This document shows positions 1 through 64,000 of a stretch of DNA of 64,000 nucleotides, piece by piece. The notes beneath the pieces were generated by a model. It did no database searches, had not been told where the DNA came from, and was given only the letters and a program-made list of their open reading frames with translations. Location of the stretch: assembly GCA_050173015.1 (NCBI GenBank), contig JBFXLE010000016.1, positions 1-64,000 on the forward strand, given 5' to 3'. A program made the translations under genes and the position numbers. Position 1 is the first letter of the stretch. Each line of letters opens with the position of its first letter. This DNA comes from Calditrichaceae bacterium. Lineage in GTDB: Bacteria; Calditrichota; Calditrichia; Calditrichales; JBFXGD01.

Positions 1-248
1 AAACTCGTTATGAGAATCGTTAGAAAAAATTTTTACCCTGCTAAAAACTTATACGCGAGTATAAGCCTTTAGTATTCCCCCTCTGCAACAGCCTGGCATA
101 AGGGAGGGGATCGAGGGGAGGGTCAGTCCTTCATCCCGGACAGAAAATTCGCCCCGAAGAATCCCGCGACACCATAGCTGAATCTTAAGCTCCTCACTCT
201 TTTTTTTTTTGTCTTTTTTCTTTTATCTTTTTTCCTAATTTCACCGGC

Positions 249-366
249 CGCCGGAGGTGACGCGGCTTTGTAGAGCATGGAATCCCGATGTCATTGTTCG
301 ACCCCGACGGGGTCGCGGGATGTCGCGGGGTCCGTTTTTCTACAAAAATGTCATCCCTTCGGGATT
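249..366. repeat. REP/REPIN-like palindromic element, copy 1 (GTAG...CGACCCCGACGGGGTCG...CTAC-ATCCCTTCGGGAT)
   Basis: Three internal hairpins; near-collinear second copy at 16605-16721. Confidence 0.75.
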
Positions 367-410
367 ACAAACTCAATTTTTCGTGGTTAACTGCATTCGG
401 TCCGTCCCTA

Positions 411-506
411 CTCTTAACTCTTAACTCTTTTCTCTTAACGCTCTTAATCTTTTTTCTTAAACTTCCTACTTCCTACTTCTTCCTTCCTACTTCCTTCCCA
501 CTTCCT
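411..506. repeat. Pyrimidine-rich heptamer tandem array (CTTAACT / CTTCCTA units)
   Basis: 7-nt periodicity; 411-445 is the exact reverse complement of 6978-7012; overlaps the stop codon of the dsbD-like gene. Confidence 0.85.
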
Positions 507-2661
507 CAAACGCCTCAAGCAAAATCCCCGGTGTGATCAGCTCCGGCAATAAAACCGGCTCGTTCTCCGCGCCCCCGGGATATAAAACATACAAAGGGAC
601 ACTGTTGCGGCCAAATTGCGCGAGCGCTTTTGTGATTCTCTGATCCCTTGAAGTCCAATCCGCCTTTAGCGCCGTAATATTTAATTCAGAAAACTTATTC
701 TGTACATCCGTCGATGTGAACGTGACTTTCTCATTTACCTGACAGCTCAGGCACCATGCGGCCGTAAAATCAAGAAAGACCGGCTGGCCGGCGTTTACCA
801 GGCTTGTCAGCCGCTCATCTGAAAATGTTTCCCATTGAATACCCTCGGTCTGCCCGGATTGTGTTGTCATTTCCGGCGTTACCGCATAGGAATCCACCCC
901 TTTGAGTGTAAAATACAACGCCCCGATGGTCAGTAAAACGGCTATGACACTCGAAATAATTCTGGTTTTTCCCGGCATGGCCAAATTTCCCCATCGACCA
1001 TAGATCCATCCCGCCATTCCGACTATGAGAAGCGCGCCAAGCACAATGGTCACTGCCGTGGCTCCCGCCTGGATGCCCAGAACCCATAAGAGCCACACGA
1101 CCGTGCCCAGCAGAAGGAATCCCATAAACTCTTTAAGCGATTCCATCCAGCGTCCCGGCTTTGGCACAAATTTTAACAACGCCGGGCTTGAAGCCAGAAC
1201 TACATAAGGCGCGGCCATTCCAAGCCCGAGAGATGTAAATACAGCCATGGATGCCCAAACCGGTTGGGTAAGCGCGAATCCCAGCGCCGATCCCATAAAA
1301 GGCGCCGTACAGGGAGTGGCTACCACGGTGGCGGTAATGCCGCTGACAAATGATCCCAGCCATCCGGCCTTGCCCTGAGATTTTCCTCCAACCGTTGTTA
1401 ATGATGTTCCAATTTCGAAAACCCCAAACATACTGAGACCAAACAGAAACAAGAACACCGAAAGTATGATCAGGAATACAGGGGATTGTAACTGAAATCC
1501 CCATCCGAGCTGTTCACCGCCCGCTCTAAGGATGAGCAACGCGCCGGCGAGTACCCAAAACGTCACCAGAACACCGGCGGTAAAAATCAAGCCGTGCTGA
1601 AAAGACTTTGCCCTTCCTTCCCCGGCCTGCTGTACAAAACCCATGATTTTGATGGATAACACCGGCAGCACACAGGGCATCAGATTTAATATCATTCCGC
1701 CAATGAAGGAAAATAGAATCGCCAGCCAGATACTGCTTAAAGTGGAATTGAATCCGTTACCCGAAACCGGCAGATTGTCACTGATGGCTATATTGATATA
1801 TACCGCTTTTTCTGAATCCTGACCGCGCCATCCTTCTTTTGCCACCATCACGCCTTCAAGCGATTCAGGAAGCTTATCGGCCATCTGTGCCCGCTTTATT
1901 TTCAGCCGGTATGTATCGCCTTGTTTTTGAAGCTCCTGCTCCGCGTTATATTCAATCAGAACCGATTCATATGGGAAGAATTCCATATCGGTCATTTTAC
2001 CATCATACCAGACCGGCGGCTGCGCCTGAATAATGATATTTTCATCGTCAACCGTCGCGGCGAAATTCCATTCGCTGTTGGTCATCGGCAGATCCGCCCG
2101 GGTACGGGCAAAATCTTCAAGCCATTGTTCGTCCGGTTGCGGCGGATCCTTGCTGACCGGCAGTGTCAGGCTGACTTCAGCATCACCCGGGATGCAGACT
2201 TCTTTACATTCAAGCCAGTCCACACGGGCGGAAAGAATCACATCTTTTCCGGGAGTTAAATTTTCCGGAGAATTGATTTTTGTCAGAAGAAGCACTTCGC
2301 CGTGGTATCCATAGCTCACCAGAGGCGGCGTCAATATTTTTTCCGGATAGGGCCATTGTATTTCGCCGGCGGTAAAACCTTCCGGCAATGACCATTCAAT
2401 CGAAGTCGGTAAACCGGAATCACCCGGATTTAACCAGTATGTATGCCAATGCTCATCCATTTTTAGGTTGAGAGCCACCCAAAAAGACTGCCCGGGTTGT
2501 ATTGACAGCACTTCAGAGACTAATTCCGTCTGAACGTGTTTTTCTCCGGAGAACTGAGCGTAAATTTTAGTATTTAACACAAAAACCGAGATCAAAAAGG
2601 TAAGAAGAAGAGTCGGTAAAAATTTCCGGTAATTCAATTCCATCATTTGCCCCATATTCAT
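487..2661 (-). CDS. dsbD: Protein-disulfide reductase, DsbD family (N-terminal Ig-like domain, TM domain, thioredoxin)
   Basis: HWHTYWLNPGDSG and CKEVC in the N-domain; TM LMPCVLP and ATPCTAP; C-terminal DFTAAWCLSC. The start may be a few codons downstream. Confidence 0.9.
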   Translation of the reverse strand: MNMGQMMELNYRKFLPTLLLTFLISVFVLNTKIYAQFSGEKHVQTELVSEVLSIQPGQSFWVALNLKMDEHWHTYWLNPGDSGLPTSIEWSLPEGFTAGEIQWPYPEKILTPPLVSYGYHGEVLLLTKINSPENLTPGKDVILSARVDWLECKEVCIPGDAEVSLTLPVSKDPPQPDEQWLEDFARTRADLPMTNSEWNFAATVDDENIIIQAQPPVWYDGKMTDMEFFPYESVLIEYNAEQELQKQGDTYRLKIKRAQMADKLPESLEGVMVAKEGWRGQDSEKAVYINIAISDNLPVSGNGFNSTLSSIWLAILFSFIGGMILNLMPCVLPVLSIKIMGFVQQAGEGRAKSFQHGLIFTAGVLVTFWVLAGALLILRAGGEQLGWGFQLQSPVFLIILSVFLFLFGLSMFGVFEIGTSLTTVGGKSQGKAGWLGSFVSGITATVVATPCTAPFMGSALGFALTQPVWASMAVFTSLGLGMAAPYVVLASSPALLKFVPKPGRWMESLKEFMGFLLLGTVVWLLWVLGIQAGATAVTIVLGALLIVGMAGWIYGRWGNLAMPGKTRIISSVIAVLLTIGALYFTLKGVDSYAVTPEMTTQSGQTEGIQWETFSDERLTSLVNAGQPVFLDFTAAWCLSCQVNEKVTFTSTDVQNKFSELNITALKADWTSRDQRITKALAQFGRNSVPLYVLYPGGAENEPVLLPELITPGILLEAFEEVGRK

Positions 2662-2916
2662 AAAACAATGACAAGTTAGTATAATTAAATGTTACGGATT
2701 AAACTAAGTTACAAAAAAAATTATCTTAACGTATAACTATTTCGTTCCGGTGGATTGTTCCGTACACGTTGATTTTATCATAAACCGGATCCATCGCTTG
2801 GATGTTAAATCTTCACCGGGTTAATGATTATTCTCACAAAATTGAGATTTTCCCTAACATTTAATAGATTTGTCGATTATTTAATGACATCCTTACGATC
2901 TGACGGGTACATTTGA

Positions 2917-4218
2917 TTGAATAAATCCATTCTGCGGCTTGCCATTCCGAACATCATTAGCAATTTGACCGTCCCTTTACTCGGATCGGTCGATACAGCG
3001 CTTGTCGGCCATCTTTCGCAAGTCTATTATCTGGGAGCCATCGCTGTGGGTGGCATGATTTTCAACTTCATTTACTGGAGCTTTGGATTCCTGAGAATGG
3101 GGACAACCGGACTCACGGCTCAGGCATTCGGCAATGAAAATGTTTCTGAAAGCATCCTGATACTGATCCGCGCGCTGATGGTTTCACTGGCCATCGGATT
3201 AATTCTGATTATACTGCAGCGGCCGATCGCCTGGCTAAGTTTCAATCTCCTCCACGCCACTCCTGAAGTGGAATATCATGCCCGCGTGTACTTTTTTATT
3301 CGTATTTTCGCCGCTCCGGCCACCTTATCGCTGTATTCTCTTCAGGGTTGGTTTTTGGGAATGCAGAATGCAAAACTCCCGCTGATTCTTGCGGTTTTCA
3401 TCAATGTCATGAATATCATATTTGATGTGATATTTATAAAATATTTTGGGATGAATTCAGCGGGCGTAGCATTCGGCACGCTGGTGGCCCAATACTCAGG
3501 GCTGGTTCTGGCTGTTTTTCTTTTTCATAAAAACTACAACCGCCTAACCCAGAAAATCGAGTACTCCCGAATATTGGATCTGACCGCGTTGAAAAAGTTT
3601 TTTTCTGTAAACCGCGATATTTTTATCCGCACGCTTTTTCTAATTTTCACATTCTCCTATTTCACTGCTAAATCGGCTGAATTTGGCGATGACATTCTGG
3701 CCGTCAATACCATACTTCTTCAACTATGGATGATTTTTTCCTACGGTATCGACGGTTTTGCTTTCGCCGCGGAAAGCCTTATCGGCCGCTTTATGGGCTC
3801 GGGCAACAGAGAGCAGCTGCGGTTTGCGGTACGCCGTATTTTCGCGTGGGGTATCGGCATGGGAATAATCTTTATGATGGTCTATCTTTTGTTTGGTAAA
3901 CAAATCATCTCCCTGTTTACAAATAAAATATATCTGGTGGATCTGGCTATGATTTATTTGGGATGGACAATTTTTGCTCCTTTTCTGAATAGTTTTTCGT
4001 ATATTTGGGATGGTATTTATATTGGCGCGACGGCTTCCGCCGCCATGCGTAATTCTATGATGCTCTCCACTTTTCTTGTTTTTTTACCGGTGTGGTTCTT
4101 AACCGGAAATGACATCGGCAATCATGGACTTTGGCTGGCGATGGTTTCATTTATGGTTACGCGGGCAATATCACTGACGTTTATGGCAAAGAGACATATA
4201 TTTGATCAATTGGCTTAA
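2917..4218 (+). CDS. MATE family efflux transporter (DinF-like)
   Basis: LAIPNIISNLTVPLLGSVDTALVGHL and GFLRMGTTGLTAQA motifs; ~12 TM segments. Confidence 0.92.
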   Translation: MNKSILRLAIPNIISNLTVPLLGSVDTALVGHLSQVYYLGAIAVGGMIFNFIYWSFGFLRMGTTGLTAQAFGNENVSESILILIRALMVSLAIGLILIILQRPIAWLSFNLLHATPEVEYHARVYFFIRIFAAPATLSLYSLQGWFLGMQNAKLPLILAVFINVMNIIFDVIFIKYFGMNSAGVAFGTLVAQYSGLVLAVFLFHKNYNRLTQKIEYSRILDLTALKKFFSVNRDIFIRTLFLIFTFSYFTAKSAEFGDDILAVNTILLQLWMIFSYGIDGFAFAAESLIGRFMGSGNREQLRFAVRRIFAWGIGMGIIFMMVYLLFGKQIISLFTNKIYLVDLAMIYLGWTIFAPFLNSFSYIWDGIYIGATASAAMRNSMMLSTFLVFLPVWFLTGNDIGNHGLWLAMVSFMVTRAISLTFMAKRHIFDQLA

Positions 4219-4280
4219 ATTTACAGTTTGATTTGTTTATTCGAACTCAGGCTTATAATCCTCACCGGAGAATCATCTTC

Positions 4281-5099
4281 ATGCGATTTATAAGACGGCA
4301 AATCCTGTTCTATCTGACAATTATAATCTTTTCCCTGTTATCCCGACCTGTTTCCGGACAGATCATCGATGATATGAAAGACGATTTTACTCATTTTCGC
4401 GATATGAGCGGTGAAATCGGGGAAAACATCATTAAACCGGACCGGCATGATATCAACATTTTTTTGATAGGATCCGCTGCCGCCATCATGACCATGCTGA
4501 TCGATGACCCCGTTCGTGACCTGGCACAGAAAAATCAAAATTCATTTCTTGACGGTGTGTTTAAAATAGATGACTATTACGGAAGCAGAAAATATACCCC
4601 TCTCGCGGTGGTAGCGCTCTATGGAAGCGGGCTGATATTGGGAAATACCCAGATGCGGGAGATGGGTTTGCATTCCATCGAAGCATTTACATATACGGCG
4701 ATCATTACCGCCGCTCTCAAGGAAAGTTTTGGCCGGTCTCGCCCTCACCGGGGAGAAGGCCCCTGGCATTACAAACCCTTTGCATTCACGGAATCCAGAA
4801 GAGCTTTTCCATCCGGCCATGCTTCACTTACTTTTGCCATTTCAACGGTCATGGCTCATGAAATAGATCACCCGCTTTGGAAAACCGGCTGGTACGGCGC
4901 CGCCGTTCTTGTCAGTCTGGCCAGAGTTTATCATGATCAGCACTGGGCATCCGATATTCTGGTTGGAGCGCTTATCGGACACGCGGTCGGACGCTTTGTG
5001 TCGAACAAATCCGACGAATGGGATTCGGATAAGACTCAATTCTACCCGGCGCCAACTTCCTCCGGATGGCAATTTCACTTCTCCATTCCATTAAGATGA
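4281..5099 (+). CDS. PAP2 family phosphatase
   Basis: KxxxGRxRP, FPSGH and ARVYHDQHWASD motifs; GGAG at 4267-4270 favours ATG 4281. Confidence 0.88.
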   Translation: MRFIRRQILFYLTIIIFSLLSRPVSGQIIDDMKDDFTHFRDMSGEIGENIIKPDRHDINIFLIGSAAAIMTMLIDDPVRDLAQKNQNSFLDGVFKIDDYYGSRKYTPLAVVALYGSGLILGNTQMREMGLHSIEAFTYTAIITAALKESFGRSRPHRGEGPWHYKPFAFTESRRAFPSGHASLTFAISTVMAHEIDHPLWKTGWYGAAVLVSLARVYHDQHWASDILVGALIGHAVGRFVSNKSDEWDSDKTQFYPAPTSSGWQFHFSIPLR

Positions 5100-5107
5100 A
5101 TTGAATT

Positions 5108-6775
5108 TTAGCGACTCATGCCTGTGACGCGATAATTAAATTCATATCCCAGAGTGCGCGCGAAATCCGTTTCCGCCGCGCTTTTATACCGCGTTCCGTC
5201 CACCGGCCCGACGGGTTTACCATAGCTGTAAAACCAATTGATGATCGGACCGCCACTATAGCTCAGTACAATCCAGTACCGGTCGGGTGTCAATTTCAGA
5301 CGTTCGTGTTCAAACGAGAAATCAACCCATTCATAGCCCGGTTTTGAAGAAAGATAGCGGATATCCACCTGTTTGCTTTTCACCGCGATTTCAGCGGAAG
5401 GCTGTCCATCATTGTCTTCCCTGAGTTCCAGCCATAGTCTCCCTGTACCGCCGAATTTATGCAGGGCGAGACCGATTTCTTTTAAATGTATCTCCCTGTC
5501 CAGTACAAATGTCTGAGCGTACTGCATCTGACTTGTCACATACTCTGCTGTTTCCACAAGGAAGTTTTTTCTTAATTCCATTCCGTTACCGGCGCTCTCA
5601 TGTGATTCCCGGGCAAAGATAAAATTCACCCCTTCCGGAAATTCAAGATTGCCCGTTACAAACGGCTTATCCATCACACCAGACCCGGTGACAACCGGTT
5701 TTGGCGGTTCCGGTTTCGCGGCGATTACGGGCGCGAATTGTGCTTCAACGGACGGCGTCAGCATCATTTTCCTCGGACCCCAGGCTTCCCTCGTCCCGCT
5801 GATATTTACCTGATCCGACTCAAAATTTCCTTCTATTATCTCTTCAAACGCCACCTTGGCGCCCGAACCCTTCAGTCGTGTCCAGCGGATCAAACCGTCA
5901 TTCATCGTTTCTTCATTATCGACTCCAACCTCCACACGGATAAAACGATTGCTGACAAAAAGCTGGGATTGCTGAGGATCAAACGGAACCCATCCCAGAT
6001 CGGGAAAATACACTTCAATCCATGAATGCCTTCCCTGCGCCATATTCAGAGTCAGCTGCTGCCCGCCGACAGTGATATCAAAAGGATCTTTTAATGTAAT
6101 GCCGTTGACAATTCTCGCGGGAATACCCGAAGCGCGCATTAATGCCGCCGCCAGGTGCGAATAATTCTGGCAGTTGCCTTTACCCGAATCAAGAGAATAT
6201 AACGCGTTGTAATCCTCCGGCATCAGCACATAATGCATATGATCGATCACCCAGGACAGGATTTTTTGTACGGCGTCAAATTCAGTTTTCGCCCCCGCAG
6301 TCAATTCCTTGGCCTTGGCCTGAATCCGCGGATCATCGGATGGCGCGAGAGTTGAACTTTTAAGATATACGGACGCGTCCGCGGGGATTGATTTTGGCGG
6401 AAATGGGGCCTGTGTTTTCAGTGTTTGCAGTTCTACCTTATTTTCGGCCCTGAGCGCGATCTCGATTTCAAACGGTCTAAACGGCGGACTCCAGACATAT
6501 TTTATAATACTATTTCCCCGGGCGTCCTTCGAACGCTCCGTTCTCTCCGCAGGGATAGATGGTTTTATTGTCAAATTTGTGATGGTTTGATTATATGTCG
6601 GCGATGTGAAATCAGCCGGTTCGACAAAAGTAATCGTAACGGACTGTGTGCCGTTATCCGGAAAAACCTTTTGAACCATCTTATACTCAATAACTGATTT
6701 TTGGCCGCCGTTCAGTAAATAACTCTCGGCAAAAGAAAGACTAAAGAATAATAATACAAGAATCCATGCTCTCAT
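5108..6775 (-). CDS. Secreted transglutaminase-like protein with an additional C-terminal beta-rich domain
   Basis: Signal peptide from ATG 6775; catalytic-triad motifs GNCQNYS, HSW, FDP; Pro-rich linker before the last domain. Confidence 0.85.
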   Translation of the reverse strand: MRAWILVLLFFSLSFAESYLLNGGQKSVIEYKMVQKVFPDNGTQSVTITFVEPADFTSPTYNQTITNLTIKPSIPAERTERSKDARGNSIIKYVWSPPFRPFEIEIALRAENKVELQTLKTQAPFPPKSIPADASVYLKSSTLAPSDDPRIQAKAKELTAGAKTEFDAVQKILSWVIDHMHYVLMPEDYNALYSLDSGKGNCQNYSHLAAALMRASGIPARIVNGITLKDPFDITVGGQQLTLNMAQGRHSWIEVYFPDLGWVPFDPQQSQLFVSNRFIRVEVGVDNEETMNDGLIRWTRLKGSGAKVAFEEIIEGNFESDQVNISGTREAWGPRKMMLTPSVEAQFAPVIAAKPEPPKPVVTGSGVMDKPFVTGNLEFPEGVNFIFARESHESAGNGMELRKNFLVETAEYVTSQMQYAQTFVLDREIHLKEIGLALHKFGGTGRLWLELREDNDGQPSAEIAVKSKQVDIRYLSSKPGYEWVDFSFEHERLKLTPDRYWIVLSYSGGPIINWFYSYGKPVGPVDGTRYKSAAETDFARTLGYEFNYRVTGMSR

Positions 6776-6837
6776 GACCCACCCCTTTCGGTTTGAGATT
6801 GAATCCCCCGGCAGAATATTTCCGGATTGATTCAAGA

Positions 6838-7012
6838 ATAAAGAAAAAGGATAAAAGATAAAAGAGAAAAGAAAAAAGTAGGAAGTAGGAAGTAGGAAGT
6901 AGGAAGTAGGAAGTTTAAGAAAAAAGATAAAAGAGAAAAGAAAAAAGTAAGGAGTAGGAAGTGGGAAGTAGGAAGTGAAGAGCGTTAAGAGAAAAGAGTT
7001 AAGAGTTAAGAG
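6838..7012. repeat. Purine-rich heptamer tandem array (TAGGAAG x5, GTTAAGA, AAAAGAG/AAAAGAT units)
   Basis: Directly visible 7-nt periodicity; inverted copy of the 411-506 family. Confidence 0.88.
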
Positions 7013-7219
7013 GAGGCAAAACAGAAACTACTCAGGGATAAAATCATAAAAAATATATTTTTATTGATTTTTCTCCGGCAAGAATTTATTATTTCGTCAT
7101 TACTGCTATTTGAAACTACTTCTCATCTACCACCGCTTTGAAATGTTATGTCAGAGCTTATATCACATCCGGAAAAATTCACAAGGGAGCCTAACAAAAA
7201 GGAATGATCTTTTGTGCAA

Positions 7220-7254
7220 TCAGGGTAAAAATAAATAGTTTATTTTTACCCTGA
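7220..7254. promoter_or_regulatory. Perfect 16-bp inverted repeat in the leader of the 7387 gene
   Basis: TCAGGGTAAAAATAAA-TAG-TTTATTTTTACCCTGA. Confidence 0.5.
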
Positions 7255-7386
7255 ATTATTTCAGGATCTACACGCTGCAGAAAACAAGAAATTGATATTT
7301 AGCGACCTAAACCGGACGTCCTGCAGCTGATGAGCTCATACATGTAAAATAAATATCTTCAATCAATCACTTTAAAGGAGAAGGAT

Positions 7387-8778
7387 ATGAGAAGAATGGT
7401 AAAAAATATACTTATATTTACTCCTGTCTTACCGCTTTTCTTCCTATTCATTTTTCTTGTCTTTACCGGCTGTTCAACATTAAGGTCCATATCCGAAAGA
7501 TTCGATAACCGTATGGGTGAGGCTATTCGCGGTATGGATCACGCTATCGCCATTCTGGCTCAGCAATCTGCTGACTGGCAAGTAGTGGTTGCCAACCTGG
7601 AAAAAGAAATAACCAGGGATATACAATCAACCATTCGGGCTGAAATCACCGACTTAACAAGAAACGCTGTGCTTTCCACAGGAGCAGAGGTCCGTTGTAA
7701 CGCCGAATTTATGCGTATAAAAATACGAAGAGAACTTATCGATCTTCGCAATGATCTGGCTATAACCATAAACGCCGCGTTAGGGGGAGATCGGGTGCCC
7801 CTTCTTCCATCAGAACCTGTCAGACCTTTTATCTGTGATATAGTTCCATCTGCCGTTGATATGTCATTAGATGATGAACGCCGTCTAAAAGTGGATATTT
7901 ACGGCTTTGATCTGCGTTCATCTCCAATAAAAGTCAGTTATAAAACCTATGGCTCGTTTAAAGGAAAAACAACCGGTGGAAAAGCTAATTTCTACTCAGT
8001 AATGAACGAACGCTATCAGACCGCTCTTGTCGCGCCGAAATCAACCGGTATTTTAAGGGAAAATATTATAACTAATACTTTTGAACTAAATGATCCCTTT
8101 AGACTTTTTGAACATGACATATCATCAGCCATCTCCATTATAAGTGACTTTCACGCCGTGCTTGATTTGACCGGTTCTGGCGCGAATCTGCCTCCTAATG
8201 TTAAGGAAATATTGCTTAGCTGGGATAATAAAATTCAATGTGAGATTCCCATACTTATTCATGAAAAGGTGCTCGAATGCAGAACCTGGGATTCAACATT
8301 TGTTCTTCAGCCTCTGACGTTTGTTCCAACCGCTGTTGTCAACAGTCCCTATGGTGGAAACCCGGATACCGATTTTCATGGTCATGGCCCCTGTGTTGTA
8401 TTTAGCTTGTTTATAAGTATCGATCCATCCCGCAAGACATTAAACGCGACAGTATTTATGGATGCCTGGGAATGTCCCGATGATTTTTCTAAAATAAAAA
8501 AGGATTATACCCAGGCTATTGAAACCAAAACCTTTCCAATAGCGAAGATTACCGATCCGGATATGATCATGATGGGTTTTAATCTCGAGTCCGAAATTGT
8601 GGACCGATATATTGATAGTAATATAAATCCGGATTTGCGTACTTATAGCAGCGCGGCTCCGGCGTTCAAGATTGAGTTTACCGGGGATACGGATGGAGAT
8701 GAAGCCGGCAGCCGGACCGGAGCGATAATCAGCTTTAATCCGATAAAAATTAAACTTCAAAAATGCGGGTATAAATAA
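7387..8778 (+). CDS. Hypothetical lipoprotein
   Basis: AAGGAG RBS; hydrophobic N-terminus ending in FTGC lipobox; 463-aa ORF, no family recognised. Confidence 0.75.
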   Translation: MRRMVKNILIFTPVLPLFFLFIFLVFTGCSTLRSISERFDNRMGEAIRGMDHAIAILAQQSADWQVVVANLEKEITRDIQSTIRAEITDLTRNAVLSTGAEVRCNAEFMRIKIRRELIDLRNDLAITINAALGGDRVPLLPSEPVRPFICDIVPSAVDMSLDDERRLKVDIYGFDLRSSPIKVSYKTYGSFKGKTTGGKANFYSVMNERYQTALVAPKSTGILRENIITNTFELNDPFRLFEHDISSAISIISDFHAVLDLTGSGANLPPNVKEILLSWDNKIQCEIPILIHEKVLECRTWDSTFVLQPLTFVPTAVVNSPYGGNPDTDFHGHGPCVVFSLFISIDPSRKTLNATVFMDAWECPDDFSKIKKDYTQAIETKTFPIAKITDPDMIMMGFNLESEIVDRYIDSNINPDLRTYSSAAPAFKIEFTGDTDGDEAGSRTGAIISFNPIKIKLQKCGYK

Positions 8779-9028
8779 TAACCATTTTTTTGTGGATATA
8801 TGCTATTTTCCCGCGTTAATATAACCCGGCTATAAAAGATCGACCATTATTTAAGTCGGACGTAAAACTAACGCGGTGTATCAGAAGACCCGGGCTTGTA
8901 TAACCTGCATATGCCAAATCACATTTGGAGCAAGAGTTCCGTTGTATTCGCATTTATAGTCATAAAAGGCGTACCTTTTATTATCCCGGCGAAAGACAAC
9001 TTTTATCGAACATCCGGTTTGCATCAAT

Positions 9029-9448
9029 TTATTTTATCTTCGCCTTGATAGCCATCAGAATTTTTGTCATTTCTAAATCTGATAAACCTTTAATTTCCAC
9101 CGTTACGCCTTTTATTTTCCCGTAATTTTTCCCATTGATAAACTGATCGATGTATTCTTGCTTTAGTTTGCTGCTTTTTAATAAATCTTCAGCTTTATCG
9201 GTAAAATAGAAGGTGGTCTTAAAATGATTCTGATAAACAGAAACCCAGCAAATCGTTTTTTTCTTTTTTGTTACTTTAAAAAGCCAGCTCTTTCCGTCAT
9301 TATAATAACGCCATTCCGTTGAGATTAACGGATCCTCTTTTAATAATTTGATAAATGAATCCCAGGTGCTTTTCACATCTCCGAGATAACGATCCAGAAC
9401 TTCGTCATCCGGAAATTCATTTTTATCTTTTAAACAAGGCTCTTCCAT
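9029..9448 (-). CDS. DUF3788-like protein
   Basis: EWRYYNDGKSWLFKVTKKKKTICWVSV pattern; GGGG RBS. Confidence 0.75.
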   Translation of the reverse strand: MEEPCLKDKNEFPDDEVLDRYLGDVKSTWDSFIKLLKEDPLISTEWRYYNDGKSWLFKVTKKKKTICWVSVYQNHFKTTFYFTDKAEDLLKSSKLKQEYIDQFINGKNYGKIKGVTVEIKGLSDLEMTKILMAIKAKIK

Positions 9449-9588
9449 ATTTTTCCCCTGGATGTATTATGTCTGATTTCACATCATCATTTATTGACAT
9501 AAAAGTTACAATGAACCGCTTAAAAGGCCTGAACAAATATTACTAAACCAAAGTCATGATTCGTGCCGGGTGTCTGCTAAAGTATTTA

Positions 9589-9984
9589 TCAGGCCGTTTG
9601 TCCGACACTGTTGGATATATTCTTATGATTCAGCCATCCAAATCCCGCGAAGAGGACAAGCCATACGCCGGTTCGGATAGACATGGCGCGGAGGCTGTCA
9701 GCGGCAATCGCGTATCCATTTGTACTAAGGAAGTAAATGACGATAAGCGCGACGAGATTGAGCGCGAAGATGGCAGCGGCCAAATACATCCCTTGTTTGA
9801 GGTTCCGCCAGGCGATGACGCTTGTTGTCACATAGATAATTCCCATGATGGCGTTATAGATTAGCAGCGGTTTAAAAACGACATACCCGGGATCTGCACC
9901 AAGAAGTGTACGGGTACCCACAAATATTGTCATCAGACCATAAAGAGCCGCTATCAGTATCAATACGATTTTGGTAATCTTCAT
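9589..9984 (-). CDS. Hypothetical membrane protein (4 TM)
   Basis: AAGGA RBS; four hydrophobic segments. Confidence 0.75.
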   Translation of the reverse strand: MKITKIVLILIAALYGLMTIFVGTRTLLGADPGYVVFKPLLIYNAIMGIIYVTTSVIAWRNLKQGMYLAAAIFALNLVALIVIYFLSTNGYAIAADSLRAMSIRTGVWLVLFAGFGWLNHKNISNSVGQTA

Positions 9985-10300
9985 ACAATAATTTTCCTTT
10001 TCAGTTTTGTTTTCAATAAAAGACCTAACCTAAAAATGAGCTGACATCTATATAAAACAAACTCAACTGTATCCGTGTATTTAACACATGAAGCAAAACA
10101 TAAGGGTTGCAAAAATATCGATATCATTATAAACAAACAAAATGAAAGATTCAAGTGCCTATGATCGCTGGTGAACCGGACGACAGAAACTCTATAATGT
10201 GACTAAAACAAGCAACCTTTTAAGACGCCTTCATATTATCCGTGCGGTCTTGCCATAATTGTTAGCTATTGACTTATTCATAAATATTATTAATATATAA

Positions 10301-10320
10301 CCCCGCCGGTTATGGCGGGG
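10301..10320 (-). terminator. GC-rich hairpin downstream of sorting-domain fragment 1
   Basis: CCCCGCC-GGTTAT-GGCGGGG flanked by AT-rich sequence. Confidence 0.5.
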
Positions 10321-10383
10321 TATAAATGAAAACCTGTCTCTACGAGCCGATCACGCAAATCACTCAAAAAAAGGCAGGTTTTC

Positions 10384-10722
10384 TTATTTGGCCAGCAGCA
10401 TCTTTTTAATAAACCTTTTTTCACCGGATATAAGCTCATAGATATAAATTCCGCTGGCAACCCGGGCGCCGGCCTGATTGACGCCGTTCCATTTCGCTTC
10501 ATGATAACCTTCGGACAGGTAACCATCAACGAGAGTCGCCACCTTTGCTCCGGTAACGGAATAGATAACAAGTTTCACATTGGCTGCTTCGGGTAAACCG
10601 AATCGGATGGTGGTGACCGGGTTAAAGGGGTTGGGATAGTTTCCCTGAAGCGAAAATTCCGCCGGTACAGAATTGATAGCCATTTCCCGCCTATTACTGT
10701 AAATAAAATATCTTTTTATCAT
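10384..10722 (-). pseudogene. Stand-alone C-terminal sorting domain (FlgD-Ig / T9SS type-A-like CTD) fragment, copy 1
   Basis: FSLQGNYPNPFNPVTTIRF...WNG...VASGIYIY...KKMLLAK; no cargo domain and no complete signal peptide. Confidence 0.8.
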
Positions 10723-10740
10723 TTTACTCCGTGATAATGG

Positions 10741-11172
10741 TTAAAAATTAACACGAATTGCTTTAATTGTGTCTTCCGGGAATCGTACATATAACAAACT
10801 ATCGTTAAAGGAGGAAATGGTATCTCTTTTAAAACGATAGCGTCTGAAACTTGGAAAAATATCTGCCTGGTCCCAGTATTTGGATACATTGATTTGCAAT
10901 TCTCTTGTACATCCTAAATATACCTCCTCAGGGGCTTGTATCATCAAACGCATATCGAAATCATCATCCTGATAATTTCTTAGCTGATACCAGGAAATAT
11001 CTTCCTCCGGATAATAGGTAATCGTCTCCAGTTCTATTGCCGTAACAGAACTATCCCGGGGCGATTCGACTTCATATGTTAGCGTAAATAATTTTTCCTC
11101 AGGATCGGTTCCGGAATCTTTGCATGATAAGAACACAAAAAGAATGCTGAAAACAGCAAATGCATACCTCAT
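10741..11172 (-). CDS. Hypothetical lipoprotein
   Basis: GGAG RBS; signal peptide with FLSC lipobox; acidic mature part. Confidence 0.8.
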   Translation of the reverse strand: MRYAFAVFSILFVFLSCKDSGTDPEEKLFTLTYEVESPRDSSVTAIELETITYYPEEDISWYQLRNYQDDDFDMRLMIQAPEEVYLGCTRELQINVSKYWDQADIFPSFRRYRFKRDTISSFNDSLLYVRFPEDTIKAIRVNF

Positions 11173-11670
11173 AATTTCTCCGCTTTTTACTGATTATTTA
11201 TTTTCCATTTTGCCATATTTGCCTCATGTAAAACCGCAGGGATATTCTGATTTTCTGTAAGTATAACCAATTGTTCGTTTTGGCTTTTTAAACTGCCAGG
11301 ATTGGAATAGCTGAAGCTTCGTCACAATACAAACCTTAGGAATATTAATTAGTGACAGGATAATTTTAATTGAATTTAACAATTTCAGTAACGTCATAGA
11401 TTCTCATTGGTTACTAAAAAATTGAAATGTTAAATTTATTTATTGTACAATATAGGCGCCAAAAATGGTTGTTCTTAAGATTCAGAGCTAAGTATTTGAT
11501 TCTATCAAAACTCAGTATCCAATACGATATGTCATCCTGACAAGAAATATAATCCATGAGGTAAGAAGAATAACGTACCCAATATACATTTCAAAAAATT
11601 TTAATGCAATTTAGTGAAATCATTAATTTATACTACATTTTATTTTAATGACATTCCAATCTCCTTCCAA

Positions 11671-12921
11671 TCAGTTCTCTTTAAATATGGTGATCATATT
11701 GTTCTCTGACTTTATATTTTCAAGGAGTTTAATTACTGAACTTTGATATGTCCTTTCAATGAAACTTTTATTCTGTGGTACATTTATCAAAGTCCCGTTT
11801 TCCATGTTAATTGAATAAATATTTTGATCTTTTATAAACAAAAAGGATTCAACCGAATCGGATTTCATCAATATCGGTCTGTAATCATTAATATTGCTTA
11901 CCCATTGTGGCATTAAATTCTGAGATAACTTAGTAACGATAGATATTCCTTTTTTAGAACTATTATCTTGCAAAATTCCAAACAAAGTGATCTCGTTGTT
12001 TTTAATATGGATTGAGCCTATATCACTATTTCGATATATTTTAAAATATGGACTTGCATTTAAAACAATATTTTGCGTTTCTTCTATTTTCTTATTTTTT
12101 ATATTATAAATGATAGCTTTTGATGTTGTTGCCTCAAACCGATTTAAAATTTGATTTCGCTTTAATTTTTTCCTTTCATCGAAGATCTTTTTCTTTTTGT
12201 CATCTAAATTTTCATACTTTTTTTTATATTCATCCTCTGATATTTCATTAGTGTCGTACTGTAGTTTAAGTTGCGTCAGATCGTGAACAATGTCTCTCTC
12301 TTTTTTGGATATATCTAGTCTTCGTTTCATATATTCAGGGTTTTCTCTCACTTCTTCTTGGATTAAAAAAATCCGTTCATTGTCATACCAATCTGATTCA
12401 ACAAAAGGTATATCGATGATTGTCTTTGTTCTATCTTCTAAAGAAATAATTTCAAGTTTGCTCTCTCCATAATCAGGTAATGAACAAGTTAATAATTTTT
12501 TTTCATCAGGCGACAAACTGTATCGCGAAGAAATTGACTTGGTTTCCCATATTAGTGATCCATTCTTTAAATCGTAAACAAAAATTTGATCAGGTTCTTT
12601 TTTCAGACCATATCCAGCTTCGTGCCCAGAAATTATTAATACATGCAGGCCTAAATTCTCCAAAGGCCGATGATATTTAATATTCCCTTGTGTAAGTTTT
12701 TTTTCAAATAATTTTTTGCCATTCTTGTTATACAGATATGCCGTAAAATATGGATACTCATTCTTTCTAGTATCGATTGTAATATAATTTTTACTAGGTG
12801 TATAGTCATAGATCTCTTGAGTCACGGGGAAAATAATTTCAACTCTGTTTTTTTGCCATTTTCCAGAAATTACAAATGTAAATGATAATATAATGAGAAG
12901 AGTAAATATCTGGTTTTTCAT
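11671..12921 (-). CDS. Hypothetical exported protein, probably beta-propeller-like with a coiled-coil insertion
   Basis: Signal peptide; VYDLKNGSLIWE and LSPDEKKLL blade-like motifs; K/E-rich helical insert; very AT-rich. Confidence 0.75.
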   Translation of the reverse strand: MKNQIFTLLIILSFTFVISGKWQKNRVEIIFPVTQEIYDYTPSKNYITIDTRKNEYPYFTAYLYNKNGKKLFEKKLTQGNIKYHRPLENLGLHVLIISGHEAGYGLKKEPDQIFVYDLKNGSLIWETKSISSRYSLSPDEKKLLTCSLPDYGESKLEIISLEDRTKTIIDIPFVESDWYDNERIFLIQEEVRENPEYMKRRLDISKKERDIVHDLTQLKLQYDTNEISEDEYKKKYENLDDKKKKIFDERKKLKRNQILNRFEATTSKAIIYNIKNKKIEETQNIVLNASPYFKIYRNSDIGSIHIKNNEITLFGILQDNSSKKGISIVTKLSQNLMPQWVSNINDYRPILMKSDSVESFLFIKDQNIYSINMENGTLINVPQNKSFIERTYQSSVIKLLENIKSENNMITIFKEN

Positions 12922-13199
12922 TTATGGCTCTCCCAATTTTAATTCTATTAGTGCCCTATATTTAACGTTCCCAGTTTTATATAAGCCCTGTCGGAAAAAT
13001 ATATGACATCTTGAAATACCTCGCGATGATTCAAAGTCTTTTTGAATTTTTATTTTAATACCTATAGCGGTTATTCATATTTATAAAAATCAAGAATTTA
13101 AAACTTTATCAAAACAAAGAACGATTTTAGGATTAAGTTCATATGACTAACCATAACCGTAGATATTCAACAAGAAAGATAAAAGGTCAATTATTTTTA

Positions 13200-13215
13200 C
13201 GCATTTTCCGTGCCA
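13200..13215 (-). promoter_or_regulatory. Candidate sigma54 -24/-12 promoter
   Basis: Minus strand TGGCACGGAAAATGCG (GG-N10-GC), pointing at the 12921 gene. Confidence 0.5.
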
Positions 13216-13292
13216 AAAATATTTTACAAGGCTTATTTTTTTTATAAACAATAAATTTTGCTCTAATACAGAAATATAGTCCTTTCATCCCA

Positions 13293-13333
13293 ATGTGAAC
13301 GATCGTTCTCATATTGTGAAGTATCGTTCACAT
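13293..13333. promoter_or_regulatory. Tandem imperfect palindromes TGTGAA-N6-TTC(A/T)CA, candidate enhancer (UAS) sites
   Basis: ATGTGAACGATCGTTCTCAT and TTGTGAAGTATCGTTCACAT, 21 bp apart, ~80-120 nt upstream of the -24 element. Confidence 0.5.
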
Positions 13334-13359
13334 GCTGCTGCTGTTTTCCACAAACCTAC

Positions 13360-13661
13360 TTTGGCCAGCAGCATCTTTTTAATAAATCTTTTTTCACCGG
13401 AGATCAGCTCATAGATATAAATTCCGCTGGCCACCCGGGCGCCGGCCTGATTGACGCCGTTCCATTGCGCTGCATGATAACCTTCGGACAGGTAACCATC
13501 CACCAGAGTCGCTACCTTTGCTCCGGTAACGGAATAGATAACAAGTTTCACATTGGCTGCTTCGGGTAAACCGAATCGGATGGTGGTGACCGGGTTAAAG
13601 GGGTTGGGATAGTTTCCCTGATGCGAGAATTTCGCCGGTACGGCGCTGATGGCCATTTCCC
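13360..13661 (-). pseudogene. Stand-alone C-terminal sorting domain fragment, copy 2 (within ORF 13309-13722)
   Basis: 302-nt direct repeat of 10387-10688, 17 mismatches by manual count; normal stop lost. Confidence 0.8.
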
Positions 13662-13705
13662 CGTTTTGCTGTGAAGCAGAACATTGATAATACATCCTGT
13701 ACTTT

Positions 13706-14209
13706 TTATAAAGTATAGTCATCCATTTTTCTTAATGGCATTGGAAATACTGCCCGAATATTGTAATCAGGTTCCAATTTTTTAAATTTTAGCAAATTCA
13801 ATTCTATTGAAGAAAATACAAGGTAACCACTAAATGCGGTAACTCTTGGAGAATATTGAAACTTATTATTCTCTTTATAAAATAAAAACCCAACACCTCC
13901 CCCTTTTAATAATTGTATTTTGTGTTCTCCAATTGGTTCGGTTATGGCGCCAACCTGAAAATCAACATATTTGTATGGAAGAAATGTATCATTATTATTT
14001 TTAAAATTATTTCTATTTCCAAAAGTTATATTATAAAAATAATCTTGCTCAGTGTTTAATATTCCCAGGCTAATTTTAAAACCATAAATAACCCCGTTAT
14101 TAAAATTATAACCGATGCTAATTCCAGGACTGATATATGGAACTATTTTTTGTGAAAATGAAACTTGATTTAAACAAAATAATAATATTAGAAAAAATAG
14201 TTTCTTCAT
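13706..14209 (-). CDS. Hypothetical exported protein, beta-strand rich
   Basis: MKKLFFLILLFCLNQVSFSQ signal peptide; alternating aromatic/Gly strands; very AT-rich. Confidence 0.75.
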   Translation of the reverse strand: MKKLFFLILLFCLNQVSFSQKIVPYISPGISIGYNFNNGVIYGFKISLGILNTEQDYFYNITFGNRNNFKNNNDTFLPYKYVDFQVGAITEPIGEHKIQLLKGGGVGFLFYKENNKFQYSPRVTAFSGYLVFSSIELNLLKFKKLEPDYNIRAVFPMPLRKMDDYTL

Positions 14210-14544
14210 TATGCTGCCTTATTTTTCAAAATTATATAATAGACGAGTGACAACATTTTTTTTATAAATTTCAGATTAATAAACACTAATTACTTTATTT
14301 AGATTTGGTACTAACTCCATAAATCCACTCTCTACGGCTGAAGCAAAAAGATAAAAGATACCCTAAAATCAATATTATTATAAACAGTAGTGATCCGTTT
14401 TCCAAGTACAAAAAAATTAGTGCGGGCGCTCCGGCTCACTGGAGCAGTGTAACTGATTTAAAAATGACCGGATACATATCTATTTGGTAATGGCCATATG
14501 AAAAAGCTCAAATGATTCCTAACCATACCAATCTATATATTACC

Positions 14545-14955
14545 TTTCCCCATCAGGTTTTGACTCTTCCTATCACTTTTTGACCCGCCCTTTCACTTTT
14601 TCACCCCTTCCTATCATGTTTTGACCCGCCCTTTCACTTTTTCACCCCTTCCTATCATGTTTTGACCCGCCCTTTCACTTTTTCACCCCTTCCTATCATG
14701 TTTTGACCCGCCCTATCACTAATCGACCCCTCCCTATCACTTTTTGACCCGTCCCGTCGCTAAATGAACCCTTCCCTCCGGTAATTCTGGCCTCCCCTCC
14801 GTGATTTTACCCTTTCCCGGTCATCTTTGGGACCTTCCCGGCATGTAAATCACCTTTCTTTCTATAATTTTTGGTCTTCCCCGGTGAAAAAATCGCTCCC
14901 GGAGATATGGCAGATCTTCCCCGGCGTGAAGTTACCTGTCCCGGTGCTGATCTCT
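14545..14955. repeat. Tandem array of ~20 units of 20-21 bp with a 41-bp higher-order repeat
   Basis: TGACCCG recurs at 14581, 14622, 14663, 14704, 14745; a YTTCCC-like core keeps the 20/21-bp spacing up to 14936. Confidence 0.9.
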
Positions 14956-14965
14956 AGATGAAGAA

Positions 14966-16219
14966 TCAATCTTCAATGATTGATTTATAAATTTCTTCTT
15001 TAAAATTTTCTTTTTCCATTCGCGCGGCTACCCGGCGGGCATTCGTTTTATAGGAAGGATTATTCAGCAAATCAAGAATTTTTGGTTCAAGGTTTTTTAC
15101 GGAAATTCTGCTTATCTTTATCCCTTTTGGTCCCACACCCATTTCACAGACCATTTTATCCCACACAAATTGATCAATAATATGAGGGATAATCATTGTG
15201 GCGCATCCATATTTTAGCGCCATGTGAGTCGTTCCCGAACCCCCGTGATGAATAACGCCATATATTTTTGGAAGAATCCGGTCATACGAAATTTGGGATA
15301 CAAAATATACCCATTCAGAATCAAATTTCTGCGGTTTGACAAGACCCCCGGATGCGGTATTTATGATGGCGGGGATTTTATTTCGCTCAAGTATTTCAAC
15401 GATTATCCCGGTCATTTCCATCGGGTCGGGATTGGTCATGCTTCCAAAAGTGATAAACAGTACGCGGTCATGTTTTTTTAAAAAATCATTCAATTCCTGA
15501 TCGGAATGCCGCTTCTCATCCTTATTTCTCTGCTGATACCCCAGGACTTTAATATTCTCATTCCAGTAATCCGGTCGAGCAAAAAGGGATGGTGAGATGG
15601 TATAAATAGTTTTGGTTGACCTAAGGGCATCTTTTATTTGTTTCCGGCTTATTTTTCTCTTGAGCCTGAGCCATTTAGCCGTTATCATCACCGTCACGAT
15701 CATCCCGAAACTGACCAATGAAAAGGTCAGTTTATTTAATGTTTCCCCATAATTGCTGTTGAAAGCGATATGCGTATGATCTTTTACATAGTGTATATAA
15801 GGCACCGGGCTCACCAGAATAGACTTACCCGGATGATCTAATCCCCAAATTACAGGATAAATGGCTTTTCCATTGTAGATAATTCTGTCGGGATTTTCAC
15901 CTTCAATTAAGTCATATTGTTTCTTAACTAACTCTTTATTGATTTCCTTCTGCTTAACGGCAAGTTTTACATTGGCCAAAAATTTCTTAAACCCTGATCC
16001 ACTTCCTCCAAGCGCGGCTTTTCCAATATCACTATCCAGCATCCTGATAAATTGTGTTCCCAGTGAAGCAAATTCCATGGCTGAATCCCGCGCGAGATTT
16101 CTAAACTGCTCCGGAAAGGCGCATATTACCCGGTGTCCCTTTTCTTTTAAAATTTCTCCGATTGCCAGAAAAGGCTCCATATCCCCGCGTGTTCCGATTG
16201 AGATTAATATGATCTTCAT
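14966..16219 (-). CDS. Glycosyltransferase, GT1 family (sterol glucosyltransferase-like)
   Basis: GTRGDMEPF, FGSM, IHHGGSGTT and DQFVW motifs. Confidence 0.9.
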   Translation of the reverse strand: MKIILISIGTRGDMEPFLAIGEILKEKGHRVICAFPEQFRNLARDSAMEFASLGTQFIRMLDSDIGKAALGGSGSGFKKFLANVKLAVKQKEINKELVKKQYDLIEGENPDRIIYNGKAIYPVIWGLDHPGKSILVSPVPYIHYVKDHTHIAFNSNYGETLNKLTFSLVSFGMIVTVMITAKWLRLKRKISRKQIKDALRSTKTIYTISPSLFARPDYWNENIKVLGYQQRNKDEKRHSDQELNDFLKKHDRVLFITFGSMTNPDPMEMTGIIVEILERNKIPAIINTASGGLVKPQKFDSEWVYFVSQISYDRILPKIYGVIHHGGSGTTHMALKYGCATMIIPHIIDQFVWDKMVCEMGVGPKGIKISRISVKNLEPKILDLLNNPSYKTNARRVAARMEKENFKEEIYKSIIED

Positions 16220-16319
16220 CTATTCCTGCCTGTATATTTTACCGGATGCGATACCAATATAGGGATTTTAAACTTATTGAGCCATATTCGCTATAAAAAG
16301 CGGTACTGAACTCTGATTC

Positions 16320-16885
16320 TTCTGTCTTTTTTCTTTTATCTTAAACTTCCTACTTCCTACTTCTTACTTTCCGTCTCTTCCCAAGCAAGCAGAAGATCCT
16401 TCTTTCTAAAACCCGCCTCTGGCGGGCAGGATGACAGGTACGGGGGTGCTGCCATTTAAAGGTAACTATCCTCAATATGTCATTCCGCAGGAATCTTCTG
16501 GTTGGTCCGCATACCTGTTCTGACTCTGAAATACAGACGTATAACCATGCGTCTCTACTACGATCTCTTAACTCTTTTTTCTTTTTTCTTAAAATTCCAC
16601 CCGACGCCGGAGGTGTCACACCTTAGTAGAATGGGGGGCTTACGGTAATTGTACGACCCCTACGGGGTCGCAGGATGTTGCGGGGTTTGTTTTTCTACAA
16701 AAATTTCATCCCTTCGGGATTGGGGAACAGGCGTATGAATTATCACTCTTAACTCTTTTCTCTTAACGCTCTTAAATTCTTCCTTCCTACTTCTTACTTT
16801 TTTGCCCGAACTCTTAACTCTTTTCTCTTAACGTTCTGCAATTCCTACTTCCAACTTTTCTTCTTCCTTCCTACTTTCTTTTCCT
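16320..16885. repeat. Composite intergenic repeat cluster: heptamer arrays, AGATCC..GGATGACA / TGTCATTCC..GGAATCT REP-like pair and REPIN-like copy 2
   Basis: Heptamers at ~16320-16370, 16565-16592 and 16746-16885; CCCGCCTCTGGCGGG hairpin; copy of 249-366. Confidence 0.8.
16605..16721. repeat. REP/REPIN-like palindromic element, copy 2
   Basis: CGCCGGAGGTG..GTAG..CGACCCCTACGGGGTCG..CTACAAAAATTTCATCCCTTCGGGATT. Confidence 0.75.
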
Positions 16886-16939
16886 CGGATTTTAAAATTT
16901 TGTATATTCCAATAATCTAAAAATGAAGGAATTTCTGAT

Positions 16940-19627
16940 ATGAGAGTATTATTGGCCATTTTGTTCAGTATTAGTATCGCTGCCGGTCAGATGGCGGGAT
17001 TCACAGAACAGGAAAAAATACAGGGGTACAAATCCACACCGGACAGCGCGTATTTTATTTTTGATGAACAAATGTATGATGTACAGCCTGACCGGGTGGT
17101 GATCGAAGGCTCCTTCCGGGACTGGAATCATGATATGAATGATTCCCGTTGGCATTTAAAGCGGGTTTCACCAAACGGTTTATGGCTTTTGGCGGTCGCG
17201 AATCCCGAATTCTCGATCGTTCCCGCCGGAAGCGTTTTTAAATACCGGATCAACGCGGGCGAATGGCTGTCTCCCCCCGCCGGACCGCCAAACCAAAAAA
17301 GCGGCAATCTTGTTTTCGCGCATCTGGATAGCCCACTCAGACTGGAAGCGGAAATCGCCGGTCCGGAGGATATCCGGCTGATTGTCAAATCGGGAAAAGT
17401 CGATTACAGATATTCGCCCGGTCTGTATGAACTGACCGACTACTCCGGCAGAGCAATTCCCGTCAAAAAGGTTTTTTATGTGGAACCCGGCGTCCTCCGG
17501 ATCATCCCCGCCGAAAAACTCAATATCCGTCGTTTACATTTTTTGAATACACCCTACCAAAAGGACAGACTGACCATTACATACGACGGTTGGTTCCGGC
17601 AGCTAAATTCGGACAAAGAGCTCGGCGCGAATTATGATCCAGACGAGAATGCCACATGGATCCGGCTTTTTGCTCCCAGGGCCGATCTTATTAAATGTTA
17701 TCTCTACCGGGAGCCTTTTGGCGAGGCGGACTCGGTTATCAAATTGATAAGAGATGAGAATGGTGTATGGGAAACCCGTCTGCCGGGAAACCGGGAAGGC
17801 TGGTACTATGATTTCACGGCGCACGGGCCCGATGAACCGGGCAACCGGTTTTATGAATCCAATCCGGTTCATTTTACCGATCCCTGGGGACGCGTGAGTG
17901 TGGATACTTTTGGACCGGCGAGAATCTTTCCAAAAATGACGCCCGCCCCGCCCTTAAAAAATGGCATTCCGGCGATGGAAGATGTGATCGCCTACGAGGT
18001 ACATATTCAGGATTTTACCCGGTTTTTACCGGTGGATGAAAATATGAAAGGCGCGTTTGATGGATTTGTCCTTCCGGGGCTTCGCAATAGTAAGGGAGAA
18101 AAGATCGGTTTTGATCATATTGTGGATCTCGGAGTAAACGTGGTGCATCTGATGCCGGTACAGGAATATCTGCACTATCCGGATGATGAGTGGTCGGAAG
18201 CGTTTCAAAATGATCCTTACATGATCGAACAGGGCATCAGCAAGGAAAATTATCAGTGGGGATACCGCACCTCGCATGCCTTCGCCATAGAAAGCCGTTA
18301 CCGGAAAAAAGGAACCGATTGGGGCGCTCAGAACGAACAATTCCGCGATTTGGTAGCCGCGTTTCATCAAAAGGACATCGCGGTGATCGTCGATCTGGTT
18401 TTTAATCATACCGCAGAAAAAATGGACGGCAGGCAGTATTATTTTAATTTTTCGGCGATCGATATCCCCTATTTTTACCGGACCAATGAACAGCTCGATT
18501 ATCTCGGCGAATACGGCACGGAAACAAAATCCGAGGAACGACCGATGATGCAGCGCTGGATTATTGAGCAATGTACCAATCTGATCAATCAGTATGGAGT
18601 GGATGGTTTCCGCATCGATCTGGCCGGACAAACCGATGAACAGACCCTAAAAGCGCTGCGTGAAGCGGTCGGTGATGATAAAATCATTTACGGAGAACCG
18701 TGGATCGCTTCCGCCGATCCCGATTATGAGAATAATCCTGACTGGGACTGGTATAAAGAAGATTCGCCAATCACATTTTTTCAGGACGACAGCCGCAACG
18801 CCTTCAAAGGCGCGCCATCGAATCCGATGGATAAATTACGTGACCGTGGCTACGCCGGTGGAAACGGCGACCGGGAGAATGTAAAAAAGGCCTTATCCGC
18901 CGGTTTTCCTGAAGACAAAACCGCGGTCTCAGGAATCAACTATCTGGACATTCATGACAACTGGGCCCTGGCCGATCGATTTGCTACCACGGACTGGGAC
19001 GGACGCCGGGGAGTCGATGAGAATCCCTTCAAAATCGCCACCACTCTGTTGTTTACCTCCACGGGTCCCATCGTCCTTCACGGCGGAACCGAGATGATGC
19101 GCAGCAAGGGATTGGCGCCTTTAGAAGAGACTGTCAAATATACAAGGAACGGACCGCTCCATTTTCACGGGAAGCGTGACACTTACAATCTTGCCAACGC
19201 CAACGCGTTTATCTGGGAAAATAAGGGTAAAAATATGGGCAGTGAACCGGATATTCACTGCAACTATGCTGAAATGTATGAATTCTGGAAAGGTCTGATC
19301 GCGTTCAGGTTGAGCGAAGCGGGAAAAGTTTTTCGGATAAAGGAAAAACCGGAGATGGACTACTACCGCTGGATCGAGCCGCAAAACAGCAAACTGCTGG
19401 GTTATTTTGTAAATAATTCCATACTCGTTCTTCTCAATACCGATACGGTTCCCGGGCGGTTTTCAGGGGTGATTTTCCCTGAGGGACAATGGCGGCTAAT
19501 CGGGAACAATGAGCGAATAAACCATGTTCAGGGGATATCCGGCAAAAAAGATTCCGGGTTAAAAGGAGGCCGTTCTCACGATTTGGAAATGGGACCAGAA
19601 AGTTTGAAAATATGGATCAGACACTGA
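16940..19627 (+). CDS. Secreted GH13 pullulanase-like alpha-glucan debranching enzyme
   Basis: Signal peptide; CBM48-like N-terminus; YQWGY, DLVFNHT, DGFRIDLA, YGEPW and IHDN conserved regions. Confidence 0.88.
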   Translation: MRVLLAILFSISIAAGQMAGFTEQEKIQGYKSTPDSAYFIFDEQMYDVQPDRVVIEGSFRDWNHDMNDSRWHLKRVSPNGLWLLAVANPEFSIVPAGSVFKYRINAGEWLSPPAGPPNQKSGNLVFAHLDSPLRLEAEIAGPEDIRLIVKSGKVDYRYSPGLYELTDYSGRAIPVKKVFYVEPGVLRIIPAEKLNIRRLHFLNTPYQKDRLTITYDGWFRQLNSDKELGANYDPDENATWIRLFAPRADLIKCYLYREPFGEADSVIKLIRDENGVWETRLPGNREGWYYDFTAHGPDEPGNRFYESNPVHFTDPWGRVSVDTFGPARIFPKMTPAPPLKNGIPAMEDVIAYEVHIQDFTRFLPVDENMKGAFDGFVLPGLRNSKGEKIGFDHIVDLGVNVVHLMPVQEYLHYPDDEWSEAFQNDPYMIEQGISKENYQWGYRTSHAFAIESRYRKKGTDWGAQNEQFRDLVAAFHQKDIAVIVDLVFNHTAEKMDGRQYYFNFSAIDIPYFYRTNEQLDYLGEYGTETKSEERPMMQRWIIEQCTNLINQYGVDGFRIDLAGQTDEQTLKALREAVGDDKIIYGEPWIASADPDYENNPDWDWYKEDSPITFFQDDSRNAFKGAPSNPMDKLRDRGYAGGNGDRENVKKALSAGFPEDKTAVSGINYLDIHDNWALADRFATTDWDGRRGVDENPFKIATTLLFTSTGPIVLHGGTEMMRSKGLAPLEETVKYTRNGPLHFHGKRDTYNLANANAFIWENKGKNMGSEPDIHCNYAEMYEFWKGLIAFRLSEAGKVFRIKEKPEMDYYRWIEPQNSKLLGYFVNNSILVLLNTDTVPGRFSGVIFPEGQWRLIGNNERINHVQGISGKKDSGLKGGRSHDLEMGPESLKIWIRH

Positions 19628-19694
19628 TATCATTTTCCGGAAATCGCGGCAAATAAAAACGGATAAAATACTCTATTTTCTCTAAGGAGGGACG

Positions 19695-20069
19695 ATGATT
19701 AAATTCTGGTTTATTACAGCCGCCGTCATTGGCGGGTTAAGTGTGGCGCTGGGGGCGTTTGGCGCTCATGCTTTGAAGGATACGCTGGATGTTTACGGCA
19801 GATCCATTTATGAAAAAGCGGTTTTGTATCAGATGTTTCATACTTTTGCGATTTTTGCCGTCGGTTTTTTGCAGTATCAGTTCCGGCATTTGTCCTTTTC
19901 CCCCGCGGGCTGGGCATTTCTGGCCGGTGTTATTTTATTCTCAGGCAGCCTGTATTTACTGGCGGTCACCGGAATAAAAACACTGGGAGCGATTACACCG
20001 ATCGGAGGGGTCTCATTTATTTTCGGATGGGGATGGCTGATTTTCCAGATGGCGAAAATAAATGAATAG
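19695..20069 (+). CDS. DUF423 (YgdD/TMEM256) membrane protein
   Basis: LGAFGAH, YQMFH, LFSGSLY and GAITPIGG motifs. Confidence 0.92.
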   Translation: MIKFWFITAAVIGGLSVALGAFGAHALKDTLDVYGRSIYEKAVLYQMFHTFAIFAVGFLQYQFRHLSFSPAGWAFLAGVILFSGSLYLLAVTGIKTLGAITPIGGVSFIFGWGWLIFQMAKINE

Positions 20070-20120
20070 AGTAAAGACAAAAGATTATATTATTAATAAG
20101 TAAAACGATGGAGTAATTTG

Positions 20121-22349
20121 ATGAGATTGTTGTCATTTGTTTTAAGTCTCGTTTTGGCTTCCTCTCTGTTCGCGCAGGATAAAATTCTAACCATGGAAGA
20201 TGCTGTTTTTGGCGCGTATAGCCACCTCGCGCCTCAGAAATTATCCCAACTGCAGTGGATACCGGAATCCGATCACTTTGTATATGTGGATTCACTCGAC
20301 GGGCAGTATGGGCTTATCTCCGGAAATGCCGTTTCCAAAGAGAGATCTGTGCTTCTTTCGGCGGATTCTCTGAATGCAAAATTAAGTCTGCTGGGACTTA
20401 AACCGCAAAATAAATTTCCCGGATTCACCTGGCTTGATAAATCCCGCTTTTATTTCTGGCAGGATGAGAATCTGATCGTCTATGATACGGCGCAGCAGAG
20501 AGCCTTGCTCGCCAATCAGATCGAAAAAAACACGCTCAACAAGGATATCGATGAGCATAATTACCATGTCGCCTTTACTATTGAAAATAATCTTTATATT
20601 GCCCTCAGACCCGGACTCATAAAACAGATCACATTCGATACAGATTCAGGAATTCGCAATGGAGACGACTATGTGCATCGCCAGGAATTCGGTATTACCA
20701 AAGGCACTTTCTGGTCGCCAAAAGGCCATTTTTTAGCATTCTATCGTACGGATGAACGGATGGTCACGGAATATCCTCTGGTTGATATCAGCGTCCGGCC
20801 GGCCGCCGTTAAATCCACCCGTTACCCCATGGCCGGTATGACGAGTGAGCAAGTCACCATTGGTATTTATGATCTAAAAACCGGTTCCACCACATTTCTA
20901 CAGACAGGTGAACCAAAGGATCAATATCTCACCAATATTACCTGGAGCCCGGACGAAAAAACGATTTTTGTGGCGCATTTAAACAGGGATCAGAATCATA
21001 TGCGGCTGATCGAGTACGACAGAGTCACAGGCAAGGCCATCCGGACGCTTTTTGAAGAAACCGATCCTAAATATGTGGAACCAGAACAGGGTACGCTCTT
21101 TGTTAAAAACGATCCCACACGATTCCTCTGGTTTTCAAATAGAGACGGATTTAATCATTTGTATTATTATGACAAATCGGGCAAAATGATCCGCCAGATG
21201 ACCAGGGGCAATTTTGATGTACTAAAGCTGCACGGATTTGATAAGGATAGTAAAACCGCGTTTATCACCGCCGCTTCCCCTGATGGGATGGAAAGGCATT
21301 TCTACTCCGTTGAGCTGAATTCCGCGAAAATGAAACGGCTGACCTCCGAAGCGGGTACGCACGCGGTAAAAGTTAATCATACAGGTCAGTATTTTATCGA
21401 TCAGTTCAGCAATCTTAATATCCCGGGAATAACCAAAATATTGAACGGCAAAGGCGGATCCGTACAGACACTTGTGGAATCAGACAATCCCCTTGCCGAA
21501 TATAAGAAAACAGAAATAAAATTTTTAAAACTAAAAAACGGCAGCGGTACTGAGTTGAATGCCAGAATGATCTACCCCGCGGATTTTGATTCAACCAAAA
21601 AATATCCGGTGATCGTTTATGTTTACGGCGGCCCGCACGCGCAGATGGTGGCAAACCGCTGGCTTGGAGGCAGTAATTTATGGTTTATGCATCTTGCCCA
21701 GAAAGGGTACATCATTTTTACTCTCGATAACCGCGGTTCGGCAAACCGGGGCAGGGATTTTGAACAGGCGATTTTCAGAAATCTCGGCAGATATGAAGTT
21801 GAGGACCAGATGGTTGGAGTCGATTTTTTAAAATCTTTAAGCTATGTAGATACGACCAGATTGGGTGTGGACGGATGGAGCTACGGCGGATTTATGACCA
21901 TTTCGATGATGACCCGTCAACCCGGGATTTTTAAAGCGGGTGTAGCCGGCGGACCGGTCATCGATTGGCAATATTATGAAGTGATGTACGGTGAGCGCTA
22001 TATGGATACCCCTGAAAGTAATCCCGAAGGCTATGAAGAAGCAAATCTGCTAAATTATGTTGAGAATCTTGACGGCCACCTGATGATCATTCACGGGACG
22101 ATTGATCCGGTTGTGGTGTGGCAAAACAGTCTGCAATATTTAAAAACGGCTGTAGATAAAGGCAAATTAGCTGATTATTTTGTCTATCCGGGTCACGAGC
22201 ATAATGTTCGGGGAAAAGACCGTGTTCATCTTTACAAAAAGATCACTTCCTATTTTGATCTTTTTCTGAATCCGGAAATTAATAGTTTGGATGATTCCAT
22301 ACCGATGATGAGTACGCACAAAGAACCGCGTAAGAAAAATATTAATTAG
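20121..22349 (+). CDS. Dipeptidyl/prolyl oligopeptidase, S9B family (DPP-IV-like)
   Basis: Signal peptide; VYGGP, GWSYGG, HGTID and HEH catalytic motifs. Confidence 0.92.
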   Translation: MRLLSFVLSLVLASSLFAQDKILTMEDAVFGAYSHLAPQKLSQLQWIPESDHFVYVDSLDGQYGLISGNAVSKERSVLLSADSLNAKLSLLGLKPQNKFPGFTWLDKSRFYFWQDENLIVYDTAQQRALLANQIEKNTLNKDIDEHNYHVAFTIENNLYIALRPGLIKQITFDTDSGIRNGDDYVHRQEFGITKGTFWSPKGHFLAFYRTDERMVTEYPLVDISVRPAAVKSTRYPMAGMTSEQVTIGIYDLKTGSTTFLQTGEPKDQYLTNITWSPDEKTIFVAHLNRDQNHMRLIEYDRVTGKAIRTLFEETDPKYVEPEQGTLFVKNDPTRFLWFSNRDGFNHLYYYDKSGKMIRQMTRGNFDVLKLHGFDKDSKTAFITAASPDGMERHFYSVELNSAKMKRLTSEAGTHAVKVNHTGQYFIDQFSNLNIPGITKILNGKGGSVQTLVESDNPLAEYKKTEIKFLKLKNGSGTELNARMIYPADFDSTKKYPVIVYVYGGPHAQMVANRWLGGSNLWFMHLAQKGYIIFTLDNRGSANRGRDFEQAIFRNLGRYEVEDQMVGVDFLKSLSYVDTTRLGVDGWSYGGFMTISMMTRQPGIFKAGVAGGPVIDWQYYEVMYGERYMDTPESNPEGYEEANLLNYVENLDGHLMIIHGTIDPVVVWQNSLQYLKTAVDKGKLADYFVYPGHEHNVRGKDRVHLYKKITSYFDLFLNPEINSLDDSIPMMSTHKEPRKKNIN

Positions 22350-22399
22350 AAGGGCGTTGAAAAAGAAGAGGCTGTCCGGTAGGGGGTAATCTCAAATTA

Positions 22400-22614
22400 G
22401 GCTAAAGCCAACTCTTGCCGGGTTCCGGGCTCTCCACGAGCTAAAGCACGTGGCTATATAATTGATGAACAGCCCGGGATGAAGTTTACCGGCCATTCAT
22501 TGACCCGGTCTTTAGATCGGGGATAAAAAACAAGATTCACCGTACCCGGGCTTTAGCCCAAATCTGGCTTATTACAGAACAGTCCACGAACTAAAGCACG
22601 TGGCTATATAATTG
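22400..22614. repeat. REP-like cluster of CTAAAG/CTTTAG-loop hairpins
   Basis: TCCACGA(G/A)CTAAAGCACGTGGCTATATAATTG at 22433-22464 and 22583-22614; GGCTAAAGCC, GGGCTTTAGCCC. Confidence 0.8.
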
Positions 22615-22654
22615 GTTAGCGTTGTCAGGGTAAGCATCAAATGATATTTAAAAT

Positions 22655-22694
22655 AAAAAAAAGAGGCCGACCTTTTCAGGCAGCCTCTTTTTTT
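22655..22694. terminator. Bidirectional intrinsic terminator between convergent genes
   Basis: A-tract, GAGGC..GCCTC stem, T-tract. Confidence 0.75.
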
Positions 22695-22707
22695 ATTCAT
22701 TGAGTAT

Positions 22708-24162
22708 TTATTTAATCTCGCGTAATACCTCAAGCAGATAATCCCAGGTATGCGCCACAGAACTGACTTTCACCCTTTCATCCGGTGAATGGGCTCCTTC
22801 AATATCCGGCCCGAAAGAAATCATATCCATTCCGTCATAATGTTCACCGATTATACCGCATTCCAGCCCGGCGTGAATCGCTTTCACATCAGGTTCACTT
22901 TTATATTTATTCGCGTAAATGGATTTGCACACTTTGAGCAATTCAGAATCGGGATTCGGCGCCCATGCCGGATACCCGCCGCCCTGTTCAACCTTAAATC
23001 CGCTCAGTTCACCAAGCGCCTTAATTTTATCCGCTATGTCCGCCACCGCGCTGGCAACGGAAGAACGCTGACTGGTAAGCAATTCAACATTATCCTTTTT
23101 GGTCTCAACGATAGCCATATTTGTGGAGGTTTCCACCAATCCGGCCACCGCGTGACTCATGGTCATCACTCCGTGCGGCATGGCGTAAATCATTTTAACC
23201 AACTGATCTTTTAAATCATTATTGAAAACATTCTTTACCGCGTCACACTTCTCAATGGTTACTTTTACATCTTTATCCACAAACTTTAATTCTTCTTTAT
23301 AAATCGCGTCATACTCCGTGACCAATTTTTTCATGGTATCCAAAGTTGAACCGGATAAAACGATAACGGCGTCCGCTTCCCGTGGTATGGCGTTATGTTT
23401 GTTTCCGCCGTTGATTGAAGCGAGTTGAAAATCGACGGATAATCCCGCCTGATATAATAAACGGGCCAGCAATTTGATGGCGTTGCCAAAGTCTTCGCTA
23501 ATATTTAAACCGGAATGCCCGCCTCTAAGACCTGAAACTTTCACCCTATACGCGGTGCCGTCGGCTTTGGGAGATTGCCAGTCAATGTTTCTTTTCAATA
23601 TGGTGTGCTGTCCGCCGGCGCAGCCGATGTAGAGCGCGCCTTCTTCTTCGGAATCAAGATTCAGCAGAATACGGCCGTTCACGAAATCATTTTTTAGCTC
23701 ATTGGCTCCCGTTAATCCGGTTTCTTCATCAACCGTAAAAAGGAACTCCATCGGCGGATGTGTAAGCGTGTTATCGTCCATCACCGCAAGCGCCATGGCC
23801 ACGCCGATCCCGTTATCGGCTCCAAGAGTCGTACCGTCGGCTTTCATCCATTCCCCGTCGCGGACAAACCTTATCGGATCTTTTGAAAAATCATGAACCG
23901 TGTCATTGTTTTTTTCGCAAACCATGTCAATATGGCCCTGAATCACAACGCCGGGTCTTTTTTCCATACCCTTTGACGCCGGTTTTGAAATAATGATATT
24001 ACCTACGCTGTCTTTTTTCCAGGGAAGATTTTTTTTCTTCGCGACTTCTATAAGATATTGTCCCACCGCTTCTTCATTTCCGGAACATCTTGGGATCTGG
24101 CTGATTTGGTAAAAATGTTCCCACACTAACCCAGGCTCCAGGCCGGCTATAACTTCCTTCAC
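22708..24162 (-). CDS. pepD: Aminoacyl-histidine dipeptidase (M20C)
   Basis: QGHIDMVCEK, TTLGADNGIG, DEETG, HAGLECG and HSPDE motifs; AGGAG RBS favours GTG 24162. Confidence 0.93.
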   Translation of the reverse strand: MKEVIAGLEPGLVWEHFYQISQIPRCSGNEEAVGQYLIEVAKKKNLPWKKDSVGNIIISKPASKGMEKRPGVVIQGHIDMVCEKNNDTVHDFSKDPIRFVRDGEWMKADGTTLGADNGIGVAMALAVMDDNTLTHPPMEFLFTVDEETGLTGANELKNDFVNGRILLNLDSEEEGALYIGCAGGQHTILKRNIDWQSPKADGTAYRVKVSGLRGGHSGLNISEDFGNAIKLLARLLYQAGLSVDFQLASINGGNKHNAIPREADAVIVLSGSTLDTMKKLVTEYDAIYKEELKFVDKDVKVTIEKCDAVKNVFNNDLKDQLVKMIYAMPHGVMTMSHAVAGLVETSTNMAIVETKKDNVELLTSQRSSVASAVADIADKIKALGELSGFKVEQGGGYPAWAPNPDSELLKVCKSIYANKYKSEPDVKAIHAGLECGIIGEHYDGMDMISFGPDIEGAHSPDERVKVSSVAHTWDYLLEVLREIK

Positions 24163-24347
24163 AATTGGCTCCTTTCTAACATGTTTTAGCTTAATCAACG
24201 ATTTAGAAGATACTGAATAATTAATAAAATAAAAACACTTTATTGGGAATTATTTCTCATTAAATTAATCTTGCATACCATTAAACACACAGTTATTATG
24301 CCTTAAATTACTTATTAATCACCGGCATCATATAAAGAGATATAAAT

Positions 24348-26480
24348 ATGAAGACAAAAACGATATCCGTTATTCCGGCAAAGTCAAAAAAAAGCAACAA
24401 CAAATATAGGATTTTAAGCGGGAGGCCGAATCCGCCCGGAGCAATCCTTCTGAGAAACGGGATCAATTTTTCTCTGTTTTCCAAAGGAGCAAAAGCGGTA
24501 TCCATCGTTATCTACCCTGACTGCGACAGGGACGCTAGCTTTGAGTTTGAACTCGATCCTGATCTTAACCGGACCGGAAACATTTGGCATGCTTTCATAA
24601 CTAACCTCGATCCCGGTGTTCGATACGGATTCAGAATTAAAAGAGAAGATCTTCCCGAGGTAGAACGTATCATTCTCCTTGATCCATACTCGAGAGCCAC
24701 CTGCGGCGGACGAGTTTGGGGAAATCCCGTTAAAATCACACGTGACAATAAAAAACACACCTTTCGTTTATCGATCATTCCGGAGGAAGATTTTGACTGG
24801 AAATCGGAGCGCCCGCTGAAAACACCACTGAAAGATACCATAATTTACGAATTGCATGTCCGCGGATTCACCCGGCACTCATCATCCGGCGTGACGGCTC
24901 CGGGAACATTTAAGGGATTGACTGAAAAAATACCCTATCTAAAAGAGCTTGGGATAACGGCGGTGGAACTGATGCCGGTCACTGATTATGATGAAACGGC
25001 CATCGACAGAATTGATCCGATCAGTGGCAAGCCCCTTTTTAATTTCTGGGGTTATGATCCGTTCACATTCTTCGCTTTGAAATCTTCATACGCCAGCAAC
25101 AATGAAAATGGCGCCGAGGTGACCGAATTTAAGAAAATGGTAAAGGCGTTTCATAAGGCGGGGATTGAAGTACTATTGGATATGGTTTTTAATCATACCG
25201 CGGAAGGCAACGAGATCGGTCCTGTCTATAATTTCAAAGGACTTGAACCCACCGTTTATTATATGATTGAGCCAAAAACAAACCGGTTTTACAACTTTTC
25301 CGGGTGCGGCAATACCGTGAACTGCAATCATCCGATTGTCCGGGGCATGATCATCGACAGCCTCCGCTACTGGGTCACGGAAATGCATGTGGATGGTTTC
25401 CGCTTTGATCTCGCTTCCATTCTCGGAAGGGGGCGTGACGGCGAAGTGCTGTCCAATCCGCCGCTTATCGAACGAATGGCTGAGGATCCGCTTCTTGCCA
25501 ACACAAAATTAATTGCCGAAGCATGGGACGCCGCCGGACTTTATCAGGTTGGCGACTTCCCCGCGTGGCAAAGATGGATGGAATGGAACGGTAAATTTCG
25601 GGATGACATCCGTCAGTTCGTTAAGGGCGATCCGGGAATGGTTCCGAATCTGGCTACACGGGTCGCCGGGAGTTCTGATCTTTACCAGGATGACGGCAGG
25701 GAACCCTTTCACAGCGTTAATTTTGTGACCTGTCATGACGGATTTACTCTGGCTGATCTTGTTTCCTACAATGAAAAGCACAATTTGGCGAACGGTGAGA
25801 ATAATCGTGATGGTTCCGATTATAATATAAGCTGGAATTGCGGCGTTGAGGGGCCCACCGATTCTGACGAAATCAATGAACTCAGACGACGTCAGATGAA
25901 AAATTTTGCCGCCATTCTGCTTCTTTCCCAGGGCGTGCCTATGATTACCGCCGGCGATGAGATTGGCCGTTCGCAGTCCGGTAATAACAACGCGTATTGT
26001 CAGGATAATGAATTAAACTGGATAGACTGGGAATTAGCTGAGCAAAACGCCGATCTACTCAGATTCTTTAAAACCCTTATTCATTTCAGGAAAAACCATT
26101 CCGCCTTACGACGGTCACAATTTCAGGTTGAGATGGTGGACGGCGTGCCTGAAATGAGCTGGCACGGATTCCGGACCGGCCAACCTGACTGGTCAGATGA
26201 TTCACGATCACTCGCATTACATATGACCGGAGATAAAAGCGGGTCCACCCCCGGCATGAATGATTTATACATTATTTTTAATATGGATTGGGAAGAACAC
26301 GACTTTGAGCTTCCGGGATTGACAAAAAACAGAAAATGGTACCGGGTGATGGATACTTCGCTCGACGCGCCTTCAGATGTTCTTGAAGAGGGAAAGGAAG
26401 CTCTTCTCGATTCTCAAAGCCATTATCCCGCTAAATCCAGATCGACCGTACTTCTCCTCGGGAGGTCCCGGGCTGATTGA
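24348..26480 (+). CDS. glgX: Glycogen debranching enzyme / isoamylase
   Basis: IYELHVRGFT, NFWGY, VDGFRFDLA, IAEAWD, CHDGFTL and GNNNAYCQDN motifs. Confidence 0.93.
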   Translation: MKTKTISVIPAKSKKSNNKYRILSGRPNPPGAILLRNGINFSLFSKGAKAVSIVIYPDCDRDASFEFELDPDLNRTGNIWHAFITNLDPGVRYGFRIKREDLPEVERIILLDPYSRATCGGRVWGNPVKITRDNKKHTFRLSIIPEEDFDWKSERPLKTPLKDTIIYELHVRGFTRHSSSGVTAPGTFKGLTEKIPYLKELGITAVELMPVTDYDETAIDRIDPISGKPLFNFWGYDPFTFFALKSSYASNNENGAEVTEFKKMVKAFHKAGIEVLLDMVFNHTAEGNEIGPVYNFKGLEPTVYYMIEPKTNRFYNFSGCGNTVNCNHPIVRGMIIDSLRYWVTEMHVDGFRFDLASILGRGRDGEVLSNPPLIERMAEDPLLANTKLIAEAWDAAGLYQVGDFPAWQRWMEWNGKFRDDIRQFVKGDPGMVPNLATRVAGSSDLYQDDGREPFHSVNFVTCHDGFTLADLVSYNEKHNLANGENNRDGSDYNISWNCGVEGPTDSDEINELRRRQMKNFAAILLLSQGVPMITAGDEIGRSQSGNNNAYCQDNELNWIDWELAEQNADLLRFFKTLIHFRKNHSALRRSQFQVEMVDGVPEMSWHGFRTGQPDWSDDSRSLALHMTGDKSGSTPGMNDLYIIFNMDWEEHDFELPGLTKNRKWYRVMDTSLDAPSDVLEEGKEALLDSQSHYPAKSRSTVLLLGRSRAD

Positions 26481-26482
26481 AT

Positions 26483-27868
26483 TTAGAAAAAGAACCGTAC
26501 CACCTGAGCCACGATAAATGTTACGATAAAAGCCAGGGACAGCGGCATTAATGCCGCGATGGTTGTCCATTTCGCGCTTTTTGTTTCTTTCCAGATGGTC
26601 AGGATTGTTGTGGAACACGGATTATGCAACAGTGAGAACAGCATCAAATTCACCGCGGTGAGCATGGTCCATCCCGCGTTTCCGACCAATAGCTCTTTCA
26701 GCTGAGCAAGATTCGAAATTTCTATCATCGTCGAGGTATTGGCGTAAGCCATTAAAATGGTCGGAACCACAATTTCATTCGCCGGAATCGCGACGATATA
26801 CGCGAGCAGAATAACCCCGTCCAGTCCAAGCAAATGACCAAAGGGATCCAGGAATCCGGCTACCCAGTAGGTCAGCGAATGCCCGTCAACCATGATATTC
26901 CCAAGCAGCCAGATGATACCCCCTGCAGGGGCCGCCATGAGAATCGCCCGCCACAGTACAAAAATGGTACGATCGATAATCGAAGTATATAATATTCTCA
27001 AAAAATTCGGTCTGCGATACGGCGGCAGCTCAAGCGTGAAACTGCTCGCTTCTCCTTTAAGAATGGTTTTTGACAGTACCCAGGATACCACAAAGGTAAA
27101 CAGCACGCCAACGAGTACAATCCCCATGACCGAGCCTGCCGCCACTAATGAGGCGAATTCCGGCGGAAAGGCGGCCGCGACAAAAACAACCGAAAGCATA
27201 ATCAGCGTCGGAAATCTGCCGTTGCACGGGACAAAGTTATTGGTAAGAATCGCTATGAGCCGTTCTCTCGGGGATTCTATAATACGGGTCGATACTATCG
27301 CGGCGGCATTACATCCAAAACCCATGCTCATCGTGAGTGACTGTTTTCCGTGCGCGCCCGCCTTTTTGAAAAGCCAGTCCAGGTTAAACGCCACACGGGG
27401 CAGATAGCCGAAATCTTCCAGAATGGTGAACACAGGAAAAAATATCATCATTGGAGGCAGCATCACGGATATGACCCATGCCAGACCTTTATAAACACCG
27501 TGGATTAAAAATCCGGTTATCCACCATGGAATATTTACCGAGTTCATCAGTCCGGCTATCTGATCCTCAAGCCAGAAGAATCCCGTCGCCAGCATCTGTG
27601 AAGGATAATTCGCGCCGATTATAGTGAGCCAGAAAACAATAGCCAGCAAAAAAAACATAATCGGAAGGCCAAGGAACGGGGATGTGAGTATCCGGTCAAT
27701 TTTCTGATCTACATCATATTTTTTTTGGGATGTAATATTTACAGATTTCTCATAGATGGACTCGACGTTTTTATATATATCAACAACAAATACATCTCTG
27801 AAATTTGAGTCAAGCCGACTGCGTATGCCATCCGCTTTTTTGATTAATTCCATTCCGGTTTGATTCAT
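26483..27868 (-). CDS. feoB: FeoB membrane (Gate) domain protein, C-terminal half of a split FeoB
   Basis: LEDFGYLPRVAF, GFGCNA, FVPCNGRF, LELPPYRRP and PCSTT motifs. Confidence 0.9.
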   Translation of the reverse strand: MNQTGMELIKKADGIRSRLDSNFRDVFVVDIYKNVESIYEKSVNITSQKKYDVDQKIDRILTSPFLGLPIMFFLLAIVFWLTIIGANYPSQMLATGFFWLEDQIAGLMNSVNIPWWITGFLIHGVYKGLAWVISVMLPPMMIFFPVFTILEDFGYLPRVAFNLDWLFKKAGAHGKQSLTMSMGFGCNAAAIVSTRIIESPRERLIAILTNNFVPCNGRFPTLIMLSVVFVAAAFPPEFASLVAAGSVMGIVLVGVLFTFVVSWVLSKTILKGEASSFTLELPPYRRPNFLRILYTSIIDRTIFVLWRAILMAAPAGGIIWLLGNIMVDGHSLTYWVAGFLDPFGHLLGLDGVILLAYIVAIPANEIVVPTILMAYANTSTMIEISNLAQLKELLVGNAGWTMLTAVNLMLFSLLHNPCSTTILTIWKETKSAKWTTIAALMPLSLAFIVTFIVAQVVRFFF

Positions 27869-28680
27869 ACCGTCGCCTCCTTGATGGTGTCAAACAGGGA
27901 TTCCCCTAAAAATACATTCCACTCTCCTTTTTCCAGCGCTTTCTGGACTTTGATATCTCCATCCAGCAGACGCATGGCGACCCAACGGGCATTCGGCAAA
28001 TCAGGAAATATTTTTCTTATCTCCGGCACAAGTTCATCAAGTGCCGACTGAATTTTTTGACTCACTTTTATCCGGTATGGTTTTGTCTTAATACTGCCGT
28101 CAATAACCCCGGCTACGCTTTCAAGAAGCAGATTTAATCCTTGACCGTTACGGGCGATTGTCGGAATCACCGGAACGCCGAGATCCTTTGACAGCCTTCG
28201 GTGATCCACTTCCACCCCTTTTCGCTTGGCCTCATCTATCAGATTCAGACTGATAACGACTTTATCCGTTATCTCCAAAATCTGAAGCAGAAGATTCAGA
28301 TTTCTTTCAAGAACAGAGGCATCTGTCACTACGATTGTGCAATCCGGCTGGCCAAACAGAAGAAAATCTCTTGCTACCTCCTCATCGACTGAGGCCGACA
28401 ACAAGGAATATGTTCCCGGCAGATCCACCAGTTTATAAGTGTGACCTCCCCATTTTAATCCGCCTTCCGCCCTGGTAACCGTTTTACCCGGCCAGTTTCC
28501 CGTATGCTGCTTTAAACCGGTAAGCTGGTTAAAGACCGTGCTTTTCCCGGTATTTGGATTACCGGCCAGCGCGATGACATGATCCCATTTATCCACTTCG
28601 ATACCTAATTGCTGAAGATTAAATCCACAGGTATCGCACGCGCTTCCCATATTTATTTTAAAATCTTTCTTTTCACTCAT
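27865..28680 (-). CDS. feoB: FeoB GTPase domain protein, N-terminal half of a split FeoB
   Basis: GNPNTGKS, GNWPGKTV and DLPGTYSL motifs; ATGA overlap with the next gene. Confidence 0.9.
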   Translation of the reverse strand: MSEKKDFKINMGSACDTCGFNLQQLGIEVDKWDHVIALAGNPNTGKSTVFNQLTGLKQHTGNWPGKTVTRAEGGLKWGGHTYKLVDLPGTYSLLSASVDEEVARDFLLFGQPDCTIVVTDASVLERNLNLLLQILEITDKVVISLNLIDEAKRKGVEVDHRRLSKDLGVPVIPTIARNGQGLNLLLESVAGVIDGSIKTKPYRIKVSQKIQSALDELVPEIRKIFPDLPNARWVAMRLLDGDIKVQKALEKGEWNVFLGESLFDTIKEATV

Positions 28681-28726
28681 AGTTAGCGACTCTCATTCTT
28701 TTGAACTGCCGGTAAATGATGATTTT

Positions 28727-29713
28727 CTATAGTCTTTCTATGTAAATATCCTTTGCCTGTTCTCTTCGCAAAGCGATTTTCGCTCCTCTTACAAAATAAG
28801 CGGTCGGATCCCCGCCGAATGAGCTGCGCAAAACGGTGGCAATTCGCACACCCGGCGTGATCCCGAGATCAAGAAGACGGCGTCTCGCCAAACCCTGCAA
28901 ATTATTGGAAATCCCCGCTATAACCGCCGATTCACTTTCCTCGAGCTCATCAAGAGTGTCATACGCGGCGATCTCACCGTCAGGATGTCTTGTAACCTGG
29001 ATATTATTCGCCGAAAACATGTCAAGTGTAATTTTTTTGTCCCGGTACAATACATCCAGTTCACGTTTTTTTCTATCCAAGATTTTTATCTTCGTATCAA
29101 CGCGCAAACCCAGTTTAAATAATTTTTTGCTGAGGTCTGCCGGTTCATCCTCAATATGTGATATGAGCGCTTCTTCCCCAACGGGCCAGTCAGAGAGAAA
29201 TTCCGCGTCAAGTTGAGCTAATTTCCCTTCTCGTGTCGGAATCGGATCGCCATGGGGATCAAAAGCCGGAAAACCGAGATGCGCGTTTAGCGCTTCCAGC
29301 CGTTCTCCGCGTATATGATGCTCTTCATTATCCGCGTATTTGTGAATTTTGTGAATCGGCACATCAGTCTCATGCTGCAGATAGGTTTCCCATAACCGGT
29401 GCGCGCGTATAATTTCGAGTACCAGGATACGTCCTTTTTCCAGCAAATCGATGCCCCCGTGCCGCAGTTCCACCAAATCCATATCCTCAAGCAGATCCAC
29501 CAGTTTCATCACCTTTCCCGCAGAAAGCGACAAATGCCCCTTTAGACTTTCCACGGTTGCCCGGCTGCCCGATTCAATTCGGTGGTATATAAATTTAAGG
29601 GCATCTTCGTAGTACACGCGGGTTAAGCGGAAGTTCTTTTCCCTTTCGCGCTTGACGATCAGGTATAGAAACACCGCGGCTAAAATAAAACTTACCGAAT
29701 AGATAAAGTACAT
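28727..29713 (-). CDS. DtxR/MntR-like protein with N-terminal TM helix and two FeoA domains
   Basis: Hydrophobic first ~20 aa; IRAHRLWETYL, EH, DPHGDPIP; C-terminal RRRLLDLGITPG..GDPTAY..ALRREQA. Confidence 0.85.
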   Translation of the reverse strand: MYFIYSVSFILAAVFLYLIVKREREKNFRLTRVYYEDALKFIYHRIESGSRATVESLKGHLSLSAGKVMKLVDLLEDMDLVELRHGGIDLLEKGRILVLEIIRAHRLWETYLQHETDVPIHKIHKYADNEEHHIRGERLEALNAHLGFPAFDPHGDPIPTREGKLAQLDAEFLSDWPVGEEALISHIEDEPADLSKKLFKLGLRVDTKIKILDRKKRELDVLYRDKKITLDMFSANNIQVTRHPDGEIAAYDTLDELEESESAVIAGISNNLQGLARRRLLDLGITPGVRIATVLRSSFGGDPTAYFVRGAKIALRREQAKDIYIERL

Positions 29714-29735
29714 AAATTCCCTTGCCGATTGACCG

Positions 29736-30392
29736 TTATTGTATATTCACACCTATTTTTTCGGCGGTCTCTGAGGATAAGGCCAGAAACCGTTTTCCGT
29801 TTGTGATTAAAAAACTACTTTTATCAGGAAAAACCTCCGCCATCGTCCACAGAGTTCCGGTACGCAAACCGTTTTTTTCAAAATAATCAGAAATTTCGTC
29901 ATCCAAGTCCAGTTCTCTGACCACGAAGGAGTGTTCCTGTTCAATATTATTCAAACTGACCAACACGCCGTTTTTTTGCCAGGAAGGAATTATGGTGCCA
30001 TGCGGGTCTTTGCGGGGAAATCCCAGGTAAGCGTCGATTCGGTACATCAGCTGATCGGATATGACATGCTCCAGTAATTCCGCTTCTTCATGCACAACAT
30101 TTTCTTCCATTTCCAGTACACTTTCCAGAAAGGTTTCAATCAGACGATGTTTGCGCACCAGTTTTCTCGCTCTCATATCCCCTTTTTCAGTTAACCGGGC
30201 CCCATCGTTTTTATTATAAGTCAGCAGCTCCATCTTCTCAAGCTGGTTAAACATGGACAAAACCGTGGGAGGCTTTACATTCAGCCTGTCCGCCACTACT
30301 TTTGAAGCCGGCTTGAGATTGTTCTGCTCAAGATACCAGATGATCTTTATATAATTTTCCTGACTTGCTGACAAGTTCACATCTTTCCCCAT
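29736..30392 (-). CDS. DtxR/MntR family metal-dependent transcriptional regulator
   Basis: ENYIKII, wHTH, RKHRLIETFL, EAELLEH, DPHG. Confidence 0.9.
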   Translation of the reverse strand: MGKDVNLSASQENYIKIIWYLEQNNLKPASKVVADRLNVKPPTVLSMFNQLEKMELLTYNKNDGARLTEKGDMRARKLVRKHRLIETFLESVLEMEENVVHEEAELLEHVISDQLMYRIDAYLGFPRKDPHGTIIPSWQKNGVLVSLNNIEQEHSFVVRELDLDDEISDYFEKNGLRTGTLWTMAEVFPDKSSFLITNGKRFLALSSETAEKIGVNIQ

Positions 30393-30397
30393 TTGAA

Positions 30398-30411
30398 TTA
30401 GATACATCTAA
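30398..30411. promoter_or_regulatory. Candidate DtxR-family operator 1
   Basis: TTAGAT-AC-ATCTAA palindrome just upstream of the regulator start. Confidence 0.65.
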
Positions 30412-30470
30412 CAAATAATAAGGACTATCTATTCCCATGAATATTAAATTTTTCCGGCATCATTTAATAA

Positions 30471-30484
30471 TCAGACATATCTAA
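30471..30484. promoter_or_regulatory. Candidate DtxR-family operator 2
   Basis: TCAGACATATCTAA, degenerate copy of operator 1. Confidence 0.55.
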
Positions 30485-30530
30485 TATTTATAACTATTTA
30501 TGGAATGATTAAATTGTCGCGCGTAATATA

Positions 30531-32696
30531 CTAGTCCAGTTTTTTATAAACACCGTTCAGCCAGTTTTCAATATCTGATTTATACCATTTTGAAAACCGG
30601 TTTCCGGACGGACCGCCGGCGACATTTGTCAGGATTTCATCTTTATCCATCTCCGCGATCATCCGCCATGAAGGTGAAAACGATGAGATTCTTCCGGCGA
30701 ATTTAAAAATCTGACCCTGCGGGATGGTCGCCCTGCTTCCGGGCAGTTTCCGGTTTTTTTCATCAAATCCAAGAAACCCCGGTAATTTTCCGTCAAAGAA
30801 CATATTGTTCATGTCAAATTTTCTGGTATCACCGTATTTTTGTACGCGAATTTCAAGCCCCCTGTCGATGGCCTCCTTCAATTGAGCATCCCGTGACACA
30901 TTTTTAAACCAGGGGGAATCCGGATTCATGATCACATCATCAAAATTGCCGAAAAACGCGGTCAGGATACCTGTTTCAGTCAAGAGATACGTCATCGTGT
31001 CTTCACCGATACCCCGCGCTCCAAAAACGATTTTAATCATATTTTCATAAACTGATTCAAAAAGCGTGGCGCCAACGGAATCCAGTGTGTACATACAATC
31101 CCAGTTTTTCAGGATATTTCCGTTTATGCTGTCCGGCAGCAAGGGAGCGATCACCGTCATCAGTCTTTCAGCCTGTTTGGAATAGAAATCATAGTGCATA
31201 TTTTTGATATAGTCCGGATCAATCGTGTCGCTTTGTTCAAGCCATTCCATGATGCGTTGTACGCGATAAGGCGCCATTGGAAGATTAATGGGAGCCACTT
31301 CGCCAAATTTATTAAGATCATTATTGGCCGTCGCGAAATAACCGGAATCAGGGTTATAACAGGATGGGAATGTATCGGGATTCTCAAAACCCTTCCAATC
31401 GTTTTCGGGCAGCCAGCCCGGAACCGGGAGAAGTCCGCTGTTGTTTTCCCGGCGAACCGGCATTCTTCCGTTCATCTGATACCCGATATTCCCCTCTGTA
31501 TCCGCAAATACCCAGTTGAACGTGGGCATGGTAATGAGTCGGAACTGTTTTTTGGCTTCTTCCACCGATTTGATTTCTTCTACCCGCATAAAAATATTGA
31601 AGATTTCGGCGCCGGCGCCTTCTCTTCCCGTGAATCCCATGGCCAAATATTTCCCCGGAACATCGGGTGTACCCTCAAGCACCCCGTGATGATTTTCATA
31701 GTATGTAAGGGTAATTTCTTCTTTCTTTTTAGGTTTAAGTATTTCGGTTCTTTTTTCAAACGGAATCCACCGGTCATCATACCGAAATTTCTCATCTTTG
31801 CAGTCTTCAATAAAATAATCAATCATATCCATAAAACCGTAGGTGCCGCCCCAGGCCAAATGATTGCTTTTTCCCATTACCATCACAGGTAAACCCGGCA
31901 TGGTAATTCCCATCACCTTACTGTCGCCCGTTTTCCAGATCATCTCGTACCATAATCCTGGCAGACGGTTAATTTCCAAATGCGGATCGGTCGCCAGAAT
32001 TGTTTTTCCTGATTTTGTTTTCTGACCGCTGACAACCCAGTTGTTACTGGATTGGATATTCGGAAGTATCTGATTCCAGATATGCGATGGAACCATTTCA
32101 TGCACTAACCGGATTTGTTTTATCAGGTCATAGTCGATTTTTTCTTCAAGATACGGAAACATTGCCCTGATACGGTCTTCATCGAGATCATGCTTTATGA
32201 GCTGAATCAGCAATTTTTCCATATCGCCCTGCGCCTGGGCCAGCCCGATGTAACCCATGATTTTGGCCGTTAGCAATGAATGTCCCGGTTCCCACTTTTC
32301 CGGTTTATATCCGATCAGTTTATATTCCAACGGCCGCTTTCCTTTGGATATCACTTCGTTTATTCCGGCGCAATACGCGTCGAGTTCTGATCTGATATCG
32401 GGTTTAAGCTTTTTTATCTCTTCTTCGATGCCTCTCTCAAAGCTAATCCAGCGCATATATTTATCAATCTCAATAAGTTCATCCGTACCCGCGAGCAGTT
32501 CCGAAGCGCGTCCTTGTCCGAGAATCCGAACCATTGTCATCTGCACAAGACGGTCCGACGCCTGGGCATATCCAATCCCAAAACACAGATCTTCCCGATT
32601 GGATGCCGTAATAACCGGGACTCCGGATTGATTTCTTTTGATGGTGATTTTGTTGTGAATGGCCTGTAATTCGAATGTTTTTGTGGAAGAGTTCAT
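30531..32696 (-). CDS. Penicillin acylase family Ntn-hydrolase (S45)
   Basis: GVPVI, GYAQASDRL, autocatalytic SNNWVV, DPHL and TANN motifs; GAGG RBS favours ATG 32696. Confidence 0.9.
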   Translation of the reverse strand: MNSSTKTFELQAIHNKITIKRNQSGVPVITASNREDLCFGIGYAQASDRLVQMTMVRILGQGRASELLAGTDELIEIDKYMRWISFERGIEEEIKKLKPDIRSELDAYCAGINEVISKGKRPLEYKLIGYKPEKWEPGHSLLTAKIMGYIGLAQAQGDMEKLLIQLIKHDLDEDRIRAMFPYLEEKIDYDLIKQIRLVHEMVPSHIWNQILPNIQSSNNWVVSGQKTKSGKTILATDPHLEINRLPGLWYEMIWKTGDSKVMGITMPGLPVMVMGKSNHLAWGGTYGFMDMIDYFIEDCKDEKFRYDDRWIPFEKRTEILKPKKKEEITLTYYENHHGVLEGTPDVPGKYLAMGFTGREGAGAEIFNIFMRVEEIKSVEEAKKQFRLITMPTFNWVFADTEGNIGYQMNGRMPVRRENNSGLLPVPGWLPENDWKGFENPDTFPSCYNPDSGYFATANNDLNKFGEVAPINLPMAPYRVQRIMEWLEQSDTIDPDYIKNMHYDFYSKQAERLMTVIAPLLPDSINGNILKNWDCMYTLDSVGATLFESVYENMIKIVFGARGIGEDTMTYLLTETGILTAFFGNFDDVIMNPDSPWFKNVSRDAQLKEAIDRGLEIRVQKYGDTRKFDMNNMFFDGKLPGFLGFDEKNRKLPGSRATIPQGQIFKFAGRISSFSPSWRMIAEMDKDEILTNVAGGPSGNRFSKWYKSDIENWLNGVYKKLD

Positions 32697-32818
32697 TTTA
32701 ACCTCATTGAGATTTTTTGATAGTTTCACGGTTAAAACATAACAAGATATTGGCTGAATGAATAGTAAAATCTAAAAAAAACAAACAAAATAAATTCTGA
32801 AAAATCTGCTTACTGATC

Positions 32819-33166
32819 TCATGACCGTTCGGGACCCGGTCCTTTCCATCTGAAAACATCAAGATCTGTCCGCCCGTTTTCACCAAAGACTACCCCTTCC
32901 GCCTCCAGCAGGAGGCGCTGCCGGAGATCACCATTTCCGTCCGAACGCGGGCTTATACCACCCTGACTGTTTATAACGCGCTGCCACGGAACATCGCTTC
33001 CGGCAGGGAGCGCGGCCATGGCGTAACCCACCATTCGCGGAGTGCATGAGCCGACCATTTTCGCTATCTGACCATAAGTAGCCACTTGTCCCGATGGTAT
33101 CCCGCTGACAAGCAGATAAATTTTATCATAGATTGAATGCGGTCGTTTATTTGATTTTTTTATCAT
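32819..33166 (-). CDS. atl: Alkyltransferase-like protein (MGMT family, PW instead of PC)
   Basis: IPSGQVATYGQIA, RMVGYAM, VPWQRVINSQG, LEAEGV. Confidence 0.85.
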   Translation of the reverse strand: MIKKSNKRPHSIYDKIYLLVSGIPSGQVATYGQIAKMVGSCTPRMVGYAMAALPAGSDVPWQRVINSQGGISPRSDGNGDLRQRLLLEAEGVVFGENGRTDLDVFRWKGPGPERS

Positions 33167-33186
33167 CTTTTGCTTTATAATCTGAG

Positions 33187-34017
33187 TTATTTTACAAGCC
33201 TGATGCCTTTTTCCCCAATACTGATTTTTCCATCCTTATATAATCCACCGATCACTTTCTTAAACATTTTTTTACTCATCCGGAAAGTTTCTTCAATCTC
33301 ACGCGGGGAACTTTTATCATTATAAGGAAGGAATCCTCCCGCTTTTTCGAGAAGATCCATTACATCCGGTTTAGAATCGATTACTGCTTTATATCCAAGC
33401 GGTTTGAGACTCAGGTCAATCTTTTTGTCATCTCTGATATTTTTTATATATCCAATCCTGGAATCTCCGACTCTCATTTCTTCTCTAATTTCTTCCGCGT
33501 ACAGCATGCCGGAATATTTATTATCAATGATAGCCATCATTCCCAAATCCGTCTGCCTGTAAATAAGTAGATTGACCTCAAGATTTTCTTTCAAATTATC
33601 CGGATCGCTTTTTAGATATTTTTGTATTTTTGTGGTCGCGAAGAGCCGGTTCGTCTTTGAATCAAGGCAAAGCCGGACAATATAAGATTCGCCCTGCGAC
33701 ATTCTAATCTTCTGTTCTCTGAAGGGTACAAAGAGATCTTTTTCCAGCCCCCAGTCCAGGAAAGCGCCGAAACGATTGACATCTTTTACTCTTAAAAAAG
33801 CAAACTCATCCAGAATCGCTTTTGGCGTAAGAGTTGTGGCGATCAACCGGTCTTCGGAGTCTGTATATATGAATACACTTATCTTATCACCCGGTTTTGA
33901 ATTTTTCGGAACATATTTGGCGGGGAGAAGGACTTCTTCATCCCCTTCTTTCAGATAAAGTCCAAAGTTAACCAGTCGTTCAACCCGGAGTTCGTTATAT
34001 TTCCCTATTTTAATCAT
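33187..34017 (-). CDS. CvfB-like S1-domain RNA-binding protein
   Basis: FGLYL..EVLLP, GAFLDWGLEKDLFVP and MSKKMFKKVIGGLYK motifs. Confidence 0.9.
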   Translation of the reverse strand: MIKIGKYNELRVERLVNFGLYLKEGDEEVLLPAKYVPKNSKPGDKISVFIYTDSEDRLIATTLTPKAILDEFAFLRVKDVNRFGAFLDWGLEKDLFVPFREQKIRMSQGESYIVRLCLDSKTNRLFATTKIQKYLKSDPDNLKENLEVNLLIYRQTDLGMMAIIDNKYSGMLYAEEIREEMRVGDSRIGYIKNIRDDKKIDLSLKPLGYKAVIDSKPDVMDLLEKAGGFLPYNDKSSPREIEETFRMSKKMFKKVIGGLYKDGKISIGEKGIRLVK

Positions 34018-34174
34018 TCAATTTCCCTGCAATCTGTAAAATATGAGACATCTGTTCTGACTTTACGACCTATTAACATTTACTCTGATGTCGTTCAATT
34101 CAAAAATAATATAATAAACCGGATTATAAAAATTATTTATTTCTTGACCTGATATTTCATCGTATTACATTTAT

Positions 34175-34188
34175 ACCGACCGGTCGGT
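34175..34188. promoter_or_regulatory. TetR operator candidate next to a sigma70-like promoter
   Basis: Perfect palindrome ACCGACCGGTCGGT downstream of TTGACC (34144) and TACATT (34166). Confidence 0.75.
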
Positions 34189-34209
34189 CATTTTAATAAT
34201 TGAGGATTT

Positions 34210-34824
34210 ATGGCGCCAAGGATTGTTAACAAAGAACAAAAAAAGAATGAAATTATGCTTGCCGCCATGCGTGTTTTTGCCGCAAAGGGAGCGGCAAAAG
34301 CAAAAATGACGGATATCGCCACGGAAGCCGGCATTGGGAAAGGTACCATTTATGAGTACTTTCACGGCAAGGAGGATATATTCGCCGCGGCGTTTAATTA
34401 TCATTTTCAGACCATAGAAGATGCCACTCGCGCAACCATTATATCTTCAAAAGATCCCGTGACAAAACTAAATCTGCTTGTTCAGCACTCGCTCCGGATA
34501 TTTTTAAGTGATTCAGGGGAATTCGCGGAAATAATGATGGATTTCTGGGCGGAGGGGATCAGAAACAAAGATTCAAAAATATTAAAAATTATCGATCTGA
34601 ATCAAATCTATATCAATTACCGTAAATATATTTCAGATATTCTGGCTGAAGGGATTCAATCCGGAATTTTTAGAGTATTGGATACAAATGCCATGTCATC
34701 CGTCTTGATCGCGGCTCTTGATGGATTGAGTTTGCAATGGATTATGGCGCGCGAAACATTTGATCTCCAAAAAGCGGCAGACATCATGCTCGACGGATTT
34801 TTAAACGGAATCATCAAATCATAA
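34210..34824 (+). CDS. TetR/AcrR family transcriptional regulator
   Basis: IATEAGIGKGTIYEYFHGKEDI HTH. Confidence 0.93.
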   Translation: MAPRIVNKEQKKNEIMLAAMRVFAAKGAAKAKMTDIATEAGIGKGTIYEYFHGKEDIFAAAFNYHFQTIEDATRATIISSKDPVTKLNLLVQHSLRIFLSDSGEFAEIMMDFWAEGIRNKDSKILKIIDLNQIYINYRKYISDILAEGIQSGIFRVLDTNAMSSVLIAALDGLSLQWIMARETFDLQKAADIMLDGFLNGIIKS

Positions 34825-34835
34825 AGGCGGGGACG

Positions 34836-35591
34836 ATGAAAATTCAACTGCTAATTATCCTGTTAATTTTAGCGCCGGTTTTGATCTTTTCTCAGGACAG
34901 CGGCGAATCGGCCAAAGAAATTGTCCGAAAGGCAAATGATCTGCTCAGGGCAAACAGCAGTATCGCCCAGGTGACCATGGAAATCGTTAAGCCCGACTGG
35001 TCCAGAAAATACTCAATGAAAATCTGGTCGCTGGAACCGGAGTACGGCCTTGTTCTCATCACTTCTCCGGCAAAAGACAAGGGTTTGGTGACTTTGAAAC
35101 GGGAACAGGAGGTTTGGAACTGGATCCCGGCGGTACAAAGAATGATTAAAATTCCGCCGTCCATGATGCTGCAGTCGTGGATGGGTTCCGATTTTACCAA
35201 TGATGATCTTGTGCGCCAGTCCTCTGTTGTAGATGACTATGAGCATCGTATCCTGGAAGAAGAGAAACTGAATGAATATACCTGCTATAAACTGGAGCTT
35301 ATACCAAAACCGGAAGCGGGCGTGGTCTGGGGAAAAATACTGTTGTGGGTTTCGAAAGACAGCTATCTCGAGCTGAAAAGCGAGTATTATGATGAGGACG
35401 GTATCCTGATAAAATATATGACCGGAAGCAATGTCAGGAAAATGGGCGACAGAATCATTCCGTCACGCTGGGAAATGATTCCGGTCGATAAACCGGGCCA
35501 AAAAACCGTATTTGAATATGAGGACATGAAATTTAATGTCAAAATCGACCGTGCGTTCTTTTCAGAACAGAATATGAAACGTGTCAGATAG
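34836..35591 (+). CDS. LolA-like outer membrane lipoprotein-sorting protein
   Basis: Signal peptide; SWMGSDFTNDDL motif; ABC operon context. Confidence 0.85.
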   Translation: MKIQLLIILLILAPVLIFSQDSGESAKEIVRKANDLLRANSSIAQVTMEIVKPDWSRKYSMKIWSLEPEYGLVLITSPAKDKGLVTLKREQEVWNWIPAVQRMIKIPPSMMLQSWMGSDFTNDDLVRQSSVVDDYEHRILEEEKLNEYTCYKLELIPKPEAGVVWGKILLWVSKDSYLELKSEYYDEDGILIKYMTGSNVRKMGDRIIPSRWEMIPVDKPGQKTVFEYEDMKFNVKIDRAFFSEQNMKRVR

Positions 35592-35603
35592 GAAAGGAAC
35601 GCC

Positions 35604-36818
35604 ATGTATTTTATATTAAGCTGGCGGAATTTGTGGCGTAACAAAAAACGGACAGTTATTGTGGGCGCGTCCATATTTTTTGCCGTTATTCTCGCAGTTT
35701 TTATGCGTTCCGGCCAGCTCGGATCTTACAGCTATATGATTCACTCATCGGCAAAACTTTTCACCGGCTATTTACAGATTCAGGGAAAAGATTATTGGGA
35801 AAACCGTTCACTTGACTACAGCATTGTAATTGACGATCATCAAAGGGGAAAAATTGATAGTCTTCGGTATATCACTTCCGCGACTCCCCGGCTTGAGTCA
35901 TTCGCGTTAATTTCATATAAAAAGTTGACCAAGGTGTCACAGGTGATCGGTATCGATCCCGGTTTAGAGGACCGGATGAACGGTTTAAGTGACCGGGTTA
36001 TCAGTGGGCAATATCTTGATAACGGAGAAGAAGGCATCCTGGTTGCAGAAGGCCTGGCCAAAATGCTGAAGGTGAATACCGGTGACAGTATCATCATTTA
36101 CGGACAGGGTTATCACGGGCAGATTGCCGCGGCCCGTTTACCTGTTAAAGGGATAGTAAAACTTCCCTTTCCTGAGATGAATAACGCCCTGGTATATCTC
36201 AGCCTGCAAAACGCGCAGGAGGTATATTCCGCTCTCGGACGCGTCACCTCCCTCTCTCTCATGATCAATGATATCAGAAATTTGGATGAAGTCCTTATTG
36301 AAATCAGGAAGATATTCGGATCCGATTATAACGTCATGACCTGGGATGAGATGATGCCGGAACTGGAGCAGAGCATTCAGATGGACAATGTCAGCGGCAT
36401 CATTATGCTTGCCATTCTGTACATCGTTATCGCATTTGGCGTTTTTGGAACAGTGATGATGATGACCACCGAGAGAACACGCGAATTTGGCATTTTAATT
36501 TCCGTGGGTATGAAAAAATCCAAACTTATCGCGGTCACGACCATAGAATCGATAATGATTTCCTTTCTGGGGGTTATCGTAGGATTTCTCGGCAGTATCC
36601 CGGTCATTTATTATTTCTATTATAATCCGATCCGGCTGACAGGAGAAATGGCGAGAGCGTATGAAACACTTGGCATTGAAGCCATCATGGCCTTTAGCGT
36701 CGACCCCGGTATTTTCCTGGGGCAATCCGTGGTGGTACTGATTATTGCTCTGACCACCGCCATGTATCCGTTTCTTTTCATCAACCGTTTAACAGTTGTA
36801 GAAGCGATCACTAAATAA
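35604..36818 (+). CDS. ABC permease, MacB/FtsX/LolE type
   Basis: WRNLWRNKKRT; periplasmic loop; ERTREFGILISVGM. Confidence 0.9.
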   Translation: MYFILSWRNLWRNKKRTVIVGASIFFAVILAVFMRSGQLGSYSYMIHSSAKLFTGYLQIQGKDYWENRSLDYSIVIDDHQRGKIDSLRYITSATPRLESFALISYKKLTKVSQVIGIDPGLEDRMNGLSDRVISGQYLDNGEEGILVAEGLAKMLKVNTGDSIIIYGQGYHGQIAAARLPVKGIVKLPFPEMNNALVYLSLQNAQEVYSALGRVTSLSLMINDIRNLDEVLIEIRKIFGSDYNVMTWDEMMPELEQSIQMDNVSGIIMLAILYIVIAFGVFGTVMMMTTERTREFGILISVGMKKSKLIAVTTIESIMISFLGVIVGFLGSIPVIYYFYYNPIRLTGEMARAYETLGIEAIMAFSVDPGIFLGQSVVVLIIALTTAMYPFLFINRLTVVEAITK

Positions 36819-36830
36819 TCAGGGGGATGA

Positions 36831-38045
36831 ATGCTGATCACGCTTGCCTGGAAAAATATCTGGAGAAATAAAAAACGCAGTCTTATCGTCTTTGCCGCCA
36901 TTATTTTTGGCTTGTGGGGCGGGCTGATTTCCGGCGCTATCATGATGGGTTTCGGTGAATCAATGGTCAACTCAGCTATTGACCGCGATCTTTCCCACAT
37001 CCAACTGCATAAAAAGGGGTACTCCGAGAACAAGGAAATTACGGATTTTATCCCTGACGCTCTCGCGATCATGGACACGCTTCGCCATATGTCCGCGGTC
37101 AGTAATGTTGCCGGACGTACCGTCATCGAAGGTATGGGCGCCTCCCCTGCTTCGGTCTTTGGTGTAAAAATTATCGGGATTGATCCGGCGGAGTCTGTGA
37201 AAGTCACTGATATCCATAAAAAGCTGATTGAGGGCAATTACTTTGAAACGAACGACAGAAACCCGGTTGTGATCGGCGCGAAACTTGCTGAAAGACTAAA
37301 GCTGAAACTGCGGTCTAAAATCGTACTCAGTTTCCAGGGACTTGATGGTTCGATAATTTACACAGCCTGTAGGGTTGTTGGAATCTTTAAATCGGAATCA
37401 AGCCTATTTGATGAGATGCATCTGTTTGCGCTGCAGGAAGATTTGTTCCGACTTCTAAATACGGAACCGATTATTCATGAAATTGCCGTTCGCGTCAAAT
37501 CCGCGAGACTTTTGCCGGTAGCATACGGCGAAATAAAATCAGATTTTCAGAATCTGTCGGTCATGAACTGGATGGAGATCGCCCCGGAGATTGCCTTTAC
37601 CGCCTCCTATATGGAAGGCTTCACATATTTATTCGTAGCCATCATCCTGCTCGCTCTGCTTTTCGGAATAACCAACACCATGCTGATGTCAGTGGTCGAA
37701 CGCGTCAGGGAGCTGGGGATACTCATTGCCGTGGGTATGAAAAGAAGCAAAGTTTTTTTGATGATTCTCTGGGAGACAATAATGCTTTCCGTCACCGGCG
37801 GCATATTAGGCATGATAACCGGAGGAGTTACCATTTTTTATTATTACAGGTCCGGGATGGATTTTTCAATTGTCGCTGACAGCATGGCAAGTTTTGGCGC
37901 AAGCGCGGTTGTGTATCCATTTTTGCCCTTTTCAATGTATATCATCATCACATTTATGATCATCATCGCCGCGAATATAGCGGCAATTCTGCCGGCCTGG
38001 AAGGCGATTCACTTACTGCCGTCCGAAGCCATTCGCGTTTATTAG
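36831..38045 (+). CDS. ABC permease, MacB/FtsX/LolE type
   Basis: WKNIWRNKKRS; ERVRELGILIAVGM. Confidence 0.9.
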   Translation: MLITLAWKNIWRNKKRSLIVFAAIIFGLWGGLISGAIMMGFGESMVNSAIDRDLSHIQLHKKGYSENKEITDFIPDALAIMDTLRHMSAVSNVAGRTVIEGMGASPASVFGVKIIGIDPAESVKVTDIHKKLIEGNYFETNDRNPVVIGAKLAERLKLKLRSKIVLSFQGLDGSIIYTACRVVGIFKSESSLFDEMHLFALQEDLFRLLNTEPIIHEIAVRVKSARLLPVAYGEIKSDFQNLSVMNWMEIAPEIAFTASYMEGFTYLFVAIILLALLFGITNTMLMSVVERVRELGILIAVGMKRSKVFLMILWETIMLSVTGGILGMITGGVTIFYYYRSGMDFSIVADSMASFGASAVVYPFLPFSMYIIITFMIIIAANIAAILPAWKAIHLLPSEAIRVY

Positions 38046-38080
38046 AGCGGTAGATTAAAATATAACCAGGAGATGAAAGC

Positions 38081-38767
38081 ATGGCGCTTATTGAACTGTC
38101 AGGGCTGGAAAAAACATATAATACCACGGCTGTCCCGGTTCATGCCGTAAGAAATATCGGGTTAACTTTTGAAGCAAAAGAATTTACCGCGATCGTCGGC
38201 CCTTCGGGATCGGGAAAGACCACACTGCTCAATCTCATCGGCGGTTTGGATAAACCGACAAGAGGAAAAGTAGTCATCGGCGGTGTGGATATTTCCACAA
38301 TGAAACCCGGTGAACTTGTGAATTACAGGTTGCATCATATCGGCTTTGTTTTTCAGGCGTATAATCTCATTCCTGTATTTAACGCGCGGGAAAATGTTGA
38401 ATTCATAATGTTGCTTCAAAAAATACCCAAAGAGGAGCGCGACCGCAGGGCGCTGGAGCTTCTGAAGGCCGTTGGTCTGAGTGACCGGACGGACGCGAGA
38501 CCTTCTCAACTTTCAGGGGGACAACAACAGCGTGTGGCCGTGGCAAGAGCGCTCGCTTCACGGCCGGCCTTTGTGCTTGCCGATGAACCCACGGCGAACC
38601 TGGATTCAGAATCAGCCGAATCTTTACTGGATTTGATGGAAGAATTAAATCAGTCATCCGGCATGACATTTCTTTTTTCGACTCATGACGCGAGAGTGAT
38701 AAAACGCGCGCATCGGGTGATAACATTAAAGGACGGCGCGATATTTTCAGATGAGAAGAGAAACTAA
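38081..38767 (+). CDS. ABC ATP-binding protein (LolD-like)
   Basis: GPSGSGKT, LSGGQQQRV, LADEPTANLD. Confidence 0.93.
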   Translation: MALIELSGLEKTYNTTAVPVHAVRNIGLTFEAKEFTAIVGPSGSGKTTLLNLIGGLDKPTRGKVVIGGVDISTMKPGELVNYRLHHIGFVFQAYNLIPVFNARENVEFIMLLQKIPKEERDRRALELLKAVGLSDRTDARPSQLSGGQQQRVAVARALASRPAFVLADEPTANLDSESAESLLDLMEELNQSSGMTFLFSTHDARVIKRAHRVITLKDGAIFSDEKRN

Positions 38768-38771
38768 GCCT

Positions 38772-39956
38772 ATGCGTCATCCAATATTTTTAATCATATT
38801 ATTTTATTTGACTTCTTTCGGACAAGCCGATGATTACGAGGTTAACGGATATGCCAAATATCTTTTTTCTTCATCCCGGCTGGCCGGTGATGAAAACCGT
38901 CTTAATGATCACTTACTTCATGCCCGGCTCAATACCCGCTGGTCCCCGACTTTTTCATTCTACTCCGTACTGGAAACAAGATTACGCGGGTATTATGGTG
39001 ACTCCGTCAGTGAGGTTCCCGGGTTCAAAGATCTTATAAAAAACAAATATGATTTACTTGATCTGGATGCCGTGCTTCTTGATAAAAGTGACTCCTACAT
39101 ATACGCGGAAATTGACCGTTTGTATTTTGATTATACCACGGGAAAACTGGAGATGACCATCGGCAGGCAGCGAATCGCCTGGGGCACATCGCTCGTCTGG
39201 AATATCACCGATTTATTCAATCCCAAGTCCGTTCTGGATTTTGATTATGAAGAGATGCCCGGCGCCGATGCCCTTCGACTTCAGTATTACACCGGCGCGG
39301 TCTCAAAAGCCGAATTCGTCATAAAACCGGGAGAAAACCGGTATACGAGAACAATTGCCGGATTATGGTCCATCAACACAGCCGGTTATGATATTTTTTT
39401 TATCGGAGGCTTGAAAAACAACCGAAAAATAGCGGGATTTTCCTGGGCAGGTGATATTCGGGGAGCCGGATTCAGGGGTGAGATAACATTCAGCGATCCC
39501 CCTAAAAAAGGGACACCGGCGGAATTCATGATACCTGATTTATACGGCAGCAGCATAACAGAAGAAAACAGGAACAGTCTTAGCGTCGTCCTCTCCGGAG
39601 ATTATACCTTCGAAAACTCATTTTACATTCACACCGAGATGCTGTATAATAACGTCGGAAAAACGAAAAACACCGGTCTCTTCTCCTATCAGGCAGGCGA
39701 TGCGGGCCTTCTCTCACCCGCCCGCTGGTCCGTTTATCATGAATTTTCCTACAATATTACTCCGCTCACCAGAGGAACCGTGTTTTTGATATACAATCCG
39801 TCTGACCGTTCATCAATTACCGTACCGCTGATCAGCCATTCTTTAACGGAATCCGTCGATCTCATGCTGATCGGTTTTCTCTCATCAGGTAAACGATTTA
39901 CGGAATACGGTGATGCCGGTGACTCCTTCTTTTTAAGGATGAGATATTCATTTTGA
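38772..39956 (+). CDS. Probable outer-membrane beta-barrel protein
   Basis: Signal peptide; IDRLY..IGRQRIAWG pattern; C-terminal YSF. Confidence 0.75.
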   Translation: MRHPIFLIILFYLTSFGQADDYEVNGYAKYLFSSSRLAGDENRLNDHLLHARLNTRWSPTFSFYSVLETRLRGYYGDSVSEVPGFKDLIKNKYDLLDLDAVLLDKSDSYIYAEIDRLYFDYTTGKLEMTIGRQRIAWGTSLVWNITDLFNPKSVLDFDYEEMPGADALRLQYYTGAVSKAEFVIKPGENRYTRTIAGLWSINTAGYDIFFIGGLKNNRKIAGFSWAGDIRGAGFRGEITFSDPPKKGTPAEFMIPDLYGSSITEENRNSLSVVLSGDYTFENSFYIHTEMLYNNVGKTKNTGLFSYQAGDAGLLSPARWSVYHEFSYNITPLTRGTVFLIYNPSDRSSITVPLISHSLTESVDLMLIGFLSSGKRFTEYGDAGDSFFLRMRYSF

Positions 39957-40199
39957 GCCCGTCTCCTATGATTATCAATAAAGTATTTTTTATGTATATC
40001 AAAAACCCGGAGAAATTCATAATAATAATTTGAATCTCTTCTGTTTATGCCGACAATCCTCATCAATTTATAATCAGATGTATAGTGGAAGAGAAATCGG
40101 AAACTATTTATTAAAAAACACATATTCAATCTTGCATACTGAAAATTTATTCTTAAATTTAGCAGCTATATTAGATTGATACTTATGGAGTAAGCGCTG

Positions 40200-40793
40200 A
40201 TGCTTGAATCTATCGGAATGTCTGTGTCACAGGAAGTTATGACATACCTGATCATTCCTGTTTTTATTATGATCGCCAGAATATTTGATGTGAGTCTTGG
40301 CACTATCCGGATCATCATGATATCGAGATCGAACAGACTCATCGCGGCATTCCTTGGTTTTTTTGAAGTCATTATCTGGTTGATCGCCGTAACACAGGTG
40401 CTTCAGAATCTACAGAATGTGGTCTCTTATATCGCGTACGGGGCCGGATTTGCGATCGGTAATTATCTGGGTATATCTTTTGAAAACAAACTGGCCATCG
40501 GAATGCAGACCATTCAAATTATTACTAAGGATAATTTTAAAACCTTATCGATGCTTTTGCGGGAAGAAGGATTTGGTGTCACCAACTTACAGGCCAATGG
40601 TCAGAAGGGTCAGCTCGACTTTATTCATGTCGTGACCTCCCGGAAGAGGACAAAAGAGGTACTCGCGATTGTCAAACAGTTTGATCCGATGGCATTTATA
40701 TCTATAACGGATCTCAGGTCATCCTATGCCGGTTTTAATGGAAGCAGATCCCGAAATTCATGGTGGCCGCGCGGCATTGTAAAGAAAAAATAA
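40200..40793 (+). CDS. DUF2179/DUF5698 membrane protein
   Basis: ARIFDVSLGTIR, GFFEVIIW, YGAGFAIG and DPMAFI motifs. Confidence 0.85.
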   Translation: MLESIGMSVSQEVMTYLIIPVFIMIARIFDVSLGTIRIIMISRSNRLIAAFLGFFEVIIWLIAVTQVLQNLQNVVSYIAYGAGFAIGNYLGISFENKLAIGMQTIQIITKDNFKTLSMLLREEGFGVTNLQANGQKGQLDFIHVVTSRKRTKEVLAIVKQFDPMAFISITDLRSSYAGFNGSRSRNSWWPRGIVKKK

Positions 40794-40896
40794 CGGAGAT
40801 TGTATTCATCTTCGTTTGTTTTATTTGCATGAAGTTATGGAGATCGGTATAATTAACCCGGTAACTACAAATTATTAAGATTAATCCGGAGGCGGT

Positions 40897-41355
40897 TTGA
40901 AAAACGCAAAAATTTACACTGACGGCGCGTGCTCGGGGAATCCCGGTCCCGGTGGATATGGTACTATCGTCGAGATAGACGGAGAACGAACTGAGCTTTC
41001 AAAGGGATATAAAAAGACTACAAACAACAGAATGGAACTTCGCGCTGTTCTTGCCGGTCTTGAATTACTGAACGAACCCCACGAGGTTGAAATTTATTCT
41101 GATTCAAAATATGTCATCGATGCCATAAGACTCAAATGGGCAGAACGCTGGAGAGCTAATGACTGGATGCGAAATAAAAAAGAAAAAGCGCTTAATCCCG
41201 ATCTTTGGGGAAAACTTCTCGATCTGCTAAAACCTCATAAAGTAACTTTGAATTGGGTGAAGGGTCATGCCGGACATCCGGAGAATGAACGTTGCGACGA
41301 GTTGGCCGTGGCTGCGAGTCTCGGTCTTGATTTAGAAGATGATCCCAGAAGCTAA
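40897..41355 (+). CDS. rnhA: Ribonuclease HI
   Basis: YTDGACSGNPGPGG, TTNNRMEL, SDSKYV and WVKGHAGHPENERCD motifs. Confidence 0.96.
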   Translation: MKNAKIYTDGACSGNPGPGGYGTIVEIDGERTELSKGYKKTTNNRMELRAVLAGLELLNEPHEVEIYSDSKYVIDAIRLKWAERWRANDWMRNKKEKALNPDLWGKLLDLLKPHKVTLNWVKGHAGHPENERCDELAVAASLGLDLEDDPRS

Positions 41356-41364
41356 ATGCGGACA

Positions 41365-42279
41365 TCAGATATTCTTGAGTAACTTTTTTGAATTAAGATA
41401 CTGATTTAAAAATTGCTCAAGAGCTTTAATGCCGATCAATGGATAATCAGCTGTTGGTAAGATCGTCACATGATCATTTTTAAAATGTTTTGAAATACTT
41501 TTGACGTTCACGGTATGGTCATACCGGTTGATGAAAATGCTGTTTATCTCAACCTTAATTTCCTTCAATTTGTTCTGAATCAATGCTGATTCCGCGAGAG
41601 AAAGACGGTCAGGATTTAAAACCAGATTGATTTTACTCGCTTTTTTATTTTCAAAGTGCTCTTTTGTTTTCTGATATCTAGCGATCAGAATATTTAATTT
41701 ATTGATAACCCTGTCTTTTTCGAATTCCTTTTTTCCGAACTTTATTCTGGTGACTAATTCCTTTTTTAAGATTAATTCTTTTCTTAACTCCAGTAATCTC
41801 CTCAGCCAGATCAAAGACAGTCCCGGCAGCGCGAAGAACTTCAGAGTAAGCGCTGTAGGAGGCATATCAAACAAGAAAAAGTCAAATCCTTCTTCATTTT
41901 TAATGATACTATCAAAGGCCAGAAGCAGGGCATATTCTTCAATCCCGGGTGAATATTTAATTGTTGAAAAATATTTTTCCAGATTGTATGCCGTTAAATA
42001 TCCGTAAGCCTTATACATCTGTTTTTCAACATCACTCAAATACCTTTTAACCCAGTAGTCCAGATCCACCTCTTTGATCGATAAATTCCTGCGCACTTCG
42101 ACAGATTTTTCGGCAAGTTTTGTTTCAAATATATCCGATTGGTTGTGAGCGGGATCCATTGAAATCAAGAGTACACGGTGATTATTCTGTGCCAGGGCGA
42201 GCGCGATAAGGGCGGAAGCAGTTGATTTCCCCACACCGCCTTTACCTAAAAAAAAGATTGACTTGTTTGTTTTTGACAT
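41365..42279 (-). CDS. ArsA/Get3 family ATPase (single domain, no cysteines)
   Basis: GKGGVGKS, SMDPAHN, PGIEE and DMPPTA motifs. Confidence 0.88.
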   Translation of the reverse strand: MSKTNKSIFFLGKGGVGKSTASALIALALAQNNHRVLLISMDPAHNQSDIFETKLAEKSVEVRRNLSIKEVDLDYWVKRYLSDVEKQMYKAYGYLTAYNLEKYFSTIKYSPGIEEYALLLAFDSIIKNEEGFDFFLFDMPPTALTLKFFALPGLSLIWLRRLLELRKELILKKELVTRIKFGKKEFEKDRVINKLNILIARYQKTKEHFENKKASKINLVLNPDRLSLAESALIQNKLKEIKVEINSIFINRYDHTVNVKSISKHFKNDHVTILPTADYPLIGIKALEQFLNQYLNSKKLLKNI

Positions 42280-42282
42280 ATA

Positions 42283-42588
42283 TTATCCTACATCAAAACC
42301 CGAAAAAAGCTCCGACATCGGTGCGTGCGCCGTGTCAATTTTATTTAACATTACCAAAAATTCTTTATCCAGTTCAGGAATCAGATCAAGAGTGATCTGC
42401 ATCGGCGGCGACGGGAGTCCGATAAAAGATCCTAACACAAGCATACCAAAAATATTTTCTAATTCTGTTAATTCCATTTCTATGATCTCTGTCGCTTTGT
42501 AACGTGAAATTTCTCCAATCGTATTTTTCTGTCTAAGAAGGAAAGCCCACATTTTTTTTACTCTATTTCCTTTTTTAATTGAGTCCAC
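42283..42588 (-). CDS. Small conserved-looking protein of the cstA-ArsA module
   Basis: ELENIFGMLVLGSFIGLPSPP..LDLIP pattern; GTG 42588 after a purine-rich stretch (start uncertain). Confidence 0.7.
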   Translation of the reverse strand: MDSIKKGNRVKKMWAFLLRQKNTIGEISRYKATEIIEMELTELENIFGMLVLGSFIGLPSPPMQITLDLIPELDKEFLVMLNKIDTAHAPMSELFSGFDVG

Positions 42589-42595
42589 CCTTTCT

Positions 42596-43051
42596 TTATC
42601 TCTTGGTATCAACACGAAAAATCCGTTCCTCCGTGAATATTCTCGTTTTTGACGGATAATAGTAATAAACGGCATAAAATACAAACAGAGCCGTCCCGGC
42701 CAGATGAATTTTATATATATCATAAAGACAAGCGGCAAAGAGGATATAAGCCGATATGGAGGCTATGTATATTGTTGTCTTTTCAAATTTTATGAACTCG
42801 CCGCGTTCCAGTTTTTTTCGGTGACGAACTCTTCCGATAAACGCCAGTCGATAAACTAACGGGATAATGATAGAAAAAAGGCCCGCAGAAAAAAACAAAG
42901 CAGGTGAAATAAATTCAGCTGTTCCCTCTATCCTTATTTGAGTGGCGCCTGTAAATCTCGCGAAATACAGAATCGCGATTAAAAAAAACGGCGGCAATAT
43001 TAATTTCCGGTAAGTCCCGGATAAAATCGTTCTGTTATCCATTATATTCAT
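42596..43051 (-). CDS. Hypothetical membrane protein (4 TM)
   Basis: Hydrophobic segments; C-terminal YYYYPSK; start uncertain. Confidence 0.7.
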   Translation of the reverse strand: MNIMDNRTILSGTYRKLILPPFFLIAILYFARFTGATQIRIEGTAEFISPALFFSAGLFSIIIPLVYRLAFIGRVRHRKKLERGEFIKFEKTTIYIASISAYILFAACLYDIYKIHLAGTALFVFYAVYYYYPSKTRIFTEERIFRVDTKR

Positions 43052-43097
43052 AGTTCTCAATTTTAAAGAATGGGAAATTCGCCTCAATCAGATTTAC

Positions 43098-43123
43098 AAA
43101 AAAAGCCCGGTTTCAATCCGGGC
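43098..43123 (-). terminator. Intrinsic terminator after cstA
   Basis: Minus strand GCCCGG-N7-CCGGGC-TTTTTTT. Confidence 0.75.
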
Positions 43124-43143
43124 GAAATTATTTATTTTATCTT

Positions 43144-44889
43144 TCAAACTATATCTACAGTCTCTTCCGTCAATTCCGGAACCCGATTTGGAGAGAAAAA
43201 TTTTATCAACCCCTCCCCTATCACCCATAAAACAATAAAAATAATCACCCCGTTCACTATCTGTAGTAATAAATTTTGGCTTGTTCCAAACTCTACCTGA
43301 TTCATGACGGAAGCCCATAGTGTCATCACACTCATAAAAATGGCCGGCACTCCCGCGATCACCCATTTCAGGCCGCCTTTGCTTTTCAGATATAACGTAA
43401 TGATGATCAATGCCAGCGCGGCGAGGGTCTGATTAACCGCTCCGAACAACGGCCACAAAGTTAATGCCCCTTTTCCGCTGCTGCCTGAAGCGAACGCGAG
43501 CAAAGCGGCTGTAATTACCACAAAAGCCGTAGAGATATAGCGGTTCCTGAATAGCTCTATTTTCATGTCAGTACCAAGCTCAGTCACTACATACCTTTGT
43601 ATACGCGTCGCCGTATCCAGAGTAGTACCGGCGAAACTGGCGACAAACAATCCCATGACTACGATCCCTATCTGTTTTGGAATACCGATGGTGGCCATCA
43701 TATTCGCGGCCCCTACTACAAACGCGCTGACTTTGGAACCCAAACCGGCAGCGGCGGTCCAGGAAGAATAATGGGTTGACCATGCCTCGATACCGTACAA
43801 TGTGGTACCGGCCTGATTGGTATATCCCATTCCAATTCCCGCGGAAACAGCGATGATGACAAGTGTGGCCAGACTGCCTTCGACCAGCATTGATCCATAT
43901 CCCACAAACAGGGAATCCGACTCCGATCTTACTTGCTTTGCCGTAGTCCCCGACGCCACCAGCGAATGGAATCCGGAAATGGCGCCGCAGGCAATGGTAA
44001 TGAAAAGAAACGGCCACATGGGAGGCGCGTTTTCAGGTGACATTTGCACGGCAGGCGCGACGACTTCCATATTTCCGAATATGGACGCGCTAAAAGCTCC
44101 AAGCCCCAGTAAAACCATCGCCACTATTAACTGATAGGCGTTTATAAAGTCTCTGGGCTGAAGAAGGGTGGTAACCGGCAGGACGGAGGCGATGTACGCG
44201 TAAATCAACAATATGATTGTCCAGATGCCTGTAGGCGCTATGCCAAAGAATGAGGGCATGGCAAGGGGCATATAATTTCCCACGATTACAGAACCATACA
44301 TCACAAAAAGCGCGATGACGGACCAGGTAAATATATTTTTTCCCTTCTTATATATCAGGTGGCCAAGATAAACAGCGATCGGAATTTGCAGCCAGACCGG
44401 AAACACCGAGGACGGATACATATTAAATATGATCGCGATTACGAGACCAAAAATCGATATCACAATCCACAACGCAAGGAAAACGATAACAAAGAAAAAG
44501 AATCTGGTACGGCTGTTGATATATTTCGCGGTAAATTCCGAAATGGACTTTCCCTGATTTCTTAAAGAGATGACCAACGCTCCAAAATCATGCACCGCTC
44601 CCATGATCGCCGATCCAAGAAACACCCAGATAAGCGCCGGCAACCATCCCCATATAATAGCGATGGCCGGTCCGACGATAGGCCCCGTACCAGCGATAGA
44701 TGTAAAATGATGGCCAAAAATCACTTCCTTTTTTGTGGGAACAAAGTCGATGCCGTCTTCGTATTTTACGGCAGGTGTTTCCGCGTTCCCGGAAAGATGA
44801 AAAATTTTCCTGCTGAGAAACTTTCCGTAAAACCTGTACATAATGATATAGCCGAAAAATACGACTGCCATCATGAGTAAAATTTCCAT
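43144..44889 (-). CDS. cstA: Carbon starvation protein A family transporter
   Basis: FGHHFTSIAGTGPIVGP, GAVHDF, LLQPRD, FITIACGAISGFH, TTLDTATR, LWPLFG. Confidence 0.93.
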   Translation of the reverse strand: MEILLMMAVVFFGYIIMYRFYGKFLSRKIFHLSGNAETPAVKYEDGIDFVPTKKEVIFGHHFTSIAGTGPIVGPAIAIIWGWLPALIWVFLGSAIMGAVHDFGALVISLRNQGKSISEFTAKYINSRTRFFFFVIVFLALWIVISIFGLVIAIIFNMYPSSVFPVWLQIPIAVYLGHLIYKKGKNIFTWSVIALFVMYGSVIVGNYMPLAMPSFFGIAPTGIWTIILLIYAYIASVLPVTTLLQPRDFINAYQLIVAMVLLGLGAFSASIFGNMEVVAPAVQMSPENAPPMWPFLFITIACGAISGFHSLVASGTTAKQVRSESDSLFVGYGSMLVEGSLATLVIIAVSAGIGMGYTNQAGTTLYGIEAWSTHYSSWTAAAGLGSKVSAFVVGAANMMATIGIPKQIGIVVMGLFVASFAGTTLDTATRIQRYVVTELGTDMKIELFRNRYISTAFVVITAALLAFASGSSGKGALTLWPLFGAVNQTLAALALIIITLYLKSKGGLKWVIAGVPAIFMSVMTLWASVMNQVEFGTSQNLLLQIVNGVIIFIVLWVIGEGLIKFFSPNRVPELTEETVDIV

Positions 44890-45122
44890 ATCTCACCTTA
44901 ATTTCATGAATGGGACAAAGTTCTGATCTATGCCTGTTTCATTAAAACCGTCTTTATAAAGCATGAATTCCGATATCGCTTTATCTTTAATCATTGAAAA
45001 ATATAATACAAATCCCTTTTGTTTCAAACGATCAATAATATATTTTTTGGCGATTATCCCACTGAATTTTTATTGAAGTCAAAATGACAAAATTTACAAC
45101 CACACCGGCACATACTTTTACC

Positions 45123-45158
45123 AAAAAAAAAGACGGCCGGATAATTATCCGCGCCGCC
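45123..45158 (-). terminator. Intrinsic terminator after the TAXI gene
   Basis: GC-rich stem around GGATAATTATCC followed by a T-tract on the minus strand. Confidence 0.65.
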
Positions 45159-45185
45159 GGTATGAGTGTTACAATAGCATTTTCA

Positions 45186-46145
45186 TTATTTCAGAACACC
45201 TTTTTCCTTCCAAAACTTCTTCGCGCCCGGATGCAAAGGCGTCACAATTCCTTTGATTCCGTTTTCCGTGCTCATGGCTGTTGCCGAAACATGGGCTTTC
45301 ACCATATATTCAAGCCCCTCTTTGTTAAAAATATTTAGTAAAAGTTTATAAACATCGTCGTCGGACACTTTTTTATTCACAACAAGAATGGCGGTATCCT
45401 GAAATGTGATCACATCTTCAGATTGCCCTTGATAAGTATCAGCCGGAATTATGACTTTTGTAAAATACGGATACTTTTTAAATAATCCCGCTTCTTCTCC
45501 GGCATTGTATGTATTGAGAAGCATAATATCCGTTTTTGACGCGGCGTCACTTACGGAAGCATTTGGGAATCCCGCAAAAACCCAGAAAGCGTCCAGCTGC
45601 CCGTTTACAAAGGCTTCGTCCGCTTCAAGATAACCCAGATTTTCACGCCCCATTTTATCCCAGATGCCAATTTCGCTGAAATAGATCTCTGCATTTTCGG
45701 CAGCGCCGGAGCCTACATTTCCAACACCGACACGTTTATCCAATAGCTCTTTCGGGTGTGTTATACCCGCCTTTTTCTTCACAACCAGCTGAGCAGGCGC
45801 TCCGTAAAGATAGGCTACCGCCATTACATCGTCATATTTGCTTTTGTCGTTCTTTAATTTTCCCTCTTTTGCGTCATAAACATGAGCGGAATACGCGATC
45901 CCAAACCCTGAGCTTCCTGAATTCACCAGACGTATATTTTCAATTGAACCGTTTGAAGACATTGCGAGTATTTTCAGGTTACTTTTTTTTGCCAGATTCT
46001 GTATGGCCTGGGCATAATACTGGAAGGTTCCGCCTGAAGGTCCTCCGGATATTTTATAAACTTGTGAAATAGCAGCTTCGGGGAACATCCAGATTGTTGA
46101 TATGGCAAGAATCATGAAATACTTTAGAAAACGGTTACTCGGCAT
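45186..46145 (-). CDS. TAXI-family TRAP solute-binding protein
   Basis: GGPSGGTF, GSIENIRLV, IPADTYQGQ and PLHPGAKKFW motifs. Confidence 0.9.
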   Translation of the reverse strand: MPSNRFLKYFMILAISTIWMFPEAAISQVYKISGGPSGGTFQYYAQAIQNLAKKSNLKILAMSSNGSIENIRLVNSGSSGFGIAYSAHVYDAKEGKLKNDKSKYDDVMAVAYLYGAPAQLVVKKKAGITHPKELLDKRVGVGNVGSGAAENAEIYFSEIGIWDKMGRENLGYLEADEAFVNGQLDAFWVFAGFPNASVSDAASKTDIMLLNTYNAGEEAGLFKKYPYFTKVIIPADTYQGQSEDVITFQDTAILVVNKKVSDDDVYKLLLNIFNKEGLEYMVKAHVSATAMSTENGIKGIVTPLHPGAKKFWKEKGVLK

Positions 46146-46432
46146 AATTCAACTCCTTTTCTTGGATCAGGCATTCTGGGTTTAATTTATATGATACAAG
46201 TACATTAAATCCATCCTAATTGGAGCCGTCTGTCATAACTTTTCTGGAAATACCCCGCCCCGATGATACTTACTAACCGCGACAGATTATTCACGGTTTT
46301 ATAAAAAGCAATTATTGAAATTCATCTGAATGGCCGTCTGCTTTTTTAAATAAAGCAGCCGGTCTGTGATATTAAAAATTAAACACTGACCGGCTTATGT
46401 GCAAGTTTAAAAGAAATTATCGTCCCTGAGCA

Positions 46433-47083
46433 TCAATCCACCGTAAGCTCAACGGTTTTATACTCTTTCTTTAATTCCGCGATAATACTTTTTAATATCT
46501 TTTCATCCGCCTGAAATCTGATGAGAACCTCCCTGCTCCCTTCCGGAAGACCATGCTGAGTTGTGAGAATACTGATACACTTAAAATTTTCTTTCCTCAT
46601 CAGATCGCATACTTCCTTAATGGATCCCGGTGTATCGGGAATGACCAGTGATATCCTGTAAGCCGCGACACGGGCGCCGGTTATGTTAATCAATGCCTCA
46701 AAGATATCCTGTTCCGTCACTATTCCTATTAACTTCTGCTTGTTATCTACAACAGGCAATCCGCCAATTTTATTATCATGCATCAATATTGCCGCCCGCT
46801 CGATCGTTGCCTCCGGCAAAACGGTGATGGGTGACCGGGTCATGATATCCTTCACTTTAATTCTCGACATCAGATAATGTAGTTCCCAGATATCCAGCGA
46901 AGAAGCTTTTGACGGTGACGCCTCTTTTAGATCCCGGTCAGAAACAATGCCAACCAGTTTGTCTTTACGCATTACCGGCAAACGGCGGATCCGGTTTCTC
47001 TTAAGCATATTAATCGCCTCAGAAAGTGATTCATTTTCATCTACAGTAATTACTTTTTTACTCATCCATTTATGCACAAGCAT
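46433..47083 (-). CDS. CBS-pair + ACT domain protein (AcuB-like)
   Basis: IRRLPV, GIVSDRDLKEASPS, IGGLPVV; C-terminal PDTPGSI ACT motif. Confidence 0.88.
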   Translation of the reverse strand: MLVHKWMSKKVITVDENESLSEAINMLKRNRIRRLPVMRKDKLVGIVSDRDLKEASPSKASSLDIWELHYLMSRIKVKDIMTRSPITVLPEATIERAAILMHDNKIGGLPVVDNKQKLIGIVTEQDIFEALINITGARVAAYRISLVIPDTPGSIKEVCDLMRKENFKCISILTTQHGLPEGSREVLIRFQADEKILKSIIAELKKEYKTVELTVD

Positions 47084-47106
47084 AATTACTCCTGCTATTC
47101 TTTTTA

Positions 47107-47811
47107 CTATATACCCAAATACGCGGACTTGACGTGTTCATTATGTAAAAGTTCCTTACCGGTACCGGAGATTGTTATCTTTCCGTTCTCCAGAACATAG
47201 GCTCGGTCGCAAAATGTCAGAGTGGACTGGACATTTTGTTCGACAAGCAAGACAGTCATTCCATTTTTATTAATATTTCTGATAATATTGAAAATTTCCT
47301 GGACAAGAACCGGCGCAAGCCCCAGACTTGGTTCATCCAGCATTAAAATTTTAGGCAGGGACATGAGGCCCCGTCCCACAGCCACCATCTGCTGCTCTCC
47401 CCCGCTTAAGGTACCCGCCAGCTGTTTTCTGCGTTCTTTCAATCTTGGGAACAATCTGTAACATTCTTCAAGTGTTTCAGCGCGCTTGGTTCTCGCGTCA
47501 CCGTGAAGGGAACCCATTATTAAATTTTCTTCGACTGTCATCTCATTAAAAAGACGGCGGCCTTCCGGGACATGAACAACTCCCTTCTTTATAATTTCAT
47601 CCGGAGCGGTATCTGTCAAACTATCCCCATTGAAGGTAATTTCACCGGAACCTGCTTTTTGTAAGCCTGATATAGTTTTGAGAGTCGATGATTTTCCCGC
47701 GCCGTTTGCCCCAACCAGAACAACAATTTCCCCATCATTTACATCGAACGTAATATCCCAAAGCGCCTGTAAATCTCCATAACTCATATCAACATTTGTT
47801 ACCTTAAGCAT
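47107..47811 (-). CDS. livF: HAAT/Liv-type ABC ATP-binding protein
   Basis: GANGAGKS, VPEGRRLF, LSGGEQQM, DEPSLGLAP, VEQN. Confidence 0.92.
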   Translation of the reverse strand: MLKVTNVDMSYGDLQALWDITFDVNDGEIVVLVGANGAGKSSTLKTISGLQKAGSGEITFNGDSLTDTAPDEIIKKGVVHVPEGRRLFNEMTVEENLIMGSLHGDARTKRAETLEECYRLFPRLKERRKQLAGTLSGGEQQMVAVGRGLMSLPKILMLDEPSLGLAPVLVQEIFNIIRNINKNGMTVLLVEQNVQSTLTFCDRAYVLENGKITISGTGKELLHNEHVKSAYLGI

Positions 47812-48547
47812 TATAAGGATTCTCCATATTATAATCTGATCCCAGATAAGCCTCGATGACTGTTGGATTTTTTGAAACCTCCGCGGGTGTTCCTTCTGTT
47901 ATTGTCGCTCCGTACGCGATAGCATGGATCCGGTCGCTGATGCCCATGATAACTTTCATAATATGCTCAACAATGATGATCGTAATACCGAGTTCACGTC
48001 TTATTTTATTAATAATATCAATGGCCTCATCCAGTTCCGACGGGTTCAATCCTGCAGCCGTTTCATCCAAAAGAAGTAGCGAAGGCTTTGTTGCCAGCGC
48101 TTTGGCAATTTCCAGTCTTTTCCGCCCGGCTATGGGAAGACTTCCGGCTTTCATTTGACTTACTGAAGATAACTTGCAAAAATCGACAACCTCCCGGGCA
48201 ACATCCCTCGACCTCTTAAAGGTTGACTCGCGCGCGAATGCCGCGGCCATCACATTCTCTTCCACAGTCATTCTCTTCAGCGGTTTTACAACCTGAAACG
48301 TGCGGCCTATACCAAGTCGGGCAATCTCAAATGTTTTTTTGTTTGTGATATTCTGGCCCTTAAAGATGATTTTACCTGAACTAACGGGGTAATATTGATT
48401 GATAAGATTGAATAAAGTTGTTTTACCGCTGCCATTCGGGCCGATAAGTCCAAAGATCTCTCCCTCCTGAACTTCAAGAGAGACATGATTTACGGCCATC
48501 AGGCCGCCGAATGATTTTGTGACACTGTCAAGAGTCAGAATACTCAT
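47804..48547 (-). CDS. livG: HAAT/Liv-type ABC ATP-binding protein
   Basis: FGGLMAV, GPNGSGKT, RTFQ, VIEAYLG. Confidence 0.92.
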   Translation of the reverse strand: MSILTLDSVTKSFGGLMAVNHVSLEVQEGEIFGLIGPNGSGKTTLFNLINQYYPVSSGKIIFKGQNITNKKTFEIARLGIGRTFQVVKPLKRMTVEENVMAAAFARESTFKRSRDVAREVVDFCKLSSVSQMKAGSLPIAGRKRLEIAKALATKPSLLLLDETAAGLNPSELDEAIDIINKIRRELGITIIIVEHIMKVIMGISDRIHAIAYGATITEGTPAEVSKNPTVIEAYLGSDYNMENPYNA

Positions 48548-49539
48548 TATTTTATCTCCGGAACCCTTTTGAACCTAAATTTTTTAGCTATAATTTTCCA
48601 GTCGCCCACGATACCACCGGCCAGATACAGGATCACAAATATTACCAGTAGCCCAAAGACCAATGAGTGAATTCTTGAGACCCAGATGGGCGCGAATCCA
48701 AAAAACGATGAACGGAAAAGTTCCTGAACAAAAACCATCACAACAGCGCCGACCGCCGGTCCCCAAATCGTTCCTACTCCGCCGATTATCCCAACCAGAA
48801 TGGTGATAATCGAAATATTATGAAGCGCAAAAACCACTTCCGGATCGATAAATCCCATATAGATCATATAAAATGCCCCTGCCGTCCCTGCCCAGAATGT
48901 CGATATGACCGTCGCGACATTCTTGTATTTTTTTGTATCAATCCCAAGCGCTTCCGCGGCATCCTGATCCTCCCTGATGGACAGAAAGTAGAACCCGGAT
49001 TTTGATCGCATTACCGCCTTTATGGAAAAAACAGCGCCGGCCGCAAGGAACAAGGCGACAAAATAATAGGGATATTTGCTCACCCATGTCGTCATATACA
49101 GAATTCCGTTATGTCCGCTTGTCAACCACTCTTCTTCACCAAATATCAACCGCAAAATCTCGGCTGATGCCAGGGTTCCGAGAGCAAAATAAGGACCCCT
49201 CAGCCTGAACACCATAATTCCAAGCAAATACCCTATGAATATGGCCGCAAGACCGCCGGTGAGCAATCCCCACCAGGGTGATATTTTAAAGTGATAATAG
49301 GGTAAAGCCGCCGCGTATGCTCCGATACCGAAATATGCCGCGTGACCAAATGAAACAAGTCCCGTATATCCCGCGAGAAGATTCCATGAACTACCAAGAA
49401 TCACCCACATGAGAATGAATATCAGAAGTCCCTGTATGTATGGGGAGAAGTGAAAAATAAACGGCAGAACAATCGCGACGGCAAGAATGCCCAGCTCAAC
49501 CCGCGATACCCCCGGTAAAATTGATTTTTTTTCAACCAT
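48547..49539 (-). CDS. livM: HAAT/Liv-type ABC permease
   Basis: GYTGLVSFGHAAYFGIGAY, RLRGPYF, IREDQDAA. Confidence 0.9.
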   Translation of the reverse strand: MVEKKSILPGVSRVELGILAVAIVLPFIFHFSPYIQGLLIFILMWVILGSSWNLLAGYTGLVSFGHAAYFGIGAYAAALPYYHFKISPWWGLLTGGLAAIFIGYLLGIMVFRLRGPYFALGTLASAEILRLIFGEEEWLTSGHNGILYMTTWVSKYPYYFVALFLAAGAVFSIKAVMRSKSGFYFLSIREDQDAAEALGIDTKKYKNVATVISTFWAGTAGAFYMIYMGFIDPEVVFALHNISIITILVGIIGGVGTIWGPAVGAVVMVFVQELFRSSFFGFAPIWVSRIHSLVFGLLVIFVILYLAGGIVGDWKIIAKKFRFKRVPEIK

Positions 49540-49548
49540 TTTCAGTAC

Positions 49549-50424
49549 CTATACCTTTGTCAATCGTTTTAAACCACCAGGAAAAAACACCAGTACAAGA
49601 AGGAAAATTATAAGTCCAACCGCGTCACGATAGCCCATAGAGATGTAAGTCGCGCCAAAAGTTTCAGCGATCCCCAGGACAATACCGCCCGCGATTGCGC
49701 CGACGGTCGAACCTAATCCTCCCAGAATAGTGATTACAAAAGCCTTCACGGTGAAAATAGGACCGACATCCGGATATAAATAATATACCGGCAGAAGCAG
49801 TGATCCCGCGGCCGCATCCAAAGCGCTTCCCAGCCCATATGTGAGGATCGTGATCTTTCCCGCGCTCACTCCCATCAACGTTGCCGCCTCTTTATCCTGC
49901 GCGGTGGCCCTTATTGATCGTCCCAGGTCCGTTTTTATCAGCATCCAGAACAAACTGACAGTAAGAAAAATAGCTATAATAAACGCGATGACTAAAGGCG
50001 CGTGGAATGAGATTCCTGAAAAATGCCAGGCAATATCAGTATAGGATGTCTGAATAGAACGATAATCACTTGAGAAAATCGAACGGGCCAGTTCCACCAG
50101 CACCATACCAATACCCACAGTCATGAGCACCTGATTTTCAGGCAGTATTGAATCTTTTTTTATCAGAGGGTGCAAAAGATACTTGCTGAGACCTTCCGCG
50201 AATAGAAATACTAACGGAATAGTAATGAATATGGATATATATGGATCGAGGCCGACAAATTTCCACAATACCCAGGTAATATACATGGCAACCATGAGAA
50301 TCTGCCCATGAGCCAGATTTATAATCCCGAGCACGCCCATAATCAGCGTCATCCCTATTCCGATAATCGCGTATAAACCGCCGATAAGCAATCCTGACAC
50401 GAGTGTTTGCAAAAATAATTCCAT
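49549..50424 (-). CDS. livH: HAAT/Liv-type ABC permease
   Basis: GIINLAHG, GRSIRATAQD, ILGGLGS. Confidence 0.9.
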   Translation of the reverse strand: MELFLQTLVSGLLIGGLYAIIGIGMTLIMGVLGIINLAHGQILMVAMYITWVLWKFVGLDPYISIFITIPLVFLFAEGLSKYLLHPLIKKDSILPENQVLMTVGIGMVLVELARSIFSSDYRSIQTSYTDIAWHFSGISFHAPLVIAFIIAIFLTVSLFWMLIKTDLGRSIRATAQDKEAATLMGVSAGKITILTYGLGSALDAAAGSLLLPVYYLYPDVGPIFTVKAFVITILGGLGSTVGAIAGGIVLGIAETFGATYISMGYRDAVGLIIFLLVLVFFPGGLKRLTKV

Positions 50425-50454
50425 CAACAACCCCAAAAAAGTTGGATTAGTAGA

Positions 50455-50519
50455 GGAGGAGAAAAAAACCGGTTATAAATCTGCTGAGAACGACCATGAA
50501 GAATAACCGGCTCTCCTCC
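50455..50519. other. Intergenic stem-loop after the substrate-binding protein gene
   Basis: GGAGGAGA/TCTCCTCC and CCGGTTAT/ATAACCGG nested inverted repeats. Confidence 0.55.
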
Positions 50520-50532
50520 GAATCACCAAACA

Positions 50533-51771
50533 TCAATTAGCCCAAATCGTTTTCCAGTCAATCGGATAGTTGAACTCAGCATTCGCCAAGGCTCTCGGCC
50601 ATATAAGCTTCAATTCATCGTCAACCCATTGTACTACATAGGTATCCATTTTATTCTGGTGAATTTTATTGCCGTATGAAACAAATTTCACCGGACCGAA
50701 CACGGTCATCATATCCGTATTATCAAGCGCTTTTTTGATGGATTCCGAATCGTATTTGCCTTCACAGCGCTTCAACACGTCCTCGACCACCTGGGCCGCG
50801 GCATACGCTTCCGCACCGTGGTAATCGGGTCCGTCGCCACCGAATTTAGAAATGTAATCATCAAAATATTCTTTAGCGCCGGGAATGGGCAGAGTCTCAT
50901 GCCATAATGTGGCGGAAAGAACCATTTTCGAAGCCGCTCCCGCGTTTTCCTTAAATGCCGGCATTGTATAACCCGCTCCGGCCCCCACGAACAGTTTGGG
51001 CTGGAAATCCAATTCACGGGATTGTTTCATTAATAACGCCGCGTCCATAACATATGAAATCATATACATCATATCAGGATTAGATTTTTTCGCATTCATC
51101 AGTAATGGTTTAAAATCAACTGTCCCGCTTGAATACGAATCCAATCCCTTTACTTCGATTCCAAGTTTTTCACTTGATTCTTTAAACGAATCCGCGCCTT
51201 TGGTACCGAACGCCGTGTTTTCGTGGAGAATATAAACAGACTTTGGTTTAACAACTTCCGTCAGTAATCCCTCCAGGCCTGATGCGTATTCCGATACCGG
51301 TGGATTGAGTCGGTAAACATAAAACCTGTCACCGTCATTTACGGTCAGGTTAAAGTCTTCGGGCTGAGTAATTTTGTCCACAGAACCGGTATTCACCAGA
51401 AATGGAATTCTGTACTGCTGAGCGACCGCGGCGGCGGCGAAAGTAACCGAAGAACTGTATCCGCCTGCAATGAGCGGCACTTTATTTACATTAATCAGTT
51501 TTTCCGCGGCTGATCGCCCCACATCGGGTTTACCCGTATCGTCTTCATAAACAAATTCCAGCATCCTGCCGTTGATACCACCCGCGGCGTTAATTTTATC
51601 TTTTGCCATTTCATAGGAGTTTTTCTCCATTTCACCAAAATTCGCCTGAGAACCGGTTAACGGAAGCAAAACACCGATTGTGATTGGACCGCTTTCTTTT
51701 TTGGCGCATCCGTCGAGTCCAATCATCATAAAAATGATAGAAGCAATAACCAGAATCTTAAAAATCTTCAT
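50533..51771 (-). CDS. HAAT/Liv-type substrate-binding lipoprotein
   Basis: LDGC lipobox; IGVLLPLTG, INAAGGINGR, GGYSS. Confidence 0.9.
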   Translation of the reverse strand: MKIFKILVIASIIFMMIGLDGCAKKESGPITIGVLLPLTGSQANFGEMEKNSYEMAKDKINAAGGINGRMLEFVYEDDTGKPDVGRSAAEKLINVNKVPLIAGGYSSSVTFAAAAVAQQYRIPFLVNTGSVDKITQPEDFNLTVNDGDRFYVYRLNPPVSEYASGLEGLLTEVVKPKSVYILHENTAFGTKGADSFKESSEKLGIEVKGLDSYSSGTVDFKPLLMNAKKSNPDMMYMISYVMDAALLMKQSRELDFQPKLFVGAGAGYTMPAFKENAGAASKMVLSATLWHETLPIPGAKEYFDDYISKFGGDGPDYHGAEAYAAAQVVEDVLKRCEGKYDSESIKKALDNTDMMTVFGPVKFVSYGNKIHQNKMDTYVVQWVDDELKLIWPRALANAEFNYPIDWKTIWAN

Positions 51772-51882
51772 GTTACCCCCACCCGGGTATCCCGGGTTTA
51801 AATTTTTGAATAAATGAGGAAGGTTCTGTTATTTATAAATAAAAATCAGGGGACTGTTCTGAAAAGCCCCCTGGAAAGTGAA

Positions 51883-52887
51883 TCAGAAAACCAGCTGAAA
51901 CATTATGTAGAATATATTATTGTCGATATTCGCGTCTTCATCCTGAATGACATAGGCTGCCGTAATATTTGACGCAGACCATTTTTCGGGAAAAAACGCG
52001 TATGAGGCACCGAAAGTGATATCCGTTTCTTCGTTCTTATCAACATCCGTATTTGGATCAACCTGTTCCCAACGCGCCAGAAGTTCGATGTTATTCTGAA
52101 TACGATAAGCGCCAAAAATATAATATCCGTTAAAGGTGACATCTTTAGGTCCGTTTTTATCTACAACCGCTACATACTCCGCTTTTACCCGATAAGGGAG
52201 CGGCTCAAAATAAAGATAACCCGAATAACTGGAATATTCATTAAAATATTTGTTGCCCATACCATAATACCCGCCGGCTTCAAGACCCTTTACAGTGGCA
52301 GGTTTATAGGTCAGCATACCACTCACCGCGGCGCCCGTGGTCTGTGTGCTGGCCGTTGATTTATGGGAAGGTTTGATATTTACCGCTCCATCGCCATTAT
52401 GCAGGGTGATATTATAACTGATATCACTAAATTTGCCCAATAAAGCCATACCATAATCACGATAATCCGCGCCAATAGTCATCGAACCCCATTTCTGGGC
52501 CGAAACCGGACGCTCAATAATATCTATGACTGTATGTGAAGTCAAACCACCACCGCGCATACCTGCTCCGATAAATCGGCCGACCCTGAGCTCAGCGTTT
52601 TCAGATAATTTGTATTGAATACGAGCATCAAGCAATTTGGGAGTGGTAAGTTCCATTTGAACAAATGCTTTTAGATTTGGTCCCATTGTTCCTGTGAAGC
52701 GCAGCCTGACCCTGCGGAGTCCAAATCCTGCTTCGGCAGTATCCGTGTCCGTTTGCGCGAAACTTCCCCAAAATTGGACCGTACCATTTGTTTTTACCGT
52801 AATATCGGGCATTTCACCGGCATGAGAGATATTTGTAAAGAGGAAAAACAAGGCAAATGAAAATAATAGTGTGGTAAATTTTCGCAT
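51883..52887 (-). CDS. Porin, OprO/OprP-like
   Basis: Signal peptide; FGLRRVRLRFTG, LLDA, RDYG; C-terminal QLVF. Confidence 0.8.
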   Translation of the reverse strand: MRKFTTLLFSFALFFLFTNISHAGEMPDITVKTNGTVQFWGSFAQTDTDTAEAGFGLRRVRLRFTGTMGPNLKAFVQMELTTPKLLDARIQYKLSENAELRVGRFIGAGMRGGGLTSHTVIDIIERPVSAQKWGSMTIGADYRDYGMALLGKFSDISYNITLHNGDGAVNIKPSHKSTASTQTTGAAVSGMLTYKPATVKGLEAGGYYGMGNKYFNEYSSYSGYLYFEPLPYRVKAEYVAVVDKNGPKDVTFNGYYIFGAYRIQNNIELLARWEQVDPNTDVDKNEETDITFGASYAFFPEKWSASNITAAYVIQDEDANIDNNIFYIMFQLVF

Positions 52888-52993
52888 TCCGCCTCCTAAA
52901 ATGAAATTAAATTATAATGTCAATTAGCAAATACGTAATCCCTTAGCAGATAAATACACCTTTCATTTAAATAGACCAACATCCATGTGATAA

Positions 52994-53009
52994 TGCAACG
53001 GGTATGCCA
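52994..53009 (-). promoter_or_regulatory. Sigma54 -24/-12 promoter of the porin-ABC operon
   Basis: Minus strand TGGCATACCCGTTGCA; adjacent to a sigma54 activator gene. Confidence 0.85.
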
Positions 53010-53129
53010 AAGAAATGATTTGGTTGAAGAACAGCGTCAAGCTTTGTCTGAGCTTAAATTGCGTTGATAAGGTGGGATGAAAAAAATTCCGGGGAACTCA
53101 ACAAAATGGCTAAAATTGACCAATAATGG

Positions 53130-54524
53130 CTAAGAATCACCATTCCCGATATTAAATTTACTTAATTTATACCGGAGCGTCTCTCTTGGTATTTTTAGAA
53201 TTCTGGCTGCTTTGCTCGTGTTTTTACTACTAAGCGTATAGGCCATCTCCAGCAGCTTAATCTCAGTTTCTTTCATAATTTCGTCTAATGAACGTCTTCC
53301 CAAATCAGATTTCCGGGGAAAATCGCCGGATTCGTTTTCAAACTGAGCATTTATCAATTCACGGGGAAGATGCCGTACTTCGATAATAGATTCTTTTTGA
53401 AGAATGCAGATTCGCTCCATAATATTTTTTAATTCGCGCACATTGCCGGGCCAGCTGTATTGAAGCAAAATATTTTTTGTATCATCAGAGCATCCTTTGA
53501 TTTTTTTATTAAATTTCCTATTGAAATGATCGAGGAAAAATTCCGCCAGTATGAAAATATCATCGGGACGTTCCCTTAATGGAGGAACTTCAATTCGCAA
53601 TACATTCAGTCTGTAATACAAATCTTCTCTGAATTCTTTATTGATGATTGCTTCTTTAATATTTTTATTTGTTGCCGCGATGATTCGCAGATTCACTTCG
53701 ATATCATTGGTAGAACCCAGACGCCGGAATTTTTTATTTTCTATAACCCTTAAGAGTTTTGCCTGGAGCGCCAAACTCATCTCGCCGATTTCATCCAAAA
53801 ACAGTGTTCCATCATCCGCGCGTTCAAGCAATCCTGTTTTTCTGCTTTTTGCATCTGTAAAAGCGCCCTTTTCATATCCGAACAATTCACTTTCAAGCAG
53901 TGTCTCCGGTATCGACGCGCAATTTACTTCTATAAATTCTTTTTCCGCTCTTGGGCTTAATGTATGCAGAGCCGATGCCACCAGTTCTTTACCAGAACCG
54001 CTTTCGCCGGTTATTAGAACCGTTTCGGTACCGTGCTTTGCGTATTCTGAAATCTGGTGTTTAACATGTTCCATTACGGAACTCGAACTTAGGATCAGAT
54101 CCATGCCTTTTTTTTCCTGCTTCTCCTTCAGCTGCTTCACCGTTCTCTTGAGACTCTGGGTTTCCAATGCCAGGCGCGTGATTAGTTTAATGGCGTCTGC
54201 CTTAAACGGTTTCTTAATGTAATCATAAGCGCCCAGTTTAATCGCTTCGACTGCCGATTCAACAGAGGCGTATCCGGTGACGACAATCACCAGCAGGTCG
54301 GGTTGGATTTGTTTCATCTGTTCAAGAATCTTAATTCCATGCATATCAGGTAGATTTAAATCCAGTAAAGCAAGATCGATCTCTTCCTTTTTTACCGTTT
54401 CCATTGCTTTTTTGCCGTTACTCACCGTCAAAACACGGTATTTTTCCTCCGTGAAAATACGTTTTAAATTTAGCCTGATAAATTCTTCGTCATCAACCAC
54501 GAGAACGGTTTTTTGTTTTGTCAT
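53130..54524 (-). CDS. Sigma54-dependent response regulator (NtrC/AtoC family)
   Basis: Receiver domain; GESGSGKE, ESELFGYEKGAFTDA, LFLDEIGE, WPGNVREL; Fis-type HTH. Confidence 0.95.
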   Translation of the reverse strand: MTKQKTVLVVDDEEFIRLNLKRIFTEEKYRVLTVSNGKKAMETVKKEEIDLALLDLNLPDMHGIKILEQMKQIQPDLLVIVVTGYASVESAVEAIKLGAYDYIKKPFKADAIKLITRLALETQSLKRTVKQLKEKQEKKGMDLILSSSSVMEHVKHQISEYAKHGTETVLITGESGSGKELVASALHTLSPRAEKEFIEVNCASIPETLLESELFGYEKGAFTDAKSRKTGLLERADDGTLFLDEIGEMSLALQAKLLRVIENKKFRRLGSTNDIEVNLRIIAATNKNIKEAIINKEFREDLYYRLNVLRIEVPPLRERPDDIFILAEFFLDHFNRKFNKKIKGCSDDTKNILLQYSWPGNVRELKNIMERICILQKESIIEVRHLPRELINAQFENESGDFPRKSDLGRRSLDEIMKETEIKLLEMAYTLSSKNTSKAARILKIPRETLRYKLSKFNIGNGDS

Positions 54525-54539
54525 GAAATTTCCTTCCGC

Positions 54540-57500
54540 TTATGCCTTTACAGACCCATTAGGAACAGGCAGATAAATTGCGAATACCGTTCCTTTACCC
54601 TCAATGCTTCGCACTTCTATTTTCCCACGGTGCTCAGAAATAATACTGTGGGTGATGGATAATCCCAGTCCTGTTCCGCCTCTTTTTTTAGTATAAAACG
54701 GATCAAAAATTTTCTCCTGATCACTCACTGAAATACCCGGTCCTGTATCTTCGATAATAATTTCAATCCAGGAATTGCCGTTTTCATTACTTTTGACTCC
54801 CTGATATGAACCGCCCAGACGTCCGTTTTCAGAGAAAGATGTAGATACGGTTAATTGACCTCCCTGAGGCATGACCTGTATGGAATTTATAATAATATTT
54901 AGCAGGGCCTGACGTATTTTTTCAGAATCCATCATAATATCGGGGACTTGCGGATTTAATCCGGTATTAACAATTATATTAGAATTGTTGCACTGTTTAT
55001 CAACAAACCGCAATGTCGTGTCAATAAGTTTGTTAATATCCTTTAAGGCCAACTGACCTTTCGAGGGGGCGGCATAATCCAATAATTCGTTGATTAAATT
55101 TTCGAGCCGTTCCACTTCGGTCAGGGCCTGTTCAACGACCATTGTGATCTCAGGCGTATTGGAAACTTTGTCATGCAGATCATCAAGGAATAAACTAATC
55201 CCGGTTAGGGGATTCCTTATTTCATGAGCGATTCCGGCGGCAAACCGACCGAGAGAAGCCAGTCTGTCAATACGTTTCAGATGGTCGTCGATATGTTTTT
55301 TATCAGTCGTATCCTGCAGTATGACGATGACCCCGGTACTCTCTCCTTTTGAGTTATGAAGAACAGAAACGTTCACCATTACAAAACGGATACCTTCGGT
55401 TGTATATAATTCGAGATTATAACCGTGGTAAAATCCTTTTGACTTTATGGATTTCTGAACTTCATCAATCACATACTGATGATTTTTGAAAACCTGCCAG
55501 ACAGTCCTTCCGATGATCTCACCGCGGTTAACATTCAAAATCAGTCTTGCTGATCTGTTGATACTGGTAATTTTTCCGTTTGTATCAGTGGTGATAACCC
55601 CGTTGAGCATGTACCTCAATACATCTTCAACAAAATTTTTCTGCTGTATTATTTCCTGATACAATTGTGTGTTTTCAATGACTCTGGCCGCCTGATTAGC
55701 CAGAATCTGAAGCGAATTTATATCCAAATCCGAAATTATCTCTTTAGTCAACAATTTATCGGCGCCAAGAATACCGATAATTGTCTCTTTAATTTTCAAG
55801 GGAATAAATACAAAGGAATTACTCTTTCCAAGCTTTCTTATTTTATTGTCAAGCGGTGTCGCTTCTGAATAGACCTTAAAATCATCGACCCTGATAATCC
55901 TGCCGGTCTTTACAACCCGTGTCTCGATACAATCAAATCGCTGCAGATTGTACTTTGATCTGCGCGCCAGGCGTTCCTGTTCCTCAGAAAAACCAAATGT
56001 TTCTCGGCACTCAAGATATTTTCCGCTATCATCTATCAGATAAAGGATGGCGCGGTCAAATCCCATACTTTCGACTGAATTTTGAAGGATTAGCCTGAGT
56101 ACTTTATTGATATCAAAGGTAGTCCCGAGAATATTGCTGATTTTTTGGATTGTTTTGAATATTTTGACCTGGTATTCCAGATCCCGCGCGTAATTTTCAG
56201 TTTCGTTTTTTGAAATTTCAAGCGTCTTCATCGAACTCAGCAATTCTCTCTTGCTTTTTTTAAGTTCATAAGCCATGAAGTTAAAAACCATTCCTAAAAC
56301 GCCAATTTCATCTCTTCTCTGAATATTGATGACTTCATCGAGATGCCCATCCGCCAGTCTGCCGGCCGCGTCTGTAATTTTTAGAAGAGGGCGTGAAAAA
56401 CTCCTGGAAATAAACCATGAAGATATTCCGGCAAACGCGAAGGTGATTAATATAAACCAGACAATATTATTGCGGATGAACATGATAATTTTGCTGAAAT
56501 CATTGGCAATTGAAAGAGCGGGATGTTGAAAACGCCCTATTTCCGCGCCGATCGTAATGGCGCCGAAAATCCCGAATTTTTTATAATCTCCTCTATCGTA
56601 AAATATCGGGGCATATGCCATCACTTTCTTTATTCCGCCCACATTCGTAGTCACTACCGCTCCCGAAGCGCCCTTGCGAACCTGTTCGGCGACATAGGGA
56701 TATCCCTGATCAATAAATCCCGCTTCATCGAGATTAAATGGTATTCTCCCTTCCGCCACCGCTTCCGGCGGAGAATCCGCTTTATAAGGCGGAACCCATT
56801 CTCCGTTCTTATCCAACCCCCGTATATCCCAAAATTTCGGGTGCGTAATGATCCATCCTTCATCATCAAACATAAAAGCGTAATCTCCCGAACTATAAAC
56901 CGGGAATACCGTCGTCGTTTTCTGATTGGGCAGGATGTGTTGGGTAAATTCCATAAGATGCCTGTGATCCAACGCCAGCGTCACAATCCCCCTGAACTCA
57001 CCGTAGTCATAAAGCGGAGCGGCGAAACGCACTACTCCATGGTATTTCTTGCCTTCAACGGCTTCGTCTATGGTCGCGGCGTTCTGAAGTTGTTCCTTCC
57101 GGCTGACATGAAAACCCGTTACATGAGATACATATATTTCATTCCCGGTCAGTTCCGCGGTTTCCTGAAAATATGTTTCGGCTAAGTATGTGGTATTTTT
57201 CGGATTTCGCACATTCTTTAGTGATTTTTTTGGAATGAGTATATTATCCTGTATTTTTAATTTTTCATTTCCTTCGGCGTCAATGATGGCGATTTCTTTA
57301 TAAAGGGGAATAAGGACCCTTTCTTCAGACGGATACTCATTGGTTCCGCCTCTCACCCAGATCTCCGATTTATGCTGATTATTGAAATAATGATAATTTG
57401 TTTCAGTCGGAATGACATCTTTGAGCGACATAAGATCATGTTCGCACTGTTTCAAAAATTTTTGCATCATTCTGGCGGTTAGCACTGCCTGCAATTCCAT

Positions 57501-57722
57501 TGACTCCTGTGTCTTTTGATCAATGGACTGTAAAACCTGATTGTAAATATCACTTTTAAGCGAATTCATCGTGTACAACGTAAAAAATCCGAATATTAAT
57601 AAAGGCAGTATGGCAATTACAAGAAACGACAGCAGGAATTTTTTAAAGATGCCGAGGCTAAAATCCGGCAGATAACTCAGATATTTGTTTTTTTGTGGTG
57701 ATTCTGACGGGTACTCGTTCAA
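54540..57722 (-). CDS. Sensor histidine kinase (Cache-like, HAMP, GAF, PAS, HisKA, HATPase)
   Basis: Two TM helices around a large periplasmic domain; RRDEIG HAMP; AHEIRNPL; DTGPGI; GTGLGL. Confidence 0.92.
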   Translation of the reverse strand: MNEYPSESPQKNKYLSYLPDFSLGIFKKFLLSFLVIAILPLLIFGFFTLYTMNSLKSDIYNQVLQSIDQKTQESMELQAVLTARMMQKFLKQCEHDLMSLKDVIPTETNYHYFNNQHKSEIWVRGGTNEYPSEERVLIPLYKEIAIIDAEGNEKLKIQDNILIPKKSLKNVRNPKNTTYLAETYFQETAELTGNEIYVSHVTGFHVSRKEQLQNAATIDEAVEGKKYHGVVRFAAPLYDYGEFRGIVTLALDHRHLMEFTQHILPNQKTTTVFPVYSSGDYAFMFDDEGWIITHPKFWDIRGLDKNGEWVPPYKADSPPEAVAEGRIPFNLDEAGFIDQGYPYVAEQVRKGASGAVVTTNVGGIKKVMAYAPIFYDRGDYKKFGIFGAITIGAEIGRFQHPALSIANDFSKIIMFIRNNIVWFILITFAFAGISSWFISRSFSRPLLKITDAAGRLADGHLDEVINIQRRDEIGVLGMVFNFMAYELKKSKRELLSSMKTLEISKNETENYARDLEYQVKIFKTIQKISNILGTTFDINKVLRLILQNSVESMGFDRAILYLIDDSGKYLECRETFGFSEEQERLARRSKYNLQRFDCIETRVVKTGRIIRVDDFKVYSEATPLDNKIRKLGKSNSFVFIPLKIKETIIGILGADKLLTKEIISDLDINSLQILANQAARVIENTQLYQEIIQQKNFVEDVLRYMLNGVITTDTNGKITSINRSARLILNVNRGEIIGRTVWQVFKNHQYVIDEVQKSIKSKGFYHGYNLELYTTEGIRFVMVNVSVLHNSKGESTGVIVILQDTTDKKHIDDHLKRIDRLASLGRFAAGIAHEIRNPLTGISLFLDDLHDKVSNTPEITMVVEQALTEVERLENLINELLDYAAPSKGQLALKDINKLIDTTLRFVDKQCNNSNIIVNTGLNPQVPDIMMDSEKIRQALLNIIINSIQVMPQGGQLTVSTSFSENGRLGGSYQGVKSNENGNSWIEIIIEDTGPGISVSDQEKIFDPFYTKKRGGTGLGLSITHSIISEHRGKIEVRSIEGKGTVFAIYLPVPNGSVKA

Positions 57723-57932
57723 ATTATTCTTTCTGAAATGATTTTACTTGAGATTCTCCGAACAATAAATATTAAGATTTTGATATTTCAAAATCAACTG
57801 TGATTCAATTCACAAGACATCAGCTCATCTATTTACTTTGCGGTTCTATTCTTACAACGTGAAAATCTCTGTCTTTATTTTGCCTTAACCCGCAAAACTC
57901 ATTTGTTTTTTGATGAGAATTTTTTATATTTG

Positions 57933-57948
57933 GTGTACTTATGTACAC
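57933..57948. promoter_or_regulatory. Candidate LexA (SOS) box
   Basis: GTGTAC-TTAT-GTACAC palindrome between a TATATT -10-like hexamer and the RBS of the polymerase gene. Confidence 0.6.
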
Positions 57949-57960
57949 TTGGAGATAAGA

Positions 57961-60900
57961 ATGAACGGATTCGTACACCTTCATACACACAGTTATTACA
58001 GCCTCCTGGATGGTATTTCTTCTCCGGAAGAACTGGTTATTGCCGCCAAAAAAAGCGGCATGAAAGCGCTCGCGCTAACCGATCATAACAGTCTTTACGG
58101 CGCGATCGAATTTTATCAGACCGCGAAAAAATACAATCTGAAAGCGATCATAGGCGCCCAATTGCGGCTTTCGGACGGCTTTGATCTCATTTTTCTGGTA
58201 AAAGATGATACCGGTTACCGGAATTTATGCAATATGATCTCAATCGGGCAGTTAAACGGGGGCCATCTTAAATTCCGGTTAGACCTTAAAGATGTTTTTC
58301 GTTATAAAGACGGATTAATTGTTTTGTCCGGCGGTCACAAAGGAAAGATTTTTCATTTGCTCCACAGTCGTCGGTTTGATGAGGCAATAAATGAAGCCTG
58401 TCTGTTGCAAAGTCAGTTCGGAGAAGATTTTTTCCTCGAAATGCAGCATTTTTCACCACAGCATACTATTATCAATCTAAGGCTCCGTGATATATCGGCG
58501 GAATATAAAATTCCGCTGGCGGCGACCAATGATGTCCATTTTGTTTCACTGAAAGACTGGTCACTAAGGCGTGTTTTACATGCAATCGACGCCAACACAG
58601 TCTCAGGCAAGATCGAAACCGCGGGAAGTTCCGAGCAGCACCTAAAATCCACCGGGATGATGGAAGAGATGTTTGGAGTTTTTCCTACAGCTCTGACGAA
58701 CACTCAGCGCATCGCGGGAATGTGCCATTTTGAGTTTGATCTTGGAAAGCCTATTTTCCCTTCGATTGAACTACCGGAGGGTGAAACAGGATTTTCATAT
58801 TTATGGAAAAAAAGTTTTGAAGGCGCGACCAAACGTTATAAACCGTTGACCCGCGAAGTCATTAAGCGGCTTCAGTATGAACTGCAAACCATCCATGACC
58901 TTGGATTTGCTGAATACTTTTTGATTGTCAAAAACATCGTCGATTACTGCCATAAGAGTCATATTCCGTGTGTAGGGCGCGGATCAGCCGCCGACAGTCT
59001 CGTTTCTTACGTGCTTGAAATTACCCAGGTCGATCCCATCCGCCACAATTTGTATTTTGAACGCTTTCTTAATCCGGAACGCGCCGATCCGCCGGATATT
59101 GATCTGGATATTTGCTGGAAGAACAGAGACCGCGTACTCACCTATGTTTATGAGAAATACGGCAATGACCGGGTCGCCATGATTTGCACTTTCAACACCT
59201 TTCAGGTGCGTTCGGCCATACGTGATGTGGCCAAAACCTACGGTCTGCCCGAAGATGAAATCGGCAAACTGACCAAACATCTGCCGCACCGCGCTATCGA
59301 ACAGCTTGAAGAAACGATTAACAGCCTGCCGGAATTACGCGAACTGCGCCACAATCTATCCCTGTATGAGGAAATCATTCGCATCGCCCATCGTATTGCC
59401 GATTTTCCCCGTCATCTTTCCATTCACCCCGGAGGTGTTATTATCGCGCCGGACCGGATCACCAATCATACCCCGCTGGAAATGGCCGGAAAAGGAATTG
59501 TTATCTCTCAGTACGATATGTATTCCATCGAAAAACTGGGGCTGGTTAAAATGGATCTTCTCGGCGTGCGCTCGCTTAGCGTTATTACGGACTGTATCCG
59601 AACTGTGAAGAAAAAAACTGAATCCGGCGATCTGAAAGCCGTTGCGGAAAAACATAAAAAAACGCCCGATTTTCTCCTAAAAAACAGCGATGAACTCTCT
59701 CCGCTTGATCTAAAAACGATTCCCGGGGAAGATCCCCATGTTACCGCTTATATCCGTTCCGGACAGACCATGTGTTGTTTTCAGCTGGAAAGTCCCGCCA
59801 TGCGCGGGTTGTTAAAAAAAATGATGATCGAAGGCGTCGACGATGTCATTACGGCGGTTGCGCTGATACGGCCGGGGGCATCGGGCAGCGGTATGAAAGA
59901 GATTTATATAAGACGGCGCGCGGGACTAGAAAGAACCACATATATCCATCCTTCCATCGCTCCCGCCCTTGAGGAGACTTATGGGGTCACCATTTATCAG
60001 GAGCAGGTGCTGCGCATTGCCCATCTGGCCGCCGGCCTCAGTCTTGGACAGGCTGATACACTTCGCAGGGCCATGACAAAGTCACGTAATAAAAAAGAAT
60101 TTTTAAACATTCACGGGGCGTTTATTCAGGGCGCTTTAAAAAACGGACTGGACAATCCACAGGCTGAAACAATCTGGCAATTTCTATCGCAATTCGTCGG
60201 CTACGGCTTCAACAAAGCCCATTCGGCCACATACGGCACGATCGCCTATCAGACCGCTTTTTTGAAATATTATTTCCCTCTGGAATATATGTGCGCCGTA
60301 CTTAACAATCAGGGCGGCTTTTATTCCCGGATGGCTTATACAGAAGAGGCGCGGCGTATGGGACTGAAGCTTTTGACTCCGGATGTCAATTATTCGGAAG
60401 CTGATTTTAGCTGTGATAACAACGCCATCCGGACAGGGCTCGGAACGGTGTTTGAACTTACAGAAAAGACAATTCAGTCAATCATTGCCGCCAGAAAAAT
60501 CAAACCTTTTTCCGATTTATTTGATTTTATCAGAAGAACCCGGGCAAACGAAAAAGAGATCGGACACCTTATCAAAGCCGGGGCTCTGTCGTCCATCCAT
60601 CCCAGCGCGCCCCAGCTTCTGCTGCTCAACAGGCTGTATTTCAAAAACAAAAAAAAGACGGCTGTTGTACAGTATGTGGCCGGTGAAACTGAACTGGAAC
60701 CATTTAACGATTATCAAAAAATCATCAACGAAATGGAAATGCTCGATTTTGCCGTCACCGATCACCCCCTGGCTCTTTTTGAACAGCATATTTCCGCTGA
60801 CAGTATCATTCCCTCAACACAAATTGAATCTCATAAAGGTAAATCCGTCACCTGTATCGGTTGGCTGGTCACATCACGGCGCGTTGCCACATCCAAAAAT

Positions 60901-61149
60901 CAATATATGAAGTTTCTCACACTGGAAGATCGTTTCGGCTTGTTTGAAGTCGTCCTTTTCCCTGCCGTTTATAACAGGTTCGGTCAACTAATCCGCACCC
61001 ACGGCCCCTATATTATTACCGGAAAAGTGCAGTCCCGTTTACCCGGAGAAGCCAATCTGATTGTTGATAAACTGGAAATTGTTGCCATGGACAAAAAAGA
61101 GATCGAATTTCTTCTGCAAAAAAGAGAACCGCTGGAATGGAGCGATTAA
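57961..61149 (+). CDS. dnaE: DNA polymerase III alpha subunit, probably DnaE2-type
   Basis: PHP (HLHTHSYYSLLDG, TDH, NDVH), GRGSAA, PDIDLD, RHLSIHPGG, YGFNKAHS, OB fold; ends soon after the OB fold; GGAG RBS favours ATG 57961. Confidence 0.9.
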   Translation: MNGFVHLHTHSYYSLLDGISSPEELVIAAKKSGMKALALTDHNSLYGAIEFYQTAKKYNLKAIIGAQLRLSDGFDLIFLVKDDTGYRNLCNMISIGQLNGGHLKFRLDLKDVFRYKDGLIVLSGGHKGKIFHLLHSRRFDEAINEACLLQSQFGEDFFLEMQHFSPQHTIINLRLRDISAEYKIPLAATNDVHFVSLKDWSLRRVLHAIDANTVSGKIETAGSSEQHLKSTGMMEEMFGVFPTALTNTQRIAGMCHFEFDLGKPIFPSIELPEGETGFSYLWKKSFEGATKRYKPLTREVIKRLQYELQTIHDLGFAEYFLIVKNIVDYCHKSHIPCVGRGSAADSLVSYVLEITQVDPIRHNLYFERFLNPERADPPDIDLDICWKNRDRVLTYVYEKYGNDRVAMICTFNTFQVRSAIRDVAKTYGLPEDEIGKLTKHLPHRAIEQLEETINSLPELRELRHNLSLYEEIIRIAHRIADFPRHLSIHPGGVIIAPDRITNHTPLEMAGKGIVISQYDMYSIEKLGLVKMDLLGVRSLSVITDCIRTVKKKTESGDLKAVAEKHKKTPDFLLKNSDELSPLDLKTIPGEDPHVTAYIRSGQTMCCFQLESPAMRGLLKKMMIEGVDDVITAVALIRPGASGSGMKEIYIRRRAGLERTTYIHPSIAPALEETYGVTIYQEQVLRIAHLAAGLSLGQADTLRRAMTKSRNKKEFLNIHGAFIQGALKNGLDNPQAETIWQFLSQFVGYGFNKAHSATYGTIAYQTAFLKYYFPLEYMCAVLNNQGGFYSRMAYTEEARRMGLKLLTPDVNYSEADFSCDNNAIRTGLGTVFELTEKTIQSIIAARKIKPFSDLFDFIRRTRANEKEIGHLIKAGALSSIHPSAPQLLLLNRLYFKNKKKTAVVQYVAGETELEPFNDYQKIINEMEMLDFAVTDHPLALFEQHISADSIIPSTQIESHKGKSVTCIGWLVTSRRVATSKNQYMKFLTLEDRFGLFEVVLFPAVYNRFGQLIRTHGPYIITGKVQSRLPGEANLIVDKLEIVAMDKKEIEFLLQKREPLEWSD

Positions 61150-61188
61150 TATCACCCCGGCAACAGTTTTTTATTTTTATCTTGCATA

Positions 61189-61294
61189 TATAAACACATT
61201 GCTTATATTTCATATTATATAAGTTTTTTACTTATTTTTAGTTTTATATAAGTCAATTAATTATAAACATATAAATATAATAGAAAGTCTTATA
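61189..61294. promoter_or_regulatory. Four TATAA-N9-TTAT(A/T) palindromes at exact 29-bp spacing
   Basis: Sites start at 61189, 61218, 61247 and 61276; the first overlaps TTGCAT/TATATT promoter-like hexamers. Confidence 0.7.
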
Positions 61295-61300
61295 ACAGCA

Positions 61301-61945
61301 ATGCAAAACCAATATCTCGTTATAATCGGTGATATTATCGGATCAAGGGGGATCAAAAACCGTAAACAGGTTCAGCAAAGATTCATGAACGCGCTGAACG
61401 AGTCATCGGCTGCATACGGGACATTTGTGGTCTCGCCTCTGACACTAACCATTGGTGACGAATTTCAGGTGGTGTTATCTGATTCGGCAATGCTGTTCGA
61501 CACGCTTTATCAGATTGAATCGAGCATGGAAGGAATCTCCCTGCGTTACGGTTTCGGGCTGGGCGGTATTGACACGGAAATCAATAGAGAAAGCGCGATC
61601 GGAATGGATGGACCGGCATTTCATTATGCCAGGAACGCGGTAGAAACCGCAAGAGATATGAACAAAATATACGTATTCAAGTGCGCGGATAAATCGACTG
61701 AAGCGAGAATAAATATATTGCTGGACTGGTTAAATGTAACAACTGCAAAATGGAATATTCAAAAAAAGAGTATATTGTTTTATTACAGAAAAAGCTGGAC
61801 CCAGACGAATATTGCCGGAAAAGTCGGAATGACCCAGCCGGCAGTTTCACAACATCTCAAGGATCCGGCATTTCCGCTTGTAAACCGTACACAAATAAGT
61901 ATTCAGGAAGACATGAATAATATAATCTCGGGTCGGACAAGATGA
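61301..61945 (+). CDS. SatD family protein (N-terminal GD..GDEFQ domain, C-terminal HTH)
   Basis: IIGDIIGSR, TIGDEFQ, DGPAFHYAR, TQTNIAGKVGMTQPAVSQHL. Confidence 0.88.
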   Translation: MQNQYLVIIGDIIGSRGIKNRKQVQQRFMNALNESSAAYGTFVVSPLTLTIGDEFQVVLSDSAMLFDTLYQIESSMEGISLRYGFGLGGIDTEINRESAIGMDGPAFHYARNAVETARDMNKIYVFKCADKSTEARINILLDWLNVTTAKWNIQKKSILFYYRKSWTQTNIAGKVGMTQPAVSQHLKDPAFPLVNRTQISIQEDMNNIISGRTR

Positions 61946-62709
61946 ATATACAAATCATTTATCTGGCAATTTATCTGACGGGCCGTCTTTTATTTTATGA
62001 CATGAATCTGATCATCTCTCCGCACGCCCGCCTGAAGAAACGATTCATCATCAAACGAATCTTATGGGGATTAACCGGAATAATGTTGGCGGTAGATTTA
62101 TCATCTGCGTTGCTGATATTCTTTATTCACTCACTGATGGTATTAATAGACTCGCTTCTCGTTCCGGGAAAAACACACAATGCTAAACTTTTCTTTCTCC
62201 TTCACCTGTTTATCGGTCTTATTCTTTTGCCGCTGCAGCTCTCTTTTATGGAAAACTGGCTTCCCGCGATGCCCAACGAATTGGCGGCAATTATATTTGA
62301 AGGATTAAAAGGGAGCGCCTTTCATAAATTCACTCTACCCGATATAAAAATTGATTACGTGGTTCTCATTCTTACGGGATATGTATTTACTATCAAAGAA
62401 AGTACAATCCTTATCCGTCTGATTCTTAACCGGATTCAGGCGGTACCTACCCAAAAAAACTTCCCTGATGAAACTGATGCCGATGAGTATGACCGCGGTA
62501 AGCTTATCGGTAATCTGGAACGTACGTTTATTTATTTTCTGATCATATTTGATCAAATTGCCGCGATTGCCGTTATTATCGCTCTAAAGTCGCTGGCCAG
62601 ATTCAAGGAAATGGATGATAAAAATTTTGCTGAATATTTTTTGATCGGTTCCCTGCTCTCATTATTTCTTGCCGCGTTGCCGGCGGTATTGGTACTTTTA
62701 TTAATCTAA
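61942..62709 (+). CDS. DUF3307-like membrane protein
   Basis: HxxxxxID, GKLIGNLER, ALKSLARF and EYFLIGSLLS motifs; ATGA overlap with satD. Confidence 0.8.
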   Translation: MNIQIIYLAIYLTGRLLFYDMNLIISPHARLKKRFIIKRILWGLTGIMLAVDLSSALLIFFIHSLMVLIDSLLVPGKTHNAKLFFLLHLFIGLILLPLQLSFMENWLPAMPNELAAIIFEGLKGSAFHKFTLPDIKIDYVVLILTGYVFTIKESTILIRLILNRIQAVPTQKNFPDETDADEYDRGKLIGNLERTFIYFLIIFDQIAAIAVIIALKSLARFKEMDDKNFAEYFLIGSLLSLFLAALPAVLVLLLI

Positions 62710-62785
62710 ATGCTCCGTATTACAAAAATTGATAATCCGTCCCGAAATATTTATTTTCCGGAAAACGATGTTTAGGGAATTTCAG

Positions 62786-63280
62786 ATGACCCAAAAAAGA
62801 ACCTTCATTTCAATCTCATTGATATTACTTATCAGCTTTGATCTAATATCTAAAAATTTTGCGGCTGATTTTCTTAAAACCAGGGAATTTATTCCGGTTA
62901 TCGGGGACATACTGGTGTTTAGGTATGTGGAGAACCATTCTATGGCGTTTAATTTACTTTCATCGATGGAAACAGAAGTACGTTTTTATACCATTCTTGC
63001 CATAAAACTAAGTATTTTACTGATCCTGATCATTATCGCGATGCGGAAAAATTCATTTTCCGTGCTGCGTTTAACCGCCTTTACACTAATAATCGCGGGC
63101 GGTATCGGTAATTTTATCGACCGCGCCGTCAATGGTTACGTAATTGATTTTATTCACTTATTTTTCTCTGACACGATAAATTTTCCAGTTTTTAATCTCG
63201 CGGATATTTTTATTTCGACCGGAATCATCATCTTGCTATTCTGGGGCAAACCGCTTACTTTATTTGCAAAAATTGATTAA
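62786..63280 (+). CDS. lspA: Lipoprotein signal peptidase II
   Basis: GGIGNFIDR, GYVIDF and PVFNLAD motifs. Confidence 0.9.
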   Translation: MTQKRTFISISLILLISFDLISKNFAADFLKTREFIPVIGDILVFRYVENHSMAFNLLSSMETEVRFYTILAIKLSILLILIIIAMRKNSFSVLRLTAFTLIIAGGIGNFIDRAVNGYVIDFIHLFFSDTINFPVFNLADIFISTGIIILLFWGKPLTLFAKID

Positions 63281-63292
63281 AAAGGAGTCCTG

Positions 63293-63781
63293 ATGGATCA
63301 GAATACGGCGGTAGCTTTTTCCAAATTTAAAACCAGACTAAGTTCTCTTTCTGAATTTGAGCGCTTGAAACTAATGGATTATATGGGTAAAAACCAGCCC
63401 ATCGTGATGACTTACCTCATGGCGGCGACGGAAAGCCTGAAAAGCCAGACAGCGCGAAAAACTCTCTTTGATCTCGGCCTTGCGCTTTTGATGACGGTTT
63501 CTGAAAACCAAAGCAACATTATCGAATACACCGCGCTTGACGGTCATAATAAAAAAAATATCCGGATTTTTGAGTCCGTGCTCAAAGCAGACGATGATCA
63601 TTTTCTTGATTCTTCAATATCGATCGTTCATGAATTCGCTCATTCCGAATTACTTCTCGAGATAATCGAAGCTTTAACAGAGTGGACAAGAGCCGAATCA
63701 CAGTTTAAAAAGAATTATTATACAATGATGTTAATTTATCTTAAAACAATCATCGATTGCTTTGCGGAAACAGAAGAATAA
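63293..63781 (+). CDS. Hypothetical protein
   Basis: AAGGAG RBS; 162-aa helical-looking ORF. Confidence 0.7.
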   Translation: MDQNTAVAFSKFKTRLSSLSEFERLKLMDYMGKNQPIVMTYLMAATESLKSQTARKTLFDLGLALLMTVSENQSNIIEYTALDGHNKKNIRIFESVLKADDDHFLDSSISIVHEFAHSELLLEIIEALTEWTRAESQFKKNYYTMMLIYLKTIIDCFAETEE

Positions 63782-63819
63782 CTGTTGACTTTTCCCGTAT
63801 AAGTTATCCGGCACAACAA

Positions 63820-64000
63820 ATGAAAAGAGAATTCACGCATAAGTCCGTAAATTTAAGATTTTATGCGGAGCTGAATGATTTCCTGCCTGTTGATAAACAA
63901 TTCACTCAGTTTAATCAGAAATTTAAAGGCTCTCCGTCAGTAAAAGATTTAATCGAAGCAACGGGTGTCCCTCACCCCGAAATCGATTTGATTCTTGTTA
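63820..64000 (+). CDS. Ubiquitin-like domain of a probable Ub-Mut7C RNase protein (partial, runs off the window)
   Basis: Manual translation gives RFYAELNDFLP...SVKDLIEATGVPHPEIDLILV; absent from the ORF track. Confidence 0.8.
   Translation, partial: MKREFTHKSVNLRFYAELNDFLPVDKQFTQFNQKFKGSPSVKDLIEATGVPHPEIDLILV

Follow-up and report, generated by a model that had tools for sequence, protein, structure and literature searches.

The two near-identical C-terminal sorting domains (CTDs) that lie on the minus strand at 10387-10686 (copy A) and 13360-13659 (copy B) of the window, which is the whole stretch of 64,000 nucleotides analysed here, are probably the 3' remnants of two T9SS cargo genes, the heads of which were lost or swapped by recombination, and not the parts of a capture system. 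On the minus strand, the genes follow one another as an earlier, sequence-only reading had described, namely a 167-aa gene, copy B, a 416-aa gene, a lipoprotein gene and copy A, where the labels "exported" and "lipoprotein" refer to signal-peptide-like N-termini that were judged by eye. The features of the locus are:

13706-14209, minus strand: 167-aa gene, predicted by a model to encode an 8-stranded outer-membrane beta-barrel
13660-13705, minus strand: deletion junction, at which the sister-species spacer downstream of the 167-aa gene continues for about 26 nt and then runs directly into the pre-CTD linker
13309-13722, minus strand: copy B open reading frame, with a 16-codon tail that a relative's full-length gene has as well
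13360-13659, minus strand: CTD copy B, a 100-codon T9SS type A sorting domain that lacks a stop at the usual place
13078-13359, minus strand: B-type 3' flank, with a palindromic element at about 13291-13333
11671-12921, minus strand: orphan gene of 416 aa, 29% GC, with a signal-peptide-like N-terminus by eye
11336-11649, minus strand: duplicated intergenic stretch, with 86% identity to both G000:C33:621-935 and G001:C50
10741-11172, minus strand: lipoprotein gene of 143 aa, complete and stand-alone, with its native stop TAA at 10741-10743
10687-10740, minus strand: copy A leader, consisting of spacer, GGAG, ATG and about 12 codons
10384-10722, minus strand: small copy A open reading frame, with GGAG 4 nt ahead of the ATG
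10387-10686, minus strand: CTD copy A, a 100-codon T9SS type A sorting domain followed by its stop codon at 10384-10386
10244-10386, minus strand: A-type 3' flank, with a terminator-like hairpin at 10300-10321

A repeat search of the window returned the two copies as direct repeats of 300 nt with 94% identity, which have an identical core of 108 nt in common and are homologous from about 15 codons ahead of the NYPNPFNP motif to the copy A stop codon. Copies A and B score 35.7 and 35.8 bits with the T9SS type A sorting domain model TIGR04183 (cut-off 23), 31.5 and 30.5 bits with PF18962 (cut-off 27) and 37.2 and 35.8 bits with PF13860 (cut-off 27), and the T9SS machinery itself is present in the genome, as the PorU sortase model NF033707 matches with 833 bits (cut-off 420) at G000:C19:29311-32592. 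Neither copy forms the extreme C-terminus of a protein with a signal peptide and a cargo, since only 6 and 24 open codons precede the matches. Such headless CTDs make up 4 of the 59 CTD matches in the genome and all belong to one CTD subfamily, while the remaining 55 have at least 108 aa upstream.

By manual count, the copies differ at 17 of 300 nt, which affects nine synonymous and six replacement codons, the same figures as in the sequence-only reading, and the earlier description of two near-identical headless copies is thereby confirmed. The method of Nei and Gojobori gives 11.0 synonymous and 6.0 nonsynonymous changes and a dN/dS of 0.16, and the comparison of copies A and B with a headless copy of the sister species (G001) gives 0.07 and 0.09. 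Changes private to A or B look constrained, with about 10 synonymous versus 6 replacement changes in our own parsimony assignment of these few changes. Such low values, unlike those of long-dead pseudogenes, call for a loss that is recent, for conversion from working copies or for a function that persists. In the assembly of this genome (G000; draft, 54 contigs, 97.5% complete), no full-length gene with this CTD was found, the best other full CTD being 62% identical, hence no conversion donor is seen in this genome. A diversity-generating retroelement was considered and rejected, as the 17 differences are not confined to adenines (by eye on the alignment) and no reverse transcriptase lies nearby.

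Full-length genes are found at the same positions in a close relative, the metagenome locus L026, which is 97% (6878-2851), 93% (10642-9029) and 87% (13677-13078) identical to the window. At the position of copy B, L026 has an open reading frame of 667 aa for an M12B metalloprotease (Reprolysin_5, 46.4 bits), followed by a B-type CTD, with 15 differences from copy B over 300 nt, and by the same tail. At the position of copy A, it has an S8 subtilase gene (Peptidase_S8, 75 bits) with an A-type CTD end, after which come the A flank and the same two downstream genes as in the window. A complete gene at the syntenic position in a relative, by which a gene remnant can be recognized, is thus present in L026. 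The relative counts as one witness, as L025 and L026 are 100% identical over 9,718 nt, and its S8 gene has an in-frame TGA, so the locus may be decaying there too. No close match to the heads of the relative was found anywhere in the G000 assembly, and loose ends in run X1, compared by eye, read like a full-length parent. The earlier proposal that the copies diverged while coding in separate parent genes is supported by these M12B and S8 genes, and the search for full-length parents that came with it found them in the relative and among database proteins, not in G000.

For copy B, the sister species provides the comparison. At G001:C64, the 167-aa gene is followed by an exported open reading frame of at least 513 aa, the last 44 aa of which match with 75% a remnant at G000:C23, where it sits between a 167-aa paralogue and a 5' CTD piece, and the breakpoint at G000:C23 differs from that of copy B. 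This comparison identifies copy B as a deletion derivative of an operon of a small-barrel gene and a cargo-CTD gene, which is intact in the sister species, and G000:C23 as an intermediate remnant of the same operon. The sister-species cargo has no PDB sequence match and no Pfam match; it matched in 8 of 61 relatives searched, and beyond G001 itself and G039, where the match is to the head, only the last 90-100 aa were covered. The B-type 3' flank also follows CTDs in L026, G001:C123 and G001:C50. A frameshift-broken fusion of copy B with the 167-aa gene was rejected, as the paralogue at G000:C23 (90% aa identity) and the orthologue at G001:C64 (91%) end at the same stop as the window gene.

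Copy A has a mosaic pattern. At positions 1-45, there are 3 differences to the M12B copy and 34 to the S8 copy; at positions 216-300, there are 8 to the M12B copy and 2 to the S8 copy, and the 3' flank of copy A is of the S8 type. Judged from this pattern, copy A looks like a recombinant with a crossover within the tag. The A-type flank is also found behind CTDs at G000:C6, G001:C138, G001:C102 and in L026, and the copy A leader also precedes a decayed CTD at G001:C50, where the lipoprotein gene is absent. The copy A open reading frame shares its frame with that of the upstream lipoprotein, with one TAA in between; homologues of 143-144 aa stop after the same residue, which makes this TAA the native stop, and on the same grounds a lipoprotein-CTD fusion with a nonsense mutation was rejected. 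The stop is unchanged among the differences listed for four runs, with 182 further differences unlisted.

The type A CTD belongs to a larger shared module, in which a PKD-like domain (named by eye, about 95 aa) and a linker precede it and the 3' flank comes after it. CTDs that are at least 93% identical are carried by the 667-aa M12B protein, a 762-aa PF12708 protein, a 252-aa truncated form and the S8 C-terminal part, and the next best CTD match is at 69%; the pre-CTD stretches of L026 and G001:C64 are 94% identical, with unrelated heads. As the sequence-only reading had stated, the CTD copies are more GC-rich than the AT-rich genes around them, with 48-51% GC and a GC3 of 0.51-0.57 versus 27-38% GC and a GC3 of 0.19-0.35 in the three neighbours. 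Similarly, the cargo heads have a GC3 of 0.25-0.35 versus 0.48-0.55 in the module, and a head-module difference of at least 0.16 occurs in none of the 54 other CTD genes of the genome (mean -0.02, sd 0.06). That the module is common to unrelated AT-rich heads explains the excess of synonymous differences.

Breakpoints within the CTD or at its edge occur in the window and at G000:C6, G000:C23 and G001:C50, and other copies of the family are decaying: G001:C50 has an internal deletion, and G000:C23 and G000:C6 are truncated. In three independent headless copies, the 5' limit lies within about 25 nt of the linker, and the upstream gene is, in three cases, in the same frame with a stop, in +1 or in -1 relative to the headless CTD. 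Border alignments have no common short site beyond the module itself, with 6-7 nt of microhomology at one border. The CTD had been proposed to act as a recombination anchor, and the breakpoints, together with alternative joints in metagenome contigs (below), speak for this part of the idea, but no dedicated capture system was found.

The three neighbours are independent genes, namely a barrel, a stand-alone lipoprotein and a true orphan, with no likeness to a partner or immunity protein in any of them. The 167-aa protein has free-standing homologues elsewhere, and next to four distant ones no neighbouring open reading frame with a PNPF-type motif was found, a weak negative from flanks of about 1.5 kb in which one neighbour runs off the locus. 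The lipoprotein has a frameshifted, truncated paralogue at G000:C33, and a homologue of the 416-aa gene was sought and none was found. The duplicated intergenic stretch adjoins a large helicase-like gene at both G000:C33 and G001:C50. Pfam and NCBIfam place none of the three neighbours in a toxin or immunity family, no recombinase, integrase or transposase was found with Pfam among the 17 open reading frames over window positions 490-23967, and Rfam returned zero matches for 9000-17000 at E up to 0.1. The claim that the locus collects partner or immunity genes is therefore not supported, although none of the four outcomes named in advance as speaking against the sequence-only reading (an invariant locus, orphan homologues that never neighbour CTD cargo, lack of a full-length gene with a CTD more than 90% identical, a misassembly) was found. 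The inverted repeats at 6880-7007 and 16317-16857 were considered as mobile-element ends and rejected, as the element at 16306-16400 has dozens of genome copies.

In the scheme that emerges, a simple deletion accounts for copy B, and copy A fits homologous recombination between dispersed copies of the 3' module. The lineage has a family of secreted enzymes, in which unrelated AT-rich catalytic heads carry a nearly identical 3' module. At copy B, as the comparison shows, a deletion took the start codon, the signal peptide and the entire cargo, joining the intergenic spacer to the linker. At copy A, recombination inside the CTD would have taken place between a headless copy from another locus, which brought the lipoprotein gene and the short leader, and a resident S8-type CTD, which contributed its 3' flank. 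The synonymous excess may then be inherited from the era of working genes or renewed by conversion from working copies, and the small neighbour genes would have come to lie beside the tags by deletions and crossovers, not by a capture mechanism, with the shared module acting as passive portable homology that makes such loci prone to rearrangement. Copies without a signal peptide cannot reach the T9SS, and the CTD copies are most likely functionless now. Against the remnant reading, three different exported-protein genes directly precede near-identical headless CTDs in two species, which is unexpected under pure chance decay.

The composition jump, which exceeds that in any of the 54 other CTD genes, raises the question of whether exchange is an evolved trait, in which the CTD and flank form a selected 3' homology arm that swaps secreted-protein cassettes or tags acquired AT-rich exported genes, and headless copies are retained as landing pads or silent donors. 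Such cassette exchange, a weaker form of the sequence-only idea, would account for the presence of the module, at least 93% identical, on four or more unrelated heads, for the different content before the same CTD and B flank at one chromosomal position in three lineages, for the low dN/dS of the headless copies and for their common 5' limit, though the latter may just mark the module start. Contigs of runs X15, X16 and X2 further join 13066 to 10245, placing an A-type flank where the window has the B-type. However, recombinases, integrases and transposases are absent within 24 kb, the alignments of the boundaries show no common short site beyond the module, the neighbours are unfused, each with its own stop and in differing frames, and other copies (G001:C50, G000:C23, G000:C6), like the lipoprotein paralogue at G000:C33, are plainly decaying, and hence we regard cassette exchange as improbable. 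A broader version, which is still unlikely but less so, sees the PKD-like domain, CTD and 3' flank as a portable "secretion adaptor" that was recombined repeatedly onto AT-rich, probably horizontally acquired exported genes, with heads swapped between strains and headless copies as intermediates or landing pads; if true, it would mirror the polymorphic-toxin loci, with a C-terminal in place of their N-terminal anchor.

The low dN/dS in all three pairwise comparisons would also be expected if the CTD-only open reading frames were expressed and functional, either stand-alone or recoded onto the upstream protein (copy A by read-through, copy B by frameshift), and the GGAG 4 nt before the copy A ATG, the homologous-leader ATG kept at G001:C50 and the position of copy A in the lipoprotein frame behind a single TAA are in line with this. 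However, a T9SS sorting domain requires export to the periplasm, and by eye none of these open reading frames has a signal peptide; the frame relation varies over the three cases, so that no single recoding rule applies, lipoprotein (143-144 aa) and barrel homologues end at the same stops without a CTD, and at G001:C50, behind the same leader, the middle of the domain is missing, which makes a function very unlikely. Even slightly less credence is due to an assembly artefact, in which a chimeric contig was joined via the repeat and the CTDs truly belong to full-length genes. The genome is a draft of 54 contigs, the copies share the identical core, no public contig among those listed bridges the whole CTD core, sister-genome contigs break exactly at this CTD, and the summed contig depth in run X1 over the CTD bins is 3-5x that of the flanks. 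Weak joints from 10070 or 10136 to 14566, whose sides of 20-29 nt lie in repeats, and parts of the stretch that lack cover in single runs were left out of the evidence. Yet the 5' junctions of the headless copies fall in unique sequence and were found again in contigs of other public runs: that of copy B is bridged by X15 record 15 (13585-14595) and by pieces in X16 and X2, and that of copy A by X15 record 11 (10573-10908) and by pieces in X16, X2 and X1. X15 record 14 spans 11358-13439, taking in the orphan gene and the B flank as well as the 3' part of copy B, and the heads of the relative have no close match in a 97.5% complete assembly. If the assembly took a wrong turn in the core, 3' halves could be exchanged, but this cannot create the missing heads; the pairing of 5' and 3' halves, and hence the copy A mosaic, could be an assembly choice.

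Under the remnant reading, the outcome is an ordinary one: in a Calditrichaceae-like genome, secreted-protease genes have left remnants at a T9SS cargo locus that is variable and prone to recombination. It provides a worked example of a T9SS sorting domain and flank that are common, at 93% or more, to unrelated heads of differing base composition, and of module crossovers and deletions that reshape the secreted-protein set between close relatives. If such exchange is frequent, it would explain the fast turnover of T9SS cargo in uncultured members of the Fibrobacteres-Chlorobi-Bacteroidetes (FCB) group, and it would be a warning to annotators and assemblers, as contigs break and may be mis-joined at such tags.

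Among known systems, 3' gene remnants left by ectopic recombination or deletion resemble the window pieces in that start codon, signal peptide and cargo are missing, complete genes stand at these positions in a relative and further truncated pieces of the family occur in the genome. Different from such remnants, the window copies are intact over the whole domain with low dN/dS, and headless CTDs lie three times directly behind different small exported-protein genes. Rhs/CDI polymorphic toxin loci contain orphan toxin-immunity modules, with a constant 5' end and repeated gene pieces amid small genes that support recombination. The window likewise has gene pieces downstream of and between small genes, with homology that could support recombination, but the constant part is the 3' end, the neighbours are independent, with free-standing homologues of barrel and lipoprotein, and no toxin domain, immunity-like protein or full-length master gene was found in this genome. 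Integron-like cassette systems differ from the locus, in which no recombinase was found in the 17 open reading frames over 490-23967 and no repeated border site in the alignments. In Porphyromonas gingivalis, the T9SS cargo genes kgp, rgpA and hagA undergo domain rearrangement and allelic exchange, and near-identical C-terminal modules, as in the window, yield new combinations of catalytic and C-terminal parts by recombination or conversion (PMC5266723). The units shuffled there are adhesin domains inside working genes of one species (PMC5266723), whereas the unit shared here includes the sorting domain and the 3' flank, the heads belong to unrelated enzyme families of other base composition, and what the window contains are headless products.

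Two headless T9SS sorting domains (CTDs), that is, CTDs without the N-terminal cargo part or head, form a direct repeat of 300 nt with 94% identity in the window:

10387-10686, minus strand, copy A
13360-13659, minus strand, copy B

The homology runs from about 15 codons 5' of the NYPNPFNP motif to the stop codon of copy A, where copy B has no stop and its frame extends for 16 further codons. A base-by-base recount agrees with the 17 differences counted in the sequence-only reading, and its hand count of nine synonymous and six replacement codons was likewise matched; by Nei-Gojobori the changes number 11 synonymous and six nonsynonymous. Both copies exceed the curated cut-off of TIGR04183, the T9SS type A sorting domain (35.7 and 35.8 bits vs 23), and both score >27 and pass the curated cut-offs for PF18962 and PF13860, while a PorU sortase is encoded in the same genome (833 bits vs a cut-off of 420). 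The gene order claimed earlier, namely 167-aa gene, copy B, 416-aa orphan gene, 143-aa lipoprotein gene and copy A on the minus strand, was borne out, as was the higher GC content of the CTDs, since GC3 is 0.51-0.57 in the copies vs 0.19, 0.27 and 0.35 in the 167-, 416- and 143-aa genes (genome-wide mean 0.44 for ORFs of at least 300 aa). The repeat observation itself is confirmed.

With copy A as a tblastn query, 59 CTD matches were found in the genome of the window (G000), and in 55 of them the CTD closes an open frame that extends 108 aa or more, in most cases several hundred, to its 5' side. The four matches without such a frame are copies A and B and two short pieces, comprising the final 69 nt of a CTD at G000:C6:847-945 and the initial 70-85 nt at G000:C23:66496-66567 (C numbers denote contigs), and one subfamily accounts for all four. 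Full-length parents, which the sequence-only reading had sought, were found in a close relative, whereas within G000 the closest other complete CTD is just 62% identical; the G000 assembly (97.5% complete) also holds no close matches to the relative's heads. Two metagenome loci of this relative, L025 and L026, were retrieved with one exact 38-mer taken from the invariant CTD core, and since they are 100% identical over 9,718 nt they count as a single witness. L026 is collinear with the window, with 97% identity to 6878-2851, 93% to 10642-9029 and 87% to 13677-13078. At the position of copy B it has a 667-aa ORF whose start resembles a signal peptide and which continues through an M12B metalloprotease domain (Reprolysin_5, 46.4 bits), a PKD-like stretch of ~95 aa (by eye) and a linker to the CTD. 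This ORF terminates in the same extra tail that copy B has, and the tail is therefore native. At the position of copy A stands a Peptidase_S8 gene (75 bits) ending in an A-type CTD, followed by the A-type flank (the sequence 3' of copy A), a 131-aa membrane protein and a DUF3788 protein, as in the window. One in-frame TGA (L026 5098-5103, soon after the GTSVAAP motif, identical in L025 and L026) splits the S8 gene into ORFs of 453 and 377 aa, and this full-length parent may itself be inactivated in the relative. Segment 6878-9029 of the window is unmatched in L026, where the flanking matches are just ~416 nt apart, and contains a 463-aa lipoprotein-like gene (7387-8778, plus strand) with no Pfam match.

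The 167-aa gene 5' of copy B has a paralogue on G000:C23 (90% aa identity) and an orthologue on G001:C64 of the sister species (91%), with an identical stop position in all three. On G001:C64 the orthologue is followed by an exported ORF that reaches 513 aa or more and runs past the contig end, and its final 44 aa match at 75% a remnant that sits on G000:C23 between the 167-aa paralogue and the 5' CTD piece. The window keeps ~26 nt of the G001 spacer after the 167-aa stop and then jumps to the linker before the CTD, and on G000:C23 the jump begins ~45 nt past the stop and lands ~200 nt 5' of the CTD; therefore, deletion took out the start codon, the signal peptide and the cargo, and its breakpoints differ at the two places. 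Copy B is, on these comparisons, a deletion derivative. Elsewhere in the order, the final 90-100 aa of the G001 cargo are found again before CTDs, within open frames 325-854 aa long, which shows that such a stretch before a CTD in an open frame is the normal architecture. Decay of this kind of locus is seen again at G000:C23:66570-66950, where a paralogue of the 135-aa lipoprotein gene of G000:C6 carries an in-frame stop and lies directly 3' of the 5' CTD remnant.

On the side of copy A, 11649-10688 duplicates a locus adjoining a large helicase-like gene; the duplicate holds intergenic sequence, the gene of the 143-aa lipoprotein and a short leader that includes GGAG and ATG. At G000:C33 the lipoprotein paralogue of that locus is frameshifted and truncated, and at G001:C50 the leader is shared, the CTD has lost its middle and there is no lipoprotein gene. 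Over CTD positions 1-45, copy A has three differences vs the M12B copy and 34 vs the S8 copy, over positions 216-300 it has two vs the S8 copy and eight vs the M12B copy, and its flank is S8-type. Copy A thus looks like the product of a crossover within the CTD, and the pattern, with its few informative sites, fits such an origin. No complete CTD core is spanned by any public contig listed, and the mosaic could therefore also be mimicked if the assembly took a wrong path across the identical core of 108 nt. The key 5' junctions of both copies are reproduced independently in public contigs, which were drawn from sequencing runs (X1, X2, X15 and X16) of three studies:

Public contigs across the junctions, by run and window positions
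167-aa gene to copy B: X15 13585-14595; X16 13670-14048; X2 13659-14262
Lipoprotein gene to copy A: X15 10573-10908; X16 10595-10908; X2 10639-11649; X1 10639-10908
Orphan gene to B flank to copy B: X15 11358-13439

Contigs of X15, X16 and X2 also join 13066 to 10245 with 3-4 extra letters, which indicates a variant with the 416-aa gene behind the A-type instead of the B-type flank. Other 3' flanks occur on several loose contig ends around the module (PKD-like stretch, linker and CTD), and loose ends at 13674 (X1, X16 and X2), which by eye resemble the pre-linker stretch of the full-length L026 gene, suggest that full-length carriers of the window CTD type are present in the sample. The G001 contigs stop exactly at the CTD stop (C138 and C102) or just short of the CTD (C64).

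The dN/dS of the headless copies is low, being 0.16 between A and B (Nei-Gojobori) and 0.07-0.09 against the G001 copy, and by our own branch assignment of sites the private changes suggest constraint. Such low values would be explained by recent head loss, or by conversion from copies that still work elsewhere in the population; less probably, the headless copies may have some residual function. The closest description of copies A and B is that of 3' gene remnants at a recombination-prone locus.

Other repeats lie in and around the locus:

290-495, 6836-7007 and 16306-16864, dispersed intergenic repeat with AAGTAGGAAGT-type runs and a GC-rich hairpin-like unit
10025-10160, ~130-nt repeat between the membrane-protein gene and the A flank
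about 13291-13333, palindromic element of ~40 nt in the B flank, centre GAACGATCGTTC
14505-14775, tandem array with a 41-nt period of 20-21-nt half units, strongly C/T-rich on the plus strand, between the 167-aa gene and a glycosyltransferase gene

The dispersed repeat has dozens of copies genome-wide, many close to contig ends, and also makes inverted repeats bracketing 7.0-16.3 kb of the window. The ~130-nt repeat has 72-75% matches at three places on G000:C4 and on G000:C10, and the tandem array has a sister at G000:C5:35769-36119 (84-88% identity). The palindrome, possibly a REP-like element or the binding site of a regulator, is matched at 84-95% on either strand in several contigs of G040, from another family of the class, and also in G024, G001:C209 and G000:C43. 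Contig G000:C6 (1-1600) begins with an IS3-like orfA fragment (by eye), an outer-membrane-protein-like ORF and a small exported ORF. After these stand the 69-nt CTD piece and, behind it, the A flank, and genes for a 135-aa lipoprotein and an ApbE-like protein (by eye) come next; G000:C33 (1-1000) ends with the truncated lipoprotein paralogue and the start of an outer-membrane-protein-like ORF resembling that of C6, and the two contigs may be neighbours parted by an insertion sequence.

In a collection of 5.8 billion clusters, CTDs at least 93% identical were found on four longer proteins, namely the 667-aa M12B protein, a 762-aa protein with PF12708, a 252-aa truncated form starting just before the PKD-like stretch and the 377-aa S8 C-terminal part, and the next best match was 69% identical. 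The pre-CTD stretch is 94% identical between L026 and G001:C64 despite unrelated heads, which exceeds the 85-88% of neighbouring orthologous genes between G001 and the window lineage. GC3 is 0.25-0.35 in the heads and 0.48-0.55 in the module, and a head-to-CTD difference of at least 0.16 occurs in none of 54 other G000 CTD genes (mean -0.02, sd 0.06, maximum 0.142); heads and module therefore have separate histories. This is the strongest support for the earlier proposal that the CTD acts as an anchor. That interpretation as a whole is partly supported. The boldest reading, in which the module serves as a portable secretion adaptor and its recombination drives the turnover of secreted enzymes, we consider unlikely.

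The adjoining genes do not have the character of partner or immunity genes that had been suggested for them. The 167-aa protein is modelled as an 8-stranded beta-barrel (mean pLDDT 81.7) resembling the OprF N-terminal domain, OmpX and PagL (TM 0.52-0.55, Foldseek probability 1.00); it is matched in six of 39 genomes of the order, G000 and G001 included and the four others at 35-39% identity, and no CTD-like neighbours were flagged in the short flanks of its homologues. The 143-aa protein is a stand-alone lipoprotein; its homologues, 143 aa (95% identity) and 144 aa (54%) long, stop at the same residue, so its TAA is native and it is by coincidence that copy A follows in frame. For the 416-aa gene, no relatives turned up in the protein collection or in the 41 genomes searched (G000 included). 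In G001, a third kind of exported gene (294 aa; DUF3108, 27.9 bits vs 26) precedes a headless CTD 93% identical to copy A. Across the three cases the frame of the headless CTD relative to the gene before it differs (in frame behind a stop, +1 and -1), so one recoding rule would not cover them all. No recombinase was found among the 17 ORFs across 490-23967.

Keyword searches of the literature yielded no paper on headless sorting domains or CTD-anchored head exchange, a result that does not by itself show that there are none. Reshuffling of C-terminal modules between T9SS cargo genes by recombination has been described in Porphyromonas gingivalis, for its gingipain and HagA genes (PMC5266723).
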